NCBI GenBank assembly: GCA_963817915.1
Contig: CAWFQL010000012.1
Location: 32,001-96,000, forward strand
Length of the DNA: 64,000 nucleotides
Direction: 5' to 3'
From: an uncultured candidate division Zixibacteria bacterium
GTDB lineage: Bacteria > Zixibacteria > MSB-5A5 > UBA10806
Shown here piece by piece: positions 1 to 64,000 of the stretch. Below the pieces are notes generated by a model. It was not told where the DNA came from. It saw nothing but the letters and a program-made list of their open reading frames with translations, and searched no databases. The position numbers and the translations under genes are program-made. Numbering within the stretch: the stretch's first letter is position 1; each line of letters opens with the position of its first letter.

Positions 1-34
1 TTCCAGCAATTCCAAACAGAATCCATCTTTTCAT
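1..34 (-). CDS. 5' end of a gene running off the window edge; signal-peptide-like N-terminus MKRWILFGIAG
   Basis: ATG at 34 on the minus strand, preceded by a GGGAGA Shine-Dalgarno; basic then hydrophobic start. Confidence 0.6.
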   Translation of the reverse strand, partial: MKRWILFGIAG

Positions 35-435
35 ATTATTTCTCCCGTGAATATTATTTGCTCCAAACATTAATGATTTCAAAAATCCTTTATTCTCCAG
101 ATGTCAAACTACTCTATCAAGGGCAAATATAATGCCGATTTGGCTTATGGCAAAGCCTGATTTTCATTGCCCAAAATTCATACAAAAGCCAAAGTCTTTT
201 CTGCCGCGCTATGTGCGCGACCATTATGGCATGTCGTATCCCGGTGTCAATCAATGATTTAGAAAAGCCCCAACTGCCCCATCTTATCAATTAAACAGGC
301 GGTTATCTCTATGAGTTCCATTATCTTCGCCTTTGCGGACGTGGCTTGAAATCCGCTAAATGAATTGGCTTGCATAGCTTATTTATTGACTTATTTGCCC
401 CCAATCAGATATTCTTACACCGAAAGGAGATATTT

Positions 436-966
436 ATGAATGACAAAAGTTTACCTGATAAGAAAGCATTGGCGGCTGCCATAGAGATGGAAGAAAAAGG
501 ACATAAATTTTATATGGAGACCGCGGCCAAAGCCGACAACAAATTGGCCAAAGAGGTTTTCGAGTATCTGGCCAAAGAAGAACTGAATCATATCAACGCC
601 ATCAAGAAATTCAACTCCGAATTTCTCAAGGGCGGCGCGACCAAGATCGATGCCATCATAGATGATATCAAAAAGGGGAAAGGCACGACCGCATTCGACC
701 AGCTATTCAAGAGCCTTTCCAAGAACGTGCCGACTGGCGGAAGCGATATCGACGCTTACAAATTCGCCAGCGATTTCGAACGAAAAGGGGAAGCGTTCTA
801 TAAAAAGGCCGAGGCCGAGGCTGTCGACAAGAATGCCAAAAAGCTGTATGGATTTTTGGTCGGCGAGGAAAAGAAGCATTTCAAGATAGTCGATTCCTGC
901 CTGCTCTATTTCGATAACTCCGAGGAGTTTTTCCATCAACGGGAGAAATGGCACGTAGAGGGGTAG
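436..966 (+). CDS. Rubrerythrin/ferritin-like di-iron protein without a rubredoxin domain
   Basis: Duplicated E..(EE)xxH motifs (EMEEKG...EELNH; FERKG...EEKKH); AAGGAG RBS before ATG 436. Confidence 0.85.
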   Translation: MNDKSLPDKKALAAAIEMEEKGHKFYMETAAKADNKLAKEVFEYLAKEELNHINAIKKFNSEFLKGGATKIDAIIDDIKKGKGTTAFDQLFKSLSKNVPTGGSDIDAYKFASDFERKGEAFYKKAEAEAVDKNAKKLYGFLVGEEKKHFKIVDSCLLYFDNSEEFFHQREKWHVEG

Positions 967-992
967 AAGTATAATTCAAATGATTTTATTAT

Positions 993-1018
993 GAGCGGGG
1001 CTGTCCCGCTCTTTTTTA
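993..1018 (+). terminator. Intrinsic terminator after the rubrerythrin-like gene
   Basis: GAGCGGG-gctgt-CCCGCTC followed by TTTTTT. Confidence 0.8.
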
Positions 1019-1106
1019 TTTATGGCAGAACCTGAACGCTTTTTACATCGTTTATTAAATGGCGAATATAACAATAGTTTCGGAAGTTCATTGAAAGGTA
1101 GTGAAT

Positions 1107-1665
1107 ATGGCAAGAATAGAAGGCATCGAACCGAAACAGACATCGTTCCTGATGCGTCAGGTATTCAAGAAGGTCCGAAAAGTGCTGGGCCGCGATCTTA
1201 CGCCGCAAAAGATCGTGGCAAGGGTGCCGAGGGTATTCTGGGTATCGGCGCTGACCGAATGGTTATTGGGGCAAAAGGCACAAGGTTCCGCAACGGTTGA
1301 GATCGATGATTATGCTGCGGACTGCGGTTCGGATCGGGTGTCCGTTTTGAATAGATTCCAATTCTGCGGGCTGCAGAATATATGGGATGAGCGATGACGA
1401 TGTTACGGCGATTATCGGCGGTGATTTCAACCATTTTGCTCCGCAGGAGGCCGCGCTGATGCGAATGGCGGACGCTATGACCGATACGCCATCGAATGTC
1501 AGCGATGAGCTTTTCGCGGAATTGCGCAAGTATTTTTCAGAGGAACAATTGATCGAGCTTGCCGCCGATGTCGCGCAGGAGAATTTTCGCGCGCGCTGGA
1601 ATCGTGTCTTCGATGTCGGCAGCGATGGAATATATCGGAAAGGCCTTCGATATAAGCAGAGATAG
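1107..1665 (+). CDS. AhpD/carboxymuconolactone decarboxylase-like protein, predicted selenoprotein (CxxU); one +1 frameshift near 1280
   Basis: Joining ORFs 1101-1397 and 1387-1665 gives MARIEGIEP...KVPQRLRSMIMLRTAVRIGCPF(TGA 1348-1350)IDSNSAGC...LRKYFSEEQLIEL...NFRARWN, which matches CMD/AhpD architecture. Confidence 0.8.
1358..1385 (+). promoter_or_regulatory. Putative bacterial SECIS hairpin
   Basis: Perfect 7-bp stem ATTCTGC (1361-1367)/GCAGAAT (1373-1379) with a G-led loop GGGCT starting 17 nt after the TGA. Confidence 0.7.
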
Positions 1666-1762
1666 GCCAGCGAAAGTGCGGACGCGAGACCAGGCACATA
1701 GAAAGGCAGTCATAATAGAATGGCGGGACAGATTGCCCCGCCATTTAGATATTAGAATCCTA

Positions 1763-3196
1763 TTACTTCAGCAGTAAGAGCTTTTTGATCGAAGTCTTAT
1801 CGCTACTCGTTAGTCGGTAGAAGTAGATTCCGCTTGAAATCGAGTTTCCAGCCTTGTTTTTTCCATCCCAAATAAATCGATGTGTTCCCGGCTGCATTTG
1901 TTGATCGATCAACGTATTAATTTTCTGTCCCAGGATATTGTATATGACCAGTTCGACGTTGCCGGGTTCGGCGATATCGAACATGATAGTCGTATGGGAA
2001 TTGAATGGATTAGGATAATTTTGGTATAGGTTGAATTTCTGCGGGAGCATCGCCGGTTCTAATTTGCCTGTGCCGAAGATAATTCTAAATGACTGTATTC
2101 CGGATGAATCGGCCCATAGCTCGCATATATTCATTTCATCGCTGTCGATATAGATATCCGACGGATAATCGAATTGACCCGGCCCGTATCCCTGTTCCCC
2201 ATAGATCGATATTATTCTATCGAGGTTCGGGGCGATAACTGTAATGTGGTGATTGAATTCGTCGAGAATGTAGATATTATCATAGCTATCAGCGTCGATG
2301 GCGGCGATGTATGGATATGGAGTCATAGGAAATGTATATTGTCTTTCGGCATAGATAGGTCCTGATGATTCCGAATAGTATCTGACGACTCTGTGGTTTT
2401 TCGAATCTGTGACATAAAATCTATTAGGCCAATTCAGCGTAGATGCGGCAGTAATTCCTGTGGGGTAACCGAGAGCCCCCATACTCTCGCCTCTTCCCGC
2501 AAATTGAGCCTTAATTACGCCGGCAGAAGAAAATTTGATTATTGCCGGGATGAAACCATCGGTGACAAGAATGTCAAAACCTGGATAACCGATGTCGCCG
2601 TAGTTTGTCACTTCTATCGCCGTCGGAAAACGCAAAATATTCTGCCCGAAAGAATTCAGCCAAATCAAAGAATCAAGAGTAATATCGTATTTCAATTTTA
2701 CAATTCTCTGGTTCTGCCGGTCCAAAACATAAATGAAATCCAATTCCGAGTTGTAAAACCTCCCAGCCGAGGTTACCGCGATGTCGACAGGATGATTGAA
2801 ACATTCAACCGAGTCGCGATAGTTGGGAAAAAACTGAAGCGTATCCTCGGAACCGAAAGAGATTGTGGGGGGAATTAGGTTTTTGCCATAGGTATTAATG
2901 TCAGTTGGCCAGGAGACACCTGCTGAATCCTTTAGAGTAAATATAATGATCCTGTGAAGCGGGGCATCGCAAAAGAGATATTTCCTCTCTTCGTAGTTTC
3001 CTTTATTCAGTCTTAAGAGCGCACCGCCCGACGGCTGGCTGAATAAAATCAGCGAATCGCCTATCTTTTCGGTGACATAATCCCACGTCAACCTTGGCGG
3101 ACCGACGGTATTCAGAAAATCGGTAGTTTCAATTATCGGATCCGCCGATGCCATACCTGCTACCAAGAATAATATTATAATTAGATATCTTTTCAT
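1763..3196 (-). CDS. Secreted NHL-repeat beta-propeller protein with a T9SS/FlgD-Ig-like C-terminal sorting domain
   Basis: Signal peptide MKRYLIIILFLVAGMASA; NHL-like repeats (FNHPVDIAV, LGYPTGI, FDYPSDIYID); C-terminal LYQNYPNPFN...SSGIYFYRL...KKLLLLK. Confidence 0.8.
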   Translation of the reverse strand: MKRYLIIILFLVAGMASADPIIETTDFLNTVGPPRLTWDYVTEKIGDSLILFSQPSGGALLRLNKGNYEERKYLFCDAPLHRIIIFTLKDSAGVSWPTDINTYGKNLIPPTISFGSEDTLQFFPNYRDSVECFNHPVDIAVTSAGRFYNSELDFIYVLDRQNQRIVKLKYDITLDSLIWLNSFGQNILRFPTAIEVTNYGDIGYPGFDILVTDGFIPAIIKFSSAGVIKAQFAGRGESMGALGYPTGITAASTLNWPNRFYVTDSKNHRVVRYYSESSGPIYAERQYTFPMTPYPYIAAIDADSYDNIYILDEFNHHITVIAPNLDRIISIYGEQGYGPGQFDYPSDIYIDSDEMNICELWADSSGIQSFRIIFGTGKLEPAMLPQKFNLYQNYPNPFNSHTTIMFDIAEPGNVELVIYNILGQKINTLIDQQMQPGTHRFIWDGKNKAGNSISSGIYFYRLTSSDKTSIKKLLLLK

Positions 3197-3198
3197 TT

Positions 3199-4314
3199 CT
3201 ACCTCCATCCTACTCTTAGCCAGGTAGCTTCGTTGTTGCGAGTGTCGAAGATAAGCAACATGGCAGGAGAAAAATATTCAGTATTTTCTTCCTGAAAAAA
3301 ATAGTAAACAATGAAATCACCGACAACGTCTGCCAATCCGTCGTCATAACCGGGATAATTTCCTTCTGGATAATCGCTTATGGGATGTTGCTCCAGTATT
3401 GCGAGAGTTTCGGGATCGATGACAATCACTTTAGGTTCAATGTGAAATTCCTCCCGTCTTTTGTAAACAGAATCTATACTTGCTCCATGTAATTCGTAGT
3501 TGACTTGCAAGCAGTAGAACTTGTTTCGCGCTGGGTGATAAGCGAAAACTGTATTTGCTCCTCTCTGAGGCCTAAGTTGTATGGAATCAATAATAGACGA
3601 GAGACCGCTATTTAACTTAACAAGCCACCATTGAGAATCATTAAAAATAGTGTAATATAGGCGATTAATAGAATCATTTGGAACCCTAATGAGGAATTCA
3701 TGAGAATCTATATAACGTATGAGTCCTGGCTCGTCAAATGAGTCGAGTCGGTTGCGAAGCCTAAAATTAAGGCCATCATCAATGTTGTATAGACCGAAAG
3801 GCAAAAGAGCAGTTGAATCGCGATCGCTTCTTAATCCGAATCTGAAACCTTGCTCTCCCTGATATTGCCTAAAAATATTAATAATGGCACCTGAAACACT
3901 ATCACTTCGCAATAAAGATAAATGGCCAGCATCTGCACGCAAAACCGAATAAAAAGCTTTATATCGGTTTCCAGACATCGTATTTCTTCCGACTGCACCA
4001 TATTCGCTCATCGTGATTAAAAAATCCCGATTACGCAGGGATATTATCGCAGGCTTTTTAAACCAAATGTTACCTCTATTAGCCAATCTTACCGATTCAT
4101 GAATCGAATGAGTATTCAAATCCACCGATTTGATATAGATATCTGCAAGATTATCTTCTGTAGGATTATCATATACATTGACATAATAGTATTGGGCTGC
4201 CAATCCAATCGGAAAAGCAATTAATATGACGACAGCTAGCGCCAGAATTCTACTTCTTTGTAAATTGCTATCGCCAAGGTTTACGGTACGTGTATTTTCT
4301 GATATCTTGAACAT
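3199..4314 (-). CDS. Exported hypothetical protein, paralog of 5053-6084 (candidate immunity protein)
   Basis: Hydrophobic signal then AQYYYVNVYD; ends PAMLLIFDTRNNEATWLRVGWR; likely start ATG 4314 with GAGG upstream. Confidence 0.7.
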   Translation of the reverse strand: MFKISENTRTVNLGDSNLQRSRILALAVVILIAFPIGLAAQYYYVNVYDNPTEDNLADIYIKSVDLNTHSIHESVRLANRGNIWFKKPAIISLRNRDFLITMSEYGAVGRNTMSGNRYKAFYSVLRADAGHLSLLRSDSVSGAIINIFRQYQGEQGFRFGLRSDRDSTALLPFGLYNIDDGLNFRLRNRLDSFDEPGLIRYIDSHEFLIRVPNDSINRLYYTIFNDSQWWLVKLNSGLSSIIDSIQLRPQRGANTVFAYHPARNKFYCLQVNYELHGASIDSVYKRREEFHIEPKVIVIDPETLAILEQHPISDYPEGNYPGYDDGLADVVGDFIVYYFFQEENTEYFSPAMLLIFDTRNNEATWLRVGWR

Positions 4315-5056
4315 ATTCCGCCTCTTTAGTTGGTGGTGGGGTTGTCCCGATTTTAGTCTTCCAGTCTGCATCACTTAAAATTTGTGCCATCATTGTTTCA
4401 TTTGTATAATACCCATAAGCCTTTAAATCTTCCTTATTCTTTTTGCTTGGGAAAGTATCGCAGTCAGCGAAAGGGCATGAATCTGGAAATAATTTTTGCG
4501 TTGACATGAATCTATTTGGCAAATATACATCATGGATGAATTTGCCATTCCTAATGAGAGCTTGCCAATTCCAGGCTAAACTGTCCCAAGTTGCCCGAAC
4601 ATAGCCAGTATCAGCGGGTATGCGTGGTATAGCGGCAAAGTATGCATGCCACCATTTTCTCATAATCTGCATTATTCCGGTTGCCGTGCTCACTCCATTC
4701 TCACAAGGCGTCTTGGTATCAGGCCAATAATGATTCCATTGATAATAACCATGTTGGTGCGGGGGATAGGGAATGAATCCTGCCGCCTCCTTCCATGCTA
4801 ATGCTCTAATTCTATCTCTTTTTAGAGAGTCAGCGAATAAGCTATTAGATGGATCTTGGTCAATCAAAATTCTCTTCGTTTGGATTGTATCGCCATTTGT
4901 CCCCAAAGTATCTGTAGTGACGTCGAAACTTCCATCCAACCCCCAAAATGTCGTGAACCTTCCTTTGGCTTCTATAGTAAGCAACCCTCCGACGACTGCT
5001 AATGAATCCCTTCTGAAAGTAACGGAATAATTTTGGTCATTGCCATCCCCGATCAT
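4268..5056 (-). CDS. Divergent lysozyme-like/lytic transglycosylase (SLT-type) domain protein with no signal peptide
   Basis: ALAWKE90, ATGIMQI (GLMQ-like), AYGY and EAEYVQDI occur in the order expected for SLT motifs. Confidence 0.6.
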   Translation of the reverse strand: MIGDGNDQNYSVTFRRDSLAVVGGLLTIEAKGRFTTFWGLDGSFDVTTDTLGTNGDTIQTKRILIDQDPSNSLFADSLKRDRIRALAWKEAAGFIPYPPHQHGYYQWNHYWPDTKTPCENGVSTATGIMQIMRKWWHAYFAAIPRIPADTGYVRATWDSLAWNWQALIRNGKFIHDVYLPNRFMSTQKLFPDSCPFADCDTFPSKKNKEDLKAYGYYTNETMMAQILSDADWKTKIGTTPPPTKEAEYVQDIRKYTYRKPWR

Positions 5057-6084
5057 TCGTCCTTACTCCAGCCTACGCGGAGCCAGGTGGCCTCGTTTGT
5101 GCGGGTGTCAAAGATGAAAAGCATGGCGGGGTATAACTGACTTATATCGTTTGAATCACCAAAAAAATAAACAATAAATGGTCCCATGACATCGGCGACT
5201 CCTGTCTTACCATTTATGAAATCGCCTCTTGGATAATCTGGGACGGACAACGAATCTCTTAGTGTGAAATCCGTTATATTGTAGATATTAACGTGATTGT
5301 CTATCCATTCATCCCCATAGCCTTTGTTGAATGGCCAGTCCAAATGAGTTTCATAATTAAGCGCAAATACATAAAGCAGACTATCCTTAACTGCGAAAAC
5401 TTGGTTTGCACTGTCATAGTTATGGAATATAAGGCTATCGACATACATATCTCGAAATCCGTCTAATTTGACAATAATGAAATCATTATCTACTATGTCA
5501 TAATATAGTTCATTTCCAATTAATATAGAAAAGCTGTTTGGCGTTAATCCCTTATAGGATCCCGGAAAATAACCGGGAACCACTTGACGTATTTTATTCA
5601 AATTGAAATCAGAATTGAGATTGTATATTCCGTCTAAGGATGAGCTGCTGTCTCCAATTTGATATATTCTCTCGACGAATAATTCGGTTTTGGCATTTTT
5701 CCTGAAATCTATTATTAACTGTCCGGGCAAGTCGTATTGATGCGATAATTGTCTGGTTCGCAGATTTATTATCGATAAATTGGTATTGTAATCACCAGCC
5801 GACGTGTTTTTGCAGATACATTTACTGACAATGGCTGTTATTAATACTGTATCGCCATAAATCGCAAAATCAATGGGTATGGTGTTAATAATCTCACCCT
5901 CATCGACTAAAATAAATTCATCTGTAATAGCTTTCGTTTCTAAATTGACGAATTTAGTTTTTATTTCATAGAACCCGGATGATCCCCTCGTGGTGTCATA
6001 TACATTGACGTAATATTCTTGTGCCCATGAATCGCCCGCAAGTAACATTAATATAAATAGTACCCCAAATCTAATCCTTTTCAT
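5053..6084 (-). CDS. Exported hypothetical protein, paralog of 3199-4314 (candidate immunity protein)
   Basis: Signal peptide then AQEYYVNVYD; ends PAMLFIFDTRTNEATWLRVGWSKDE. Confidence 0.7.
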   Translation of the reverse strand: MKRIRFGVLFILMLLAGDSWAQEYYVNVYDTTRGSSGFYEIKTKFVNLETKAITDEFILVDEGEIINTIPIDFAIYGDTVLITAIVSKCICKNTSAGDYNTNLSIINLRTRQLSHQYDLPGQLIIDFRKNAKTELFVERIYQIGDSSSSLDGIYNLNSDFNLNKIRQVVPGYFPGSYKGLTPNSFSILIGNELYYDIVDNDFIIVKLDGFRDMYVDSLIFHNYDSANQVFAVKDSLLYVFALNYETHLDWPFNKGYGDEWIDNHVNIYNITDFTLRDSLSVPDYPRGDFINGKTGVADVMGPFIVYFFGDSNDISQLYPAMLFIFDTRTNEATWLRVGWSKDE

Positions 6085-6189
6085 ATTAGTCCCTTTTTCC
6101 CAATCGATCCTGGCCGAAACGATCTAAACAATTAAACTAATGTCATATTATACTCCCGAATATCATTTGTTTCAATTAATAAATAAAAT

Positions 6190-6216
6190 AAAAAAAGGGC
6201 GAGTAGCCTCGCCCCT
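6190..6216 (-). terminator. Intrinsic terminator of hppA
   Basis: GGGCGAG-gcta-CTCGCCC followed by a T run on the minus strand. Confidence 0.8.
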
Positions 6217-6238
6217 GCGATAACAATTTAGAAGTCGA

Positions 6239-8474
6239 TTAGATAAACAGCGGCGCTAAGACCAATGTTATAGTCGATAGCAGTTTTATCAAGACATGTA
6301 ATGACGGCCCCGCCGTATCCTTGAAGGGATCGCCGACCGTATCGCCGACCACCGCCGCGCTGTGAGTCGGATTCTTGATCTTTTTACCGTCCGGGCCTGT
6401 TATATACTTGCCGCCATAGGCGCCGGATTCGATATACTTTTTGGCATTGTCCCAGGCTCCGCCGCCATTATTTAGCATGAGCGCCAGAAGAATTCCGGCA
6501 ATCGTACCGACCATCAATAACGCCGCCACCGATTGAGCGGCAATCAGCGGGTCTTCCGGTGTGATGAAGATTTTGAAGACTGTGCCGACTATAATCGGAG
6601 TCAGAACTACCAGCAAGCCCGGCAATATCATCTGCCTTAACGCCGCCTTTGTAACAATATCAACACAGGTGCCGTAATCCGGTTCGAAATTCTTGGGGAA
6701 CTGAATCATATCATTCTCGCGCGGCAATGACGCGTACTGTCTGCGAACTTCGGCGATAATCGCCTGAGCCGCCTTGCCGACCGCGCGTATCGCCATCGAT
6801 GTGAACAAGAACACCAGCATCGCGCCTAATAACGCGCCGACAAACACGACCGGTTTCGACAGATCGACATTGAAGATAAATCCGCTGTCCAGTCCGGCGT
6901 ACTGCTTGACCTCATCCATGTAAGCCTGGAATAACAAAAATGCCGCCAACGCCGCCGAGCCGATGGCATAGCCTTTTGTCAACGCCTTGGTAGTGTTACC
7001 AACAGAATCCAGTCTGTCGGTTTTCTTGCGAATCTCTTCCGGCTGTTGTGACATCTCCACGATGCCGCCGGCGTTATCTGTTATAGGCCCGAATGTATCC
7101 ATTGCCAATATATAGGCCGCGGTCGCGAGCATTCCCATGGTGGCTACCGCTGTGCCGAAAAGTCCCGGCGTTGGGAAGGCCGCTCGATTGTCCGAGAAAA
7201 TATGATGCCAGAAGCGCCGCGCCCATGACCAATGTCGGATAGGCGGTGCATTCGAAACCGACCGCTATGCCTGATATAATATTGGTCGCCGGGCCAGTCT
7301 GCGAAGCCTCCGCAATCGATTTGACTGGACGGTATTTATATTCGGTGTAGTATTGTGTTATATAAACAAATGCCACCGATGTCAGCACTCCCATGATGCC
7401 GCATAAGAAGAAATGCCACCATGCCTGCGGAGCTTGCGGGCTATTCAAAAGCCAATAGGTCGCGCCGCCGAAGGCTATCATCGCCAGGATAACCGCTACA
7501 TAATAGCCGCGGTTCAAGGCTGTCATCGGATCCATTTTCTCCTGCTTGTCCAATTTAACAAACATGATACCAACGATCGAGGCTATGATTCCAAATGCGC
7601 GCGCTACCAATGGGAACATGATCACCCCGATTATGCCCCACGAGAATTCCATGCTCGCCTTCTGGGCTGTTGCCGCAAGCGACGCGCCCAATATCATTGC
7701 GCCGATATTTTCGGCAGCGGTCGACTCAAATAGATCGGCTCCACGACCGGCGCAATCGCCGACATTATCACCGACTAAATCTGCAATTACAGCAGGGTTG
7801 CGAGGATCGTCTTCAGGGATACCAGCTTCGACTTTACCCACGAGATCGGCTCCAACATCAGCGGCCTTGGTATAAATACCGCCGCCAAGCTGGGCAAATA
7901 GCGCTACAAATGACGCGCCGAATCCATAGCCGACAATCAAAAGCGGTATTTTGGTTGGCTCGATTGCGCTTATCCAATGAACAAGAGCATATAAGCCCGA
8001 TACTCCCAGCAAGCTCATCGAAACAACCAATAACCCCGATACCGCGCCGCCGCGAAGGGCGATACGCAAGGCGTCATTCAGGCTCGATAAGGCCGCATGG
8101 GCGGTTCTGATATTGCTTCGTATCGAAATCCACATTCCGACATAGCCCGCGAAGACCGAGCATAACGCCCCGAATACAAATGATATCGTAATCCATGTTG
8201 CCAGTTCCAGCGAGCTGCCGACAGGATCGAAGTCCCGGTGGCTTCGAATAAAACCGTAGCCGATAAACAGCAACGCCGCCAAGACCAACGCCAGCAACAA
8301 AATAGTGCGGTTTTGTCTTCTCAGGAACGCCTCGGCACCGGCTTTGATAGCATTCGAGATTTTTTGCATCGCCTCGCTACCGGTACTGTGCTTGAGTACC
8401 CATCGACTGAGATAATAGGCGAACGCAAGCCCGGCTATACTGATTGCAATGACCAATAAAATCAATTCCTGCAT
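6239..8474 (-). CDS. hppA: Membrane-bound H+-translocating pyrophosphatase, K+-independent type; +1 frameshift near 7165
   Basis: GGGIYTKAADVGADLVGKVE, DNVGDCAG, GNTTK (Lys determinant), GDTVGDPFKDTAGP; removing one G from GCCGGGACTT joins the two ORFs. Confidence 0.92.
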
Positions 8475-8864
8475 AATTTTAAACTCCTGTCCTTTTTGTC
8501 AAAAGACGATTGATATTATATTTATTTTCCCTATTTTCATTAAATTAAGTTGGCGTGGATGATAATTTCCCTTTGCTCCCCAAATACCTTTGAACCCCCT
8601 GCCATTTGGATAAACATGACTCGACATCATATTTATATTGGCTATGGTTGTCAATAAAAATATCCACCATTGCGAAGCCAAAATATGTCTCTAAAATAGC
8701 CATTTTTTTATTCTTGAACCAGGCTTATCAGTTGCAATAGTTAAATTCAACTTCATCGTGTTTCAAAAGTAAGCATTTTGGACGCCAAAAAGCTCGTTGG
8801 CTGCTTGAGTATTCAATTTTACCGATACTATGGTAAAAGATTGAATTTATGCGACGGGGATAAT

Positions 8865-9290
8865 ATGGACCTAAAATGGAATGACGATTTGCTGACTGGA
8901 AATGCGGTAATAGATACTCAACATAAAGAGCTTTTTAATAGAATTGCGCTTTTTCATGAAGCCTGCAAAAAGGGGCAGGGAAGAGCTGAGCTTTTTAAAG
9001 CATATATGTTTTTGGGCAACTATGTGTTGGAGCATTTCGCCGATGAAGAAGCATTTCAGAGACAATATTCCTATCCCGAATATGAAATCCATAAGGCACA
9101 TCACGAGCAATTTCTGAAAACTTTTATCGAACATAAGAAAAAACTTGAGGAAAATGGCGCGACTATCAGTGCTGTCAACGACACTATCATTTTAATGGGC
9201 AAATGGATTGACGATCATATTAATAATATGGATAAGAGATTGGCGAATTTCCTCAAAGAGAAGAAAAAAGAGAATTACCAGAATGTATAA
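8865..9290 (+). CDS. Bacteriohemerythrin (single-domain hemerythrin)
   Basis: W..DLLTG...IDTQHKELF, HFADEE, HKAHH, WIDDHINNMD. Confidence 0.9.
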   Translation: MDLKWNDDLLTGNAVIDTQHKELFNRIALFHEACKKGQGRAELFKAYMFLGNYVLEHFADEEAFQRQYSYPEYEIHKAHHEQFLKTFIEHKKKLEENGATISAVNDTIILMGKWIDDHINNMDKRLANFLKEKKKENYQNV

Positions 9291-9299
9291 AGGCTGAAT

Positions 9300-10424
9300 T
9301 CAGCAAAGATTAAAAATCGACAACTGTGTTTGATTCATCAGCCTGGTTTTTTCCTCTTTATTCCAAACCAATAAGGCCAGATTTTTCGGTTCAATCTTAT
9401 TCAAATCCAAGTCACCCAGGTGTCGCCATTCTCTTTCGTAGCTCCAATCTACATTTTTTTCGCCCTTATTCTGGAAGAACGGTTTTTCAGATTCGGGAAG
9501 ATCATTGTAATCGTCGGATGTCCCGTAGATTACCGGCTTGATTCCAAGTTGGGTGGCTGCGGTTTTTCGAATCGCAACTCCATAAGGCTCGAAATTGTAA
9601 TTGACTCTATTATGCCGCCATCTAATCTGCCTTGTCATCTCATCGGGTTTGACTTCACTGAATCCTACCACAGATATGCCATCGCGGATTTTTTCCGATG
9701 AGCCATAAATCATCTTATTCTTGATTATATTTAGAAGTGTTTCTAACCCATTCCCCGGATATTGCATTCCAGATTCCAAAAGCCTTTTATAGAAGGCAGA
9801 TGATTTTTCATTCGGCCACGGGCCATGACAGGTTTTGGTCCAATGAACTAGGTAATCCCACGATCCAAAGGCGTCAGGGTTATTGTTAAATTTATATTTC
9901 GGAGGCTGATAAATAGATCTCGAATATTCGATTTTCCATTTAGACTCGATTTTCGTGGATATGCCGCAATCATTCAGGAGGCCTTCTAATCTGCCTCTGG
10001 GCCTTATAGATATCGGCGTAATTAAATTTGCCAATTCGAATGCCGCTTTGTCTCTCTTGGCCCAATTGGATTTCGGCGATCTGGAATGTTCGTCCGGCTT
10101 TATAAAAACCATGGCGGTTTTGGCAGGATCGAGATTGAATTCGAGAATTGCTTGATTATATACATCCAGCCCATTTTTGTCATCGAAGATCGGGCTTATG
10201 ATAATCTGTTTGCCCTTGTTGGTCGCGGTTAGATAGACAGCCAATTCCCAGGTTATCATATCAAGGCTTGTGATAATAGTATGACCTTCATTGACCAATT
10301 CCGAAATGGCATGCGACGTCGCCTTAATCCAGGTATCATCGCCGCAGGGAGTCTTTGATTGGCTGCTATTGAGCACGACAGCCAAATTGCCGTCCAAGAG
10401 GCTCTTGTTGCCTTGAATTATCAT
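9300..10424 (-). CDS. Hypothetical two-domain protein: DprA/SLOG-like N-terminus and AbiGi/ART-fold-like C-terminus
   Basis: N-terminal Rossmannoid pattern (LAVVLNSSQ, IITSL, RDKA..ELANLITPI); C-terminal LVHWT, VGFSE, PYGVAI, KPVIY, EREWR. Confidence 0.5.
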   Translation of the reverse strand: MIIQGNKSLLDGNLAVVLNSSQSKTPCGDDTWIKATSHAISELVNEGHTIITSLDMITWELAVYLTATNKGKQIIISPIFDDKNGLDVYNQAILEFNLDPAKTAMVFIKPDEHSRSPKSNWAKRDKAAFELANLITPISIRPRGRLEGLLNDCGISTKIESKWKIEYSRSIYQPPKYKFNNNPDAFGSWDYLVHWTKTCHGPWPNEKSSAFYKRLLESGMQYPGNGLETLLNIIKNKMIYGSSEKIRDGISVVGFSEVKPDEMTRQIRWRHNRVNYNFEPYGVAIRKTAATQLGIKPVIYGTSDDYNDLPESEKPFFQNKGEKNVDWSYEREWRHLGDLDLNKIEPKNLALLVWNKEEKTRLMNQTQLSIFNLC

Positions 10425-10463
10425 CGATGAATCAAATATAGTAATTTAGGGTGGAGGAAGCAA

Positions 10464-11759
10464 TTAGCTTCTACCGAAACCGATATATCGGAAGCCCGCC
10501 TTGCGAGCCTGTTCAGGCAAATAGATATTGCGCGTATCCAGTAACGCGTCGCCCTTCATCGCCTTTTTCAGCCGGACTAAATCTAATTCGCGGAATTCAT
10601 TCCATTCGGTCATTAAAATCGCGATATCGGCATCATTGCATGCGGAATAAGGATTATCCGCGTATGCTATTTGAGGAAAGATTTTTTTGAAATTATCCGA
10701 GGCCAACGGGTCATATGCTGTAATATTAGCCTTTTGGGCGAGAAGCATCTTGGCAATATATTGTGACGGTGAATTACGAATATCATCTGTATTGCTTTTG
10801 AAGGCCAGCCCCAGCAGGCCGATCTTTTTTCCGTTAAGGGTTCCAAGCAATTTGCGGGCCTTTTCGACCACCAATTCGCGTTGACGGATATTGATCTTTT
10901 TTATTGCTTTGGGAATCTGCATATCCACGCCAGCCTTTTCGCCGATTGAATTCAAGGCCGCGATATCCTTGGGCAGACACGACCCACCGAATCCGGGCGA
11001 CGGGTGCAGGAATTTCGGGCCGATTCTGCCATCCATACCGACAGCCTTGGCGACGGTGACAACATCGGCGCCGAAATAATCGCAAAGCTGTGCCATCTCG
11101 TTGATGAATGATATTTTGGCGGCCAGAAAACAATTGGCAGCGTATTTGATTATTTCGGCCGTATTATTATCCGTAATTATCATCGGGGTTTCGATTAAAT
11201 ATAAGCCTCGATAAACTTCCTTCATAATCTCTTTTGCTTTGTCTGATGAAATCCCGATTACGATTCTATTGGGCAATAGAAAATCATTGACTGCCGAACC
11301 CTCTCGCAGGAATTCAGGATTCGATACTATATCGAAATCTGCATTAGTAACCGACCTGATTTTCTCGCTTATCAGCTTATGAGTCCCCACGGGCACTGTC
11401 GATTTTATCGCAATGACTTTATAATCATTGATATATCGTCCAATCTCGGAGGCGACATCAAGCATATCCGAAAGATCAGGATCGCCGTTATTCCCCTCTG
11501 GAGTGCCAACTGTCAAAAATACTACGAGGCTATTTTCGACAGCCTGCCCCAAATCGCTCGAAAATTTTAGTCTTCCCTTTTCGATATTTCGTTTCATCAG
11601 GTCGGAGAGGCCGATCTCATATATTGGATTGCCGCCGCCATTTAAAAGATTGATCCGATCCTGATCCTTATCGATACAGACCACGTCATTGCCGAAATCA
11701 GCAAGGCCGGCGCCCGCGACCAGTCCGACATACCCGGTCCCTATGACACAGATTTTCAC
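10464..11759 (-). CDS. ugd: UDP-glucose/GDP-mannose dehydrogenase family (UDP-glucose 6-dehydrogenase)
   Basis: IGTGYVGL, NPEFLREG, GFGGSCLPKD, LAFKSNTDDIR. Confidence 0.92.
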   Translation of the reverse strand: MKICVIGTGYVGLVAGAGLADFGNDVVCIDKDQDRINLLNGGGNPIYEIGLSDLMKRNIEKGRLKFSSDLGQAVENSLVVFLTVGTPEGNNGDPDLSDMLDVASEIGRYINDYKVIAIKSTVPVGTHKLISEKIRSVTNADFDIVSNPEFLREGSAVNDFLLPNRIVIGISSDKAKEIMKEVYRGLYLIETPMIITDNNTAEIIKYAANCFLAAKISFINEMAQLCDYFGADVVTVAKAVGMDGRIGPKFLHPSPGFGGSCLPKDIAALNSIGEKAGVDMQIPKAIKKINIRQRELVVEKARKLLGTLNGKKIGLLGLAFKSNTDDIRNSPSQYIAKMLLAQKANITAYDPLASDNFKKIFPQIAYADNPYSACNDADIAILMTEWNEFRELDLVRLKKAMKGDALLDTRNIYLPEQARKAGFRYIGFGRS

Positions 11760-12856
11760 GCTTTGATCTCCTCGATTTCGGGCTCATTTGGGGCTTTCTT
11801 CAAGCCTAATGATTTTATTCCCATAAGCGCCAATATAATCGCTCCGGCGGATATGGGAAGATAAAAGGTGAAGAAACGCCAGATTCCTGTGAGGAGCGGT
11901 ATTATCGAGAATGGCAATATGCTGTTATATACTATTCCAAATGCCGCCTCGGCGCCGCCGATTGCTCCCGGTGTCGGTATCAGAGTCATTGCCGTGAATA
12001 CCACCCATTGCATCAGGAAGAATAGAATCGGGTCTACTGGATAACCAAGGCCGAGCACGAGGGCGCTTATTGCCCCGTAACGGCAACACCAGCCAATGCC
12101 CGCCACTACTATGCAGAGAAAAAATGTTCCTTTGCCGTTGTAAGAGGCAAATTTAATCGCGGTTTTAAAATCGTCCTTATAACGGCTAATATAGCTCTTG
12201 AATCTGGACATAAGTGAAATCGATACAGTTTGCCGATCGATTCCATCGGTTTGCCGCTTCCAGCTTTTTAGTCTGCCTATCAATATAGTCGCTAAGGATA
12301 AAATCAGAATAATAGCCACCACCAATGGCCAATGAGAAATAAGACTTTTTATGGCAGTTGCGACATATGGGTTATTCCATGCGCCGCTAAATATTATCGC
12401 GACGGGAATCGCAATTGCGAAAAAGATACCGTCCTCAATGGTTCCGATTATTGTGACCAAAGTAGCTTCGCCCGGCGAAAATCCGTATTTGATTAACATG
12501 GCCAATTTGATATAGCTCCCGCCAATCGCGGTCGGGGTCAATGCGGCGCCTAAATCCGAACCGATCGCCGTTGATAGCGCCTGATTGGGTCTCAATTCTC
12601 TTTTGAAAATCCTATTCCATAGGAGCATTCGTCCCGAATGAGCGAACCAGGGTACGAATACCATTATAGCCGCCAACAACAGGTATCCGATATTAAATCC
12701 GCCCAAATCTTTGAAAAGCCCGGGTTTGCTCGCTACCAGGATATAGATAATATTTCCAGCGATCGCCAATGGGACAATTATAACCAATGGCTTGATGAAT
12801 CGTTGGACTAAATCACCGTTGGAGATATTGTTTTTCTGATTATGATTTTCATCCAT
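11756..12856 (-). CDS. Lysylphosphatidylglycerol synthase TM/UPF0104 flippase-like membrane protein
   Basis: Multiple TM helices; TPTAIGG, PTPGAIGGAE, WRFFTFY. Confidence 0.8.
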   Translation of the reverse strand: MDENHNQKNNISNGDLVQRFIKPLVIIVPLAIAGNIIYILVASKPGLFKDLGGFNIGYLLLAAIMVFVPWFAHSGRMLLWNRIFKRELRPNQALSTAIGSDLGAALTPTAIGGSYIKLAMLIKYGFSPGEATLVTIIGTIEDGIFFAIAIPVAIIFSGAWNNPYVATAIKSLISHWPLVVAIILILSLATILIGRLKSWKRQTDGIDRQTVSISLMSRFKSYISRYKDDFKTAIKFASYNGKGTFFLCIVVAGIGWCCRYGAISALVLGLGYPVDPILFFLMQWVVFTAMTLIPTPGAIGGAEAAFGIVYNSILPFSIIPLLTGIWRFFTFYLPISAGAIILALMGIKSLGLKKAPNEPEIEEIKA

Positions 12857-12880
12857 GGCTTGGTATCTAATTTATCTCAA

Positions 12881-14031
12881 TTATATTTTCAAAAGCTCCA
12901 AGAAGACTTTTTCATATTGGCTGGAGATTTTTTCGATTGCAAATTGCCTTTGAGTAAACTCCCTGGCATTTTTCCCCAGAGTCGCCAATGATTCGGGATT
13001 ATCCAGAAGCGATCTTATTTGATTAGCCATTCCGGAATAGTCTCCTTCCGGAACACAATAGCCATTCTTGGCCATCGATGACCGCGTCAGTTATGCCCTC
13101 GATTCCAGTGGCGATAACCGGGATACCTCGTATGGCCGCCTCCAACGCCACTATGCCGAACCCCTCCATATCGCCTTCAATAGTTCTATTGGGCATTATA
13201 AAAAGATCGCTGACGGCGAATAGATCATTGCGCAACTCTTCTGAAACTCCGTTGAGATAAAATACTCTCGGATGCTGGCTCAGCCTCACCAGATCATCAT
13301 GCGCTGTGTAGCCGCCCGATGCCATCATCAGTAGGTGCGTATTCTTTTTACCCATAATTGGCCGTAACGGGTTTATCCACGATGGCGGTTTGGGTTTTGG
13401 TCCCGCTACGATATAGACATAATCATCGGGCAGATTAATGAAAACATTGGAGATAAATTGGTCGAATCCTTTCCGCTTCAATGGTCTTCCGAGGCTGAGA
13501 AGTACTTTTTTGCCGCGGAGATTTAATCCAATGATCTTTTCAATTCTAATGTAGAGGTCATCATTTCTAATTGTGGTCGCCGAAATATTTTCAGCCGCAT
13601 TCGGGATTAACTTCAATTTTGTCTGAGTTGATTTCAAGTTTTTGGACTTCTCGCGCGGTAGCCATGGCTTACGCAGACTATCTTATCAATAGCATCTAAT
13701 GATTTCTTGAGTTGTTTTCTATACCATTGAATCGGCAGAATGACATCGAGGCCATGAACTGTCGCGACAACTTTCTTTCCAGTTTTAGTCTTTATTCTTG
13801 AACCGATCAGCGATGTCACGGCATCATCGCAATGAATTAATCTGGCGCTGTTAGGTATAGATTTTCTATAAAATTTAGAAAAATAAAGCGGCGCCGCCCA
13901 TTCCGGTCCGCGCCAGGTCACCTTCTCTATATCAAATTTGCCTGCTAATCCTTCGCATAATCTAGCGCTGTGCCGCTGTACTCCGCCAACGCTATCGGGA
14001 TTTTTTCGTATTAGAAAAAGCAATTTTTCAT
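12881..14031 (-). CDS. GT4 family glycosyltransferase, split by several single-base frameshifts
   Basis: Fragments carry SVGGVQ, ATVHGLD, LGRPLKRKG, EGFGIVALEA, KNGYCV; indels near 14025, 13662, 13608 and 13071. Confidence 0.78.
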
Positions 14032-14213
14032 TTTGCCAGCTATTTTCAATCGAAGTAATGCTTTGGATAGTTCCGGCCGACCGCCATTCGCCGTTGACTC
14101 GATCTGTATTTAGAATCATATAAGGCAAAATTATCCTTCGAACCTCGCAGGCCAGCTCAATCTATATTGAATGTCATCTTAAGAATTCGAATACAAAATA
14201 TCAACGGAATAAA

Positions 14214-15410
14214 TCAGTTGGATTTTTCTACATTGGATACGACTCTAACTGAAGATATGCCTTCCAGGCGGCTATTCACGATTTTAGCGTCTTGCTTCTG
14301 GCGGATTATCGATTCGTAATTTTTCAATAGTCCCTTATTGATATTCTCCCAACTCTTGGATAGGGCGAATTTCAGCGCATTGATCGCAAATTGCTCTCTG
14401 AGATTACTATATTTCAGAAGGAATTCCATTTTCATAGCGAAATCGACCGGATCATGTGGACGGGCCAGATAACCTGTTTCACCATTGACGATCAGATTTT
14501 TCACGCCGCCTTCAGATGCTCCTACAGACGGTATTCCCGATGCTCCGGCTTCGATAATTACGTTGCCGAATGTTTCCGTTGTTGACGGGAATACAAACAT
14601 ATCCGCCGATGCGTAAGCACAAGATAAATCAGTGCCGCTAAGAAATCCAGCGAGAACGCAGTCGGGCAATGCCTTTGCGATCTCATCGCGCATCGGGCCA
14701 TCGCCCACGAACACTAATTTAAAAGGTATATTTCTCTCTTTGAGAATCCAATAAGCCCGTATCAAAATATCGATATCTTTTTCGCGCACCAACCGTCCCA
14801 CAAAAAGCGCGATAGGTCTGCCGTCCGGCGACCAATATTTTCTCAGAGAATAATCTTTAAATCGAGGCGAGAAACGGCTGACATCAATGCCCCGTTCCCA
14901 GAGCGCCAAATTTTTGAAACCCCTGCCGTCTAATTCGGCGATAGTGGCATTGGATGGCACCAGGCTCATCGCGCCACGGTTGTAGAACCACTTCATATAT
15001 TGCCAGCCGCGATTTTCCATCCATCCAAATCCATAATATTTCAAATATGAGACATAGCTGGTATGATATGAATTAACAACTGGAACGCCGCATTCCGCAG
15101 CAAGCTTATAAGCGCTCATGCCGAGCAAGAACGGGCTGACTATATGAATAAGGTCTGGATGAAATTTCTCGACGAATGTTCTTAAATCATGGAACGCCGG
15201 CAGGCTAAGCCTGTAATAACGATATAATGGGAACGGGATAGACGTAATTTTGACTACATTGCCAGCCCATTTTTGCGGATCTGGCGCGAATGGTGAGAAA
15301 AAGATATGGTCAATGTTTTCGGATAATAATGACCGATGAAGATAGGACATCGTTCCGCTGACACCATCCATAACTGGAGGCAAGGATTCTGTAAAATAGG
15401 CTATTCTCAT
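14214..15410 (-). CDS. GT4 family glycosyltransferase (MgtA/SqdX/Agt-like glycolipid synthase type)
   Basis: MRIAYFTESLPP..DGV, YHTSY, FVGRLVREK, FVFPSTTETFGNVIIEA. Confidence 0.85.
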   Translation of the reverse strand: MRIAYFTESLPPVMDGVSGTMSYLHRSLLSENIDHIFFSPFAPDPQKWAGNVVKITSIPFPLYRYYRLSLPAFHDLRTFVEKFHPDLIHIVSPFLLGMSAYKLAAECGVPVVNSYHTSYVSYLKYYGFGWMENRGWQYMKWFYNRGAMSLVPSNATIAELDGRGFKNLALWERGIDVSRFSPRFKDYSLRKYWSPDGRPIALFVGRLVREKDIDILIRAYWILKERNIPFKLVFVGDGPMRDEIAKALPDCVLAGFLSGTDLSCAYASADMFVFPSTTETFGNVIIEAGASGIPSVGASEGGVKNLIVNGETGYLARPHDPVDFAMKMEFLLKYSNLREQFAINALKFALSKSWENINKGLLKNYESIIRQKQDAKIVNSRLEGISSVRVVSNVEKSN

Positions 15411-15415
15411 AGATA

Positions 15416-16507
15416 TTATTTGCGCTTCTTCATTTTCTCGATTCTCTGCAAGACGCCTTTAATTAGAAACGGCAACACAACCGTAGCGTCGTCCTTGATT
15501 TCCGCGTAAGCTCCGCCCTCGGATTCGGGGACAAATTTCGCCCAGGACACACCTTCCTTATACGAACATCCTGACAATCCACCCCAATGATCAGGTTCCG
15601 GGCAGATTCTGACACCACGAGAATATTTCTTGGGTACTACGGGTAGCTCTTCGAGATACATGATATCGAAGAATGGCGTGATCTGCTGTGCCCAGTTGCG
15701 CGGAACGCCTCCACCTACTGTAAATATGCTCAATGTGCCATCGTGATTATGCACGCGTTTGGCAAAATCGAAGACGTCGACAAAGGGATTGAATGGCGGC
15801 ACGAAGACTTCATCGAATGGCTTCTTCATGAAGCCTTCACTTGTCCTTAATTTTCGCAACAAGAGATCGAGGCTCATTTCGCAATCGGTAAATGCCGGCA
15901 TATATACCGGGATCCCTGCCTTATATGCGGATGCCAGGATGCTTCTTTGGTCGGGATGAATCTCCAATAAAATCTGCCCGAGGCGATTTAGATAATCGGC
16001 CGAGCCCGCCGGCGGAGTTTTGCCATCGAGAGCTGGGAATAAGCGATCGAAATATTTCGCCATGGTTCTTTGCAGATGTTCAAACGACGTTTCGAGTTCG
16101 ATCGTGTCATAAACCCGGCACATGCCTTCATTGTATAAATCGGCATCATCCTTTACAGGCGCTTTGAAATGGCTTCTTTTCAAGCCTTCGGTCAGGCCAT
16201 GCGTAATCAATGCCCCGGTGCTGACTACGGCATCGACTAATTTTTTATCAATCAGATCGCAGATAATCAAGCCCTGCTTGGCGACAGTCATGGCGCCACT
16301 CAGTGTAAGTACGGTCAGGTCCTTCGGGTCGGTGAACATTCCGGTCAGTATCTTAGCGGCTTCGCCCATTTGACGGCCATTGAACGATGTCTTTTCCATG
16401 GCGGTTAAGGCATCATCAAAATCATCTATTTTGGAAATGTCTATCGGCTCTAACGGTTCCAGCCCCTCGCCATCGGTGAATTTTCTCTTTTGCCTTTTCA
16501 TTTCCAT
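15416..16507 (-). CDS. Deoxyhypusine synthase-like protein (probable homospermidine synthase)
   Basis: LSGAMT, VSTGA, GGGVPRNWAQQ, WGGLSGC..KEGVSWAK, DATV. Confidence 0.85.
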   Translation of the reverse strand: MEMKRQKRKFTDGEGLEPLEPIDISKIDDFDDALTAMEKTSFNGRQMGEAAKILTGMFTDPKDLTVLTLSGAMTVAKQGLIICDLIDKKLVDAVVSTGALITHGLTEGLKRSHFKAPVKDDADLYNEGMCRVYDTIELETSFEHLQRTMAKYFDRLFPALDGKTPPAGSADYLNRLGQILLEIHPDQRSILASAYKAGIPVYMPAFTDCEMSLDLLLRKLRTSEGFMKKPFDEVFVPPFNPFVDVFDFAKRVHNHDGTLSIFTVGGGVPRNWAQQITPFFDIMYLEELPVVPKKYSRGVRICPEPDHWGGLSGCSYKEGVSWAKFVPESEGGAYAEIKDDATVVLPFLIKGVLQRIEKMKKRK

Positions 16508-16727
16508 AATTTCATCCAGATTTTTATCGTTAATTATTATTCAGAGGTCATCATAATAATAGAAACCCTGAATACATGATTCTAACCATCGGCATATTAA
16601 ATAAAAATGCATTTTTGAATCAAGCTAAATAATCAATTTCTTTTGCGAGAGATTCAAATAGATGAAAGATAAAATATAATTGACTAAAACGATTGACGAT
16701 TGGCTGCTTCTATTTTACTTTCACTGA

Positions 16728-18987
16728 ATGAAGAAATTTATGTTAAAATCAATTATCCTTGCAATTCTATTGGCTTATCCCGCTCAGAGCGGCTGATAAT
16801 TATTCTTGGCCGTTGAAAATCACGCCTGAATTAACCTCGAAATTCTGCGATTTCCGCAATGGTCATTTCCATGCGGGGCTCGATATCAGAACTCAGGGGA
16901 AGACCGGCCTTAGTATTTACGCAATCGATGATGGTTTTATCTATCGTGCCGGAGTCTCATTCAGGGGTTACGGGAAGGCTCTTTATCTGCAAACAAATGA
17001 CGGCCGAATTGCGGTCTACGCCCATCTTTCAGGGTTCGGTGAAAAGCTTGAAGACAGAATCCGTTCAACCCAGATGGAAAAACAAAAATACCGACAGGAT
17101 CTATTTTTTAAATCGAATGAATTCCCCGTAAAAAAGGGCCAAATGATCGGCTACACCGGCGATTCAGGCGGAAGCACACCTCATCTGCATTTTGAAATTC
17201 GGTCAGCCAATAACCGTCCCTTGAATCCGCTCGAATTCGGATTTACGTTACCGGACCGAACGCCTGCGTTTTTCGAGAAGCTGGCGATTCGTTCGTATGA
17301 TAGTAATTTTAATCCGGGCGACCCCTGCCATATTGAGTTTATTCCCGTTGATCGAGGTTTCTCGAAAGGGGAATATGCTATCAGGGATACCATAATCAGT
17401 GATGAAATAATGGCACTGGCAATCTCTGGCGGCGACAGGATTAACGGTTCAGGATTTATATATAGCTTTTTTAAACTTGAACTTTCTATAGATGACAGCC
17501 TGATATTTGTAATGGATTCCGATAGCATTTCCTATGAAACCACTAACCAGATCAGATATATTCGCGATCAAGAATTGGGCTTGATGATAAGTGGTACCGA
17601 AAAGTCAGATGTCGATAAGGATATATTTTATCGTCTCTATGTTCCGCCCGGCAATGATCAATTTTTCTGGAATGGATTGCCATCAGATGCCGGAGTTATC
17701 GCACCGGCATTTATCGGGGGAACGACCAGGACAGTCACGATAACCGCATATGATGAAATTGGGAATAAATCAAAACTGAGCTTCTATGTCAAAACCCCCG
17801 AATTGGCCAAAATCAGGCGTCAGGATGTTTCGTATCTCCGCAGGGGAGATATAATCGATATCAATTTCGCGACCGATGCGTCGATGGCTAATGTCGGAAT
17901 AGAATATAGGGATTCAATTGCCAAGAAGTATATTCCTATTTCAAATAAATCGATTTCCACTATGACCAAAAATGACGTTACTCGATATTATAGTGTCAGC
18001 ATGAATTCCAAAAGTCGCTATCGCGATTATCGCTTGCGATATTTCAATATCGCCGGTAAATCATCGCCATGGATTTATTTTTCTGAAAATCCCAACTCGA
18101 GCAAATTATGCCTGACCGGATCGCCGGATAAACTTAGAATTGAATATAGCGACAGCCATTCCGAGATTATACCAACCATATCCTATTTGTATAATGGTCA
18201 ACAGCAATCGTCAGAAATGTATTCGATTGGACCGAACAAGTATGCGATGGAATTGCTGAATTTAAAACTAAGCGGTCCAATAAATTTTACTATTAGAGAT
18301 AAAGATAAAGCGTTAATCGATACTCAGGTAAATCTTCTGCCGATCTATCGGGGCGAAAAAACTTTCGGATATTCGCCGGATTCGACATTGAAGATAATAT
18401 CAAACAGTTCCTCCGCATTTTACCCTGATTATATTTATCCTACAAATGGACAAACGGAAAAAATCTATGGCGTCAATTCCGTGGTTTACGATATCGAACC
18501 CTACCTGCTTGCCGTAAAGTCGCAATTAGCAATGGTATTCGATATCGACAAATTACGGCTTAGCGGCAGAAAAATCTCCGCCTATGGCCAATCTATAGGA
18601 ACCGATAGCTGGGGATTTATCGGCAGACTGGATAATGGCAACCCGCAGATCGGCGCAATTGGCTTAGGAAGGATTGCATTGCTTGAGGACAATGATGCTC
18701 CATCGATTTCTGATATTCGTCCCAATGGTTTTATTAAGTCAGGTAAGCCGATTCTTTCGTGTAAAATATCGGATAATCTTTCCGGCCTGGCGCTCGATGA
18801 TGGGATCGAGATGACAATCGATAATATCTGGGTCCCGGCCGATTATGATCTCAATACGAAAATATTCAGATACCAGGTTCGAAGTCCGTTAGGTCCCGGT
18901 AAGCACAAGCTTGTCATCAATGCGATCGATAATCAGGGGAATTCGGTCACGAAAAGCGCCATCTTTACCATTATGGGAAAATACTAA
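16728..18987 (+). CDS. Exported M23 family metallopeptidase; +1 frameshift in the signal peptide near 16772
   Basis: HFHAGLD, YAHL, PHLHFEIR; MKKFMLKSIILAILL from ATG 16728 joins LIPLRAADNYSWP if one G is removed. Confidence 0.85.
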
Positions 18988-19674
18988 TTGATACCCTTAA
19001 AAGATGATAATCCCACCCAGCGGATTCCATTTATAACTATCGCGATAATTGCTCTAAATATTCTTGTCTTCTTCTATACAGATATTTTGGGCTTTGGAGA
19101 TGATCGGTTTATACTGCATTTCGCTGCCATTCCCATAAATATCATCTCAATGGGAGATTTCACAGGCGTAAGCTCATTGACAGCATTTTCGACCATAATC
19201 ACCTCGCAATTTTTGCATGGCGGGTTTCTGCATCTGGCAGGCAACATGCTTTTTCTCTGGATTTTCGGCAATAATATCGAAGACAAGCTTGGACCGATAG
19301 TATTCTTGTTCTTTTATTTGATCTGCGGTGTGTTTGCATTTCTGGCGCAGATGGTTGGCGATATGTATTCGCAGATCCCAATGATCGGAGCGTCGGGGGC
19401 GATAGCCGGTGTCATGGGAGCGTACCTGATAGCGTTTCCGAAAGCGCGCGTTTTGACATTGATCTGGATCGTATTTTATATACGATTGATATGGCTACCG
19501 GCGTTTGTCATAATAGTTTATTGGGTATTCCTGCAGATTATCTATCAGATTGGAAGCGGCGGAGAGGGAGGCGGGGTCGCGTATCTGGCTCATATTGGCG
19601 GATTTATTTCAGGACTTTTTATTTTCCTTGTCTTCAAGGGCTTTTCTCAATCGAGACCAAAACAGAATTCATAA
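18988..19674 (+). CDS. Rhomboid family intramembrane serine protease
   Basis: FLHGGFLHLAGNM, GASGA, AHIGG. Confidence 0.92.
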   Translation: MIPLKDDNPTQRIPFITIAIIALNILVFFYTDILGFGDDRFILHFAAIPINIISMGDFTGVSSLTAFSTIITSQFLHGGFLHLAGNMLFLWIFGNNIEDKLGPIVFLFFYLICGVFAFLAQMVGDMYSQIPMIGASGAIAGVMGAYLIAFPKARVLTLIWIVFYIRLIWLPAFVIIVYWVFLQIIYQIGSGGEGGGVAYLAHIGGFISGLFIFLVFKGFSQSRPKQNS

Positions 19675-19835
19675 AATCCAAAATAGATATAAATCAACAT
19701 TTTCATTGACAATTGCTCTGTATATGACAATTATATATGCATGAATATTAGTTTTGGATTCATAATATATGTGCATCGCTTGGATAATAAATTCCCTAAG
19801 TCTGGCGTTTGAATAATCCGTTAATGATTGGAGAA

Positions 19836-21533
19836 ATGATGCATAATATTGAAATTAAATTGCGCGATTTATTTTTATTTGGCGCTATGCTATTGGTTTT
19901 GTCATTCAACGTTGCCAGCGCCCAGATACATGATGAATGGACGTCAATATTTGACTCAACAATCATTGGGACTTCGGGCGTCGGAAACGATGTCGTGGTG
20001 GATGAGTCAGGTAATATATACGCGACCGGTTCCGCGGTATTAGATGCGGGCCGCGGCATTGATTGCGTAACATTGAAATATGGTCCCGATGGTCAGTTAA
20101 GCTGGTATCGATATTATGACAGTCCTGTGCACCAATCCGAAGAAGGCAATTATATAAAGCTCGATAGGGATCTGAATATTGTGGTCGGCGGTATCAGCAG
20201 AAATGGCAATGATATTAGTGGATTTATATTGGCAAAATACAGTTCCGACGGTGAACAACAGTGGGTGTCTGCTTATCCGCTCCCGGCCAGCTCCGAAATA
20301 GAATTTTCCGGAATTGGTGTGGACTACAATAATAATATTTATTTGACCGGAGCAGTACCGGGGTCAACGGGGCTAGGCGATTTCGATTATATCACCATTA
20401 AGTATAATTCCAACGGTGAATTGCAGTGGGATGTTCGCTACCTCGGCGATACCGATGCCAGTACTAGGGCTATGGCAATAGCTGTCGACGCGGATGGCAA
20501 TTCCTATGTTACCGGATTTACTCATGGCACCGATGGCCGTCCAAAAATCGCGACAATCAAATACAATACCAGCGGTCAGCAGCAATGGCTGGCCATGTTC
20601 CAAAATCCGGATACTTACAGCAGTATGGGCCATTGCATAACTCTAGACTCTCAAGGCAATGTTTATATTGCCGGAGGGCTTGGTCTCTATGAAGAGATTT
20701 GTAATTATCAAACTCTAAAATACAACATTGACGGTGAATTGCAATGGTCAGATGTATATAATCCCAATTTCAGGCTTGATGGTGAATTGATCAGTTCGCC
20801 AGTAGCAATAGCTATCGATGCTGCAGGCAACACATTGATCACGGGATCGGGATGGATGGGAATAAGGGAAGTTTACAATACAATTAAATATAATACCGGA
20901 GGGGAATTGCAATGGTTTTCCCTATATGACGGCCTTCCTTCGGGTTTCAGTATTGCTTCTGATATTGCGGTTGATTCCCAGGGCAATTCTTATATTACCG
21001 GCGGGAGCGACAATTCAAACCTATACAATTATGATATTGCCACTCTCAGGTACGATAACTCAGGCCGTCAGGAATGGGTGCAACGTTTCAACGGCCCCAC
21101 TAACGGCGACGACAACGGGGAAGCCATCGCAATCGATAATCAGAATAATATTATCGTCACCGGGTCTTGCGGAGATAGAATAAATCACGGAAGCAAAATA
21201 GTCGTAGTTAAATATTCGCAATCCCAGACAAGTATTGTAGATGATGCTCACGACGTCCCATCCTTAATGCAGCTAAATCCGGCATATCCCAATCCATTCA
21301 ATTCCTCTACTATGCTATCTTTCTTCAATCCCGGCGGCAATGAAATGCTAATAGAAATATTCAATATTACTGGACAAAGAATAAGAACTTTCGAAACAAC
21401 CAATTCCATATCAGGTAGCGTTTATTGGAATGCCCAAGATGACTATGGTTCCAATATCGCTTCGGGTGTTTATTATGCCAGAGCCAAAAGCGGCGATAAA
21501 TCCTCGACTGTAAAGCTTGTCTATTTAAAGTAG
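19836..21533 (+). CDS. Secreted SBBP-repeat beta-propeller protein with a T9SS/FlgD-like C-terminal domain
   Basis: Repeated (I/V)AVD..GN.Y.TG...TIKYN..G..QW units; C-terminal AYPNPFN...ASGVYY. Confidence 0.85.
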   Translation: MMHNIEIKLRDLFLFGAMLLVLSFNVASAQIHDEWTSIFDSTIIGTSGVGNDVVVDESGNIYATGSAVLDAGRGIDCVTLKYGPDGQLSWYRYYDSPVHQSEEGNYIKLDRDLNIVVGGISRNGNDISGFILAKYSSDGEQQWVSAYPLPASSEIEFSGIGVDYNNNIYLTGAVPGSTGLGDFDYITIKYNSNGELQWDVRYLGDTDASTRAMAIAVDADGNSYVTGFTHGTDGRPKIATIKYNTSGQQQWLAMFQNPDTYSSMGHCITLDSQGNVYIAGGLGLYEEICNYQTLKYNIDGELQWSDVYNPNFRLDGELISSPVAIAIDAAGNTLITGSGWMGIREVYNTIKYNTGGELQWFSLYDGLPSGFSIASDIAVDSQGNSYITGGSDNSNLYNYDIATLRYDNSGRQEWVQRFNGPTNGDDNGEAIAIDNQNNIIVTGSCGDRINHGSKIVVVKYSQSQTSIVDDAHDVPSLMQLNPAYPNPFNSSTMLSFFNPGGNEMLIEIFNITGQRIRTFETTNSISGSVYWNAQDDYGSNIASGVYYARAKSGDKSSTVKLVYLK

Positions 21534-21624
21534 CCTGAGCAGTTTTTATTTGGGATTATCTTTCTATTTTTTGATTCGTATCGTTTTCCCTTGATTGAAG
21601 CATTCAAATTGCTATTATAATCAA

Positions 21625-21909
21625 GTGAACGAAATTTCAAAAAAACGGTGCGCCCGCTGCGGCAAGAGGATCAAAAAAGGGGGAGCCTGCTATCGTTTTT
21701 CCGCCGAAATAATGGCGGATTTCGATGGGTACATTAATATTACTCCAAATAAGGAAATGCGGGATTCGTTAAGGGAAATCGAAATGCGAATGAAAGAATT
21801 ATCGGAAAAGGAACTGCTTGATCAGGTACATAAGGAATTCGAATATCTGGTCTGTCTTTCCTGCCGCGATGATATAGATAATTTTCTTCAACCCGGGGAT
21901 AGTCGATGA
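21625..21909 (+). CDS. Small hypothetical protein with a CxxC...CxxC putative zinc site
   Basis: CARC and CLSC; stop overlaps the dnaE start (ATGA); start codon uncertain (GTG 21625 or TTG 21595). Confidence 0.6.
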   Translation: MNEISKKRCARCGKRIKKGGACYRFSAEIMADFDGYINITPNKEMRDSLREIEMRMKELSEKELLDQVHKEFEYLVCLSCRDDIDNFLQPGDSR

Positions 21910-24900
21910 GCCTGGCCCAATTTGTCCATCTGCATAACCACACGCAATACTCATTGCTCGATGGCGCCTGCCGTATAGATGATATCCTCGATGCCGCCGA
22001 GAAAATGAAGATGCCGGCTCTGGCAATTACCGACCACGGCAATATGTTCGGAGTAATCGAATTTTATATCAAAGCCAGAAAACATAGAATTAAGCCAATA
22101 ATTGGCATCGAGGCGTATGTCGCGCCCGAAAGCCGCCATACCAAATCGGGTATGAAGGGCTTTACGGAATCCGGATTTCATCTTGTAATACTCGCAAAGA
22201 ACGAAACCGGCTATAAGAACTTGATCAAACTAGCCTCAATCGGATACACCGAAGGTTTCTATCATAAGCCGAGAATCGACAAGGAAGCGTTGAAACAGCA
22301 TGGCGAAGGACTGATGGTCCTTTCCGCTTGCCTGCAGGGAGAGGCCGCGCGATATATTCATAATAATCGTTTCGATGACGCCGAAAAATCAGTCAGAAGC
22401 TATCTCGATATTTTCGGCAAGGATAATTTCTACCTCGAATTGCAGAATCACGGTCTCCCGGAAGAAGCGAAGGTTTCGGCGGCAATCAAGGATATTGCGG
22501 CGAGAATGGAAGTCAATCTCGTAGCCACCAATGATTGCCATTACATGAAGAAAGAACATGCCGCCGCGCATGACGCCCTGCTATGTATCCAGACCGGCAA
22601 ATTCCTTGTCGATACCGACCGAATGAAATACGCGACCGATCAAATATATTTCAAGACGCCCGAGGAGATGATCGATCTTTTCCAAAACACACCCGAAGCG
22701 ATCGAAAACACTCTTCGAATAGCCGAAGCCTGCAGTCTTGATATTGATCTATATAAGAATAGGGTGCCGAAATTCCCGATACCGGATGGATTTTCAACTC
22801 TTGAGGATTATCTTCGTCATCTTTGCGAGATCGGACTCAAAAATAGATATCCTGAAGTGACATCGTTATTGCAGGAACGGTTAAATTACGAACTTAGTGT
22901 AATTAATCGCATGGGATATCCCGGATATTTTCTAATTGTCCAGGATTTTATAAATTTCGCTCGAAGCAATGGCGTGAGAGTCGGCCCGGGAAGAGGATCA
23001 GCCGCTGGTTCTATTGTCAGTTATTGTCTGGGAATCACCAATCTCGACCCGATTGCCTACGGCCTGCTCTTCGAACGATTTCTCAATCCCGAACGAATCA
23101 GCATGCCTGACATTGATATTGATTTCGCCGATCGCGGCCGCGATAAGGTGATTGAATATGTAACCGCTAAATATGGCAGGGAGAATGTCGCCCAAATTAT
23201 CACATTCGGAAGCATGGCGGCACGGGCGGTTGTCAGAGATGTCGGGCGGGTGATGTCGTTGCCATATAGCGATGTTGACGCTATCGCGAAATTGATTCCA
23301 ATGGAAATTGAGATGACGCTCGAAAAGGCGCTTGAAAAGGAGCCGGAGCTCAAAAAGAAGTACGACGAAGAAGAGCGAATAAAAACACTTATCGATTATT
23401 CCCAGGTGCTTGAAGGGCTATCCCGTCACGCCTCTACTCACGCCGCGGGGGTTGTGATAGCGCCGAGCGCCATCACGGATTACGCGCCGTTATACAAATC
23501 GAATAAAGATGAAATCACGACTCAATATGATATGCGCTGGATTGAGGCTATCGGCCTGCTCAAGATGGATTTTCTTGGCCTGAGAACTCTTACAGTCATA
23601 GATGATTGTCTGGATTTGATGAAGAAGAGGGGAATCGAATTAGATATCGACAAGATTCCATTGGATGATCCAAAGATATATAAGCTTTTTACTCGCGGTG
23701 ATACGGTTGGTGTTTTCCAGTTTGAATCATCCGGCATGAGAGAATATCTAAAAAAGCTCAAACCAAATGTCCTGGAAGACCTGACTGTCATGAACGCTCT
23801 ATATCGCCCGGGTCCGTTGGACGCCAAAATGATCGATACTTATATCGAATGCAAAAAGGGCAAGAAGCAGATTAAATTCGATAGCCCCATGCTCGAGCCT
23901 ATACTCAGGGAAACATACGGCGTTATCGTATTTCAGGAACAAGTGCTCAGGATCGCCCGCGAATTGGGCGGATACACTATGGGCGAAGCAGATATTCTCC
24001 GCAAGGCTATGGGGAAAAAACAAGCCGAGGTCATGGCTGAGCAAAAAGGCAAGTTCATCGAAGGAGCCAAAGAACGAAAGATCAGCTCTCAAACAGCGGA
24101 AAAGATTTTCGAGCAAATTGAGACTTTCGGCCGCTACGGATTTGTAAAAGCCCACTCCGCATGCTACGCGTTTGTAGCATATCAAACCGCCTATCTTAAA
24201 GTTCATTACCCTGTCGAATATATGGCAGCGTTGATGACCTCCGAAATGTCCGATACCAATCGAATTATGGAACTCAAAAACGAGTGCAAGCGAATGAATA
24301 TCGAAATCAAGCCGCCCGATATCAATCGCAGCTATGGGAGTTTCTCCGTCGATTCGGGGGCGATTTTATTTGGACTCACGGCGGTAAAGAATGTCGGACA
24401 GAGCGCGGTCGATTCGATAATTGAATCAAGAAACGCGGATGGCCCGTTTAGCGACCTTTTTGAATTTTGCGGACGTGTCGATCTCCGATCGGTCAATCGC
24501 CGAACGATTGAGGGCATGATAATGTCTGGCGCGATGGATATGCTCGGGTCCCATCGCGCATCCCTGCTGGCGGGAATCGAAAATGCGATTAACTGCGGTT
24601 CTAATATACAGAAAGATAAGGAAAGCGGCCAATCGACATTATTTGGCGGCTCCGAACAAACTTCAATTGCCAAGCCTAAATTACCGGACGTGGCTCCCTG
24701 GTCCAAAATGGAAATACTTGCGAAAGAAAAAGAGTCGTTGGGCTACTGGATTTCTGGCCATCCTCTGGATCAGGATAGAGATATTTTTGATTGCTTTATC
24801 GACCTGAAATTAGGCGAGCTCGAAAAAACTCCCGATGGCCGAAAAGTAACTGTCGGCGGAGTGCTCACGAAAGTCAAGATTCAGACCAGCCGCCAAGGCA

Positions 24901-25349
24901 AACCATTCGCCCTTCTCACGCTTGAAGATGATACCGGAGCAGGTGAAGTACTTATCTTTTCCGATGCCATCGAAAAAAGGAGACTGCTTCTAAAGGAAGG
25001 CAATACGATTATAGTATTCGGCCAATCATCGGTGCGCGAGGGGGAAAAGCCCAAAATCAAAGGCGACGATTTTACTCTATTGTCTTCAGCCACGCGCGAA
25101 TTCCCGGTTACGCTGAAGTTGGCTCTTGAAAACGATTTCGATAACGATCTGCCCGAAAAGATATTCGGCGAGCTTTCAAGTAATTCCGGCCAGAGCGAAG
25201 TAAAAATATATTATCGTCAAAACGGTAGACAAGTAATCTTCCGGGCCACCAAAGTCAAAATAGATCCAAACCAGAAGCTATTGAACAATTTGAAAAATAT
25301 AATCGGCCCTGAAAATGTAAAATTAGTCAGGGCGATTGTCCGTAATTAG
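21906..25349 (+). CDS. dnaE: DNA polymerase III alpha subunit
   Basis: PHP motif HLHNHTQYSLLDG, GRGSAAGS, PDIDIDF, LLKMDFLGL, clamp-binding-like QSTLF. Confidence 0.97.
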   Translation: MSLAQFVHLHNHTQYSLLDGACRIDDILDAAEKMKMPALAITDHGNMFGVIEFYIKARKHRIKPIIGIEAYVAPESRHTKSGMKGFTESGFHLVILAKNETGYKNLIKLASIGYTEGFYHKPRIDKEALKQHGEGLMVLSACLQGEAARYIHNNRFDDAEKSVRSYLDIFGKDNFYLELQNHGLPEEAKVSAAIKDIAARMEVNLVATNDCHYMKKEHAAAHDALLCIQTGKFLVDTDRMKYATDQIYFKTPEEMIDLFQNTPEAIENTLRIAEACSLDIDLYKNRVPKFPIPDGFSTLEDYLRHLCEIGLKNRYPEVTSLLQERLNYELSVINRMGYPGYFLIVQDFINFARSNGVRVGPGRGSAAGSIVSYCLGITNLDPIAYGLLFERFLNPERISMPDIDIDFADRGRDKVIEYVTAKYGRENVAQIITFGSMAARAVVRDVGRVMSLPYSDVDAIAKLIPMEIEMTLEKALEKEPELKKKYDEEERIKTLIDYSQVLEGLSRHASTHAAGVVIAPSAITDYAPLYKSNKDEITTQYDMRWIEAIGLLKMDFLGLRTLTVIDDCLDLMKKRGIELDIDKIPLDDPKIYKLFTRGDTVGVFQFESSGMREYLKKLKPNVLEDLTVMNALYRPGPLDAKMIDTYIECKKGKKQIKFDSPMLEPILRETYGVIVFQEQVLRIARELGGYTMGEADILRKAMGKKQAEVMAEQKGKFIEGAKERKISSQTAEKIFEQIETFGRYGFVKAHSACYAFVAYQTAYLKVHYPVEYMAALMTSEMSDTNRIMELKNECKRMNIEIKPPDINRSYGSFSVDSGAILFGLTAVKNVGQSAVDSIIESRNADGPFSDLFEFCGRVDLRSVNRRTIEGMIMSGAMDMLGSHRASLLAGIENAINCGSNIQKDKESGQSTLFGGSEQTSIAKPKLPDVAPWSKMEILAKEKESLGYWISGHPLDQDRDIFDCFIDLKLGELEKTPDGRKVTVGGVLTKVKIQTSRQGKPFALLTLEDDTGAGEVLIFSDAIEKRRLLLKEGNTIIVFGQSSVREGEKPKIKGDDFTLLSSATREFPVTLKLALENDFDNDLPEKIFGELSSNSGQSEVKIYYRQNGRQVIFRATKVKIDPNQKLLNNLKNIIGPENVKLVRAIVRN

Positions 25350-25373
25350 TGGAAAGCATGCTCCCCTAATACA

Positions 25374-25399
25374 GGAACATGATGGATTTATCAAACGTT
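25374..25399 (+). promoter_or_regulatory. Putative ECF sigma promoter GGAAC-N17-CGTT
   Basis: GGAAC at 25374-25378 and CGTT at 25396-25399, upstream of the thioredoxin gene. Confidence 0.4.
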
Positions 25400-25574
25400 A
25401 AATAAATAAGTGGTTGAAAAGCCTGATCTAAATAGTGGACAGAACGTAGTAGTAATGCTTCTTTTGGGCAGTCTTGGATCAAAAACAACTTGATAATTTC
25501 AGCCAAATCCCGATATTTAGGATGGGATTATTGGTTTTAACACGACAATAATTGTCTTCAGAACTGGAGAAAAA

Positions 25575-26096
25575 ATGAAATCAGACAGATTTAAATGGTT
25601 TGGAATGATATCAGCTCTTTTTATCATTTTAGCGTCATGCGCCGTGGCCGACGAGACACCCAAATCCGATGGTATTAAGTGGTATAAATATGACGAAGGT
25701 TTGAAATTGGCCGCAGCGGCCAAGAAAACGGTAATTGTTGATTTTTATACCAATTGGTGCGGCTGGTGCAAGAAAATGGATAAAGAGACATTTACTGACA
25801 AAAGAGTTATAGATTATATGAACAAAACTTATATTGCGGTGAAAGTTAATGCCGAATCTAAAGAAACTATCAGCCTGCCGAATGGCCCTACAGATGGTAT
25901 TAAATTGGCCAAATCCTTCGGAGTTAGTGGGTATCCGAATTATACATTTTTAGATTCTGAAGGTAAAAAGATTAATGCTTTGCCAGGCTATAAAAAGGCC
26001 GACGAATTTATTATAATCCTTAAATATATCGGGGACGGCGCCTACAAAACTCAAAATTATAAGGATTATTATAGCAAGAATCAGCCTTCCCAATAA
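25575..26096 (+). CDS. Exported thioredoxin-fold protein (SoxW/Thioredoxin_2-like)
   Basis: Signal peptide; FYTNWCGWCKKM; GYP cis-Pro loop. Confidence 0.88.
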   Translation: MKSDRFKWFGMISALFIILASCAVADETPKSDGIKWYKYDEGLKLAAAAKKTVIVDFYTNWCGWCKKMDKETFTDKRVIDYMNKTYIAVKVNAESKETISLPNGPTDGIKLAKSFGVSGYPNYTFLDSEGKKINALPGYKKADEFIIILKYIGDGAYKTQNYKDYYSKNQPSQ

Positions 26097-26219
26097 TGCC
26101 TGGACTATCGAATATATTGACAAATTAGTCTAATTCAAATTATCAAGTACGAAATGAATGGAACCCTCTGAAAGCAGTAAACTGTTGACTCTTTGGAGTA
26201 GTGAATTATATTTAAGTCA

Positions 26220-27161
26220 ATGAAAAAAATCATTTTAGTAGTTATTCTTATAGTTATTGCGTCTACAATTCCGTCATACTCTGCCAAGTATGCCGGTGAA
26301 TTTCTGTATCTTGGAGTAGGCGGAAGACCCCTGGCGCTTGGCGGGGCTTATGTAGCCGAATCAGGCGATGTGCTTTCAGGATATTACAATCCCGCAGGTC
26401 TTTCAGCTATAGGGAGTCAGCAGGCCATATTTATGCATTCGGAGACATTCGGCGGGCTTCTAAGTCATGATTTTGTAGCGTATGCCCGGCCAATCGGCAA
26501 AATGGAAGATAGTACCGCTATCGGGGTATCGCTTTACCGGCTTGGTGGTGGAGGGATTATTGTCACAGGCGTCGACCAAACTGGGCGTTTTTATAAAGTC
26601 AAGGAAGCCAGCCATGCCGATTATGCCGGTTATTTATCATATAGCAAAATATTCAAAAATTACGTTAGAATTGGCGCATCGGCAAAATTGATTTATCGAA
26701 AGATTATCGATGATTCCGCGTATGGAATCGGGCTCGATTTAGGTGCCTTGTATTCGATCACCGACTGGGCAGATATCGGTCTGAATCTTCAGGATATTAC
26801 GACAACATTGCTATCTTATTCGACGGGAAATAAGGAATCGGTAAATCCCACGGCTAAGATCGGAACCAAATTTCATCGGCAGTTAGGACGATTCGCTGGC
26901 GCTCTTTTTTCCGATTTTGACTTCCGATTTGAAGGCAGACAGTACGCCTCGCAGGCTCATTTCGGCAGAATTTCCATCGATACCCATTTTGGGTTGGAAT
27001 TGTCATATCTCGACAAAATCGCGGCCAGAATCGGCTCCGATGTGGGAAATTTGACCCTTGGCGCCGGACTGCGATTCAATAGATTCACGATAGATATGGC
27101 ACTGAGACAGCATTCCGATCTCGATAATACATTTTTGGGATCCTTAGCCATTAAATTTTAA
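26220..27161 (+). CDS. PorV/PorQ family outer-membrane beta-barrel
   Basis: FL.LGVGGRPLALGGAY...YYNPAGL; beta-strand pattern; terminal Phe. Confidence 0.82.
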   Translation: MKKIILVVILIVIASTIPSYSAKYAGEFLYLGVGGRPLALGGAYVAESGDVLSGYYNPAGLSAIGSQQAIFMHSETFGGLLSHDFVAYARPIGKMEDSTAIGVSLYRLGGGGIIVTGVDQTGRFYKVKEASHADYAGYLSYSKIFKNYVRIGASAKLIYRKIIDDSAYGIGLDLGALYSITDWADIGLNLQDITTTLLSYSTGNKESVNPTAKIGTKFHRQLGRFAGALFSDFDFRFEGRQYASQAHFGRISIDTHFGLELSYLDKIAARIGSDVGNLTLGAGLRFNRFTIDMALRQHSDLDNTFLGSLAIKF

Positions 27162-27333
27162 ATCATAGCGTCAAATTTTAATTATTTTTTTATTTTTACA
27201 ACGGTTATCGTTCTTAGAGGAACAAGATTGCCGATAATGAGTAAAATAATATTGTTTCGTGATATGCTTATGATTCGAAATACACCAAAAAGTTCAAATC
27301 ACATAAATTCATTGACGTCACATTCATTTGATA

Positions 27334-27362
27334 TTGACATATTCATGCTCAGGCAATAAGTT
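27334..27362 (+). promoter_or_regulatory. Sigma70-like promoter
   Basis: TTGACA-N17-TAAGTT upstream of the PPIase gene. Confidence 0.45.
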
Positions 27363-27400
27363 ATGCTTCTTGGATAATGGAGAGACATGGAGAGGTTAAA

Positions 27401-29185
27401 ATGAAAAAATTTTTCTTATCAGTTTTGCCGTTGGTTACAGTAGCCTGCCTATTTGGAAGTTCAAAGCTTATTAGGCCAGATGCCCAGATTGCCACAGTGG
27501 ATGGCAGAATAATTTCTTACGCCGCTTACGATTCCGCTTATAAATCTCTTGAAGATAAAGTGGAGCCCGAAGTCACTCAGGATAGCCTTAAATCGCAGAC
27601 GCTTGATAGTTTGATCATTGCTAAGCTTATTGATATACGTATGGATAGCATCAAGGCCGCTCTCGATAATGATTGGGATTTTTCGCATAAACGCATTGAC
27701 GATAATACGCAGACAATTTTTAAGGTATTATTCGATAAACAGGTGACAGCCAAGGCGTTTTTAGCGGTGGCGGATACAGCAAGAGTAGTTAAATATTACG
27801 AAGACCATAAAAGCAATTATGTCGAACCCGAGCAGGTCAAGGCGCTTCAAATACTAATAGCCCGGCCCAAACCCGATACGATCGGTGTCAAATCTGAAAA
27901 GAAAAGAAATAAGGCAATAAAAGAGGCCGACTCATTCGCCAAGAAGAGAGCCGATGCTGTCATGAAATTGGCGGTGGCCGGTGATAATTGGGACTCCCTC
28001 GTAACCGCTTATTCAGAAGATAAGAAGACGACCGGCAAAGGCGGCGACATGGGATCATTCGGGCGCGGCAGATTTACACCCCAATTCGACACATTGGTTT
28101 TCGGCGCTCAGCCAGGGACTATTGTCGGCCCCATAGATTCAAAGCTTGGGTATCAAATAATCAAGGTTGTTGAGCATACACCCGAGATTCAAAAGCCGCT
28201 TAACGCCGAGGTTACCAACACCATTCATGGTGATATAATCCGAGAGGAAGAAAATAATATATCCAAGGCTTATCTGGATTCATTGAAAAAAGAAGCTGAA
28301 TATGTCTATAACGATTCGCTAATCGCCTTGAATGACAGCCTGGTCAATCCTCGGGCGTGGATTTTAATAATTAATAAGACCGATACCGTTTATCAAAAGG
28401 TAGTTAGCGAAAATCTTCCACGGTTTATACGTTGGAAAAGAAAACCGGCTGATTCCCTCACTGTCGATGATAAAAAAGAGATGCTCTATATGCTGAGCAC
28501 AACATATATCTTGCGCAATTCCGCGCGGAAATTAGGATATCTCGATAATACTGAAGTCAAGAATGCTTTAAACGAATATACAACTACCGAGGCGAAATTG
28601 CGTCTTGCAGGCATCCTTAATGATCAGGAATATCAGCCGTCGGATTCGGAAGAAGTGGCGTATTTTAATTCGCATCAGGATAAATATACGGTTGATAGAA
28701 AATTGACTGTATATCATATAATTTTCTCAGATTCGATTCTTGCCGAAGCGGTTCGAGATTCTCTGGTAAAGGGCGCTGATTTTAAGGAAATGGCCAAACG
28801 ATATTATCCCGGAGATCCTGAGATTCGCGAAGTAGCTTATAATTTAGGGCAGATTGGCCCCAAAGACATGGGCGATGAATTTTATAGCGTTGCCGATACG
28901 ATGAAGGTCGGGTCAATTTCCCATGCCGTAAAAACCGCATGGGGATATCATCTGATCAAGCTTGTTGAAAGAAAACAGGATAAGACGCTTGATCAGGTGC
29001 GTCCCGGAATCAGGCAGGTTTTAAAAGATCAGCGGGATGCCGCAAAGAAAAATATGATTGTTGCTGAATGGCGCAAGGAAGCTTTAATAAAGGTGAATAG
29101 CAATCTCGTCGCTAAGTATAAACCGATCGAGAAAAAGGTGATTGAAATTGAGCCAACCGCTTCCAAACAAAGTGGCGGCAAATAG
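27401..29185 (+). CDS. Exported parvulin-type peptidyl-prolyl isomerase (SurA/PrsA-like, two rotamase domains)
   Basis: YSEDK...GGDMG.F..G.F...F, GYQIIKV; second domain HIIF...TAWGYHLIKL; GGAGAGG RBS. Confidence 0.85.
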   Translation: MKKFFLSVLPLVTVACLFGSSKLIRPDAQIATVDGRIISYAAYDSAYKSLEDKVEPEVTQDSLKSQTLDSLIIAKLIDIRMDSIKAALDNDWDFSHKRIDDNTQTIFKVLFDKQVTAKAFLAVADTARVVKYYEDHKSNYVEPEQVKALQILIARPKPDTIGVKSEKKRNKAIKEADSFAKKRADAVMKLAVAGDNWDSLVTAYSEDKKTTGKGGDMGSFGRGRFTPQFDTLVFGAQPGTIVGPIDSKLGYQIIKVVEHTPEIQKPLNAEVTNTIHGDIIREEENNISKAYLDSLKKEAEYVYNDSLIALNDSLVNPRAWILIINKTDTVYQKVVSENLPRFIRWKRKPADSLTVDDKKEMLYMLSTTYILRNSARKLGYLDNTEVKNALNEYTTTEAKLRLAGILNDQEYQPSDSEEVAYFNSHQDKYTVDRKLTVYHIIFSDSILAEAVRDSLVKGADFKEMAKRYYPGDPEIREVAYNLGQIGPKDMGDEFYSVADTMKVGSISHAVKTAWGYHLIKLVERKQDKTLDQVRPGIRQVLKDQRDAAKKNMIVAEWRKEALIKVNSNLVAKYKPIEKKVIEIEPTASKQSGGK

Positions 29186-29861
29186 AGTCATTTTACCTCT
29201 GGATGGCCGGGCGGACGGGACCCCGGCTGAATCCGTATTCAGTGACCATCGTCCCGAAAATATCTCCATGGTGGGTGAGGCGTTCCGCAAGCTCACCCAC
29301 ATGGGAGCCCTGGTTATACCGATAGGTTATTATTTTCTTGGATCCGGTATAGTTCAGATTTGTTTGATCTTCGCCTTGCTCTGTGCGCTGGCCGTCGAAT
29401 ATATCCGCCTATTCGGTCAGGAAAAAGCCAAAATTTTTGTATATCGTTTCATGGGAATCATGACCCGTCCCCATGAAAAAAAGAAACTTACCGGAGCTAC
29501 GTATATCTTGTTAGGATCGATTATAACAATAGCCTTATTCGACAAACCTGTCGCGCTGGCGGCGATATCGTTCATAATAGTAGGCGATACTGCCGGGGCT
29601 TTAATTGGCAGAATCTGGGGCAAGGTACGTTATCGAAATAAATCGCTTGAAGGTTCGATCAGTTTTTTTCTGGCTTGTAGTGTGGTAGCGGCGTTAGTGC
29701 CCGGTATTTCATTTTGGGTGAAGATTATTGGCGCAATAGCGGCGACGATTGTTGAGGCAATTACGTTACATATCGACGATAATTTAATTGTCCCGATCAC
29801 GTCAGCGGCTTTAATGCAAGTTATTATCAGTCAACTTGTTGTGTTGGAACATTTCGCTTGA
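29172..29861 (+). CDS. Dolichol/phytol kinase (diacylglycerol/polyprenol kinase) family membrane protein
   Basis: RKLTH, GDTAGALIG, KSLEGS, DDNL; start codon uncertain. Confidence 0.8.
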   Translation: MAANRVILPLDGRADGTPAESVFSDHRPENISMVGEAFRKLTHMGALVIPIGYYFLGSGIVQICLIFALLCALAVEYIRLFGQEKAKIFVYRFMGIMTRPHEKKKLTGATYILLGSIITIALFDKPVALAAISFIIVGDTAGALIGRIWGKVRYRNKSLEGSISFFLACSVVAALVPGISFWVKIIGAIAATIVEAITLHIDDNLIVPITSAALMQVIISQLVVLEHFA

Positions 29862-29886
29862 CAATGATAGATGACAGGTTTATTCT
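29858..29886 (+). promoter_or_regulatory. Sigma70-like promoter of the cold-shock gene
   Basis: TTGACA-N17-TATTCT. Confidence 0.55.
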
Positions 29887-29919
29887 TAAATGAACTTAAA
29901 TCCTTTTTGGGAGGGCCAA

Positions 29920-30126
29920 ATGCCAAAAGGCAAGGTTAAATGGTTCAATGACTTAAAAGGGTATGGATTTATCACTTCAGAAGCAGACTTTTCCGAAATC
30001 TACGTGCATCACTCCGAAATCAAACTCAACGGCTATAAGACCCTTAAGGCGGGGGAAGAAGTAGAATTCGAGATGGCTGATGGACCTGAAGGTCTCAAGG
30101 CCAAAAACGTTGTAGTGTTGAATTAA
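29920..30126 (+). CDS. Cold-shock domain protein
   Basis: GKVKWFN..KGYGFI, YVHHS. Confidence 0.93.
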   Translation: MPKGKVKWFNDLKGYGFITSEADFSEIYVHHSEIKLNGYKTLKAGEEVEFEMADGPEGLKAKNVVVLN

Positions 30127-30158
30127 TCTAACGCCCCTGCCTAATAGGGGTCATATAT

Positions 30159-31196
30159 ATGAAAATTATCGATCTAAGATCCGATACGGTTACAAGACCA
30201 TCCGCAGAAATGCGAAAAGCCATGGCCGACGCCATTGTGGGCGATGATGTTTTCGAAGATGATCCTACTGTAAAGAAGCTTGAGGAAAAAGTCGCCTCGA
30301 CTTTAGGGCATGAGGCCGCTTTGTATGTGCCATCGGGTACTATGTCCAATCAGATTTCGCTGCGATTGCTTACTCATCCCACCGATGAAATTCTGTGCGA
30401 GTCGGGTGCTCATATTTTCAATTTCGAAGTGGGGGCGGCAGCGGCCCTATCCGGCATCCAGTTGAGACCTATCGACGCGCCCAATGGAATTCTCACGCCC
30501 GAATTATTCGAGCCATTGATCCGCGGAGAAAATATCCACAATCCCAATACAACAGTCCTGGCTCTTGAAAATACCCATAATCGTGCCGGAGGGACTGTCT
30601 ATCCCATGGAGACAATTAAGGCCAATCGCAAATTGGCTGATAAACATGGGTTGAAATTATATCTCGATGGCGCCAGAATCTGGCACGCGGCTATTTATCA
30701 TAAAATTCCACCGTCGGAAATCGCAAAGAATTTTGATTGCTTATCTGTATGTTTTTCAAAGGGGCTGGGGGCGCCTGTTGGCTCGGCGGTGGTTTCTACC
30801 AAAGAAAATATCAAAAAGGCGCGCCGAATTCGCAAAATGTATGGCGGGGGAATGCGGCAGGTTGGGATCATAGCCGCCGGGGCGCTTTACGCGCTCGAAC
30901 ATAATTACGATCGATTGATTGATGACCATCGCCGCGCGGCTAAATTAGTGGATAATCTTTTAGCATGTAAATTGTTCGAATTTAAAAAAGAGAATATTCA
31001 AACGAATATCGTGGTGTTTTCATTAAAACAGCCGCTAAAGGCCGATATTTTGTGTCATAAGCTGGCCGAGAAAAATGTTCTAGCGATTCAGTTCGGTGCC
31101 GGTCGCATCAGGATGGTGCCGCATCTCGATATCAATGATGAAGATATCGAGCGGGCCTCTCAAATAATTTTGGATACAGTAAAATCATTATCATAA
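30159..31196 (+). CDS. ltaE: Low-specificity L-threonine aldolase
   Basis: DLRSDTVT, SGTMSN, LENTHN, DGARIW, CFSKGLGAPVGS, GGGMRQ. Confidence 0.9.
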   Translation: MKIIDLRSDTVTRPSAEMRKAMADAIVGDDVFEDDPTVKKLEEKVASTLGHEAALYVPSGTMSNQISLRLLTHPTDEILCESGAHIFNFEVGAAAALSGIQLRPIDAPNGILTPELFEPLIRGENIHNPNTTVLALENTHNRAGGTVYPMETIKANRKLADKHGLKLYLDGARIWHAAIYHKIPPSEIAKNFDCLSVCFSKGLGAPVGSAVVSTKENIKKARRIRKMYGGGMRQVGIIAAGALYALEHNYDRLIDDHRRAAKLVDNLLACKLFEFKKENIQTNIVVFSLKQPLKADILCHKLAEKNVLAIQFGAGRIRMVPHLDINDEDIERASQIILDTVKSLS

Positions 31197-31251
31197 ATGC
31201 ATTTCTCAATCGCCTCTTTCTTTCGCCGATATTAGTATTGGGGAAAGTATA

Positions 31252-32740
31252 ATGGCGAAATTCTTTAAGATACGATTCAGATCGGGGCTGACTATTGCCC
31301 TATTTATTGTATGGTCAATTTCCATGTTTCTTGTCTATGATAAAAATTATGCCACGAGCAAAGTTGCCGATTTAACCGATATTCCGCTCGATCAAAGCCT
31401 TACGGGCGGTTATCAAAATTGGATGAATATATACATGGGCAAGGACAAAATCGGCTATTCCATGCAATCATTGAATACTTCTCCGCTCGGATATATTATG
31501 AAAGAATATTCTCTTATTCAGCTTCCATTAGGGGGCACGATCAAGGAAGTCCATCTTGATTCATATTCTGTCCTGAATCTTGATTACTCCCTGAAAAGCT
31601 TCACATTCGGACTGATTTCGGGGGATTATACAACTGACGTGTTCGGTGAAATTAAGAATAACGAGCTACTGATCAAGATGAAATCTCAGGAAAGCGAAAA
31701 CAAAGCCGTATTCGACGCTCCCAACGGAATTTATCTTCCTGGGGCTATTCCGTTGCTTGCCCGCGCGAAAAAATTTCCGCAGGGCAGTTTTATGCTGCCG
31801 ACATTCGATCCGCTATCGAGTCGCGATTAATGACCTGAGTGTGGCATTGGGGCCGAAGGAATCCATTAAAACCGGCGATACCGAATCAAAGGGATATCGA
31901 TTGTCGCTAACATTCGCCGGAGTCGCCACTACGATGTGGATCGATGATACGGGACGGGTGCTTTTGGAAGAAGAGACGGGCGGCATGAGAATGGTCAAAA
32001 CAGGCAGGGATGATGCTCTTGATATGCCGGTGGTTAATATTGATCAAAAGGATCTCCTGAATGCCCTGGCAGTCCCTTGCAAAGGTGAAATAAAAGACCC
32101 GAGGAATATCACTTATATGAAAGTCATGCTTGAGGGTATCGAGCCGGGGATTTTCGATCTTAACGATGATTTCCAAAAAATAGTATCGACCAATCCATTG
32201 GAACTGGAAATTCATCCCGGAGCCATAGATTCATCGAAACTTGAAAATTATGACAAGTTTCTAAAAGCTGAATCATTTATACAGGTCGATGATCCGAGAA
32301 TAATCGAAGCTTCCAATAGCATTGTCGGGCAGACAAAGAATCCATTGAACAGGGCAGAGAAAATCGGCGATTGGGTTTTTGCAAATCTCAAAAAGGATTA
32401 CGCGATATCATTGCCGTCAGCCGTGGATGTCCTCAAAGTTCGCAAGGGGGATTGTAATGAGCATACTACGCTTTACGCCGCCCTGGCACGTGCCGCAGGG
32501 CTGCCGACGAAAATCTGTATCGGGATTGTCTACAAGGACGGGTATTTCTACTATCACGCATGGCCAGCCGTTTACGTGGGAGGCTGGAGGCCCCTGGATC
32601 CCACATTTGGGCAAAAGACTACCGATGCCACCCACATTAAGCTGCTCGAAGGGGGTCTCGAACGGCAAGCCGACCTGATGAGGATTGTCGGGAAACTATC
32701 TGTGACGATATTGAAATATTCCAACGGGGAAAAATTATAA
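31252..32740 (+). CDS. Membrane-anchored transglutaminase-like (Cys-His-Asp) protein; +1 frameshift near 31819
   Basis: N-terminal TM; GDCNEH, YHAW, LDPT; the two ORFs join at PTFDPLS/VAINDL. Confidence 0.8.
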
Positions 32741-32744
32741 GTAT

Positions 32745-33497
32745 ATGATTGAAATAAAAAATATTACTAAGAGCTTCGATAAGAAATTAGCTGTCGATGA
32801 TGTTTCTATTCAGGTCGGAAAAGGCGAATTTTTCGCATTTTTGGGGCCTAACGGCGCCGGTAAGACGACTACAATCAAAATGATGACGGGACTGCTGAGG
32901 CCCGATTCTGGAAATGTGAAAATTTGCGGAATCGATGTTATCAAAGACCCGGCCGCGGCCAAAATGAAAATTGGATTCGTGCCCGATACACCTTATCTAT
33001 ATGAACGGCTGAGCGCGCGCGAGTTTCTTAAATTCACCGGCGGCCTTTTTGGAATGACACCTGAGAAAATTAAATCGCAAATCGAATGGCTATTCGAACT
33101 TTTCGGGATGGAAAGCTGGGCCGATAATCGCTGTGAGGAATATTCCCATGGAATGCGTCAAAAGTTGGTTTTCTGTTCCGCGTTTCTGCACGACCCGGAA
33201 GTATTGATAGTCGATGAGCCGATGGTCGGTCTCGATCCGCAATCGGCACGTCTGGTTAAAGATATGCTCAAGCTATACTCAAAGCGCGGTACCACGGTAT
33301 TTATTTCAACTCATACATTGAGCGTGGCAGAGGAAATTTGCGACAAGATCGGAATTGTCAATAAAGGCAAATTAGTGGCCTGCGGAAACCTTGGGGAATT
33401 GAGAAAGATGGCTGAATCCGAGGGTCAGAATTTGGAGCATCTTTTTCTAAAAATCACCGGCGGATTAAGAACTGCCAATATCCCCTCAGGAGAATAA
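32745..33497 (+). CDS. ABC transporter ATP-binding protein (exporter type)
   Basis: GPNGAGKTT, YSHGMRQK, VDEP, H-loop. Confidence 0.92.
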   Translation: MIEIKNITKSFDKKLAVDDVSIQVGKGEFFAFLGPNGAGKTTTIKMMTGLLRPDSGNVKICGIDVIKDPAAAKMKIGFVPDTPYLYERLSAREFLKFTGGLFGMTPEKIKSQIEWLFELFGMESWADNRCEEYSHGMRQKLVFCSAFLHDPEVLIVDEPMVGLDPQSARLVKDMLKLYSKRGTTVFISTHTLSVAEEICDKIGIVNKGKLVACGNLGELRKMAESEGQNLEHLFLKITGGLRTANIPSGE

Positions 33498-33498
33498 G

Positions 33499-35196
33499 GT
33501 GAGCAGCTTATCCCACATCCTCCAGTATAAATCTATCGCGGCCGGTTCATATCTGAAAAAGACCGATAGCGAACAGCTCCTGAAAATCATTGTCGGGGTA
33601 TTAGTTGTTCTCTGCTTTTTTTCCGGCGGCCTGATCTTTTTTTACAAGATATTTTCCTATCTCGCCGGCTTAAAGGATATCGGAAATCTCCTGATGAATA
33701 AAATCATGTCTCTGGGCTTCCTCGCGATTTTCATTATGCTTATAATCTCCAACCTGGTCACATCCATATCGACTATTTACAATTCGAGGGAGACAATTTT
33801 TCTGCTCTCGACACCGGCGGCCTATATAAGCGTCTTCATCGCGAAATTCATCGATAATATGGTTTATTCGACCTGGGCCGTACTGCTTTTAGGGCTGCCG
33901 CTGATTATCGCCTACGGACTCGTGCATGATTTTGGAATCTGGAAATATGTTTTCGAATTGTTTTGCGTGGTAATTCCATTTGTAATTATACCGGGCTGCA
34001 TAGGAGTCGGCCTTTCGATGATGATGTTTCTAATGTCCAAGTATGTTCGGCCAAGGACATTGATATTGTTTTCGGCGGCCATGATTGTTTCGGCGATAAT
34101 ATTGTATTTTAAATTCGGGCAACCTTCGTCTATGGCCTTGAATGTAATCTCGGACTGGCGCGTGCTAAACCGTTTTCTCGGCTCAATGGGCGCCACGTCA
34201 TTTCCATTTTTGCCGAGTTATTGGATATCGGAAACACTGAGGATACTCGCGTCGGGCGGCGGGAGGACATTATTTATCTACATGCTGGCGCTGGTTTCGA
34301 CAACGCTTCTCGCGGTAAACATACTATTTGATCTGGCTGAAAAATATTATTACAAAAGCTGGCTGGCGTCGTTCGAATATCATTCCAGCCGTTCAAAAAA
34401 GCTGGTGCGTCCGCAAAAAGCATCGCCATTCTTTCGTCTACCACATTGGCTGCCCTCGGATTTTAGCGCAGTGCTCGCAAAAGATCTTAAGCTCTTTATC
34501 CGGGAGCCTGCACAGTGGGCTCAATTCTCGATCCTGCTTGTCCTGCTTTTCATCTACCTTATCAATTTGAGATTTTTCCCTACTGATATAAAAGATATTT
34601 TTTGGAAGACTCTGATAGGCTTTGGCAATTTCGCGTTTTCGGGATTTATTCTGGCGACATTATCAGTCAGGTTCGTATTCCCGACAATCAGCCTTGAGGG
34701 GAAGTCATTCTGGACAATAGCATCCTCACCGATGCCGCTCAAACGATTATTCTGGGAGAAATTCTGGTCGGCGTTCCTGATATTTCTTTTTATCTCGGAA
34801 ATCCTCGCGCTTGTTTCCAGTGTGATGCTGGGCTTACGCGGCATATTGATGGTTCTAACGTTTTTCTCGGTTTTGCTGATGTCGGCATCGCTAACCTGTC
34901 TTTCAGTCGGCATGGGAGCGATATTCCCTCGTTTCGAAGAGCGGAACCCCGGCAAGATCGCATCATCGGCGGGAGGCATGCTGACTACGGTCATAAGCCT
35001 TATTTATGTCGGCCTTATGGTCATAATTGCCGCGCTTCCGGCGCACCGTTATTCAATGTATAAATTTGATTCAACTCAGCCATTTCCCAAATTCGAAATT
35101 GGGATTTCTCTCGCATTTATGTTTATATTGAATTTGACAACGATAATTATGCCCCTTAAATTAGGGCTTTCATCGATGAAGAGACGAGATTTTTAA
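33499..35196 (+). CDS. Putative ABC exporter permease (multi-TM)
   Basis: Many TM helices; KDLKLF.REPAQW, RFVFPTISLEG; adjacent to the ATPase. Confidence 0.8.
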   Translation: MSSLSHILQYKSIAAGSYLKKTDSEQLLKIIVGVLVVLCFFSGGLIFFYKIFSYLAGLKDIGNLLMNKIMSLGFLAIFIMLIISNLVTSISTIYNSRETIFLLSTPAAYISVFIAKFIDNMVYSTWAVLLLGLPLIIAYGLVHDFGIWKYVFELFCVVIPFVIIPGCIGVGLSMMMFLMSKYVRPRTLILFSAAMIVSAIILYFKFGQPSSMALNVISDWRVLNRFLGSMGATSFPFLPSYWISETLRILASGGGRTLFIYMLALVSTTLLAVNILFDLAEKYYYKSWLASFEYHSSRSKKLVRPQKASPFFRLPHWLPSDFSAVLAKDLKLFIREPAQWAQFSILLVLLFIYLINLRFFPTDIKDIFWKTLIGFGNFAFSGFILATLSVRFVFPTISLEGKSFWTIASSPMPLKRLFWEKFWSAFLIFLFISEILALVSSVMLGLRGILMVLTFFSVLLMSASLTCLSVGMGAIFPRFEERNPGKIASSAGGMLTTVISLIYVGLMVIIAALPAHRYSMYKFDSTQPFPKFEIGISLAFMFILNLTTIIMPLKLGLSSMKRRDF

Positions 35197-35215
35197 TGAA
35201 AGTACGGGGAATTAA

Positions 35216-36142
35216 ATGAAAATATTGGTGACAGGCGGCGCGGGATTTATCGGCTCGAATCTGGCGGACGCATTACTCGGTGACAATCATTCGGTTGCTA
35301 TTATTGATAACCTCTCCACCGGAAAAATGGAAAATATACCGGCTAAAGCGGAATTTCATCAGATAGATATTGCCAGCCCGGTCGTGAATAAAATATTCGA
35401 GCGCGGAAAATTTGATGTGGTTTTTCATTTGGCGGCTCAAATGGATGTCAGAAAATCTGTCGAAAATCCGATAAACGACGCCGAGATCAATATACTTGGC
35501 GGAATCAATCTGCTGCAGGCATCCATAAAGCATAAGGTAAAAAAGATTGTTTTTTCATCGACTGGCGGCGCAATCTATGGCGAGCAGAATTATTTTCCCG
35601 CCGATGAAAAGCATGACGCCAATCCTGTCAGTCCCTATGGAATCTCCAAATTGGCGTTCGAAAAATATCTATATTTCTATAATATTCAGCATGGCCTGGG
35701 ATATGTCGCGCTCCGTTATGCCAATGTCTATGGGCCAAGGCAAAATTCCGAAGGCGAAGCTGGAGTCGTGGCTATTTTCTGCAAGAGACTTCTCAATGGC
35801 GATAAAGCCGTAGTCTATGGCGACGGCCTCCAAACGCGCGATTTTGTGTTTGTCGAGGATGTCGTCCGGGCAAATATGTTGGCTATGAATCATAAAGATT
35901 CAGATTCGTTTAATGTCGGCACCGGCATCGAGACAGATATTAATACAATCTTTGATAAGATAAAAGATGCATCCGGCTCAACTCAGAAGAGAATAAATGC
36001 CGAAGGCAAGCCGGGCGAACAAAGACGCAGTTGTATCACTCACGATAAAATTAAGAAGATTCTCGGATGGTCGCCGCAAATCAGCCTTGATATGGGAATA
36101 CCGAAAACTGTGGCGTTTTTTAAAGGCCAGTCAAAAAAATAG
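35216..36142 (+). CDS. NAD-dependent epimerase/dehydratase (UDP-glucose 4-epimerase-like)
   Basis: TGGAGFIG, YGISK, RYANVYGPRQ. Confidence 0.9.
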   Translation: MKILVTGGAGFIGSNLADALLGDNHSVAIIDNLSTGKMENIPAKAEFHQIDIASPVVNKIFERGKFDVVFHLAAQMDVRKSVENPINDAEINILGGINLLQASIKHKVKKIVFSSTGGAIYGEQNYFPADEKHDANPVSPYGISKLAFEKYLYFYNIQHGLGYVALRYANVYGPRQNSEGEAGVVAIFCKRLLNGDKAVVYGDGLQTRDFVFVEDVVRANMLAMNHKDSDSFNVGTGIETDINTIFDKIKDASGSTQKRINAEGKPGEQRRSCITHDKIKKILGWSPQISLDMGIPKTVAFFKGQSKK

Positions 36143-36248
36143 AAACCAAGACGGATAGATACTATATTTATAAGCATGTATTCCCGTGTGTGGGATTGCA
36201 TGTTTATTTGTCTTAATCAGTTCGAATTTTAATATTATTGGAGGAAAT

Positions 36249-36668
36249 ATGAAAAAGGCCAGAGTAAAATGGGTGGAAAATCTGAAATTTATCGGAGACT
36301 CGCCATCGGGCCATAGTATCGCGATGGACGGTCCCAAAGAGCCGGGCGGAGATGATTCGGCAATTCATCCCGGTGAAATGACATTGGTGGCACTTGGCGG
36401 CTGCACCGGAATCGATGTCGTATCTATTCTAAAGAGAATGCGCGTGCCGTTCGATTCATTCGAGATAGCCATTGAAGCTGACGCCCGCGAAGAGCATCCC
36501 AAAACCTTCACGAAAATAAGGCTGAAATATATTTTGAAGGGTAAAAATATCGATGAATCCAAAGTCAAGCAGGCGATAGAATTGTCACAGGAAAAATATT
36601 GCTCGGTCTCCGCCATGATGAAAAAATCAGCCGAATTATCCTATGAATATGAGATTATCGAGGCCTAA
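36249..36668 (+). CDS. OsmC/YhfA family protein
   Basis: LGGCTGIDV and EKYCSV; GGAGG RBS. Confidence 0.9.
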   Translation: MKKARVKWVENLKFIGDSPSGHSIAMDGPKEPGGDDSAIHPGEMTLVALGGCTGIDVVSILKRMRVPFDSFEIAIEADAREEHPKTFTKIRLKYILKGKNIDESKVKQAIELSQEKYCSVSAMMKKSAELSYEYEIIEA

Positions 36669-37531
36669 TCTGTTTTTCTAAGATATACAGTTCTGTGCGG
36701 GAATGGTATTTCGATGCCCTGCTTATCAAATTCATTTTTGACCCGTTTGCGAAACTCCCTGGCGACATCCCATTGCATTTGAGGTCTGGTCTTGAATATC
36801 ATTCCAATATTTACAGCGGAATCATCGAGCGATTCGACTCCCAATATTGTTGGAGGTTCTAAGATAAATTTCTTATAGTCAGCATCTTCCGCCATCTTAT
36901 CGCCCAGCGCTTTTAAGATATTGATTACGCGATCGACATCTTCTTTATAGGCGACTGAAAAATTCAATTTTGCCCGCGACCACCCGAATGTCATATTGCT
37001 GACAGTTTTGATTTCGCCATTGGGGACAGCATGCACTACACCTTCGATATCGCGTAATACGACTATTCGCAGCGTAATCTTCTCAACCAATCCGGTCACA
37101 TCACCCAGCTTGACCACATCTCCAACCCGAATTTGATTTTCCATGATAAGAAAAAAGCCGCTCACAATATCTTTCACCAATGATTGCGAGCCGAAACCAA
37201 TCGCTAGGCCGATAATTCCAGCGCCAGCCAGCACCGGTCCGATATCGAAACCCAATTCCTTTATGATACTAATTCCGCCAAAAGAAACAACGAGTACTCG
37301 GACGGCAAAATTAAAAATCTGCACTAATGTCTTGGTGCGCCGTTCACGTTCGTTTTCCGTGGTGGGATCGTTGTCTTCCGAAATATGAATAATCTTTCTG
37401 CCGATTACCTTGGCGATCATGATGAGGACCCACATCCCGACCAGAATCAGCAATATCTTTAGGCCGCGGGTAAACGCCCACTTGGAAAGGTATTCCAGCA
37501 GTTGGGGAATATTTTCGGGCAAATCTTTCAT
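36665..37531 (-). CDS. Small-conductance mechanosensitive channel (MscS/YbiO-like)
   Basis: GLAIGFGSQSLVKD, RVGDVV, VPNG, GIEIPFP. Confidence 0.9.
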   Translation of the reverse strand: MKDLPENIPQLLEYLSKWAFTRGLKILLILVGMWVLIMIAKVIGRKIIHISEDNDPTTENERERRTKTLVQIFNFAVRVLVVSFGGISIIKELGFDIGPVLAGAGIIGLAIGFGSQSLVKDIVSGFFLIMENQIRVGDVVKLGDVTGLVEKITLRIVVLRDIEGVVHAVPNGEIKTVSNMTFGWSRAKLNFSVAYKEDVDRVINILKALGDKMAEDADYKKFILEPPTILGVESLDDSAVNIGMIFKTRPQMQWDVAREFRKRVKNEFDKQGIEIPFPHRTVYLRKTD

Positions 37532-37709
37532 AATTTATTCCTCTAAAATCATCTCAAATATAATTTTGTTGTTCTCAGTCTCATACCCAAGGCTATTAGA
37601 ATATAATTGAGGAATTTTCAAGGGATTTATCCTGCGAAAAATCCCCGGAAAATATCGAAAAATCGACAAGATCATTGATTTTTCGCTGGTTCGGCATTAT
37701 ACTTGTTAT

Positions 37710-39245
37710 ATGCTTGCCAGAATAACTTCGTCCGCAGTTTTTGGAATTGATTCCTATTTGGTTCAGGTAGAGGTCGATGTTTCATCGCAGCTACCGGCAT
37801 TTGCCACAGTCGGTCTGCCTGAAGCCGCAGTCAAAGAGTCAAAAGAAAGGGTTACGGCGGCTATCAAAAATTCCGGATTCATGTTCCCCGGAAGGAAGGT
37901 CACTGTTAATCTTGCGCCCGCTGATGTCAAAAAAACCGGGACCGCATTCGACTTGCCGATGGCGATAGGAATTCTGGCAGCGACCGGCCAAATAGACCGC
38001 ACTGATTTTGAAGATATAATCATCTTAGGCGAGCTTTCCCTTGACGGCACTATTCGCCCTGTTCCGGGGATACTCTCGATGGCAGTCGGAGCGATCAAAA
38101 AGAAAATCAAATCAATGCTGGTTCCGGTTGAAAGCGCCTCGGAAGCCGCTACTGCCGGGGGTGTCGATGTCTATCCAGTAAAGAATCTAATTGAAGCTAT
38201 CGAATTTCTCGAAAAGGGAAATACAATAATTCCCCATAAAGTCGATGTGCGCAAATTTTTCGAGGAAAATAGAAGATCGGATATCGATTTCGCCGATGTC
38301 AAAGGCCAGGAGCATACCAAACGAGCTCTTGAGGTTGCCGCCGCCGGTGGCCATAACATCATCATGATCGGACCGCCGGGATCGGGCAAGACCATGCTCG
38401 CCAAACGAATTCCCACAATCCTGCCTGATCTGACATTGGGCGAGGCATTGGAAACAACCAAGATATATTCTGTAGGCGGCCATCTGCAGCCAAATCAGGC
38501 GTTAGTAGCAGTGAGGCCGTTCAGGTCGCCTCATCATACGATATCCGATGTTGGATTAACTGGTGGAACGGGTTTGCTTCTACCGGGCGAAGTGAGTCTT
38601 TCTCATAATGGCGTTTTGTTCTTGGATGAGCTCCCGGAATTTAATAAATCCGCTCTCGAATCACTTCGCCAGCCGCTTGAAAATGGCTGGGTTACAATTA
38701 CGCGTGCCTCGGGTTCGGTTACCTATCCGGCCAATATGATGCTGGCTGCAGCGTTAAATCCCTGCCCTTGCGGCTATTTTGGCGACCCCAATCATACCTG
38801 CAATTGCACGCCGACCAATATCCAACGTTATATTTCGAAAATCTCGGGTCCGCTTCTTGATAGAATAGATATCCATATCGAAGTGCCGGCAGTCAAGTTC
38901 AAGGAGCTATCATCGGAATCAATGGGCGAGGGCTCGGAAGCGATCAGAAAAAGAGTCAACGCTGCCCGCAAAATACAGCTCGAAAGATTCCAGGAGCAGG
39001 AAGGTATTTATTGCAACGCCCAGATGGAGACTAATTTGATTCGTAAGATTTGCAAAGTCGACAACGATTCTCTATCGCTTCTCAAAACAGCTATTACCCG
39101 ACTTGGATTGTCTGCCCGAGCTTATGACAGGATATTAAAAGTATCGCGAACTATCGCCGATCTCGAGGGTTCCGAAGGAATTACATCGGCGCATATCTCT
39201 GAAGCAATCGGTTATCGCAATCTCGACCGAAATTATTGGCAATAA
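37710..39245 (+). CDS. comM: YifB/ComM Mg-chelatase-like AAA+ ATPase
   Basis: [46 protein letters not shown]. Confidence 0.92.
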
Positions 39246-39303
39246 ATCGAACACTCCGAAATCACCTTGACATTTATTGAGTTTTAATCGTTTTTTATCT
39301 ATT

Positions 39304-39993
39304 ATGAATGCCGGAAAGCATATTTCGAGGCAGAGTCTTGCGGTTGGCATTTTAATGTTAATATTAATGACTAATTCTTGTAGCAAAAAGCCCACGGATC
39401 AATCCCGCCCCTTTGATGTCTTTGGCAGGATTGTTTTTCGGCCACTTTTGACTATAGATTCCGCGGCGGAATTTTATGTTTATTCTTACGGGCGCGCTGT
39501 TACCGATGCGGAAATTATTGTAAAGCAGGATACTATTCCTCTTTCCGATGCCGGGGCTGGATACTATACGAGGCCGATGCAACTCCAAATCGGCGATACC
39601 GTTAGCTATTCAATACGTTCGGAGAAGGGCTCGCTAAACGGCAGTGTTATTATTCCCGATACGGCATCCATTATATTTCCGCGATATTTCGATTCTTTGG
39701 CAATCGGTGTTGAATTTACAGCTATCTGGCATTTGACACCCAGGGCCGATGGATTTTTTGCCTATCTCGAAAATCAAAGAGGCTATGTCGGAGCGGTCAC
39801 TGAAACATATTATGATACTACTGCCACGCTACCCGCCGAAAACTCTATTAATATAGGCCATGACCGTTTTTGGGTAGAGACCCTCAGTGGAGCTTTCTCC
39901 AGCGCCATAACTCCGGGAAATAAAATCATGCCTCGCGGCGTGGTCGGAGCCGCCGGAAATAGCCGCGATGTTTATTTGTATTTGTCGAATTAG
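39304..39993 (+). CDS. Hypothetical lipoprotein
   Basis: Hydrophobic stretch ending in lipobox-like TNSC; beta-rich body. Confidence 0.6.
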   Translation: MNAGKHISRQSLAVGILMLILMTNSCSKKPTDQSRPFDVFGRIVFRPLLTIDSAAEFYVYSYGRAVTDAEIIVKQDTIPLSDAGAGYYTRPMQLQIGDTVSYSIRSEKGSLNGSVIIPDTASIIFPRYFDSLAIGVEFTAIWHLTPRADGFFAYLENQRGYVGAVTETYYDTTATLPAENSINIGHDRFWVETLSGAFSSAITPGNKIMPRGVVGAAGNSRDVYLYLSN

Positions 39994-40043
39994 ATAAATA
40001 TTTACACAATCTTAATGATACTAGATTTAAATCGGGTGAATTC

Positions 40044-41447
40044 ATGACTGAACTTCAGAGGACAATTAAGAAACCGGCCAGCCTTTCAGGGGTTGGGTTG
40101 CACACAGGCGAAAAGGCGACAATAACATTCAGACCGGCGCCGATTAACCACGGGATAACCTTTATCAGAACCGATCTTGAAAATGCTCCGGAAATTCCTG
40201 CCGATGTCGAACATGTTGTAGATTTAAAACGAGGCACCAGTTTGGGAATCGACGGTGTTAAGGTTCACACAGTAGAACATGTCTTAGCTGCATTGGCCGG
40301 TTTGCAGGTCGACAACCTGAAAGTCGAACTTTCGAATTCCGAGCCGCCAATCGGCGATGGCTCCGCCTATCCCTATGTAGAAGTAATTCTCGAAGCGGGT
40401 ATAGTCGAACAGGATGCGCCTAAACAGTATCTTCAAATTGAAACTCCAATAGCGTATTCAGAGAAAGACCGCGGGGTCGATTTGGTGGTAGTGCCATCGG
40501 AAAAGCTTAGAATTACATTTATGGTCGATTACAAGAATCCTGCCCTCGGAACTCAATATACAACTCTGTATGATCTCGATGACGAATTCGTCGAAGAGTA
40601 CTCGAAAGCAAGAACGTTTTGTTTCCTGACCGAGGTCGAAGAGCTTTTCAATTCAGGCCTGATAAAAGGCGGGAGCATTGATAACGCGATCGTCATAATG
40701 GATCAGGAACTGACTCCCGAGATGATAACCAAGCTCAAGGGCCAATTCGATTTGACTCGTGAAGTATTCGCCGGGAAAACCGGTATCTTGAATGATATCC
40801 CTCTACGATATTATAATGAACCTGTTCGTCATAAGGCGCTCGACCTGCTTGGCGATTTATTTCTTATAGGGGTTCCTCTTAAAGCGCATATTCTGGCTGC
40901 TCGTTCGGGGCACGCGGCCAATGTCGGCCTTGCCCGTAAAATCCGTTCAATATATCAGAAACGGTTGATTGCCAATAAATACCAGAAGGGCAAGGCTCCC
41001 AGTGAATTTCTTCTCGATATAAATGCCATAGCTAAAATTTTGCCTCATCGCTATCCATTTTTGATGATCGATAGGGTGCTCGATATCGATGGAACTTCAA
41101 GAATCGTCGCGATCAAAAATGTGACGATCAATGAGCCGTTCTTTCAGGGCCATTTCCCCGGCAAGCCCGTAATGCCGGGCGTTATGATAATCGAGGCTAT
41201 GGCGCAGGCAGGCGGTCTTTTGCTTTTGAATGCTCTCGAGAATCTCGAAACCAAGTTTGCATTTTTCATGTCAATCGACGGCGTCAAATTCCGCAAACCT
41301 GTTATCCCCGGCGATCAGCTCAGACTCGAAATCGAAATGCTCAACTTCAAACCGACATTGATAAAAATCTCGGGCAAGGCATATGTCGAAAGCAAATTGG
41401 TCGCGGAGGGTACATTTACCGCAGTGGTGGTTGATAGGGATATTTAG
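40044..41447 (+). CDS. lpxC/fabZ: Bifunctional UDP-3-O-acyl-GlcNAc deacetylase / 3-hydroxyacyl-ACP dehydratase
   Basis: GVGLHTG, TVEHVLA, HKALDLLGD; LPHRYPFL, FFQGHFP..PVMPGV. Confidence 0.95.
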   Translation: MTELQRTIKKPASLSGVGLHTGEKATITFRPAPINHGITFIRTDLENAPEIPADVEHVVDLKRGTSLGIDGVKVHTVEHVLAALAGLQVDNLKVELSNSEPPIGDGSAYPYVEVILEAGIVEQDAPKQYLQIETPIAYSEKDRGVDLVVVPSEKLRITFMVDYKNPALGTQYTTLYDLDDEFVEEYSKARTFCFLTEVEELFNSGLIKGGSIDNAIVIMDQELTPEMITKLKGQFDLTREVFAGKTGILNDIPLRYYNEPVRHKALDLLGDLFLIGVPLKAHILAARSGHAANVGLARKIRSIYQKRLIANKYQKGKAPSEFLLDINAIAKILPHRYPFLMIDRVLDIDGTSRIVAIKNVTINEPFFQGHFPGKPVMPGVMIIEAMAQAGGLLLLNALENLETKFAFFMSIDGVKFRKPVIPGDQLRLEIEMLNFKPTLIKISGKAYVESKLVAEGTFTAVVVDRDI

Positions 41448-41456
41448 GAGGAGGGA

Positions 41457-42227
41457 ATGGAACAGCATCCAACTGCAATAGTCTCGAAGAAGGCGCAAAT
41501 CGGGACCGATGTCAAAATCGGGCCTTTTTCCATTGTTGAAGATGATGTTATTATTGGCGACGGTTGCTTTATCGATTCCCATGTTTCGATCAAGTCGGGA
41601 GTCACACTTGGGAAGAATATCAAGATCTTCCACGGGTCCGCTATAGGCGGCCCGCCGCAGGATTTGAAATACGCCGGCGAAAGAACCGAGCTGATAATTG
41701 GTGATAATACCGTTTTGCGCGAGTTCGTAGATTTGAATAGGGGAACTGTCGCTCACGGCAGGACTGAGATCGGAAAAGACTGCTTCTTTATGGCTTATTC
41801 CCATGCCGCCCATGATTGCGTTATTGGCAATAGTGTTATCATGGCGAATTCGGTCAATATGGGGGGACATGTTTCCATAGGAAATTACGCTATTATAGGT
41901 GGCTTAACCGCAATTCATCAATTCTGCAAAATCGGCGATTACTGCATGGTCGGCGCGGGTTTTAAAATATCACAGGATGTATTGCCTTACACCATGGTTG
42001 CCGGGTACCCGGTTAAATGTATGGGATTAAATCTTATCGGATTAAGGCGTCGCGGCTTCTCGCCTAAGACAATCGACATTTTGAAAAAAACCATGAGAAT
42101 TCTGATGTCGTCGAAATTAAATACTACACAGGCTCTAAAACAGATCGATAACGAAATCGAAAAAATCCCAGAAGTTTTGAAATTGCTCAAATTTATAGAG
42201 AACAGCGATCGAGGAGTTTACAAATAA
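41457..42227 (+). CDS. lpxA: Acyl-ACP--UDP-GlcNAc O-acyltransferase
   Basis: Hexapeptide repeats, PQDLKY, HAAHDC, GLNLIGLRRRGF. Confidence 0.95.
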   Translation: MEQHPTAIVSKKAQIGTDVKIGPFSIVEDDVIIGDGCFIDSHVSIKSGVTLGKNIKIFHGSAIGGPPQDLKYAGERTELIIGDNTVLREFVDLNRGTVAHGRTEIGKDCFFMAYSHAAHDCVIGNSVIMANSVNMGGHVSIGNYAIIGGLTAIHQFCKIGDYCMVGAGFKISQDVLPYTMVAGYPVKCMGLNLIGLRRRGFSPKTIDILKKTMRILMSSKLNTTQALKQIDNEIEKIPEVLKLLKFIENSDRGVYK

Positions 42228-43217
42228 TTGGATAAGGTGAGAATAGGACTTGTCGGCTGCGGGCACATGGGGAAATTCCATGCCGGTAAGCTCGCGGATT
42301 CCGACAATGCCACATATGCGGGCTGTTTCGATATCGATAGCGAAAAATCGGAAGAGATAGCCTCAAAATACAGGACGAAAAGCTTTGGCAATCTCGATGA
42401 AATGATAGGCGAGGTTGACGCTGTCAGTATCGCGGCCCCGACCAGTCTTCATTTCGAAATTGCATATAAATTTCTGCAGGCAGGGATCGCGGTGCTTCTT
42501 GAAAAACCGATCGCGCATGATCTCGAATCTGCCGAGAAATTGGTAGCGCTCTCCGAATCGAAAAATATAGTTTTGCAGATAGGCCATTCGGAACGATTCA
42601 ACCCCGCGTTCCTGGCAATTGAAAAAGGAATTTCCAATCCGAAATTTATAGAGACTCACAGGCTGGCGCCATACAAGGGACGAGGCGACGATGTCGCGGT
42701 TATTCTCGATCTGATGATACACGACCTTGATTTGATTATGGCTCTTACTCATTCAACTCCTGAGAGTATTGAGGCCGCCGGAGTGTCTGTTATTACCGAT
42801 ACAATCGATATTGCTAATGCCCGTTTGAAATTCCCGGGCGGCTGTGTAGCCAATGTCACCGCCAGCCGAATTTCGATAAGGGAATTGAGAAAGTTGCGAG
42901 TGTTCCAGAAATCGGGATATACATCGATCGACATGGCTACTCGTGCCGCTGAGCAATACGCAGTAGCCTCACCGGGCGATTTGGAATACAAAGAAGCCCC
43001 ATTGTTCGGGAAATTCCGTTTGCAGGATGGACGGGCGATTGTTAGAAAATCACCCAGGGTTCCGGGCGGCGACAGTCTGAAATTTGAGATCGAATCCTTT
43101 CTTGAAGCAGTAAAGGGCCAACATCCGGCGGTTGTCTCCGGGCGGGATGGCCTTAACGCTCTCAGGGTCGCCACTGAAATCGAAAGACTTTGCGGCGAAT
43201 ACATCAAAAAGATTTGA
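42228..43217 (+). CDS. Gfo/Idh/MocA oxidoreductase, GnnA-like (UDP-GlcNAc 3-dehydrogenase candidate)
   Basis: GCGHMG, LEKP, GHSERFNP, DLMIHDLD, TASRIS; lies between lpxA and lpxB. Confidence 0.8.
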   Translation: MDKVRIGLVGCGHMGKFHAGKLADSDNATYAGCFDIDSEKSEEIASKYRTKSFGNLDEMIGEVDAVSIAAPTSLHFEIAYKFLQAGIAVLLEKPIAHDLESAEKLVALSESKNIVLQIGHSERFNPAFLAIEKGISNPKFIETHRLAPYKGRGDDVAVILDLMIHDLDLIMALTHSTPESIEAAGVSVITDTIDIANARLKFPGGCVANVTASRISIRELRKLRVFQKSGYTSIDMATRAAEQYAVASPGDLEYKEAPLFGKFRLQDGRAIVRKSPRVPGGDSLKFEIESFLEAVKGQHPAVVSGRDGLNALRVATEIERLCGEYIKKI

Positions 43218-44350
43218 GCAGATCAATCCTTATAATAGCGGGCGAGCCATCGGGTGATACTGTTGGCGGGCTTCTCAGCGCAGAATTAAAACTGCTGAGA
43301 CCCGATCTGGAATTGTTCGGGCTTGGCGGGGATCGTATGGATGTCTCAGGTGTCGATCTCCGTTATCATGCCAATCAATTATCGTTTCTTGGCTTTGTCG
43401 AAGTCTTAAAGCATTTGCCATTCATACGAGAAGTTGAAAATGATATTATCGAGCAAGTAAAGATTCGGAAGCCGTCGCTGGCGATTTTAATCGATTACCC
43501 CGGCTTTAACCTTCGGATCGCGTCGAAGCTAAAAAGTTTGGGCATACCCATAATGTATTATGTCAGCCCGCAGGTATGGGCTTGGGGTCGTGGCCGTATC
43601 GCCAAGATAAAAAGGCTTGTCGATAAAATGGTGGTCGTATTTGAATTTGAAAAGAAAATGTACGAAAAAGAAGGTATGCCTGCCGAATGGTATGGCCATC
43701 CGCTTCTGGATATTGTTCATCCCAAGTACGATAAGAGCGAGTTTTACAAAAAGCTGGATTTGAATCCAAACCAGAAATATATCGGCCTTTTCCCCGGCTC
43801 AAGGAAACAAGAAATTGAAAAGATACTACCGGTTATGAGAGACACCCTGGAGATTCTGAATAAACATCATTCCGAATATCTGGGAATTGTCGGATGCGCG
43901 CCGGGTGCCGATATTGAAAGCTATCGAAAGCTTGGCGGCAATCAATTGCGCTATGTCAGCGCGCTCACATATGATCTGATGACATATTCGGAAATGAATC
44001 TTGTCGCCTCCGGCACTGCCACCTTAGAATGTGCCATATTGGGCAGGCCATTATTTATACTTTATGAGACATCATTCATAACTTATATCGTCGCTCGAAG
44101 CCTAATCAAAATACCATATGTAGGCCTGGTAAATGTTGTCGCGGGTGAGAAGATAATCCCGGAATTTATTCAGAACGATTGCCGTCCCGATAAAATAGCC
44201 GTAGAATTAAACGAATATCTATCAGATCGTAACGCTCAAGCACAAATAATCGGACGATTGTCCAAAATTCGATCTCATCTCGGTGAAATTGGATCCTCAA
44301 AAAGAGTGGCCGAATCAGTCCTAAAAATGATAGATATTCACGTCAATTGA
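43214..44350 (+). CDS. lpxB: Lipid A disaccharide synthase
   Basis: AGEPSGD, IDYPGFN, SPQVWAW, PGSR..E, SGTATLE. Confidence 0.95.
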   Translation: MSRSILIIAGEPSGDTVGGLLSAELKLLRPDLELFGLGGDRMDVSGVDLRYHANQLSFLGFVEVLKHLPFIREVENDIIEQVKIRKPSLAILIDYPGFNLRIASKLKSLGIPIMYYVSPQVWAWGRGRIAKIKRLVDKMVVVFEFEKKMYEKEGMPAEWYGHPLLDIVHPKYDKSEFYKKLDLNPNQKYIGLFPGSRKQEIEKILPVMRDTLEILNKHHSEYLGIVGCAPGADIESYRKLGGNQLRYVSALTYDLMTYSEMNLVASGTATLECAILGRPLFILYETSFITYIVARSLIKIPYVGLVNVVAGEKIIPEFIQNDCRPDKIAVELNEYLSDRNAQAQIIGRLSKIRSHLGEIGSSKRVAESVLKMIDIHVN

Positions 44351-44385
44351 CATTCCCGGAAATCTAAGATACATTCTTGCTTGCC

Positions 44386-45024
44386 ATGGACAATAATTAC
44401 TCATTTGGTCAACGGGTTTTGCTCATGGTAGCGCAAATATTGGGACCGGCATTTCTCTGGCTGATCGGATTTACCTGGCGAGTGAAATATGAAGGGGTTG
44501 AAAATTACGAAAATGCCATCAAGCTTAAAAATAAAGTGCTGTTTTGTTTCTGGCATTCGAGGTTATTGGGATTGTGCTACACGCATCGTTACCAGGATAT
44601 CGGGATCATGGTCTCCAAATCATTTGACGGTGAATGGATAACCAGAATCGTAACGCAAGTAGGCTATCGCACATTTCGTGGCTCATCCAGCCGCAACGGC
44701 GCGGTAGCGTTTATCGAGATGTTGAAAAATCAGGATAAGGGGGATCTGGCGCTGACTGTCGATGGTCCCCGCGGACCCGCGCAAAAAGCCAAGCCAGGAG
44801 CGATTCTTCTGGCAGCTAATTCAGGCCTGCCATTGGTGCCGATCTCATATATCGCCGATAAGGCGTGGCGCTTGAAATCCTGGGATAAGTTCATCGTGCC
44901 GAAACCGTTCTCAACGCTTACAGTGAGATATGGAAAACATATAGTAGTGCCGGAAAGTCCGTCCCAATCGGATATCGATGATTTTACATTGAAAATTGGA
45001 GAGGCTATTGATCAATTGGGATAA
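44386..45024 (+). CDS. DUF374/LpxJ-like lysophospholipid acyltransferase
   Basis: FWHSRL, SKSFDGE, RGSSSR, DGPRGP, SWDKFIVPKPF. Confidence 0.82.
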   Translation: MDNNYSFGQRVLLMVAQILGPAFLWLIGFTWRVKYEGVENYENAIKLKNKVLFCFWHSRLLGLCYTHRYQDIGIMVSKSFDGEWITRIVTQVGYRTFRGSSSRNGAVAFIEMLKNQDKGDLALTVDGPRGPAQKAKPGAILLAANSGLPLVPISYIADKAWRLKSWDKFIVPKPFSTLTVRYGKHIVVPESPSQSDIDDFTLKIGEAIDQLG

Positions 45025-45030
45025 ATTTGT

Positions 45031-46278
45031 ATGATATTAATTTATAGAGTTTTATTTCTTATTGGACTTATAGTCTGCTCTCCCTATTTACTCGTAAAAG
45101 CAATTTGGGGCAGGCATGGTATTCTTGAACGGCTTGGATTTATTGGCCATTATAAGATCAATTCCCGTCTGTTCTGGTTTCATGCGGCATCGGTCGGCGA
45201 ATTGAAAATCCTCGCAATGGTTATTCCTGAGATTAAGAAAAGGCTCCCGGATATCTCAATTGCGATTTCGACTACAACCGCCACCGGCAAGCGGAGGGCT
45301 AAAGAGATTTTCGATAAAGATACTATAATATTTCTTCAGCCGCTTGAAATCAAAACTGTCATCGGGAGAGTACTGAATACACTTAGGCCCGAAAAATTGA
45401 TAGTAGTAGAAACAGAGCTCTGGCCGTTAATGCTCACGACCGCTCATGAAAATGGCACAAATATCTATCTTATCAATGCTCGCATGAGTCAGCGATCATT
45501 TAGGTTTTATAAAATACTCAAATCCTTAATTTCGCCTGTTCTGCGAAAATTCAATGAAATCCTAACTCAGACTGAATCAGATACAAAACGATATTCCATT
45601 CTTGGAGCCAAATCGGCTCACGCGATCGGAAATATCAAATATGATCAAGTCCTTGATCTTTCCAACAACGGCAAATCCAGCCTGAAAATAGATCATGGAA
45701 ATGATCTCATCTTCGTGGCCGGTTCTATTCGTAGGGGAGAAGATGAAATTTTCGCCGACCTGATTCATAAAAGTATCAATGATAAGTTGCCAATGTTATT
45801 TATCCTTGTTCCCCGTCATATGAAGGATTTAGACAGACTCAAAAATCTTCTTGAGAGCAGAAGTATATTATTCGATCTCTGGTCTGTCCAAGATGGAAGC
45901 ATCGATAGATCTCATAAGGTGCTTGTAGTCGATACGATGGGTGAGTTGCGAGAGTTCTATAGAATTGCCAATCTCGCATTTGTCGGAGGCTCCATGGTTT
46001 CGATAGGGGGCCACGACCCTGTAGAACCTGCCGCGTTTGGCAAACCGATATTATTTGGTCCGTATATGCAGAATGCCGCCGAGGCTGCAAGATTGCTGGT
46101 GCAATCAGGCGGCGCCACTATAGTCAAAGATATCAACGAACTTGAGAAGTCTGTTCGAAACGCCGTGCAAAATCGTGATGAGCTCGCGAAAAATGGCGAA
46201 AAATGCCGTCAGGTCATATTATCCATGACCGGAGTTTCGAAAAAGACCGCGGATATTTTATTAAGAGATTTAAAATGA
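45031..46278 (+). CDS. waaA: Kdo transferase
   Basis: WFHAASVGE, ETELWP, VPRH, DTMGEL, GGHDPVEPA. Confidence 0.93.
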   Translation: MILIYRVLFLIGLIVCSPYLLVKAIWGRHGILERLGFIGHYKINSRLFWFHAASVGELKILAMVIPEIKKRLPDISIAISTTTATGKRRAKEIFDKDTIIFLQPLEIKTVIGRVLNTLRPEKLIVVETELWPLMLTTAHENGTNIYLINARMSQRSFRFYKILKSLISPVLRKFNEILTQTESDTKRYSILGAKSAHAIGNIKYDQVLDLSNNGKSSLKIDHGNDLIFVAGSIRRGEDEIFADLIHKSINDKLPMLFILVPRHMKDLDRLKNLLESRSILFDLWSVQDGSIDRSHKVLVVDTMGELREFYRIANLAFVGGSMVSIGGHDPVEPAAFGKPILFGPYMQNAAEAARLLVQSGGATIVKDINELEKSVRNAVQNRDELAKNGEKCRQVILSMTGVSKKTADILLRDLK

Positions 46279-47246
46279 GGGCGATCCTCTTATTCCCCTT
46301 TACACTCGTATATTATCTAATAAATCTTATCTGGAATTTCTATTGGAGCCGAAAGACTCCAATAAAAGTGAATTCGAAAGTTATCTCCATTGGCAATATT
46401 GCGGTTGGCGGAACCAGCAAGACTACCTTGACTATACATATCGCCCGCAGGCTGCAATCAACCGGCAGGAAAATCGCAGTCGTTGCGAGAGGATATAAAA
46501 GGAAATCATCGGCGGCCCAGATAATTTCATCCGATAGCGATATTTCCTGGGCAGAGTGCGGTGATGAGCCGATAGTTATCGCCAGATCGGTTCCGGGCAT
46601 AAGTGTTTATATCGATTCAGATAAGACTTCCGCGGCTATTCGCGCGGCCGATGACGGTAACGATATTATTCTTATTGATGACGGCTTTCAGCATCGCAAG
46701 CTTCATCGCGATATCGATATTGTTTGTATTAATTCTCATAAACCGTTCGGCAACGGACTTCTGTTGCCATCAGGCATACTTCGCGAGCCGCCAGGATCGC
46801 TTGATAGAGCCGATATTATAGTTGTCAATAAAGACAATAACGATTCACGCTCAATGGATTTTAAATCCAATAAGGCGGTTTTTAAATCATCCAAGATTTG
46901 CTCAGGTGTAAAATCGATAAGAGGCGATTCGGTCAGAATTGATGAAAATCCGGTAGTCGCTTTTTGTGGTTTAGGCAATCCAGAATCATTTCGTTCGAGC
47001 CTGGAAAGTGAAAACATAAAAGTTGCCGATTTTATCCAATTTCGCGACCACCATATCTATTCGACAAGGGACATTGATAATATTATCGATATTATGAAGC
47101 GTTCCAATGCCGCCATCGCCGTAACAAGCCTTAAAGATATTGTCAAACTCGAAAAAATCTGGCCCGCGAATTATAATTTATGCTATCTGGATATTTCGAT
47201 AATACTTGATAATGAATCCGAGTTTTATAAATTGCTCAGCATATGA
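46275..47246 (+). CDS. lpxK: Tetraacyldisaccharide 4'-kinase
   Basis: IGNIAVGGTSKT, RGY, GDEP, DDGFQH, LPSGILRE. Confidence 0.93.
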   Translation: MRAILLFPFTLVYYLINLIWNFYWSRKTPIKVNSKVISIGNIAVGGTSKTTLTIHIARRLQSTGRKIAVVARGYKRKSSAAQIISSDSDISWAECGDEPIVIARSVPGISVYIDSDKTSAAIRAADDGNDIILIDDGFQHRKLHRDIDIVCINSHKPFGNGLLLPSGILREPPGSLDRADIIVVNKDNNDSRSMDFKSNKAVFKSSKICSGVKSIRGDSVRIDENPVVAFCGLGNPESFRSSLESENIKVADFIQFRDHHIYSTRDIDNIIDIMKRSNAAIAVTSLKDIVKLEKIWPANYNLCYLDISIILDNESEFYKLLSI

Positions 47247-48850
47247 TTAGCGATTCTGACATCCTGGTTATCGGCTCAGGCATTGGCGGCTTGTACTTCG
47301 CGCTTAAGGCCGCTGAGTTCGGCAAAGTGGCCGTGATTACAAAAAAAGCCCGAATGGACGCCGCCACGAATCTAGCACAAGGCGGAATCGCTTCTGTAAT
47401 GTCTAATATGGATTCGTATGATGCCCATATCAAAGACACTCTTGTCGCGGGCGCCGGTCTTTGTCACTCCGATATAGTCGAAAAAGTTGTCAAATCGGGC
47501 CCGGAATGTATCGATCAATTGGCTAAGATCGGTGTCGAATTCTCATCGAGCACTCAAAAAGGTATTCTCGATTTGGGACGTGAAGGCGGCCATTCCCAGA
47601 AACGAGTAGTTCACGCCGCCGATTTTACCGGCAGAGCCATAGAACAGGCGTTGATAAACAAGACTCGAAGCCATCCCAATATAGAAATTTACGAACATTT
47701 TTATGCCATTGATCTGGTAACCCAGCACCATCTCAAGGGCCGCGGCGCCAAGGTTGATGGTCCAGTATGCTATGGCGCGTACGCTCTCGACACTTCATCC
47801 AATAGAGTGCGCGCATTTCGTTCGAAGATAACCATGCTCGCCACCGGTGGCGGCGGACGGATATACTACCATACTACCAATCCGGATATTGCCACTGGAG
47901 ATGGTGTCGCTATGGCATATCTGGCAGGCGCACGAATCGGCAATCTTGAATTTGTGCAATTTCACCCGACAACATTGTATCATCCCGAGGGCGATTCATT
48001 TTTGATTTCCGAGGCTGTCAGGGGAGAGGGCGGTAAACTTGTTCTGAAGAGTGGTGAACATTTCATGAAGAAATATCATCCTCTGGCCGAACTGGCTCCT
48101 CGCGATATAGTCGCTCGCGCCATCGATTCGGAACTAAAAAAGGCCGGTGAGCAATGTGTATATCTCGATGTTACTCACCTTGGCAGGGAATTTCTCGAAA
48201 AACGTTTTCCTACAATATTTAAACGATGCCTTGAATTGGGAATCAATATTGCCAATGAGCCGATACCGGTCGTGCCCGCGGCGCATTATTTCTGCGGCGG
48301 AGTTGTATCCGATGAATACGGAAGAACTGATATCCGCAATCTCTATGCTTGCGGCGAAGTTGCCATGACAGGTATGCATGGTGCAAATCGTCTGGCCTCC
48401 AATTCATTGCTCGAGGCGGTCGCGTTTTCCGAATTTGCCTATGAGAAAATACAAAACGAATTTCCGAAAATTGAAAAGCCGGCCGATATACCGCCCTGGG
48501 ATGAATCAGGTGTGTTCGATTCCGAAGAATGGGTGATTGTTTCTCATGATCGCAATACGCTTACAAGGATGATGTGGGATTACGTGGGAATAGTCCGTTC
48601 AGATAATCGTCTTCAAAAAGCCCATGAACGTTGCCAGCTCATGACCCGCGATATTATGGAATTCTATAAGAAAAATCCGGTAAGATCCGATGTAATCGAA
48701 TTGCGCAATATGGCTATCACCGCTGATCTGCTTATCAAATCGGCTATCATGCGCAAGGAATCGCGCGGCCTGCATTACAATATTGATTACCCTCTGAAAG
48801 ATGACGTTAATTTTCTCCGGGATACGATCATAGGGGAGGGGCCTAAATGA
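47243..48850 (+). CDS. nadB: L-aspartate oxidase
   Basis: AQGGIA, EGGHS, QFHPT, SEAVRGEG, HGANRLASNSLLE, ESRGLH. Confidence 0.95.
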   Translation: MISDSDILVIGSGIGGLYFALKAAEFGKVAVITKKARMDAATNLAQGGIASVMSNMDSYDAHIKDTLVAGAGLCHSDIVEKVVKSGPECIDQLAKIGVEFSSSTQKGILDLGREGGHSQKRVVHAADFTGRAIEQALINKTRSHPNIEIYEHFYAIDLVTQHHLKGRGAKVDGPVCYGAYALDTSSNRVRAFRSKITMLATGGGGRIYYHTTNPDIATGDGVAMAYLAGARIGNLEFVQFHPTTLYHPEGDSFLISEAVRGEGGKLVLKSGEHFMKKYHPLAELAPRDIVARAIDSELKKAGEQCVYLDVTHLGREFLEKRFPTIFKRCLELGINIANEPIPVVPAAHYFCGGVVSDEYGRTDIRNLYACGEVAMTGMHGANRLASNSLLEAVAFSEFAYEKIQNEFPKIEKPADIPPWDESGVFDSEEWVIVSHDRNTLTRMMWDYVGIVRSDNRLQKAHERCQLMTRDIMEFYKKNPVRSDVIELRNMAITADLLIKSAIMRKESRGLHYNIDYPLKDDVNFLRDTIIGEGPK

Positions 48851-50386
48851 CACCATCCCAGAAAATTCTGATAATCGATTATGGCTCTCAATATACGCAG
48901 CTTATCGCGCGCCGAGTTCGAGAGCAGAATGTTTTTTCCGAGATAATCAGCTGCTATCGCAAAGTTGACGATTATGATTTTTCGAATGTTGTCGGAATAA
49001 TTTTATCGGGCGGGCCATCGTCGGTATTTGATAAAGGTGCGCCAAAATTAGACAAGAATTTTATAAGGCTCAACATACCTGTTCTGGCTGTCTGTTATGG
49101 GCTTCAGCTTGCTGGCTCACAATCTTGGCGGCAAAGTAGCTCGTTCCCATAAACGAGAATACGGCCGGGCGGAAATGGCAATCAAGGGAGAATCGATACT
49201 TCTCGCTGGAATGCCATTGAAAAGCCAGGTCTGGATGAGTCATGGCGATCATGTGGATATCCTACCTCTGGGTTATAAGACTATCGGGTCTACAGAGACA
49301 ATTCCACACGCGGCGGTCATGAACTCCGAATTAAATATTTACGGTGTGCAATTTCATCCCGAAGTCGCTCATACGGAATATGGCTCGATAATTCTTCGCA
49401 ATTTCCTTTTTGATATCTGCAAATGCCGCGGAGACTGGTCGCCGCAATCGTTTATTGAAAACACTATCGATGAAATTCAACGGCAAACATCCGGCGGCAA
49501 GGTAATATGCGCCTTATCGGGCGGAGTCGATTCCGCGGTCGTTGCAATGCTTCTAAATAGGGCTATCGGTAAGAAAGCGATTTCGATATTTATCGATAAT
49601 GGTCTTTTGCGTTTGAATGAAGCCAAAGAAGTATCTTCGGCTTTCAGGAAATTCGGGATAAATCTAAAGACTATCGATTCCTCGAAGCTTTTTCTCTCTC
49701 GTCTTAAGGGCATCACCGATCCTGAAAAAAAACGAGCCCGAATCGGAAGGGCATTTATCGAAGTTTTTACTAAAGAGGCGGCCAAAATTGGCAAGGTCGA
49801 TTTTCTCGCGCAGGGGACATTATATCCGGACCTGATCGAATCGGTTTCATTCAGGGGGCCGTCACAGACAATCAAAACTCACCATAATGTCGGCGGTCTC
49901 CCCAAACGGATGCGGCTGAAATTGATCGAACCGTTAAAAGAGCTTTTCAAAGATGAGGTCCGCGCGGTTGGGCGACAGCTTGGGCTGCCGGATGAATTCA
50001 TTAAACGGCATCCATTTCCGGGGCCTGGACTGGCGGTCAGAATCCTCGGTTCTATTACGCCTGAACGGTTATCGATTCTTCGTCAGGCCGATAATATCTT
50101 CATCTCGGAATTGCGCAATTGGGAATTATATGACGATGTCTGGCAGGCGTTGGCGGTACTGCTTCCTGTGCAATCGGTCGGTGTAATGGGCGATGAAAGA
50201 ACTTACGAGAATGTGATCGCCTTACGCGCGGTTACTTCGCTCGATGCCATGACTGCCGATTGGGCCCGGCTGCCCGATGATTTCCTATCGTTTGTATCCA
50301 ATCGGATAATCAATGAAGTCAAAGGCATTAATCGCGTAGTTTACGATATATCATCCAAACCACCAGCAACAATAGAGTGGGAATAA
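48847..50386 (+). CDS. guaA: GMP synthase (glutamine-hydrolysing); +1 frameshift near 49110
   Basis: [47 protein letters not shown]. Confidence 0.95.
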
Positions 50387-50437
50387 GAATTTAATCGAAA
50401 ATTAGAATATAGTTTTTTAGAATATTATTTAGAATTT

Positions 50438-50462
50438 GGGGCGTATTGCGTAATACGCCCCT
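50438..50462. terminator. Hairpin between convergent guaA and the acyl-CoA dehydrogenase gene (terminator/REP-like)
   Basis: GGGGCGTATT-gcgt-AATACGCCCC. Confidence 0.7.
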
Positions 50463-50479
50463 TAAATTTATCGGACGTT

Positions 50480-51691
50480 TTAGACGTCACTCTTGAACGG
50501 CCAGGCCGGCAGATTGCATCGACGAGGATGATCCGTGCGGAATCCAAGCGCGTAATCTGCCTGCATCAGCTTATGGATTTCGCGTGTGCCCTCATAGATC
50601 GATGCTCCCTTGCAATTTCGGTAGAACCGCTCGACAGGATATTCATCGGAGAAACCATATGCTCCGTGCACCTGAACCGCGTCGGAGGCAGCCTTTTCGG
50701 CTTCCTGACAGCATATCCATTTAGCCAGCGATGTTTCTCTGGTGGCCCGCTTTCCTTGATTGCGAAGCGATCCGGCCTTTAGCCAGAGCAATCGAGAATA
50801 TTCATATCCGGCAATCATGCCAGATAACATTTCCTTTACCAGTTGATGCTCGGCTATCGGGACAGTAAAGGTGTGACGGGTATGGGCGTAGTTGAGCGAA
50901 GCGTCCAGACAGGCTTTCACTAATCCTGTCGATCCCGCCGCGACAGTATATCTACCTTGCTCCAGACAGAACATGGCGATTTTGAAACCTTCACCTTCAT
51001 TGCCAAGCAGATTTTCCTGAGGCACTTCAACATCCTGCATGGCAATCGAGCCCGTATTTCCAGCGCGAACACCGAGCTTGCCGTGAATTGTAGCGGTTGT
51101 CACTCCCGCGAATGACCGTTCCACAATAAATGCCGAGATACCGCTATGGTCGCGCTTGTTTTTCTTGGCTATATCTGTCCAGGCGAAGATCAGGAAGTTG
51201 TCGGCGACATCTGCAAGACTGATCCACATCTTTTCGCCGTTGAGAATATACTTATTTCCCTTTTTGATCGCGGTGGTCTGAATACCTACAACATCCGAAC
51301 CGGCATTGGGCTCGGTTAATCCAAAGGTCGCTATTTTTTCGCCTTTGGCCTGAGGAACGAGATATTTCTCCTTTTGGGCTGGATTGCCCCAGGATAGCAT
51401 TGTCAGTGAATTAAGGCCGATATGGACAGATAAGATTACGCGCGCCGATGTGTCAACATATTCCAATTCTTCGCAGGCCAGGCCCAAAGAAATATAATCC
51501 ATGCCTGCCCCGCCGTATTTTTCAGGCAGGCAGATTCCGAGAATATCGGCGTCCGCCATTTTGGTCAGGATCGAACGATCAAATTTTTGAGTGCGATCAT
51601 TTTCCTGAATAGTCGGGACAATATTCTTAGCCGCGAAATCCTTGCATAATTTTTGTACTGATATGTGGTCGTCGTTAAGTTCGAAATTCAT
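50480..51691 (-). CDS. Acyl-CoA dehydrogenase (glutaryl-CoA dehydrogenase-like)
   Basis: FGLTEPNAGSD, LNGEKMWIS, QVHGAYGFS, IYEGT. Confidence 0.88.
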   Translation of the reverse strand: MNFELNDDHISVQKLCKDFAAKNIVPTIQENDRTQKFDRSILTKMADADILGICLPEKYGGAGMDYISLGLACEELEYVDTSARVILSVHIGLNSLTMLSWGNPAQKEKYLVPQAKGEKIATFGLTEPNAGSDVVGIQTTAIKKGNKYILNGEKMWISLADVADNFLIFAWTDIAKKNKRDHSGISAFIVERSFAGVTTATIHGKLGVRAGNTGSIAMQDVEVPQENLLGNEGEGFKIAMFCLEQGRYTVAAGSTGLVKACLDASLNYAHTRHTFTVPIAEHQLVKEMLSGMIAGYEYSRLLWLKAGSLRNQGKRATRETSLAKWICCQEAEKAASDAVQVHGAYGFSDEYPVERFYRNCKGASIYEGTREIHKLMQADYALGFRTDHPRRCNLPAWPFKSDV

Positions 51692-51843
51692 ATTTTTCTC
51701 CTGTAATCAATTCTAAGCAAGATCGCCTTTTTGGCGTAAATAGATAAATGGGACTCTGCCCAAAATACTGCCGTTGACTATAATAAATTTGCCTCCGAAT
51801 ACCAAATAAAATTATCAGGAGCATTTGCTGATAATACCTGCGC

Positions 51844-51876
51844 AAAAAAAACCGCGAATTACATCATAATTCGCGG
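51844..51876 (-). terminator. Intrinsic terminator after the DUF1573 gene
   Basis: CCGCGAATTA-5 nt-TAATTCGCGG followed by T8 on the minus strand. Confidence 0.82.
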
Positions 51877-51907
51877 CTTCAATAATCCGATTAAACTAAG
51901 CGAAATT

Positions 51908-52825
51908 TCATGGTCCGGTTTTGGGCTTAGCCTTGGATGTGTCTATCGTCCCCATTGTACCCTTTTGGGGTATATTCTTCGCAGCTGAGGTATCTGCCGG
52001 AAATGCCTGAATCTTGAATGCGGAACTGGAGTCCGGTTTTGTCTGGAATCCTTTTTGTCCCGGAGTAGGAGGCGAGAATGTTTTCTGGGCTGGAGTCGTT
52101 GGCGCCGGTTTTGGCAGCTGTACCGGCGGCGGTTTTAGGCCCTTCATAACAACCGGAATCGTAAATTTTTGCTGGCCATTTCCGGTCAAAGCGAAGGTGA
52201 GTGCCTGTGTACTGTCCAGATCGAAAAACTCGCCTTTCCATTGAAACTCGATTGTACCCTTATCATGCGGTTTTATTTTCTCATCCTTGATTTTCATTTT
52301 CAGATCGCCCTCAGGGCCGAAAAGCGAGGCTAATTGCAAGGTTGAATCGCTTTTATTCTCTAAAACCAATTTGACCTTTTTATTGGCGTCTTTGGTAAAA
52401 TTGACAATGCTCGGCGTATACTTGAATGGCAGCAATGAATCATTTTCCGCGAAAACCTTAGCTGAGAATCCGATTTTCACACTGAGGCTTGTGGAATCAT
52501 TGCAAGATATCGTCGCGTTTTTAACGACTGCCGACTTGGTGTTTCTTGTATTGAAAATTAATTCCACGACCGTGGAATCACCCGGCGCCAATTTGTTTTT
52601 ATGCAATGGCGCGCTTGTGCATCCTCACCCAGGCTTGACGCTGAGTATCCTCAACGTGTCATCGCCGATGTTTAAAATCCAATACGCGTGACGCGCAATC
52701 GAATTCTGAGGAATATTGCCGAAATCCCAATCCTTCTCGGGAACCGAAATCTTCGGGCCGGCGAATACAATCGATGACAGAATCAGTAAGAATATCAACG
52801 CCAAAATTGTCATTTTTTTCATCAA
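51908..52825 (-). CDS. Exported DUF1573 (Ig-like) protein with an in-frame TGA at the CGC motif; predicted selenoprotein, 305 aa on readthrough
   Basis: ORFs 52625-52825 and 51908-52606 are in the same frame: WDFG...NIGDDTLRILSVKPG(TGA)GCTSAPLHKNKLAPGDS; Pro-rich tail. Confidence 0.78.
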
Positions 52826-52896
52826 GAATCCTCCGAGTTGCTCAAATAGAACTCAATTACTCATTCGCCGTTAATATCGGCATTTTATTTTAGCAG

Positions 52897-53811
52897 TCAA
52901 CCTAATTTTGATCTCTTTGCCAGGTATCCGAAAAGCGCCTTGTCAAATGGGACTGATGTATCCAGTAAGTGATAGTCAATCTGGGATTCCCGGCATGCCC
53001 TGGAAATTTTCTCGATATATATATCGAGTCGTTTGATGTATTCGCCGCGTATCTGCCAGGGGTCGGTCAGGAGCTCGGCGCCGGTCTCCATGTCCCTAAA
53101 ACGGGCTTCTGTGCCGTAGTTAAAATTTCTTTCAAATGGGTCGAGCACCTGAAATACTATTACCTCATGCTGGCGATGACGGAAATGCTTAAGTCCCAAA
53201 ATCATCTTGTCAGGATCATCAAGCAAATCTGAGATAACGATAATCAAGCCCCGCCTCTTAATGCGATCAGCCAATTCATGAAACGCGATCGAGGATTCTG
53301 TCCGGCTTGAAGGCAGAGTACTTCCGAGCTGCTGTAGAATTGGAGTTATATGAGATCGAGCCCCCTTGGGAGGGATATAATTGCGCACCTTTTCATCGTA
53401 AACGAGAAGCCCTGGCGCATCCTGTTGGCGGAGCATAAGATAGGACAATGCCGCCGCCAGATAAGATCCATATTCGAGCTTGGTGATTCCGTTGGATTTG
53501 TATCCCATCGAATTGGAAGCATCAAGCAGGATGTAGGCTTTTAAGTTGGTTTCTTCCTCGAACTGCTTGATATAAAAACGATCGGATTTTCCGTAGATTT
53601 TCCAATCGATATGCCTGAAATCATCACCCGGCATGTACTGCCGATGCTCCGCGAATTCGACCGAAAATCCATGATATGGGGATCGATGCAACCCGACTAT
53701 AAAACCCTCGACCACAAGACGGGCTTTAAGTTCAATTGAAGCCAATTTGCTGACAGTCGCAGGGTCAAGGAATTTGCGATAATCGCTTTGTTTTACCCGT
53801 TCTTCAGACAT
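52897..53811 (-). CDS. DUF58 domain (vWA-like) protein
   Basis: GLHRSPYHGFSVEFAEHRQYMPGDD..IDWK, LDASNSM, VISDL. Confidence 0.9.
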   Translation of the reverse strand: MSEERVKQSDYRKFLDPATVSKLASIELKARLVVEGFIVGLHRSPYHGFSVEFAEHRQYMPGDDFRHIDWKIYGKSDRFYIKQFEEETNLKAYILLDASNSMGYKSNGITKLEYGSYLAAALSYLMLRQQDAPGLLVYDEKVRNYIPPKGARSHITPILQQLGSTLPSSRTESSIAFHELADRIKRRGLIIVISDLLDDPDKMILGLKHFRHRQHEVIVFQVLDPFERNFNYGTEARFRDMETGAELLTDPWQIRGEYIKRLDIYIEKISRACRESQIDYHLLDTSVPFDKALFGYLAKRSKLG

Positions 53812-53908
53812 TAAAACATTATACGCATTTATAAGTAATATTGGCAGATTTTTTTGTCATTTGGGGATTGATAGATATAATTTATGGAGTGTAAGCATCA
53901 CTTTAGGC

Positions 53909-55102
53909 TTACTTGAGCAAAACCAGCCTTGTTATTTCTTTCTTTTCACCCGTGGCCAATAAGGCAAAATATACTCCAGATGAAAAATTGCCGGCATTCC
54001 AGATAACCTCATGCGATCCGGACGACATCTTCCTATCGAGAAGCGTTACCATTTTCCGTCCAAGAATATCGTATATATCGAGTTTTATATTTTCCTCACG
54101 GGCCAGGCTAAATTTAATGATTGTCTGAGAATTAAAAGGATTTGGATATGATTCTATCGAAGACAGAGTCCGAGGCAGTTTTATTTCGTCCGTCGAAGTT
54201 GCGGTTTTTTCGGATAAGAAAAGCTGCGAAAAATAATCTGTCCCGCCGAAAATATATTTATCGAAGAAAAGTAGATTGCCGCTCTCGGTTATAAATGAAT
54301 TTTCATTGATGCAGGCTGACATTGTGTCGGGCCATTCGAACCTGTTGATATTGTTGGGGAGGGCTACGGCTCGCTGCCAGGCTCCATTTTCATAACGGGA
54401 TTTCATCAAAAGATTGATTCTTCGGGAATATATATAATCTGTAAAATAGAGGCTCAATTCGCTCGGATCATAAAAAGCGCTGTAATCGTAGTGACCCTGT
54501 ATATTGATAACATCAGGCATCCGCACCGCTGCTTGCCAGACGCCGTTAACAAATTCGCTTTTGTAAATAGCTCTATTATCGCCGGAGCCGACCCGATCGA
54601 AAAATAGACTGTTCGATCCGGCCGCCAGGCTGGGTTTGAATTCCTCGCTGGATGTGTTAATCGAATCACCCAAATTGGTCGGTGTTTGCCAGACGCCATT
54701 CGATTTGATTGACATCCAGATATCGGAATTTCCCCTGGTTCCGGGCCTGTCTGAACAAAACAGCAGCGTGTCGCCGCCGCCATTAATAAAGGGCATAGTG
54801 CTGCCATAACCTTCGATATTGATTGGCGCGGCCATAAGTGTGGGCGTAGTCCAATACCGCTGGCCGTTATTGCTGAAAGTCATGCGCGATGTATATATCC
54901 TGGCATCTCTGAAATGCCAGAAATAGACGTGGCGGCAATATGTATCGAAATATAATGTCGAATCTTGTTCGCAATATGACGGATTGAAATTTCCGGGATA
55001 TATCGGTTGGCCTATTTCTATGGGTTGATAAGGTCCCCAATCCTGGGCGTACGATAAGGAGCATGCTCCGATGATTGTCAATGATACTACAAATTTAAGC
55101 AT
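53909..55102 (-). CDS. Secreted PD40/WD40-like propeller protein with a T9SS-type C-terminal domain (tandem paralog A)
   Basis: SYAQDWGP; DTLLFCSDRPG...DIW...W..P.NLG..IN; YPNPFN...SGVYF. Confidence 0.8.
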   Translation of the reverse strand: MLKFVVSLTIIGACSLSYAQDWGPYQPIEIGQPIYPGNFNPSYCEQDSTLYFDTYCRHVYFWHFRDARIYTSRMTFSNNGQRYWTTPTLMAAPINIEGYGSTMPFINGGGDTLLFCSDRPGTRGNSDIWMSIKSNGVWQTPTNLGDSINTSSEEFKPSLAAGSNSLFFDRVGSGDNRAIYKSEFVNGVWQAAVRMPDVINIQGHYDYSAFYDPSELSLYFTDYIYSRRINLLMKSRYENGAWQRAVALPNNINRFEWPDTMSACINENSFITESGNLLFFDKYIFGGTDYFSQLFLSEKTATSTDEIKLPRTLSSIESYPNPFNSQTIIKFSLAREENIKLDIYDILGRKMVTLLDRKMSSGSHEVIWNAGNFSSGVYFALLATGEKKEITRLVLLK

Positions 55103-55127
55103 GGCAACTCCTTGGAAGACTAATTAC

Positions 55128-56330
55128 TTATTTAAGCAGAGTAAGCTTGATACTTTCGAATTTATTCGTTGTCTGCAATCGAGCGAAATAAATCCCGGTG
55201 GCAACATTACCTGCATCCCAAGTTATACTATGATTACCTGCCGATAGGTTCCGGTCGACCAACGTCTCGACCTTCCGGCCCAACAAATCATAAATATCAA
55301 TTTTCACTGCGTCACTGGCCGAGAGATTGAATTTAATCGTCGCCTGCGAATTGAAGGGATTAGGATACGATTCAATGGCCGAAAAGTTCTTGGGCTGATC
55401 CAAATCGCCTTCGATTCCAACTGCCCTTTCGGAAAAATACATAAACGAATAATGGTCCGGATATTCACACAGTATAAATTTATTGAAGAAAAATTTCGTT
55501 CTGTCATAGCTCATAAAAGCATTTTCATTGGTGCAGTACGATAGAGAATCGGGATCGATGCAGGAAAAACCGTTGATATTCTCATCGAGCGGCTCCGGTT
55601 CCTGCCACGAGCCGTTAACATTAGCTGATTTCATCATTAGTTGAATTCTTCCATATGGATCACTATCGGTATAATATAAGACATTTTCTAAGGGGTCGAA
55701 AAACGGCGCATATGTATAGTACCCGGGTGTATTAATAATATCGGGCAGACGCTGAGCCGATTGCCAGACACCATCGATAAGCTCGCTTTTATAAATACCT
55801 TCATAATTAGCTATGCCAAATCGCGAGAAATACAAAGCATTTGCCCCCGACACGAAACATGGTTTTAAATCAGATAAATATCTGGAATTAATGGAATCGC
55901 CGAGATTAGCGGGTTCGGTCCAATTTCCATCTATTTGTATGGTGAGCCAGATATCCGCAAAACCTTCTGTTCCCGGTCTTATGGCACTGAAAAAAAGTGA
56001 ATCACCCCCGGCAGTGATAAATGGCATTGCGCTTCCATATTCGTCAATATTAATCGGCGCCGGCATCGCGACGGGATCTGACCAAAATACCTGACCATTT
56101 TGATCTCTTGATAAATGAGACGTATATATCTTGGCATCACTGTGAAAAATACCGGGAAAGGAATTAGTACTGAAATATAGAGTAGAATCACGATCACAGT
56201 ATGATGGGCTAAAATTACCAAATGGGCTATCAGGCGCATTAATATTAATGGCCTGCGCCGGGCCCCAATCCTGCGCGTAGGAAATCGAAACAATTCCCAA
56301 AGTTGCGAAAATCAAAAACAATCTATTCAT
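55128..56330 (-). CDS. Secreted PD40/WD40-like propeller protein with a T9SS-type C-terminal domain (tandem paralog B)
   Basis: SYAQDWGP; same repeat architecture as 53909-55102; YPNPFN...TGIYF. Confidence 0.8.
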   Translation of the reverse strand: MNRLFLIFATLGIVSISYAQDWGPAQAININAPDSPFGNFSPSYCDRDSTLYFSTNSFPGIFHSDAKIYTSHLSRDQNGQVFWSDPVAMPAPINIDEYGSAMPFITAGGDSLFFSAIRPGTEGFADIWLTIQIDGNWTEPANLGDSINSRYLSDLKPCFVSGANALYFSRFGIANYEGIYKSELIDGVWQSAQRLPDIINTPGYYTYAPFFDPLENVLYYTDSDPYGRIQLMMKSANVNGSWQEPEPLDENINGFSCIDPDSLSYCTNENAFMSYDRTKFFFNKFILCEYPDHYSFMYFSERAVGIEGDLDQPKNFSAIESYPNPFNSQATIKFNLSASDAVKIDIYDLLGRKVETLVDRNLSAGNHSITWDAGNVATGIYFARLQTTNKFESIKLTLLK

Positions 56331-56523
56331 AATCCCCTCCGATTATTATCAAATTGTCTTAACACCTTAATCAAATGCCTTTTAAAAATAAAAATCACTA
56401 TGATTCATGCCGCCTTTCGCGCGTCAATTTTCTATTAAATCCCTCTCGAACAAATATGTAACGACAATCCATCATTGTCAAGTGAAATCAACAATATGGA
56501 TGGGGTTTGCTATATGAATTTGA

Positions 56524-57653
56524 TTAATTAAAAAAATGGCTCAATTCGAATAGCGGCGCAGTTAATGCGTAATACTTTTTTATGCTTGATACGAATTTAT
56601 CGACATCATCCAAAGTATGTGTAGCCATAGGGACAATTCGCAGGCAGCTTTTAGTCGCGCCGGCAATTTGAGAATGGACATCGATTGTCAAAAAGCCATC
56701 GTCGAAAAGCGACTGCTGAAGTTTTTCAATATTCTCCGCCGGCAGAAGCAATATCATGCTTTCGCTTACAACCAAGAGGGAGATTATGCTCTTTGCATTT
56801 AAGGATTATCTGCTTTTTTACTATTTCTAAGCGATTCCAAAATCGATCTGTCGTTTTGAATAAGCTCCAGCGCCTTCAATGCCGCCGCCGCCGATACCGT
56901 AGATAATGATGTCGAATAGTCGAATGTCCTGAAAATTGATTGCAGCGATTCGCGGGCCTTATCATCGAATGCCAGGAAGCCACCTTGCGAGCCCAGGGCC
57001 TTGGAGAATGTCCCCATGATGAAATCGGCCGTTCCCTTTAGATTGAAGTGCTCTTCCAGGCCGCGGCCGGTCGCTCCGACAACTCCGGTTGCATGGGCTT
57101 CATCGAGTATCAAAATGAAATGATATTTCCGTTTCAATTCCGCGAGTTTATCCAATGGCGCTATATCGCCATCAACAGTAAATACCGACGGCAGACTGAC
57201 AATATTTATCATTCCCTTGTTAGCCTTAAGAGCGGTCTGCAAGGTATCGAGATTTGAATGTTCGAATTTGATTGTTTTCGATGCTCTGGCCAGCCGAGTA
57301 CCGTCTATTGCCGACGGATGATGTCGTTTGTCTATGTAAAATACCGCCCTTTCGCTATCCAATGAATGATGAATAGCCTGGTTGGCCTGATACCCCGATG
57401 CAAATAGGACGCAATTTTGGCGCGATTTAAATTGCGCTATCGCGGAAGCCAGCTGGCGGTGAATGATAGTAGTCCCGGTCGTGCCCGGAGCCCCGCCTGT
57501 GCCGATACCGAATTGATGGGCTGCCTCAGCAGCTGCCTTCAGGACCTCTGGATGGGCAGACATACCCAGATAATCATTGGAGCTGAATATCGTGACCTCG
57601 CGACCATTAACTGTTGCCTTGCATCCCTGTCTTTTCTCAATCAGATATTCCAT
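56524..57653 (-). CDS. PLP-dependent alpha-oxoamine synthase (BioF/Kbl/SPT family); two +1 frameshifts near 56815 and 56775
   Basis: FSSNDYLG, SGYQAN, DEAH..G, GTFSKALG; C-terminal LRIV.MATH in the downstream frame. Confidence 0.8.
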
Positions 57654-57810
57654 ATATATTCAATTTCATTCAAAATTATCGGCAAATCCTCGATATTAAT
57701 ATGCCTCCAAATGCAATGCTAGACAACATAAAACTGTTGCGCATAGCGCGGCGAATTCATATTATTTCTGCCCTTTAGGCGACAGCAGTAATCTTTCAGG
57801 AGAAGCAACA

Positions 57811-58188
57811 ATGGCAGTACATGACAACCCCGAAATCTGCACCAAATGCGACGCTAAATGCTGCAGATACTTTATGCTCGAAATAGATCGTCCCACGAAC
57901 AAAACGGATAACGAGAATATACGCTGGTATCTTTCACATAAAGACACGACTATTTATGTCATTAGGAAAAAATGGTATTTGCATGTTGACAGCTCCTGCC
58001 GTTTCCTCGACGGTAAAGGGCGATGTACCAATTACGAAAATCGTCCCAAGATCTGCCGTGAGCACGACCCCGGCCAATGCGAATTTCATACTGATTTCGA
58101 TTCCGATCTATCATTCACCGATTTAAAGCAATTCGATGATTATCTTAAGGCGAAACTGGCGCATAAAAAAGCAAGAAGGCCAAAATAA
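57811..58188 (+). CDS. YkgJ family cysteine-cluster (CxxCxxxCC) protein
   Basis: CTKCDAKCC...CRFL....CTNYENRPKICR. Confidence 0.88.
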   Translation: MAVHDNPEICTKCDAKCCRYFMLEIDRPTNKTDNENIRWYLSHKDTTIYVIRKKWYLHVDSSCRFLDGKGRCTNYENRPKICREHDPGQCEFHTDFDSDLSFTDLKQFDDYLKAKLAHKKARRPK

Positions 58189-58247
58189 TAATAAGAAAAT
58201 CCCAATCGATGACGAATCCAAGAAACTGAATATTACGACCCAAATTT

Positions 58248-58280
58248 AAACGCGGCCCTAAACTAATAAGGCCGCGTTTT
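58248..58280. terminator. Bidirectional terminator
   Basis: AAACGCGGCC...GGCCGCGTTT between convergent genes. Confidence 0.75.
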
Positions 58281-58303
58281 ACCATAAAAGATTCCAGGAA
58301 GAG

Positions 58304-59114
58304 TTAAGAGCTATGATAATAATGATCCCATTCCCAGAAATTGCCATTTTTAACGAACTCGGCGTGGTAATGATCCGGGAAGAAGGTTATGGTCAGTGTC
58401 GCGTCAATATGGACTGGATGATTGGCACTCTCAACATCCAAAACCAATGAGGCGGTAAGAGTTCCGGCGAATGGATGCCGATCATCGTCACTGCCGAATC
58501 TTGAAGTATAAAATTTCAGATCAGTCAAAGTGCCGTTGACTAACCCGATTGAATAATCTGTGATCATTGTCTCCATACCAGCGGCGATAGAAATCGCCAT
58601 TAAGAGTCGCAACCGTATCAACCAACCCGCTCCAACGAATATTACGATCGCGGACCTTGATCCAGTTTGTATCGGGGCCGCCGTGCCGTTCGAATGTATA
58701 GGTTTTCTTGAATCGTCGTTCGAATATGTTAGTGGTCGAATCTCTGAAGCGAGTATAATGATCATTTGAATCCGTGAAACGGAAACTATCGGCGACCGCG
58801 AATTGCAGCATCGCAGTCGTATCCGCTTTCAGGCGCAGGTGCCATCCGGTTAAGGTGTCATAGCTGACCGTATCCACCACTATTGCGCCATGCTGCCATT
58901 CACCGGATACAATCCAATCGGCATCCTCGACAGCATCGCTATTTAATTCCACTATTGTCGTATCCGCCTCGGGCTTTGCTACGACAAAGCTTTGATCCTG
59001 AGGATCACCGGGGGTTAAATTGCTGCTGGTGCTCTTGCTGCTCTTACTACATCCCGAAATGCCAACCAAAATTGCTACGATAATAAATCCGGCTAAATAC
59101 AGGTGTTTCTTCAT
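58304..59114 (-). CDS. Hypothetical lipoprotein (tandem paralog A); +1 frameshift near 58543
   Basis: Lipobox ISGC; the joined product is collinear with 59332-60129. Confidence 0.75.
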
Positions 59115-59270
59115 CACTGCCTCCTAACTTGCATAAAATACTCGCCATCTGCCTGTCTGGTTCCACGACAATGGGCGAATTTTTAATCATCGATATATTG
59201 TGTATCTATATTCAATAGACATCAAATTTATCCGTCGAAGCTTTCGTAGCAAACAATCTACGGAGTTCAT

Positions 59271-59307
59271 AATAAAAATGGCCACGATCCGTTGATGGAT
59301 TATGGCC
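59271..59307 (-). terminator. Probable terminator between the paralogous lipoprotein genes
   Basis: GGCCA...TGGCC imperfect hairpin followed by a T-rich tract on the minus strand. Confidence 0.5.
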
Positions 59308-59331
59308 AATTCTGAAATAGTTTTGCGATGT

Positions 59332-60129
59332 TTATGGCAGGTAATAATGATCCCATTCCCACCAATTATCTCCTCGCACCAGTCGCGCGTGATAGTGGTC
59401 AGAATAGAATGTTATTGTCAAGGTACCTTCCAGGTGTACCGTACGGTTCGGCGTCTGTACATCCATTACCATATTGGAAATCAATGTGCCCGAGAATGGA
59501 TGAGGATAAACATGGTTGAATAAATCTGCCGAATGGAATTTCAGGCTATCCAATGTTCCCTGAACTGTTCTATCAAACAATCTCCGTTCGTTGTCGCCGG
59601 TCCAATGACGATAGAAATCGCCATTAAGCACAGTCACGGAATCGGCCAGACCTTCCCAGCGGACATTACGGCGACGTTCCTTCGTCCATGCTGTGTCTGC
59701 TCCGCTGTGACGTTCAAATGTGAATGTCTTCTTGAAATGACGCTGGAAAATATCAGTAAGAGAATCAGGGAGTCGAGTAAATTGATCATTGCTATCGCTG
59801 AAACGGAAACTATCGGTGAGCGCAAACTGGAACCAGGTCAGGGAATCGGTTCTAGTGCGAATATGCCATCCGGTCAAGGTGTCATAAACGACAGTATCGG
59901 CCAGGATTTTTCCATTTAATACGATTAACGGACTAATTGACGCGCCGTCTTCCACAATATCGGTATAAAGCTCGGCAGCCGTGGAGTCGGCATCGGGCTT
60001 CGCCAATATAAAGCCTTGATCATTGGGATCGCCTTCTGTCGAACCGGTTTTTGTGCTCTTGGAACAGCCTGCTGTCATAATCAGGATCGCCAGCCCCGCG
60101 AATGCGATTAGAAAAAAGAATTTCCTCAT
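59332..60129 (-). CDS. Hypothetical lipoprotein (tandem paralog B)
   Basis: Lipobox TAGC; GGAGG RBS; ends WWEWDHYYLP. Confidence 0.78.
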   Translation of the reverse strand: MRKFFFLIAFAGLAILIMTAGCSKSTKTGSTEGDPNDQGFILAKPDADSTAAELYTDIVEDGASISPLIVLNGKILADTVVYDTLTGWHIRTRTDSLTWFQFALTDSFRFSDSNDQFTRLPDSLTDIFQRHFKKTFTFERHSGADTAWTKERRRNVRWEGLADSVTVLNGDFYRHWTGDNERRLFDRTVQGTLDSLKFHSADLFNHVYPHPFSGTLISNMVMDVQTPNRTVHLEGTLTITFYSDHYHARLVRGDNWWEWDHYYLP

Positions 60130-60407
60130 TTTTGCCTCCGTTTTCATATTGTTCTGCATTATTTGACACCGAATATAATCAGACGTTTAAAATTATTATC
60201 GGCACAATTTTTATGGTTTGTTAAAGTTAACCATATAGAAAGCAAAGGCTTAATCGTCTGCGCCGAAATAGGCGATATGGCTGCGATTTTATAAATGGTA
60301 ACGATTGCCGGTGTCATATTCGGAATGTTGACATAATACTGTATTTTTGACTTGAAAGAGCTCGAAGTCTCATAATATTATACTATAACGTATAAGAAGG
60401 AGGGCTC

Positions 60408-61688
60408 TTGGATAGAATTGATTTTCCATTGACAGGTAACAGCCTCATAATGGCGATTGTCATTCTTATTCATGTATTTCTGGCGTTTATCGCAGTCGGT
60501 GGCTCTACAATGGCGGTCTATTCAGAGTGGCGGGGAAGAAGAAAAGAAGACGAGGATTTTGTGACTCTTGCTCGTCGTGTATCTAAATTTTTGTCGGATA
60601 TGATGAAAATCAACGGCGTGTTAGGTGTCGCCATAGTTGTCCTATCAATCGGGTTATGGGGGACATTTTCCCGCCTGCTGTATTCTGCACTATTCTGGCC
60701 ATTCGTAATCGAAGGCTTATTCTTTTTGATTCTAATGACTTTTTCGATTCTCTACAATAATTCCTGGGATAAGGCATCAAAGAATACTCATTTATTCTAT
60801 GGAATCATGACAGCCCTGGCGGCGATTGTGTCGGCGTTTTTGATAAATTCAATATGGGCGTTCATGATGATTCCCGGTAATTGGATTGTGTCGCAAAATC
60901 GCTGGGACGCCTTTCTGAATCCGATCGTATTCGAATCATTCCTGCATATGCTGATCCCATGCCTGCTTAACGCTTCTTTGGCGATCTTTCTATGGACATA
61001 TTGGAAATCCAGGAGCGGTTTGGATTTTGAATACTATCTTAAAATAAACAAGACGTTCGCCAAGATCGCCGGTGTGCTGATATTCCTACAGCCGTTGTCC
61101 GGGCTTGGTTTCCTGCTTAAAATAAAGTCGGCGACTCAAAATTTGACGGCGCCTAATCCCTGGGGGCAGATTGCCAATGGTTTATCGACGCCGTTTTTCC
61201 AGTCAATGATAGGGCTGGCATTACTGGCAGTGATTTGTGCCATTCTATTTTGGATTTTTGGATATCAGAAAGGGCGGAAATTTCTCATTGGAGTCGCGGT
61301 GTTCGTTTCCATCGCTTTTGTTTTTGGCGCTTTCACTCGAGAGCGAGCCCGCAAGCCTTATTTGGTTTGGGGTGCGATGTATATGAACCAGAAAATGATG
61401 AATGAACTGGTCGAGATTAATGCGGCGACCGACCCAACCCAGACGCTTGCTATTAATGGTGAGCGATTATTGAAAGACTGGGAATGTCGTTCATGCCACA
61501 CGCTTCAAGGCACGGGAGGCAATACCGGTCCCGCGCTATTGGAATTGGACAGCAAATACAATGAGGAAAATCTAGCCCTATATCTCAAGAACCCACCCGC
61601 AGACATGCCGCCATTTACGGGAAGCGAAGCGGATCTGCAAACTCTTGTGAAATATCTGCTTCATTCTTCAGAACACAAGGTCGAATAG
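60408..61688 (+). CDS. Cytochrome bd oxidase subunit I-like protein fused to a C-terminal monoheme cytochrome c
   Basis: IHVF, FLHM, RERARKPY in CydA-like positions; CRSCH...GP.L...MPPF; AGGAGG RBS before TTG. Confidence 0.75.
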   Translation: MDRIDFPLTGNSLIMAIVILIHVFLAFIAVGGSTMAVYSEWRGRRKEDEDFVTLARRVSKFLSDMMKINGVLGVAIVVLSIGLWGTFSRLLYSALFWPFVIEGLFFLILMTFSILYNNSWDKASKNTHLFYGIMTALAAIVSAFLINSIWAFMMIPGNWIVSQNRWDAFLNPIVFESFLHMLIPCLLNASLAIFLWTYWKSRSGLDFEYYLKINKTFAKIAGVLIFLQPLSGLGFLLKIKSATQNLTAPNPWGQIANGLSTPFFQSMIGLALLAVICAILFWIFGYQKGRKFLIGVAVFVSIAFVFGAFTRERARKPYLVWGAMYMNQKMMNELVEINAATDPTQTLAINGERLLKDWECRSCHTLQGTGGNTGPALLELDSKYNEENLALYLKNPPADMPPFTGSEADLQTLVKYLLHSSEHKVE

Positions 61689-61704
61689 AAGTCAGCAAAA
61701 AGTA

Positions 61705-62223
61705 TTAATTTTTGAAATCGAAATTTCGTCTTTTCCCGAACCATCGCGGTGTCGATCTTATGTAATTGACATAAGTTTCGCCGTGTTTCTTTATCAGGTG
61801 CGGCTCCTCGCCGAAGACAACCATGAGATGAAAATAAATCCACATTACTATTGCATAGATCAAAATCGCAGGATATCCAAAGAAGATTGACTCGCCAATT
61901 AGAACGGTGATAACGCCCAAATACATCGGGTTTCTCGAATATCGATATATTCCAGCATTAACCAGGAGGCCGGGCTCTTCGCCTAAGATTGCCTTAAATG
62001 GTTTTGAGAAGTATATGGCAGGGGTACCTTTGCCCTTGGAAACAAAAAGACCCGCGCATCCGATATAAAGCAGAGCCCCAGCCGGCATCAATATAAGCCC
62101 GATATATTTTAAAGGGCCGATATCAATTCTATATGCCCACTCCTTCGCAATCAGGTATGGGACAATTGTCGTACCTATACCGGGTATGGCCATTGTAAAT
62201 ATGATTGTGCGAATAATATTCAT
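61705..62223 (-). CDS. Isoprenylcysteine carboxylmethyltransferase/PEMT family membrane protein
   Basis: GKGTP, GIYRYSRNPMYLG, EEPHL...G..Y..Y...PRW. Confidence 0.88.
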   Translation of the reverse strand: MNIIRTIIFTMAIPGIGTTIVPYLIAKEWAYRIDIGPLKYIGLILMPAGALLYIGCAGLFVSKGKGTPAIYFSKPFKAILGEEPGLLVNAGIYRYSRNPMYLGVITVLIGESIFFGYPAILIYAIVMWIYFHLMVVFGEEPHLIKKHGETYVNYIRSTPRWFGKRRNFDFKN

Positions 62224-62268
62224 TTTCGAACTCGATCTTCCTTATCATCTCAAAGCAGTCTAAAACAA

Positions 62269-62292
62269 AGGGGTTCAAAATTTTGAACCCCT
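62269..62292. terminator. Perfect 24-bp palindrome downstream of secA (terminator/REP-like)
   Basis: AGGGGTTCAAAATTTTGAACCCCT, T-rich 3' side on the minus strand. Confidence 0.75.
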
Positions 62293-62312
62293 ATGAAACA
62301 GCTTATTCGATT

Positions 62313-64000
62313 TCATTTCCCATGGCAGTGCTTATATTTTTTGCCGCTTCCGCAAGGGCAGGGGTCATTGCGGCCAGGAGTTTTTTCGACTCGAATGGGC
62401 TTAATTTTTTCTTCGCCTCGCTCGGCGGCCTCTTCCATAGGTGAGACCCGGCCTTCCGGCAATCCGGCTGAGATTCCCATTCCGACTGCTGATTGCTTGG
62501 CGGCGACCATTTGGCCGCGCGGCATCCTGGTCGGTTCGCTGGCGGGCTTCATCTTGTAAATCATCCCGACAACTTCTTCATCCATACGGGCCATCATGGT
62601 TTCGAATGCGGCGTAGGCTTCTTTTTTGTATTCAATAACAGGGTCGCGTTGGCCATAGGCTCTCAATCCGATACCGGTTTTGAGGTGATCCATCTCATAG
62701 AGATGCTCTTTCCAATTGTTGTCATAGACCGAGAGAAACGCAAATCGTTCCAATTGCCGCATGATCTCTTCGCTGAGAATCTGCTCTTTATCGTTGTAGA
62801 TTTTGAGAGCGGCATTGGTAACATCTTCGATTACCTTATGCTGATTGAGATTTTCGATCTCATTTTCAGGGTAATGAATATCAAGCAGGAATATTTTTCG
62901 CAGCTCTTCACGAAGGCCGAGCAGATTCCAATTTTCAGGATATGATTTTTCAGGGCAATACTCCCATACCTTTTTCTCTACAATAACATGCACCATTTCC
63001 TGCGCGTCATTTTTCAGATTCTTGCCCTGCAAAAATTCATTGCGCCGTTCGTAAATAACCTCGCGCTGTGAATTCATGACATTATCGTATTCGACCAGGT
63101 TTTTCCTGATCGAGAAGTTATTGTACTCGACCTGTTTTCTGGCGCGTTCGATTGCTTTTGTAACCATGCTGTGATTGATTGCCTCGCCCTCTTTCCAGCC
63201 GAGAGTATCCATGACTTTTTCAATTCGTCCGCCGCCGAAAATACGCATCATGTCATCTTCGAGCGATAGATAGAATGTGGAAGACCCGGGATCACCCTGA
63301 CGGCCCGCGCGGCCTCTAAGCTGACGATCTATACGGCGCGATTCATGCAGGTCGGTACCGATGATATGCAGCCCGCAGGGGACATCATCATCACATATCA
63401 ATTCTTTATAGAATGGGCACTCATTATCGGGATTCATGCGCGCGATCAGCATGCAGGCATTTGATTTGACTACTTCTTTGGCTAATTTGATATCTGTTCC
63501 GCGGCCTGCCATATTGGTGGCAATAGTTACCGCCCCCTGATTGCCTGCCTTGGATACTATTTCCGCTTCCTGCTGATGGTATTTGGCATTTAGGACAGAA
63601 TGTCCGATACCCTGACGTTTGAGCATCTTCGATAATGTCTCCGAGACCTCGACCGAAATCGTACCGACAAGAACCGGGATATTTCTACTATGCAGTCTGA
63701 CAATCTCTTCAATGATAGCATTATATTTTTCTCTGCGTGTGCGGTAAATCGTATCATCGAAATCTAATCGTCGCACAGGCTGATTGGTTGGGATTACTAT
63801 TACATCGAGTTTGTATATTTCAAAGAATTCAGCCGCCTCGGTCTCGGCAGTACCGGTCATACCGGCCAATTTGCTGTACATTCTGAAAAAGTTTTGCAGA
63901 GTGATAGTGGCCAGAGTCTGGGTTTCGCCCTCGATATTTACGCCTTCTTTGGCTTCGATTGCCTGATGGAGTCCGTCGGAGTAACGGCGCCCCGGCATCA
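62313..64000 (-). CDS. secA: Preprotein translocase ATPase SecA, 3' part (5' end outside the window)
   Basis: GRRYSDGLHQAIEAKE, GMTGTA, ATNMAGRGTDI, QLRGRAGRQGDPG, C-terminal CPCGSGKKYKHCHG. Confidence 0.97.
   Translation of the reverse strand, partial: MPGRRYSDGLHQAIEAKEGVNIEGETQTLATITLQNFFRMYSKLAGMTGTAETEAAEFFEIYKLDVIVIPTNQPVRRLDFDDTIYRTRREKYNAIIEEIVRLHSRNIPVLVGTISVEVSETLSKMLKRQGIGHSVLNAKYHQQEAEIVSKAGNQGAVTIATNMAGRGTDIKLAKEVVKSNACMLIARMNPDNECPFYKELICDDDVPCGLHIIGTDLHESRRIDRQLRGRAGRQGDPGSSTFYLSLEDDMMRIFGGGRIEKVMDTLGWKEGEAINHSMVTKAIERARKQVEYNNFSIRKNLVEYDNVMNSQREVIYERRNEFLQGKNLKNDAQEMVHVIVEKKVWEYCPEKSYPENWNLLGLREELRKIFLLDIHYPENEIENLNQHKVIEDVTNAALKIYNDKEQILSEEIMRQLERFAFLSVYDNNWKEHLYEMDHLKTGIGLRAYGQRDPVIEYKKEAYAAFETMMARMDEEVVGMIYKMKPASEPTRMPRGQMVAAKQSAVGMGISAGLPEGRVSPMEEAAERGEEKIKPIRVEKTPGRNDPCPCGSGKKYKHCHGK

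Follow-up and report, generated by a model that had tools for sequence, protein, structure and literature searches.

A divergent lytic transglycosylase and exported beta-propellers in coupled genes of Zixibacteria: a candidate toxin-immunity module

Colicin M is counteracted by its immunity protein, Cmi. Another bacteriocin, the muramidase pesticin, has a periplasmic immunity protein, Pim, and an operon that contains no lysis gene (PMC3390615). The immunity protein Tsi1 of the T6SS pair Tse1/Tsi1 is a partial beta-propeller (PMC3391265), and Zhang et al. 2012 (PMC3482391) noted that no propeller was known among immunity proteins. For the TANFOR toxins of Bacteroidetes, PMC7073777 describes signal peptides, no sorting domain and adjoining genes for T9SS cargo. 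Here we describe a locus of a Zixibacteria genome, located in a 64,000-nucleotide stretch of DNA that was analysed as a whole (the window), in which a lysozyme-like gene lies between two genes for exported propellers. The cassette occupies positions 1763-6084 of the minus strand and consists of four coupled genes: the SLT-like ORF, with the gene for propeller A upstream of it and that for propeller B downstream, and at the 3' end an NHL gene. They are listed here together with the flanking signals.

6195..6216, minus strand: intrinsic terminator of hppA, the gene upstream (9-bp stem with 6 GC pairs, then TTTTTATTTT)
6147..6175, minus strand: promoter-like site TTGAAA-17-TATAAT, 5' of propeller A (consensus scan only, 11 of 12 matches)
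5053..6084, minus strand: propeller A, an exported seven-bladed beta-propeller of 343 aa (AF2 model and fold matches)
4268..5056, minus strand: divergent lytic transglycosylase (LT) of the SLT/GH23 type in a short form of 262 aa, without signal peptide (fold and motifs)
3199..4314 (3199-4374 as listed), minus strand: propeller B, an exported beta-propeller of 371 aa from ATG 4314 (31% identical to propeller A)
1763..3196 (1763-3208, 481 aa, as listed), minus strand: NHL-repeat beta-propeller protein with signal peptide and type A T9SS C-terminal sorting domain (Pfam and TIGR04183)
1722..1742, minus strand: GC-rich hairpin directly after the NHL stop codon (read straight from the sequence)

The hppA terminator is the 5' limit of the cassette, and the promoter-like site that follows it (6175-6147) scores best in the region in a consensus scan. 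The stop codon of propeller A and the start codon of the LT overlap as ATGA, while the 47-nt overlap of the LT with propeller B presupposes that translation of the latter begins at ATG 4314, which is preceded by an AAAGAGG Shine-Dalgarno (SD) site. The likeliest start of the NHL protein is ATG 3196, 7 nt past a GGAGG inside the last codons of propeller B. The hairpin at 1722..1742 may represent the end of the operon; it was not called by the terminator scan because its T-run is weak. Gene order and junctions agree with the initial annotation, which had described four same-strand genes with overlapping or abutting ends, and the terminator that it placed between hppA and the cassette is present at 6216-6195. 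Its remark that the cassette is AT-richer than hppA describes a real difference (40.6% as against 52.2% GC), albeit a modest one, since the window as a whole averages 44.4% (sd 2.8, 1-kb windows) and hppA is a GC outlier in its own right; of all parts of the cassette, propeller A alone (37.1% GC) ranks among the lowest 1% of 1-kb windows.

Propeller A, whose signal peptide ends SWA-QE, is all-beta in its AF2 model (pLDDT 91.8, pTM 0.89). It has no match in Pfam or NCBIfam, and its best fold matches are generic, comprising many unrelated seven-bladed propellers at Z 12-16. The two propellers are paralogs, as had been proposed: they are 31% identical by BLASTP (110/357, E 1e-35) and have in common the motifs Q.YYVNVYD at the N-terminus and DYP...PAML.IFDTR.NEATWLRVGW at the C-terminus. 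Signal peptides are present on the propellers by inspection; read by eye, neither these proteins nor the LT carry a lipoprotein signal, and Pfam and NCBIfam detect no T9SS sorting domain in any of the three. The NHL protein does possess the predicted sorting domain, with Pfam NHL (8.4e-10), Por_Secre_tail (4.5e-8) and TIGR04183 (5e-11; 42.4 bits, cut-off 23) all scoring above threshold. It is the only cassette protein to qualify as T9SS cargo, in a genome that has the SprA translocon and encodes no fewer than 150 proteins with sorting domains. NHL orthologues (E <= 1.6e-84) are found in nine of the ten genomes that encode the LT, and the NHL gene, usually the last of an array, adjoins the final propeller in those arrays whose 3' end was seen. 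A three-gene unit of LT, propeller and NHL protein occurs in loci L019 and L026 and also, with a nonsense codon, in L005. This conserved neighbouring gene is the only tie between the cassette and the T9SS.

The suggestion that the middle ORF has a lysozyme-like fold is supported by structure comparison. Lytic transglycosylases or g-type lysozymes fill the top 39 rows of the VIA comparison throughout (Z 12.8-9.5, residues 68-262), the match to MltC (4c5f) extending over 143 aligned residues within residues 72-262 (Z 12.8, rmsd 3.4 Å), and the same two groups are the only ones at the top of the Foldseek lists (probability 0.95, E 0.03). The model itself is of moderate quality (pLDDT 68.6 overall) and is better in the catalytic domain, residues ~68-262, which contains Glu90 and G127-I-M-Q130. 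Residues 1-67, the stub of a larger N-terminal region, are modelled poorly, as expected for an incomplete domain. Glu90, already singled out in the initial annotation, lies at the catalytic position and is invariant in 23/23 family sequences; among locus copies, 30 extend over this position and all but one retain the residue (29/30), and G-x-M-Q is present in 33/33. The window LT has no match in searches of Pfam (including SLT, PF01464, at the gathering score), NCBIfam and PDB sequences, and only one of the 23 family members matched Pfam SLT, at E 0.22. Two distant members, P0171 and P0173, pass the SLT cut-off (29.3 and 27.7 bits against 21.3), and Glu90 aligns with the glutamate of their Q-E-S motif. 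Because the window protein misses the model that these relatives pass, its link to SLT is transitive as well as structural. In the family the serine after the catalytic glutamate gives way to A, Y, G or W, and large insertions contain conserved Cys, His and Trp residues. The family is tiny, with 54 clusters among 1.84 billion representatives, and is best called a new divergent branch of the SLT/GH23 superfamily.

Full-length relatives are 620-710 aa long (~650) and have Sec signal peptides. The window LT corresponds to only the C-terminal 40% of this form, the signal peptide and a ~390-residue N-terminal region being absent, and there is no room for a signal peptide because the frame opens only two codons before the ATG. 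The N-terminal region is found in 4 of 285 genomes, always inside LT loci and never joined to another toxin domain, and nowhere in the genome of the window. The short LTs contain a conserved D-S-L-x-V-V-G-G stretch 15-26 residues from their start, which is internal in the full-length proteins and which we take to resemble a TonB box.

Among the 285 genomes of the phylum Zixibacteria the LT is encoded in 10 and the propeller in 11, all from two families; within the order, 10/24 genomes contain the LT/propeller unit and its presence varies within genera. The cassette is a member of a small two-gene module family that is restricted to Zixibacteria. All ten LT genomes also encode a propeller, and the expected co-occurrence of NEATWLRVGW proteins with the SLT-like ORF is therefore strict. 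Modules are solitary or arranged in tandem arrays, with one to four or more LT and propeller pairs, and the flanking genes vary from locus to locus; given this variation and the sparse distribution, the module is accessory. Duplication and diversification of the exported partner, which had been anticipated from the two paralogs, is the rule across loci, with propeller:LT counts of 2:1 (G000), 3:1 (G252), 5:4 (G241), 2:1 (G255) and 1:0 (G260). A 300-nt tract that spans the propeller 3' end and the 5' part of the LT is 99% identical between two modules that are otherwise divergent, which shows gene conversion among array copies. Short and medium LTs, neither of which have signal peptides, come after full-length ones in L021, L023 and G244:C1. 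Nonsense mutations are present in several LT, propeller and NHL copies, some of which may be errors, as the comparison loci all derive from metagenome assemblies. The arrays, gene conversion, propeller excess and nonsense mutations suggest the dynamics of a conflict system.

Distances between LT catalytic domains correlate with those between the downstream propellers (r 0.68, 0/5000 permutations) and not with those between the upstream ones (r -0.16). An A-type propeller comes after the LT in 7/7 modules whose LT has a G(N/H)LW ending, and a B-type propeller in 8/8 other modules, in which the LT ends in a Y.Y.KPW-like motif, the class to which the window LT belongs. In each of the 23 modules with a propeller downstream, the LT and propeller genes lie side by side and overlap. 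The type of the LT accordingly matches that of the downstream, not the upstream, propeller, a correspondence that could come merely from joint duplication of both genes. From these sequence types propeller B is the predicted cognate partner of the window LT, and propeller A is an orphan of the other type, as the LT class that usually precedes it is absent from this genome.

We interpret the cassette as encoding an antibacterial, bacteriocin-like LT together with a periplasmic propeller immunity protein, a reading that we consider to have about an even chance of being correct. The LT would cleave the peptidoglycan of other bacteria, and the propeller would bind, in the periplasm, the LT type encoded immediately upstream of it. 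The presence of signal peptides on the propellers and their absence from short and medium LTs agree with this topology. The window would then contain one module (the short LT and propeller B), an orphan propeller A that may protect against an LT class not encoded by this genome, and the NHL gene, to which the model assigns no role. Lacking both signal peptide and N-terminal region, the window LT would do no damage as long as it stays in the cytoplasm, but could be set free, for instance through lysis, and then be taken up by other cells. Genes for a T6SS sheath (VipB), a phage-type sheath or PAAR were not found in the genome (93.9% complete), and the array flanks compared share no gene for lysis or export, so that a route taking the toxin to its target compartment is missing. 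A propeller of ~330 aa is also large, and unusual, as an immunity protein. Of the muramidase/immunity locus originally envisaged, the LT fold, the co-occurrence and the duplicated partner are retained; what had not been foreseen is that the ORF represents only the C-terminal 40% of the enzyme, and that paralog A is the orphan and B the cognate partner.

The window ORF may be a non-functional leftover of a full-length gene, so that what is still in use would be confined to the NHL protein and the propellers, the latter as acquired protection. Its reduced length, the poorly modelled stub, the absence of the N-terminal region from this genome and the frequent nonsense mutations in related loci would all be in keeping with decay, but the ORF is intact, retains every invariant residue and has its own start site, at which the ATG overlaps the propeller A stop codon. 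LT forms without signal peptides moreover recur: in 6/10 LT genomes all LTs lack the signal peptide and N-terminal region, and a complete genome encodes the short form four times and the full-length form not at all. At 15/15 propeller-to-LT junctions examined the start codon lies within ~12 nt of the propeller stop, 13 of them with a full GGAGG, and dN/dS is 0.16-0.40, albeit in only two informative pairs. We regard decay as quite improbable. The short LTs could themselves be the active toxins of a bacteriocin system that is complete in itself, has exchangeable cassettes and needs no dedicated secretion machine; they would enter the periplasm of related cells via the conserved N-terminal stub and be blocked only by the matching propeller type. 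The junctions are dual-coded, in that the last codons of the propeller (W-R-stop) spell GGAGG for the next gene and the final P-W codons of the LT contain the next start codon in some copies; this might make the junction both a coupler of translation and a joint for recombination, by which whole LT-propeller modules could be shuffled, and the NHL T9SS protein, itself conserved, might be a third component required for release or targeting. In this elaborated form the proposal is decidedly unlikely.

The locus might otherwise serve the producer itself. The LT could cut the cell's own peptidoglycan, either for passage of large T9SS cargo or envelope structures or in controlled autolysis; the periplasmic propeller would regulate or inhibit it, and its client would be the NHL surface protein. 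Full-length LTs and propellers are indeed directed to the same periplasm, and the LT-propeller-NHL unit is conserved; the genome of the window has the SprA translocon and abundant T9SS cargo. The patchy distribution makes this cell-wall remodelling alternative less likely, however, since a unit present in fewer than half of the genomes of the order, and variably within genera, is dispensable. A housekeeping enzyme would not be expected to show diversified modules in tandem, gene conversion, orphan propellers or pairing by type, and most LT copies, having no signal peptide, cannot reach their own cell's wall; we judge remodelling unlikely. The LT could also act outside the producer on peptidoglycan or chitin-like glycans of dead cells, assisted by the propellers and the NHL protein, which would bind glycans or act at the surface; multiple modules would then allow for multiple substrates. 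In fold comparisons the GH23-like domain also comes close to a chitinase and a GH124 cellulase, Foldseek matches of the propellers include XusB and BtuG, which are surface lipoproteins that bind ligands, and the genome is rich in T9SS cargo. Yet the LT and propellers have neither sorting domain nor lipoprotein signal, the short LTs lack any export signal, the propeller matches are generic, and the strict one-to-one matching of types is left unexplained. Nutrient scavenging is thus very improbable.

In comparison with described enzymes, the window LT has the same helical lysozyme-like fold as the SLT/GH23 lytic transglycosylases MltC, MltE, Slt70 and MltF (PF01464) and the goose-type lysozymes (Z 12.8-9.5), and shares with the former the helix-end glutamate and G-x-M-Q, via the relatives that pass the Pfam model. 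It differs from them in having E-A/Y/G-A-G in place of E-S and large insertions, and in going unrecognised by sequence searches. As a putative toxin it resembles pesticin/Pim and colicin M/Cmi, which likewise combine a wall-directed toxin without signal peptide, periplasmic immunity and an operon with no lysis gene (PMC3390615). In contrast, pesticin is T4-lysozyme-like and belongs to a different lysozyme family, the full-length Zixibacteria LTs carry a signal peptide, a receptor-binding or TonB-box region is only putative, and the modules form chromosomal tandem arrays in which the partner is a propeller. Tse1/Tsi1 (PMC3391265) similarly pairs an effector devoid of signal peptide with a periplasmic immunity protein encoded adjacently, whereas the genome of the window has no detected T6SS sheath or PAAR and the partner is a full seven-bladed propeller. 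The polymorphic toxins (CDI, Rhs; Zhang et al. 2012) also include 5'-truncated toxin cassettes, each with its own partner gene, and recombination between copies, and stand-alone truncated cassettes of this kind, each with its own putative immunity gene, are seen in L021, L023 and G244:C1, while the 99% identical tract shows recombination between copies. The classical arrangement of one trafficking region serving many toxin folds is not observed: every Zixibacteria cassette encodes the same LT fold, the N-terminal region is never attached to another toxin, and each truncated cassette is equipped with an SD site and a start codon of its own. The TANFOR toxins (PMC7073777) resemble the Zixibacteria loci in the signal peptide (of the full-length LTs), the lack of a sorting domain and the neighbouring gene for T9SS cargo. 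With toxin-immunity systems the cassette has in common an adjacent partner that is specific for its type, as reflected in the 7/7 and 8/8 type matches and in the difference between the downstream and upstream correlations.

The cassette comprises four tightly packed genes on the minus strand at positions 1763-6084, as the initial annotation had it, and the terminator that was reported between hppA and the cassette is also found. Its features are:

6216-6195, minus strand: hppA terminator, upstream of the cassette
6175-6147, minus strand: promoter-like site (11/12 matches), upstream of the cassette
5053-6084, minus strand: propeller A, 343 aa
4268-5056, minus strand: SLT-like ORF (LT), 262 aa
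3199-4314, minus strand: propeller B, for which ATG 4314 is the likeliest start
1763-3196, minus strand: NHL-repeat protein, start ATG 3196

The stop codon of propeller A and the start codon of the LT gene overlap as ATGA, the ATG of propeller B lies 47 nt within the LT gene downstream of an AAAGAGG Shine-Dalgarno sequence, and the NHL start codon is located 7 nt past a GGAGG encoded by the final codons of propeller B. This locus is the only copy of the cassette in its genome. The cassette (40.6% GC) is AT-richer than hppA (52.2%), as noted originally, although the window as a whole (44.4%) falls between the two, so hppA contributes as much to the contrast as the cassette does. The hppA gene (6239-8474, minus strand) is present as two overlapping ORFs in different frames, of which 7074-8474 covers positions 1-377 and 6239-7138 positions 387-645 of the H_PPase profile; the frameshift near 7100 is either real or an assembly error. 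The flanking region also encodes a rubrerythrin (433-966, plus strand) and a hemerythrin-domain protein (8778-9290, plus strand), and two short overlapping ORFs lacking a Pfam match (1101-1397 and 1387-1665) may represent one frameshifted gene.

Sequence and profile searches of Pfam, NCBIfam, PHROGs, PADLOC and the PDB returned nothing usable for the LT of the window, and its family is small, with 29 members in a collection of 5.8 billion proteins and 54 clusters among 1.84 billion representatives. The AF2 model (pLDDT 68.6 overall, falling under 50 in residues 1-67) matches lytic transglycosylases in Foldseek (E 0.03, probability 0.95) and, in VIA, MltC (Z 12.8, rmsd 3.4 Å over 143 residues), followed by MltE, Slt, MltF, Cj0843 and g-type lysozymes at Z 9.5-12. 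Two distant family members, P0171 and P0173, score above the Pfam SLT cut-off, and alignment A3 places the glutamate of their Q-E-S motif on Glu90 of the LT and their G-x-M-Q motif on residues 127-130. Glu90 is invariant in the 23 aligned proteins, and among the 30 locus copies spanning this site, 29 retain it. The fold matches and the alignment of Glu90 thus bear out the lysozyme-like character proposed for the middle ORF, which represents a new and highly divergent branch within the SLT/GH23 fold.

Propellers A and B are paralogous, as had been proposed: they share 31% identity (E 1e-35) and both the N- and C-terminal motifs attributed to them are present. Their family contains 95 proteins, none with a Pfam domain. 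The AF2 model is confident (pLDDT 91.8, pTM 0.89) and all-beta, and finds seven-bladed propellers (Foldseek E 2e-7 downward, VIA Z 15.8-12); these matches are generic and indicate no function. Conservation of the first strand and the last strands fits a propeller that is closed by its two ends. A relationship between the propellers and the NHL protein was rejected (hhalign probability 1.2%). The latter scores above the Pfam NHL, Por_Secre_tail and TIGR04183 cut-offs, in agreement with its earlier identification as an NHL protein with a T9SS sorting domain, and is the only cassette product to carry a T9SS tag. The secretion system itself is present and heavily used in the 3.3 Mb genome, which encodes an SprA-like translocon of 1984 aa (contig C12:120329-125974) and at least 150 matches to T9SS type A sorting domains; the secretome predicted from these sequences is very large for a non-Bacteroidota lineage.

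Comparison with 7 related loci from species-representative genomes and 16 from metagenomes revealed a common plan, whereby LT and propeller genes alternate from one to four or more times and an NHL orthologue usually closes those arrays whose 3' end can be seen. The minimal form, full-length LT-propeller-NHL, is found in loci L019 and L026 and also in L005, whose LT gene is interrupted by an in-frame stop; in L021, L023 and G244:C1 a full-length LT module is followed by a short one. More extended arrays contain five propellers and four LTs (genome G241) or four of each (G256). Flanking genes differ between loci (hppA in the window; EF-Tu, TsaD, chaperonin, Bat/VWA genes or DprA elsewhere), so that the conserved unit is the cassette itself. 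Within the phylum, LTs are encoded by 10 and propellers by 11 of 285 genomes, with 10 genomes common to both, in line with the expectation that NEATWLRVGW proteins co-occur with the LT. All of these genomes come from a single order, in which they represent two families, and even within a genus some members have the genes and others lack them. An NHL orthologue (E ≤ 1.6e-84) occurs in nine of the ten LT genomes and in G257, which has neither LT nor propeller. The MAGs carrying L005 and L008 (G244 and G258) are labelled Ignavibacteria by their submitters, but a genome search assigns them to the order and family that also contain the genome of the window and Zixibacteria-labelled MAGs; the difference in label probably reflects the submitters alone.

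Decay appears to be frequent in related loci, provided that the stops observed are not assembly errors. Genes that are otherwise intact carry single in-frame stop codons in the LT of L005 (5819-7825) and in the NHL orthologues of L019 (8233-9867, TAG) and L021 (9687-11222, TAA), where the sites differ, and a propeller in G247 (C1:301657-302706) has three stops. A recoded stop was considered for these two orthologues and discarded because codon and position differ, as for plain nonsense changes.

A search for longer forms of the LT recovered 15 proteins of 465-708 aa. Among eight inspected by eye, six have a typical Sec signal peptide at the N-terminus, in one it lies behind an over-long called start and in one it is clipped; six full-length copies in the loci also have signal peptides at the start. 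The LT of the window covers the C-terminal 40% of such proteins, and since its reading frame opens only two codons before the ATG, it possesses neither a signal peptide nor the N-terminal region of ~390 residues, for which a PDB profile search and an ESM Atlas search found nothing. Only short forms are encoded by 6 of the 10 LT genomes, including a 100%-complete genome with four. An N-terminal LT fragment with one TGA (L040; G241:C5:63572-64162) lies immediately 5' of the first propeller in the array of five, which suggests a deletion or rearrangement with loss of the catalytic part.

The final W-R-stop codons of the propellers read TGG AGG TA(A/G) at 25 of 27 3' ends, and the start codon of the gene that follows, be it LT, NHL or propeller, lies no more than ~12 nt beyond the resulting GGAGG; the exceptions are L022 and propeller A of the window, which has GGAG and AAGGA. 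Such a start codon is present at all 15 propeller-to-LT junctions examined, 14 of which precede short or medium LTs, so the forms lacking a signal peptide look translated and not merely decayed. Values of dN/dS are 0.16-0.40 in the two pairs with unsaturated synonymous sites, only a few pairs being free of saturation. Fusion of propeller and LT by readthrough or frameshifting, as a means of supplying the LT with a signal peptide, was dropped as the frames are inconsistent (the two genes share a frame in L006 and at one L007 junction, but not in the window or at further junctions) and no slippery site is seen.

Each LT appears to be matched to the propeller downstream of it. Across 14 modules, catalytic-domain distances correlate with distances between downstream propellers (r 0.68, 0/5000 permutations), and there is no correlation with upstream propellers (r -0.16, 10 LTs with an upstream propeller). 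The C-terminal class of the LT predicts propeller type in 22 further modules: an A-type propeller follows 7/7 LTs ending in G(N/H)LW and a B-type follows 8/8 Y.Y.KPW-like LTs, the other seven modules having a third propeller group downstream. The LT of the window is Y.Y.KPW-like and precedes propeller B, whereas propeller A is of the type paired with G(N/H)LW LTs, which its genome lacks. Co-duplication of neighbouring genes would yield this matching too. In L006 a 300-nt tract spanning a propeller 3' end and the 5' part of an LT is 99% identical between two modules that otherwise differ, which points to gene conversion at the propeller/LT joint.

The best-supported reading, which we consider about equally likely to be right or wrong, is that the LT is a wall-cleaving toxin that would be neutralised in the periplasm by an immunity propeller of matching type. 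It draws on the predicted intact active site and the exported, co-varying propeller, on tandem diversification with gene conversion, on propellers outnumbering LTs, and on scattered nonsense mutations and patchy distribution. Three less likely rivals, namely self-directed wall remodelling by the LT, the scavenging of glycans and a non-functional remnant, each account for fewer of these observations. Weighing against the toxin-immunity reading, it leaves the NHL gene unexplained, no delivery route is evident, and a full propeller would be an atypical fold for an immunity protein (PMC3482391). Contractile delivery was abandoned, as neither a T6SS or other sheath gene (including VipB) nor a PAAR gene was found in the genome, at 93.9% completeness. 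A single complex prediction of LT residues 60-262 with propeller B residues 42-371 gave a score of 0.02 (mark 0.32), which speaks neither for nor against their pairing. The muramidase/immunity interpretation initially proposed is supported in part and has become more precise.

Searches of full-text literature outside subscription journals for Zixibacteria lytic transglycosylases or immunity proteins, and for propeller immunity to lytic transglycosylase effectors, turned up no description of this system. Zixibacteria are an uncultured phylum common in sediments, and to our knowledge nothing is known about competition among them. If correct, the toxin-immunity reading would provide a new peptidoglycan-toxin/immunity family, the first proposed for this phylum. 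It would extend the known immunity folds to a full beta-propeller, contribute a highly divergent GH23 branch missed by sequence libraries and offer a compact case of modules being shuffled at a gene junction with dual coding. The existence of exported full-length and unexported short forms of one toxin also raises a testable question, namely the path of the enzyme to its target. The combination of an unexported enzyme with a periplasmic partner resembles pesticin/Pim, likewise in an operon without a lysis gene (PMC3390615), and T6SS pairs such as Tse1/Tsi1, where Tsi1 forms a partial propeller (PMC3391265). Bacteroidetes TANFOR toxins offer a further parallel, with a signal peptide, no T9SS tag and adjoining genes for T9SS cargo (PMC7073777).

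Follow-up and report, generated by a model that had tools for sequence, protein, structure and literature searches.

A DUF1573 gene of the OS_HP2 kind whose in-frame UGA codon most probably encodes selenocysteine in a Zixibacteria genome

The gene at the locus and its predicted product

The window, meaning the whole stretch of 64,000 nucleotides that was analysed (G000:C12:32001-96000), belongs to a Zixibacteria assembly of 3.33 Mb in 22 contigs that is 93.9% complete. On its minus strand, a putative full-length selenoprotein gene at 51908..52822 runs from an ATG at 52822-52820 through 304 codons to a TGA stop at 51910-51908. The frame is single and open once one codon is read through, the lone interruption being a TGA at codon 66 (52625..52627, read 52627-52625). 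This codon occupies the first position of a U-G-C motif, where it is most probably read as selenocysteine (Sec), and the same column holds either TGA or a Cys codon in relatives. Its partner in the motif is Cys68 (codon at 52619..52621, minus strand), an invariant column in an alignment of 33 sequences. Beyond the TGA, the frame reads GCTSAPLHKNKLAPGDS and stays open to the stop, giving a readthrough product of 304 residues that includes SVKPG-U-GCTSAPLHKNKLAPGDSTVVELIF.

A mechanical list of open reading frames divides this stretch in two. The upstream ORF of 66 aa (52625..52825, minus strand) ends on the TGA, and the downstream ORF of 232 aa (51908..52606, minus strand) opens with a TTG that is preceded by no purine-rich Shine-Dalgarno stretch. 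A sequence-only reading of the window had described this arrangement: a 66-aa ORF that stops at the TGA, a frame that carries on past it, and a downstream ORF with a TTG start and no ribosome-binding site. The ORF list and the sequence confirm all three observations. The TTG at 52825 with which the upstream ORF begins is a mechanical start one codon 5′ of the ATG at 52822. The ATG is the likelier start of the two given the spacing of a GGAGG Shine-Dalgarno sequence (52830..52834, minus strand), which can be read directly 7 bases 5′ of it. If UGA-66 is read as Sec, the two small ORFs are one gene.

The end of the gene is marked by an intrinsic terminator at 51844..51880 (minus strand), a 15-bp hairpin followed by a U run, which lies 3′ of the full-length stop. 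The earlier statement that the full-length gene alone is followed by a terminator holds just loosely. The hairpin and U run at 51880-51844 are there as claimed, but a simple terminator scan missed them and flagged instead a terminator-like hairpin inside the gene, at 52580-52559.

The predicted protein begins with a putative signal peptide (residues 1-21; 52760..52822, minus strand) composed of MKK, a hydrophobic core, and V-F-A before G-P, with no lipobox Cys. An AlphaFold2 (AF2) model built from 33 sequences (mean pLDDT 84.4, pTM 0.70) places residues 2-18 in a helix that precedes the first domain. Signal peptidase I cleavage is governed by the −3/−1 rule, and the rule points to a signal of this type with a cleavage site after V-F-A. 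Residues 26-112 (52487..52747, minus strand) form a DUF1573 or HYDIN/VesB-like Ig domain. The Pfam profile PF07610 scores 74.4 bits over these residues, above the gathering cut-off of 26.1 that defines Pfam membership, and its match runs across the TGA. PF22544, the HYDIN/VesB-like Ig profile, scores 54.1 bits over the same stretch, and the AF2 strands of this domain lie within residues 31-124 at pLDDT above 90. The sequence-only reading had placed the TGA on the first Cys of the DUF1573 motif, and both the Pfam match across the codon and the conservation of the motif in the alignment bear this out.

A second Ig-like beta-sandwich domain is predicted by the AF2 model at residues 133-226 (52145..52426, minus strand) and has a weak ASH match (E 0.018). 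The remaining residues, 227-304 (51911..52144, minus strand), make up a Pro/Lys/Thr-rich tail that is predicted to be disordered. Mean pLDDT per 10-residue block drops from 77 to 38-47 in the tail, and residues 258-261 and 264-299 fall below 50. Orthologs have the same layout at 256-414 aa but differ in how long the tail is and in its sequence. A sequence search of the PDB found no solved relative, the sole match having an E of 0.93. As judged from these features, the product would be carried across the inner membrane by its cleavable signal peptide, and would fold there as two Ig-like domains, leaving the Pro/Lys-rich tail disordered. In the 33 sequences, the invariant positions are G35, V62, G65, C/U66, G67, C68, G81, D128, and N156. 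Nearly invariant are D33, F34, H45, G53, D55, L57, I59, P64, T69, S83, F90, K101, N108, and T209.

Directly upstream, 74 bases away on the same strand, is a gene for a DUF58/VWA_2 protein (52897..53811, minus strand), and an acyl-CoA dehydrogenase gene lies beyond the terminator. Of 13 ortholog loci, 10 have a DUF58 gene immediately 5′ of the ortholog and 7 have the acyl-CoA dehydrogenase gene 3′ of it. Since these loci come from close relatives, the synteny is explainable by shared ancestry.

Selenocysteine and cysteine at a single column

Loci of relatives were sought with an alignment of eight sequences. One metagenome contig and three of four loci on Zixibacteria/Zixiibacteriota genome contigs have TGA at the column of codon 66; the fourth locus has TGC, and one of the three TGA loci also has a Cys-form paralog downstream. 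A wider scan covered loci L015-L049 with a motif filter that demands open frames on both sides of the column. At the first Cys of the motif, 23 distinct forms (the one in the window included) have TGA and 9 distinct forms have TGC or TGT. The filter missed the C-S-C variant at L049. The comparison of relatives that the sequence-only reading had proposed therefore finds the alternation of TGA and Cys codons that it looked for.

The column is conserved across the phylum as well. In a whole-genome search, 283 of 285 genomes have a relative at E <= 1e-10, and exactly one TGA is present in 18 of the 19 best matches. A DNA motif for P-G-U-G-C-T, CCNGGNTGAGGNTGYAC, occurs in 239 of the 285 genomes, with 7 matches for the reversed control pattern. 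Cys counterparts are found among database proteins, five of which are full-length and have PGCGCT (P0003, P0004, P0005, P0010, and P0011). Four other relatives, P0006 to P0009, are N-terminally truncated and start just past the motif, a pattern expected if gene callers halt at the TGA. Positions G65, C/U66, G67, and C68 of the loop do not vary in the 33-sequence alignment, and T69 hardly does. Both forms can be present in one genome. The genome of the window has a second Sec form on contig C5 and a Cys form at C11:187984-188271, and tandem pairs of Sec and Cys paralogs are found in other genomes at L040, L042, L043, and L046.

The simplest objection to these observations is that the TGA is a real stop, created by a nonsense mutation, by decay into a pseudogene, or by an assembly error, so that a 65-residue peptide or nothing useful is made. 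The assembly gives some reason for caution. The paralog on contig C5 is frameshifted and an adjoining ABC ATPase gene is split, which indicates probable indel errors or broken genes elsewhere in the same assembly. Gene callers also split the gene in the window, and its sole entry in the protein database is the downstream piece of 232 aa (P0002). Because of the probable indel errors the locus alone is weak evidence, and the weight comes from other assemblies. There, TGA stands at exactly this column in 22 further distinct sequences whose protein identity is 38-49% on either side of it. Apart from four codons of a hairpin farther downstream, it is the sole invariant codon, its motif recurs in most genomes of the phylum as counted above, and the machinery for Sec insertion is complete. 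The conservation of the TGA across genomes contradicts a real stop, which is accordingly given hardly any probability.

The machinery is encoded on contig C6, where selA, selB, selD, and the gene for tRNA-Sec are clustered within G000:C6:198047-202493. The selA match scores 393.8 bits, the SelB wing domain scores 61 bits inside a frame of 629 aa, and selD scores 357.4 bits and contains one in-frame TGA of its own. The tRNA-Sec, with anticodon tca, is found both by ARAGORN and by Rfam RF01852 (66.5 bits against a gathering score of 47). All four components for which a search had been suggested, selA, selB, selC, and selD, are thus present. The UGA of selD is followed by a hairpin with a GGUC-containing loop. 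Within the same genome, no in-frame TGA was found in genes of three families that often contain Sec: molybdopterin oxidoreductase (PF00384), AhpC-TSA (PF00578), and FlpD (PF02662).

Two hairpins downstream of the UGA codon

The RNA just past the UGA is predicted to fold into a hairpin at 52585..52612 (minus strand), or +16..+43 counted from the U of the UGA. Its stem is GCGCC/GGCGC and its loop is rich in A. This hairpin 1 is a candidate SECIS core. Every one of the 23 Sec forms has a hairpin that starts 13-21 nt past the UGA, and the Cys forms lack it, which strengthens the Sec assignment made from the sequence alone. Nucleotides 13-48 have a mean folding energy of −14.3 kcal/mol across the 23 Sec forms, compared with −6.4 kcal/mol across the 9 Cys forms (Mann-Whitney p = 3.4e-5, relatedness being ignored). 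The protein sequence itself could impose such a hairpin, and each sequence was therefore compared with 300 synonymous-codon shuffles. The native fold is better than 95% of the shuffles in 20 of 23 Sec forms but in only 1 of 9 Cys forms. For the window, the hairpin region has a folding energy of −10.5 kcal/mol and a shuffle fraction of 0.027.

The sequence of hairpin 1 is far from constant. Its stems are wholly different by clade, with GCGCC/GGCGC, CCAGGUU/AACCUGG, GGUGCA/UGCACC, CACCUCU/AGAGGUG, and others, and its register moves by a few bases between clades. The loop is non-canonical in that it is A-rich and has no G at one fixed place, and no Rfam match was found over 51800-52900 at E up to 1. 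For the 13 orthologs with a common register, a formal covariation test gave no significant signal, the observed score being reached in 55 of 500 shuffles; 5 of the 10 pairs never vary in these orthologs, and the core stem is invariant. Since covariation is not significant, the case for hairpin 1 is built on the clades that are out of register and on the energy contrasts. Across clades the shape of hairpin 1 persists although its sequence and register do not, and hairpin 1 is the common denominator of all Sec forms.

A tie between structure and codon bears on another way of reading through the UGA, in which a near-cognate or suppressor tRNA inserts Cys or Trp at UGA-66, or the codon is reassigned, and selenium plays no part. 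The sequence-only reading had raised a UGA-recoded Cys as an alternative. Against this, TGA terminates the DUF1573 gene itself at 51910-51908, so UGA is not reassigned genome-wide, and the one tRNA with anticodon tca that ARAGORN predicts is tRNA-Sec. A structured element that accompanies the TGA forms and is absent in the Cys forms is what Sec insertion requires, and selD, too, has an in-frame TGA and then a hairpin. Decoding as Cys or Trp is very improbable on these grounds. By strong inference, the mRNA structure immediately 3′ of UGA-66 would direct the decoding of this codon by SelB with Sec-tRNA(Sec).

Farther from the UGA is a second stem, hairpin 2 (52559..52580, minus strand; +48..+69), which is predicted from the folding of the 17 closest distinct orthologs and encloses a GGUC loop at +57..+60. 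The codon alignment of these orthologs has 31 columns in which the residue is invariant, and just 5 of them also have an invariant codon: the TGA, S83, T84, V85, and V86. The codons of S83, T84, V85, and V86 coincide with hairpin 2 and are the same in all 17 orthologs, against 2-5 codons per column in the other 26. The constancy of the hairpin 2 codons amid such variation indicates selection at the nucleotide level. Contigs of one public run (X1; 0.03 share of words) match the gene solely at 52546-52586, which is hairpin 2, and leave the TGA uncovered.

Hairpin 2 has a narrow distribution. It is absent from six more distant Sec forms and from the Sec paralog on contig C5, and consequently it is hairpin 1 that is the element common to all Sec forms. 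A 14-mer of hairpin 2 is present in the genome of the window and in 12 of the 13 other genomes of its family. Across the phylum, 22 of 285 genomes have one copy each, for the most part within this ortholog group, with 4 matches for the reversed control, and on these counts the idea of hairpin 2 as a phylum-wide SECIS consensus was dropped. An intrinsic terminator or attenuator was also considered and dropped, the U-rich tail not being kept in orthologs.

Hairpin 2 is probably part of the Sec-insertion signal in this ortholog group, as a clade-specific component. Such a signal might work if hairpin 1, recognised by shape only and placed at the canonical distance, brings the sequence-invariant GGUC hairpin 2 within reach of SelB at the ribosome. 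A broader proposal is more speculative: it is conceivable, though rather doubtful, that the clade uses a bipartite Sec-insertion signal and that the DUF1573 U-G-C proteins found across the phylum are, beside SelD, a main reason for these bacteria to keep the Sec machinery.

Evidence that a bacterial gene encodes a selenoprotein, as described in the methods of an earlier survey, includes an in-frame TGA that aligns with a Cys of homologs and has conserved flanks (PMC1976440). At this locus and in its genome are found the TGA/Cys column, the downstream stem-loop, and selA, selB, selC, and selD. Taken as a whole, the sequence comparisons make it highly probable (roughly 0.93) that this is a genuine Sec-encoding gene of the DUF1573/OS_HP2 kind, and one gene for a single exported protein.

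Possible roles of the U-G-C loop and comparison with known systems

Pairs of Sec and Cys usually mark residues that are redox-active or bind metal, and the sequence-only reading had suggested a UxC site of one or the other type. From its motif and predicted location, the U-G-C loop could be a redox-active selenol/thiol pair that cycles via a selenenylsulfide and acts on a substrate or partner in the envelope. This role is offered tentatively and is put at somewhat less than an even chance. The main rival to the redox pair is a soft-metal site in the same selenoprotein, in which the U-G-C loop, maybe with His45, would hold Cu(I), Hg, or a similar ion and the protein would serve as a chaperone or scavenger of metal in the envelope. 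All 17 orthologs have His45, which is nearly invariant in the 33 sequences as well, and the ortholog at L034 adjoins a gene with HMA and E1-E2 P-type ATPase domains and a DUF302 gene. Several selenoprotein families that handle metals, with UxxC motifs, appear in the tables of two reviews (PMC9312934, PMC13188914). Yet a metal gene stands beside just 1 of the 13 ortholog loci and there is none in the window, and at L037 a membrane-anchored thioredoxin two genes away points instead to thiol redox chemistry. A soft-metal site is rated as slightly less probable than the redox pair.

Other neighbours differ from locus to locus. Pairs of ECF sigma and anti-sigma factors lie beside the gene at L039 and L049, and the other paralogs in the genome of the window have as neighbours an ars operon and an ABC transporter, or a PLP enzyme. 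No consistent functional partner emerged across the window, the 13 ortholog loci, and the loci of other paralogs. A functional link to the neighbours was considered and dropped, as the DUF58 gene is conserved among close relatives only and the neighbours of other paralogs are unrelated.

The exported Ig-fold U-G-C protein is kept almost phylum-wide, often beside Cys paralogs, and this distribution offers a handle on the role of DUF1573, for which full-text searches found no described function. There are consequences for annotation too. Callers split this gene, the protein database likewise holds truncated pieces of several relatives, and the motif search suggests that the same mis-calling affects most genomes of the phylum. 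The codon-invariant hairpin 2 is a testable addition to the SECIS and no new kind of system. The overall interest is modest, and the parts with the most value for follow-up are the phylum-wide conservation and hairpin 2. Full-text searches for DUF1573, and for selenocysteine in Zixibacteria, turned up no published account of either the phylum-wide spread or a second hairpin; where PMC8318568 names the phylum, it does so only as a genome bin.

In fold, the protein resembles many others. Foldseek returns generic Ig folds of the ASH/HYDIN/CEP192 SPD-2 type and PDB 2qsv, an uncharacterised protein from Porphyromonas gingivalis (E 6e-13 to 6e-9), in keeping with the PF22544 match. The likeness is a generic one at 9-16% identity and reveals neither a common active site nor a common function. 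Relatives of the Cys form within DUF1573 (PF07610) are nearer and have the same fold, signal peptide, and invariant G-C-G-C-T loop. They differ in that TGC or TGT replaces the Sec codon and the downstream hairpin is absent.

The canonical bacterial SECIS, of the E. coli fdhF type, is a stem-loop about a dozen bases past the UGA with a conserved G (GU) in its apical loop, a loop of the GGUC type. The distance of the stem-loop from the UGA is the same here, and a GGUC loop is found both in hairpin 2 of the window and in the selD hairpin of the same genome. Hairpin 1 is at the canonical distance, but its loop is A-rich and lacks a G/U at a fixed place. The GGUC of hairpin 2 is farther out than in the canonical element, at +57..+60, and is limited to one clade.

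The closest known system is the OS_HP2 family. The sequence-only reading had proposed a Sec-containing DUF1573 protein and could not say whether the form was catalogued; the proposal stands, and the form is already catalogued as OS_HP2 and hence is not new. OS_HP2 was reported in 2007 by Zhang and Gladyshev from the metagenome of the symbionts of Olavius algarvensis, with 2 Sec sequences in their Table 2 (PMC1976440). It is listed again as OS_HP2, pfam07610, with motif UxC in a table of the 2008 GOS survey (PMC2398784), and as "DUF1573 domain-containing protein" with motif UGC in review tables of 2022 and 2026 (PMC9312934, PMC13188914). The NCBIfam model NF041425, "OS_HP2 family (seleno)protein", is the top match for the window protein and for all 33 aligned members, with a score of 61.3 bits for the window protein that lies below the curated cut-off of 100.

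The gene is an unannotated member of this catalogued U-x-C selenoprotein kind. Shared with OS_HP2 are the PF07610 domain, Sec at the first Cys of C-x-C (UxC/UGC), and abundant Cys homologs; the likeness is drawn from the listed domain and motif together with NF041425, and the motif here is P-G-U-G-C-T. The differences concern distribution and architecture. OS_HP2 was first reported from deltaproteobacterial symbionts of a worm, whereas the Sec motif here is found in 239 of 285 Zixibacteria genomes. The branch to which the window belongs has, in addition, a predicted second Ig-like domain and a long disordered tail, and in its mRNA the SECIS-like hairpin is followed by another that is invariant.

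DUF1573 paralogs in the phylum and on contig C5

Tandem DUF1573 paralogs, one a Sec form (TGA at the first Cys column of the G-C-G-C-T motif) and one a Cys form (TGC or TGT there), are often found in other genomes of the phylum. Such pairs occur in loci L017/L029 (positions 727 and 1751), L046 (1696 and 2603, reverse strand), L040, L042, and L043. In two loci (L039:2340-3679 and L049:211-1421), a DUF1573 paralog is directly preceded by an ECF sigma factor gene and the gene of a putative anti-sigma protein. The paralog of L049 carries C-S-C in place of the C-G-C motif.

The source genome itself holds a second Sec-form paralog, with the motif SPG-U-GCTQ, on contig C5 (29846-30425; about 6847-7430 of locus L050). 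Its RNA structure is of the hairpin-1 type only. The two domains of this paralog lie in different frames, and the gene therefore contains a 1-base indel. Just upstream, an ABC ATPase gene is likewise broken, its two parts being overlapping ORFs at 6050-6355 and 6240-6716 of L050. Either the assembly carries indel errors at these two genes or the genes are decaying. Within the window, the GMP synthase ORF (49097-50386, forward strand) matches its GATase profile only from position 80, and a 101-residue ORF (48847-49152, forward strand) overlaps its start; the region 48847-50386 may hold another assembly frameshift.

C-terminal tails and neighbouring genes

The Sec-form ortholog of genome G068 (L034:1048-2289) encodes a 414-residue product, with a long tail that repeats the unit HGQPNHRCDI.VG.PLNSP, and is adjoined by genes for an HMA plus E1-E2 P-type ATPase and a DUF302 protein. 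Several orthologs (L015, L016, L036) end in W-P-P-K after the disordered tail, a possible motif for sorting or anchoring that the window's protein lacks. Two adjacent window genes of about 400 codons each (53909-55102 and 55128-56330, reverse strand), upstream of the DUF58 gene, each encode a Por_Secre_tail domain, the C-terminal sorting domain of type IX secretion.

Hairpin 2 and the selenocysteine machinery

Hairpin 2 (window 52559-52580, reverse strand), together with the AUUUUC that follows it, scored as terminator-like in a consensus scan. The orthologs do not preserve the U-rich tail, and a role for hairpin 2 as an attenuator was rejected for this reason.

Outside the window, selB, selA, selD, and tRNA-Sec form a single cluster on contig C6 (198047-202493; loci L001, L002, L010, and L011). 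The selD gene of this cluster has an in-frame TGA of its own, in the context VACAG-U-ASK, followed on the 3' side by a small hairpin and then by another of 7-8 bp, whose loop contains GGUC.
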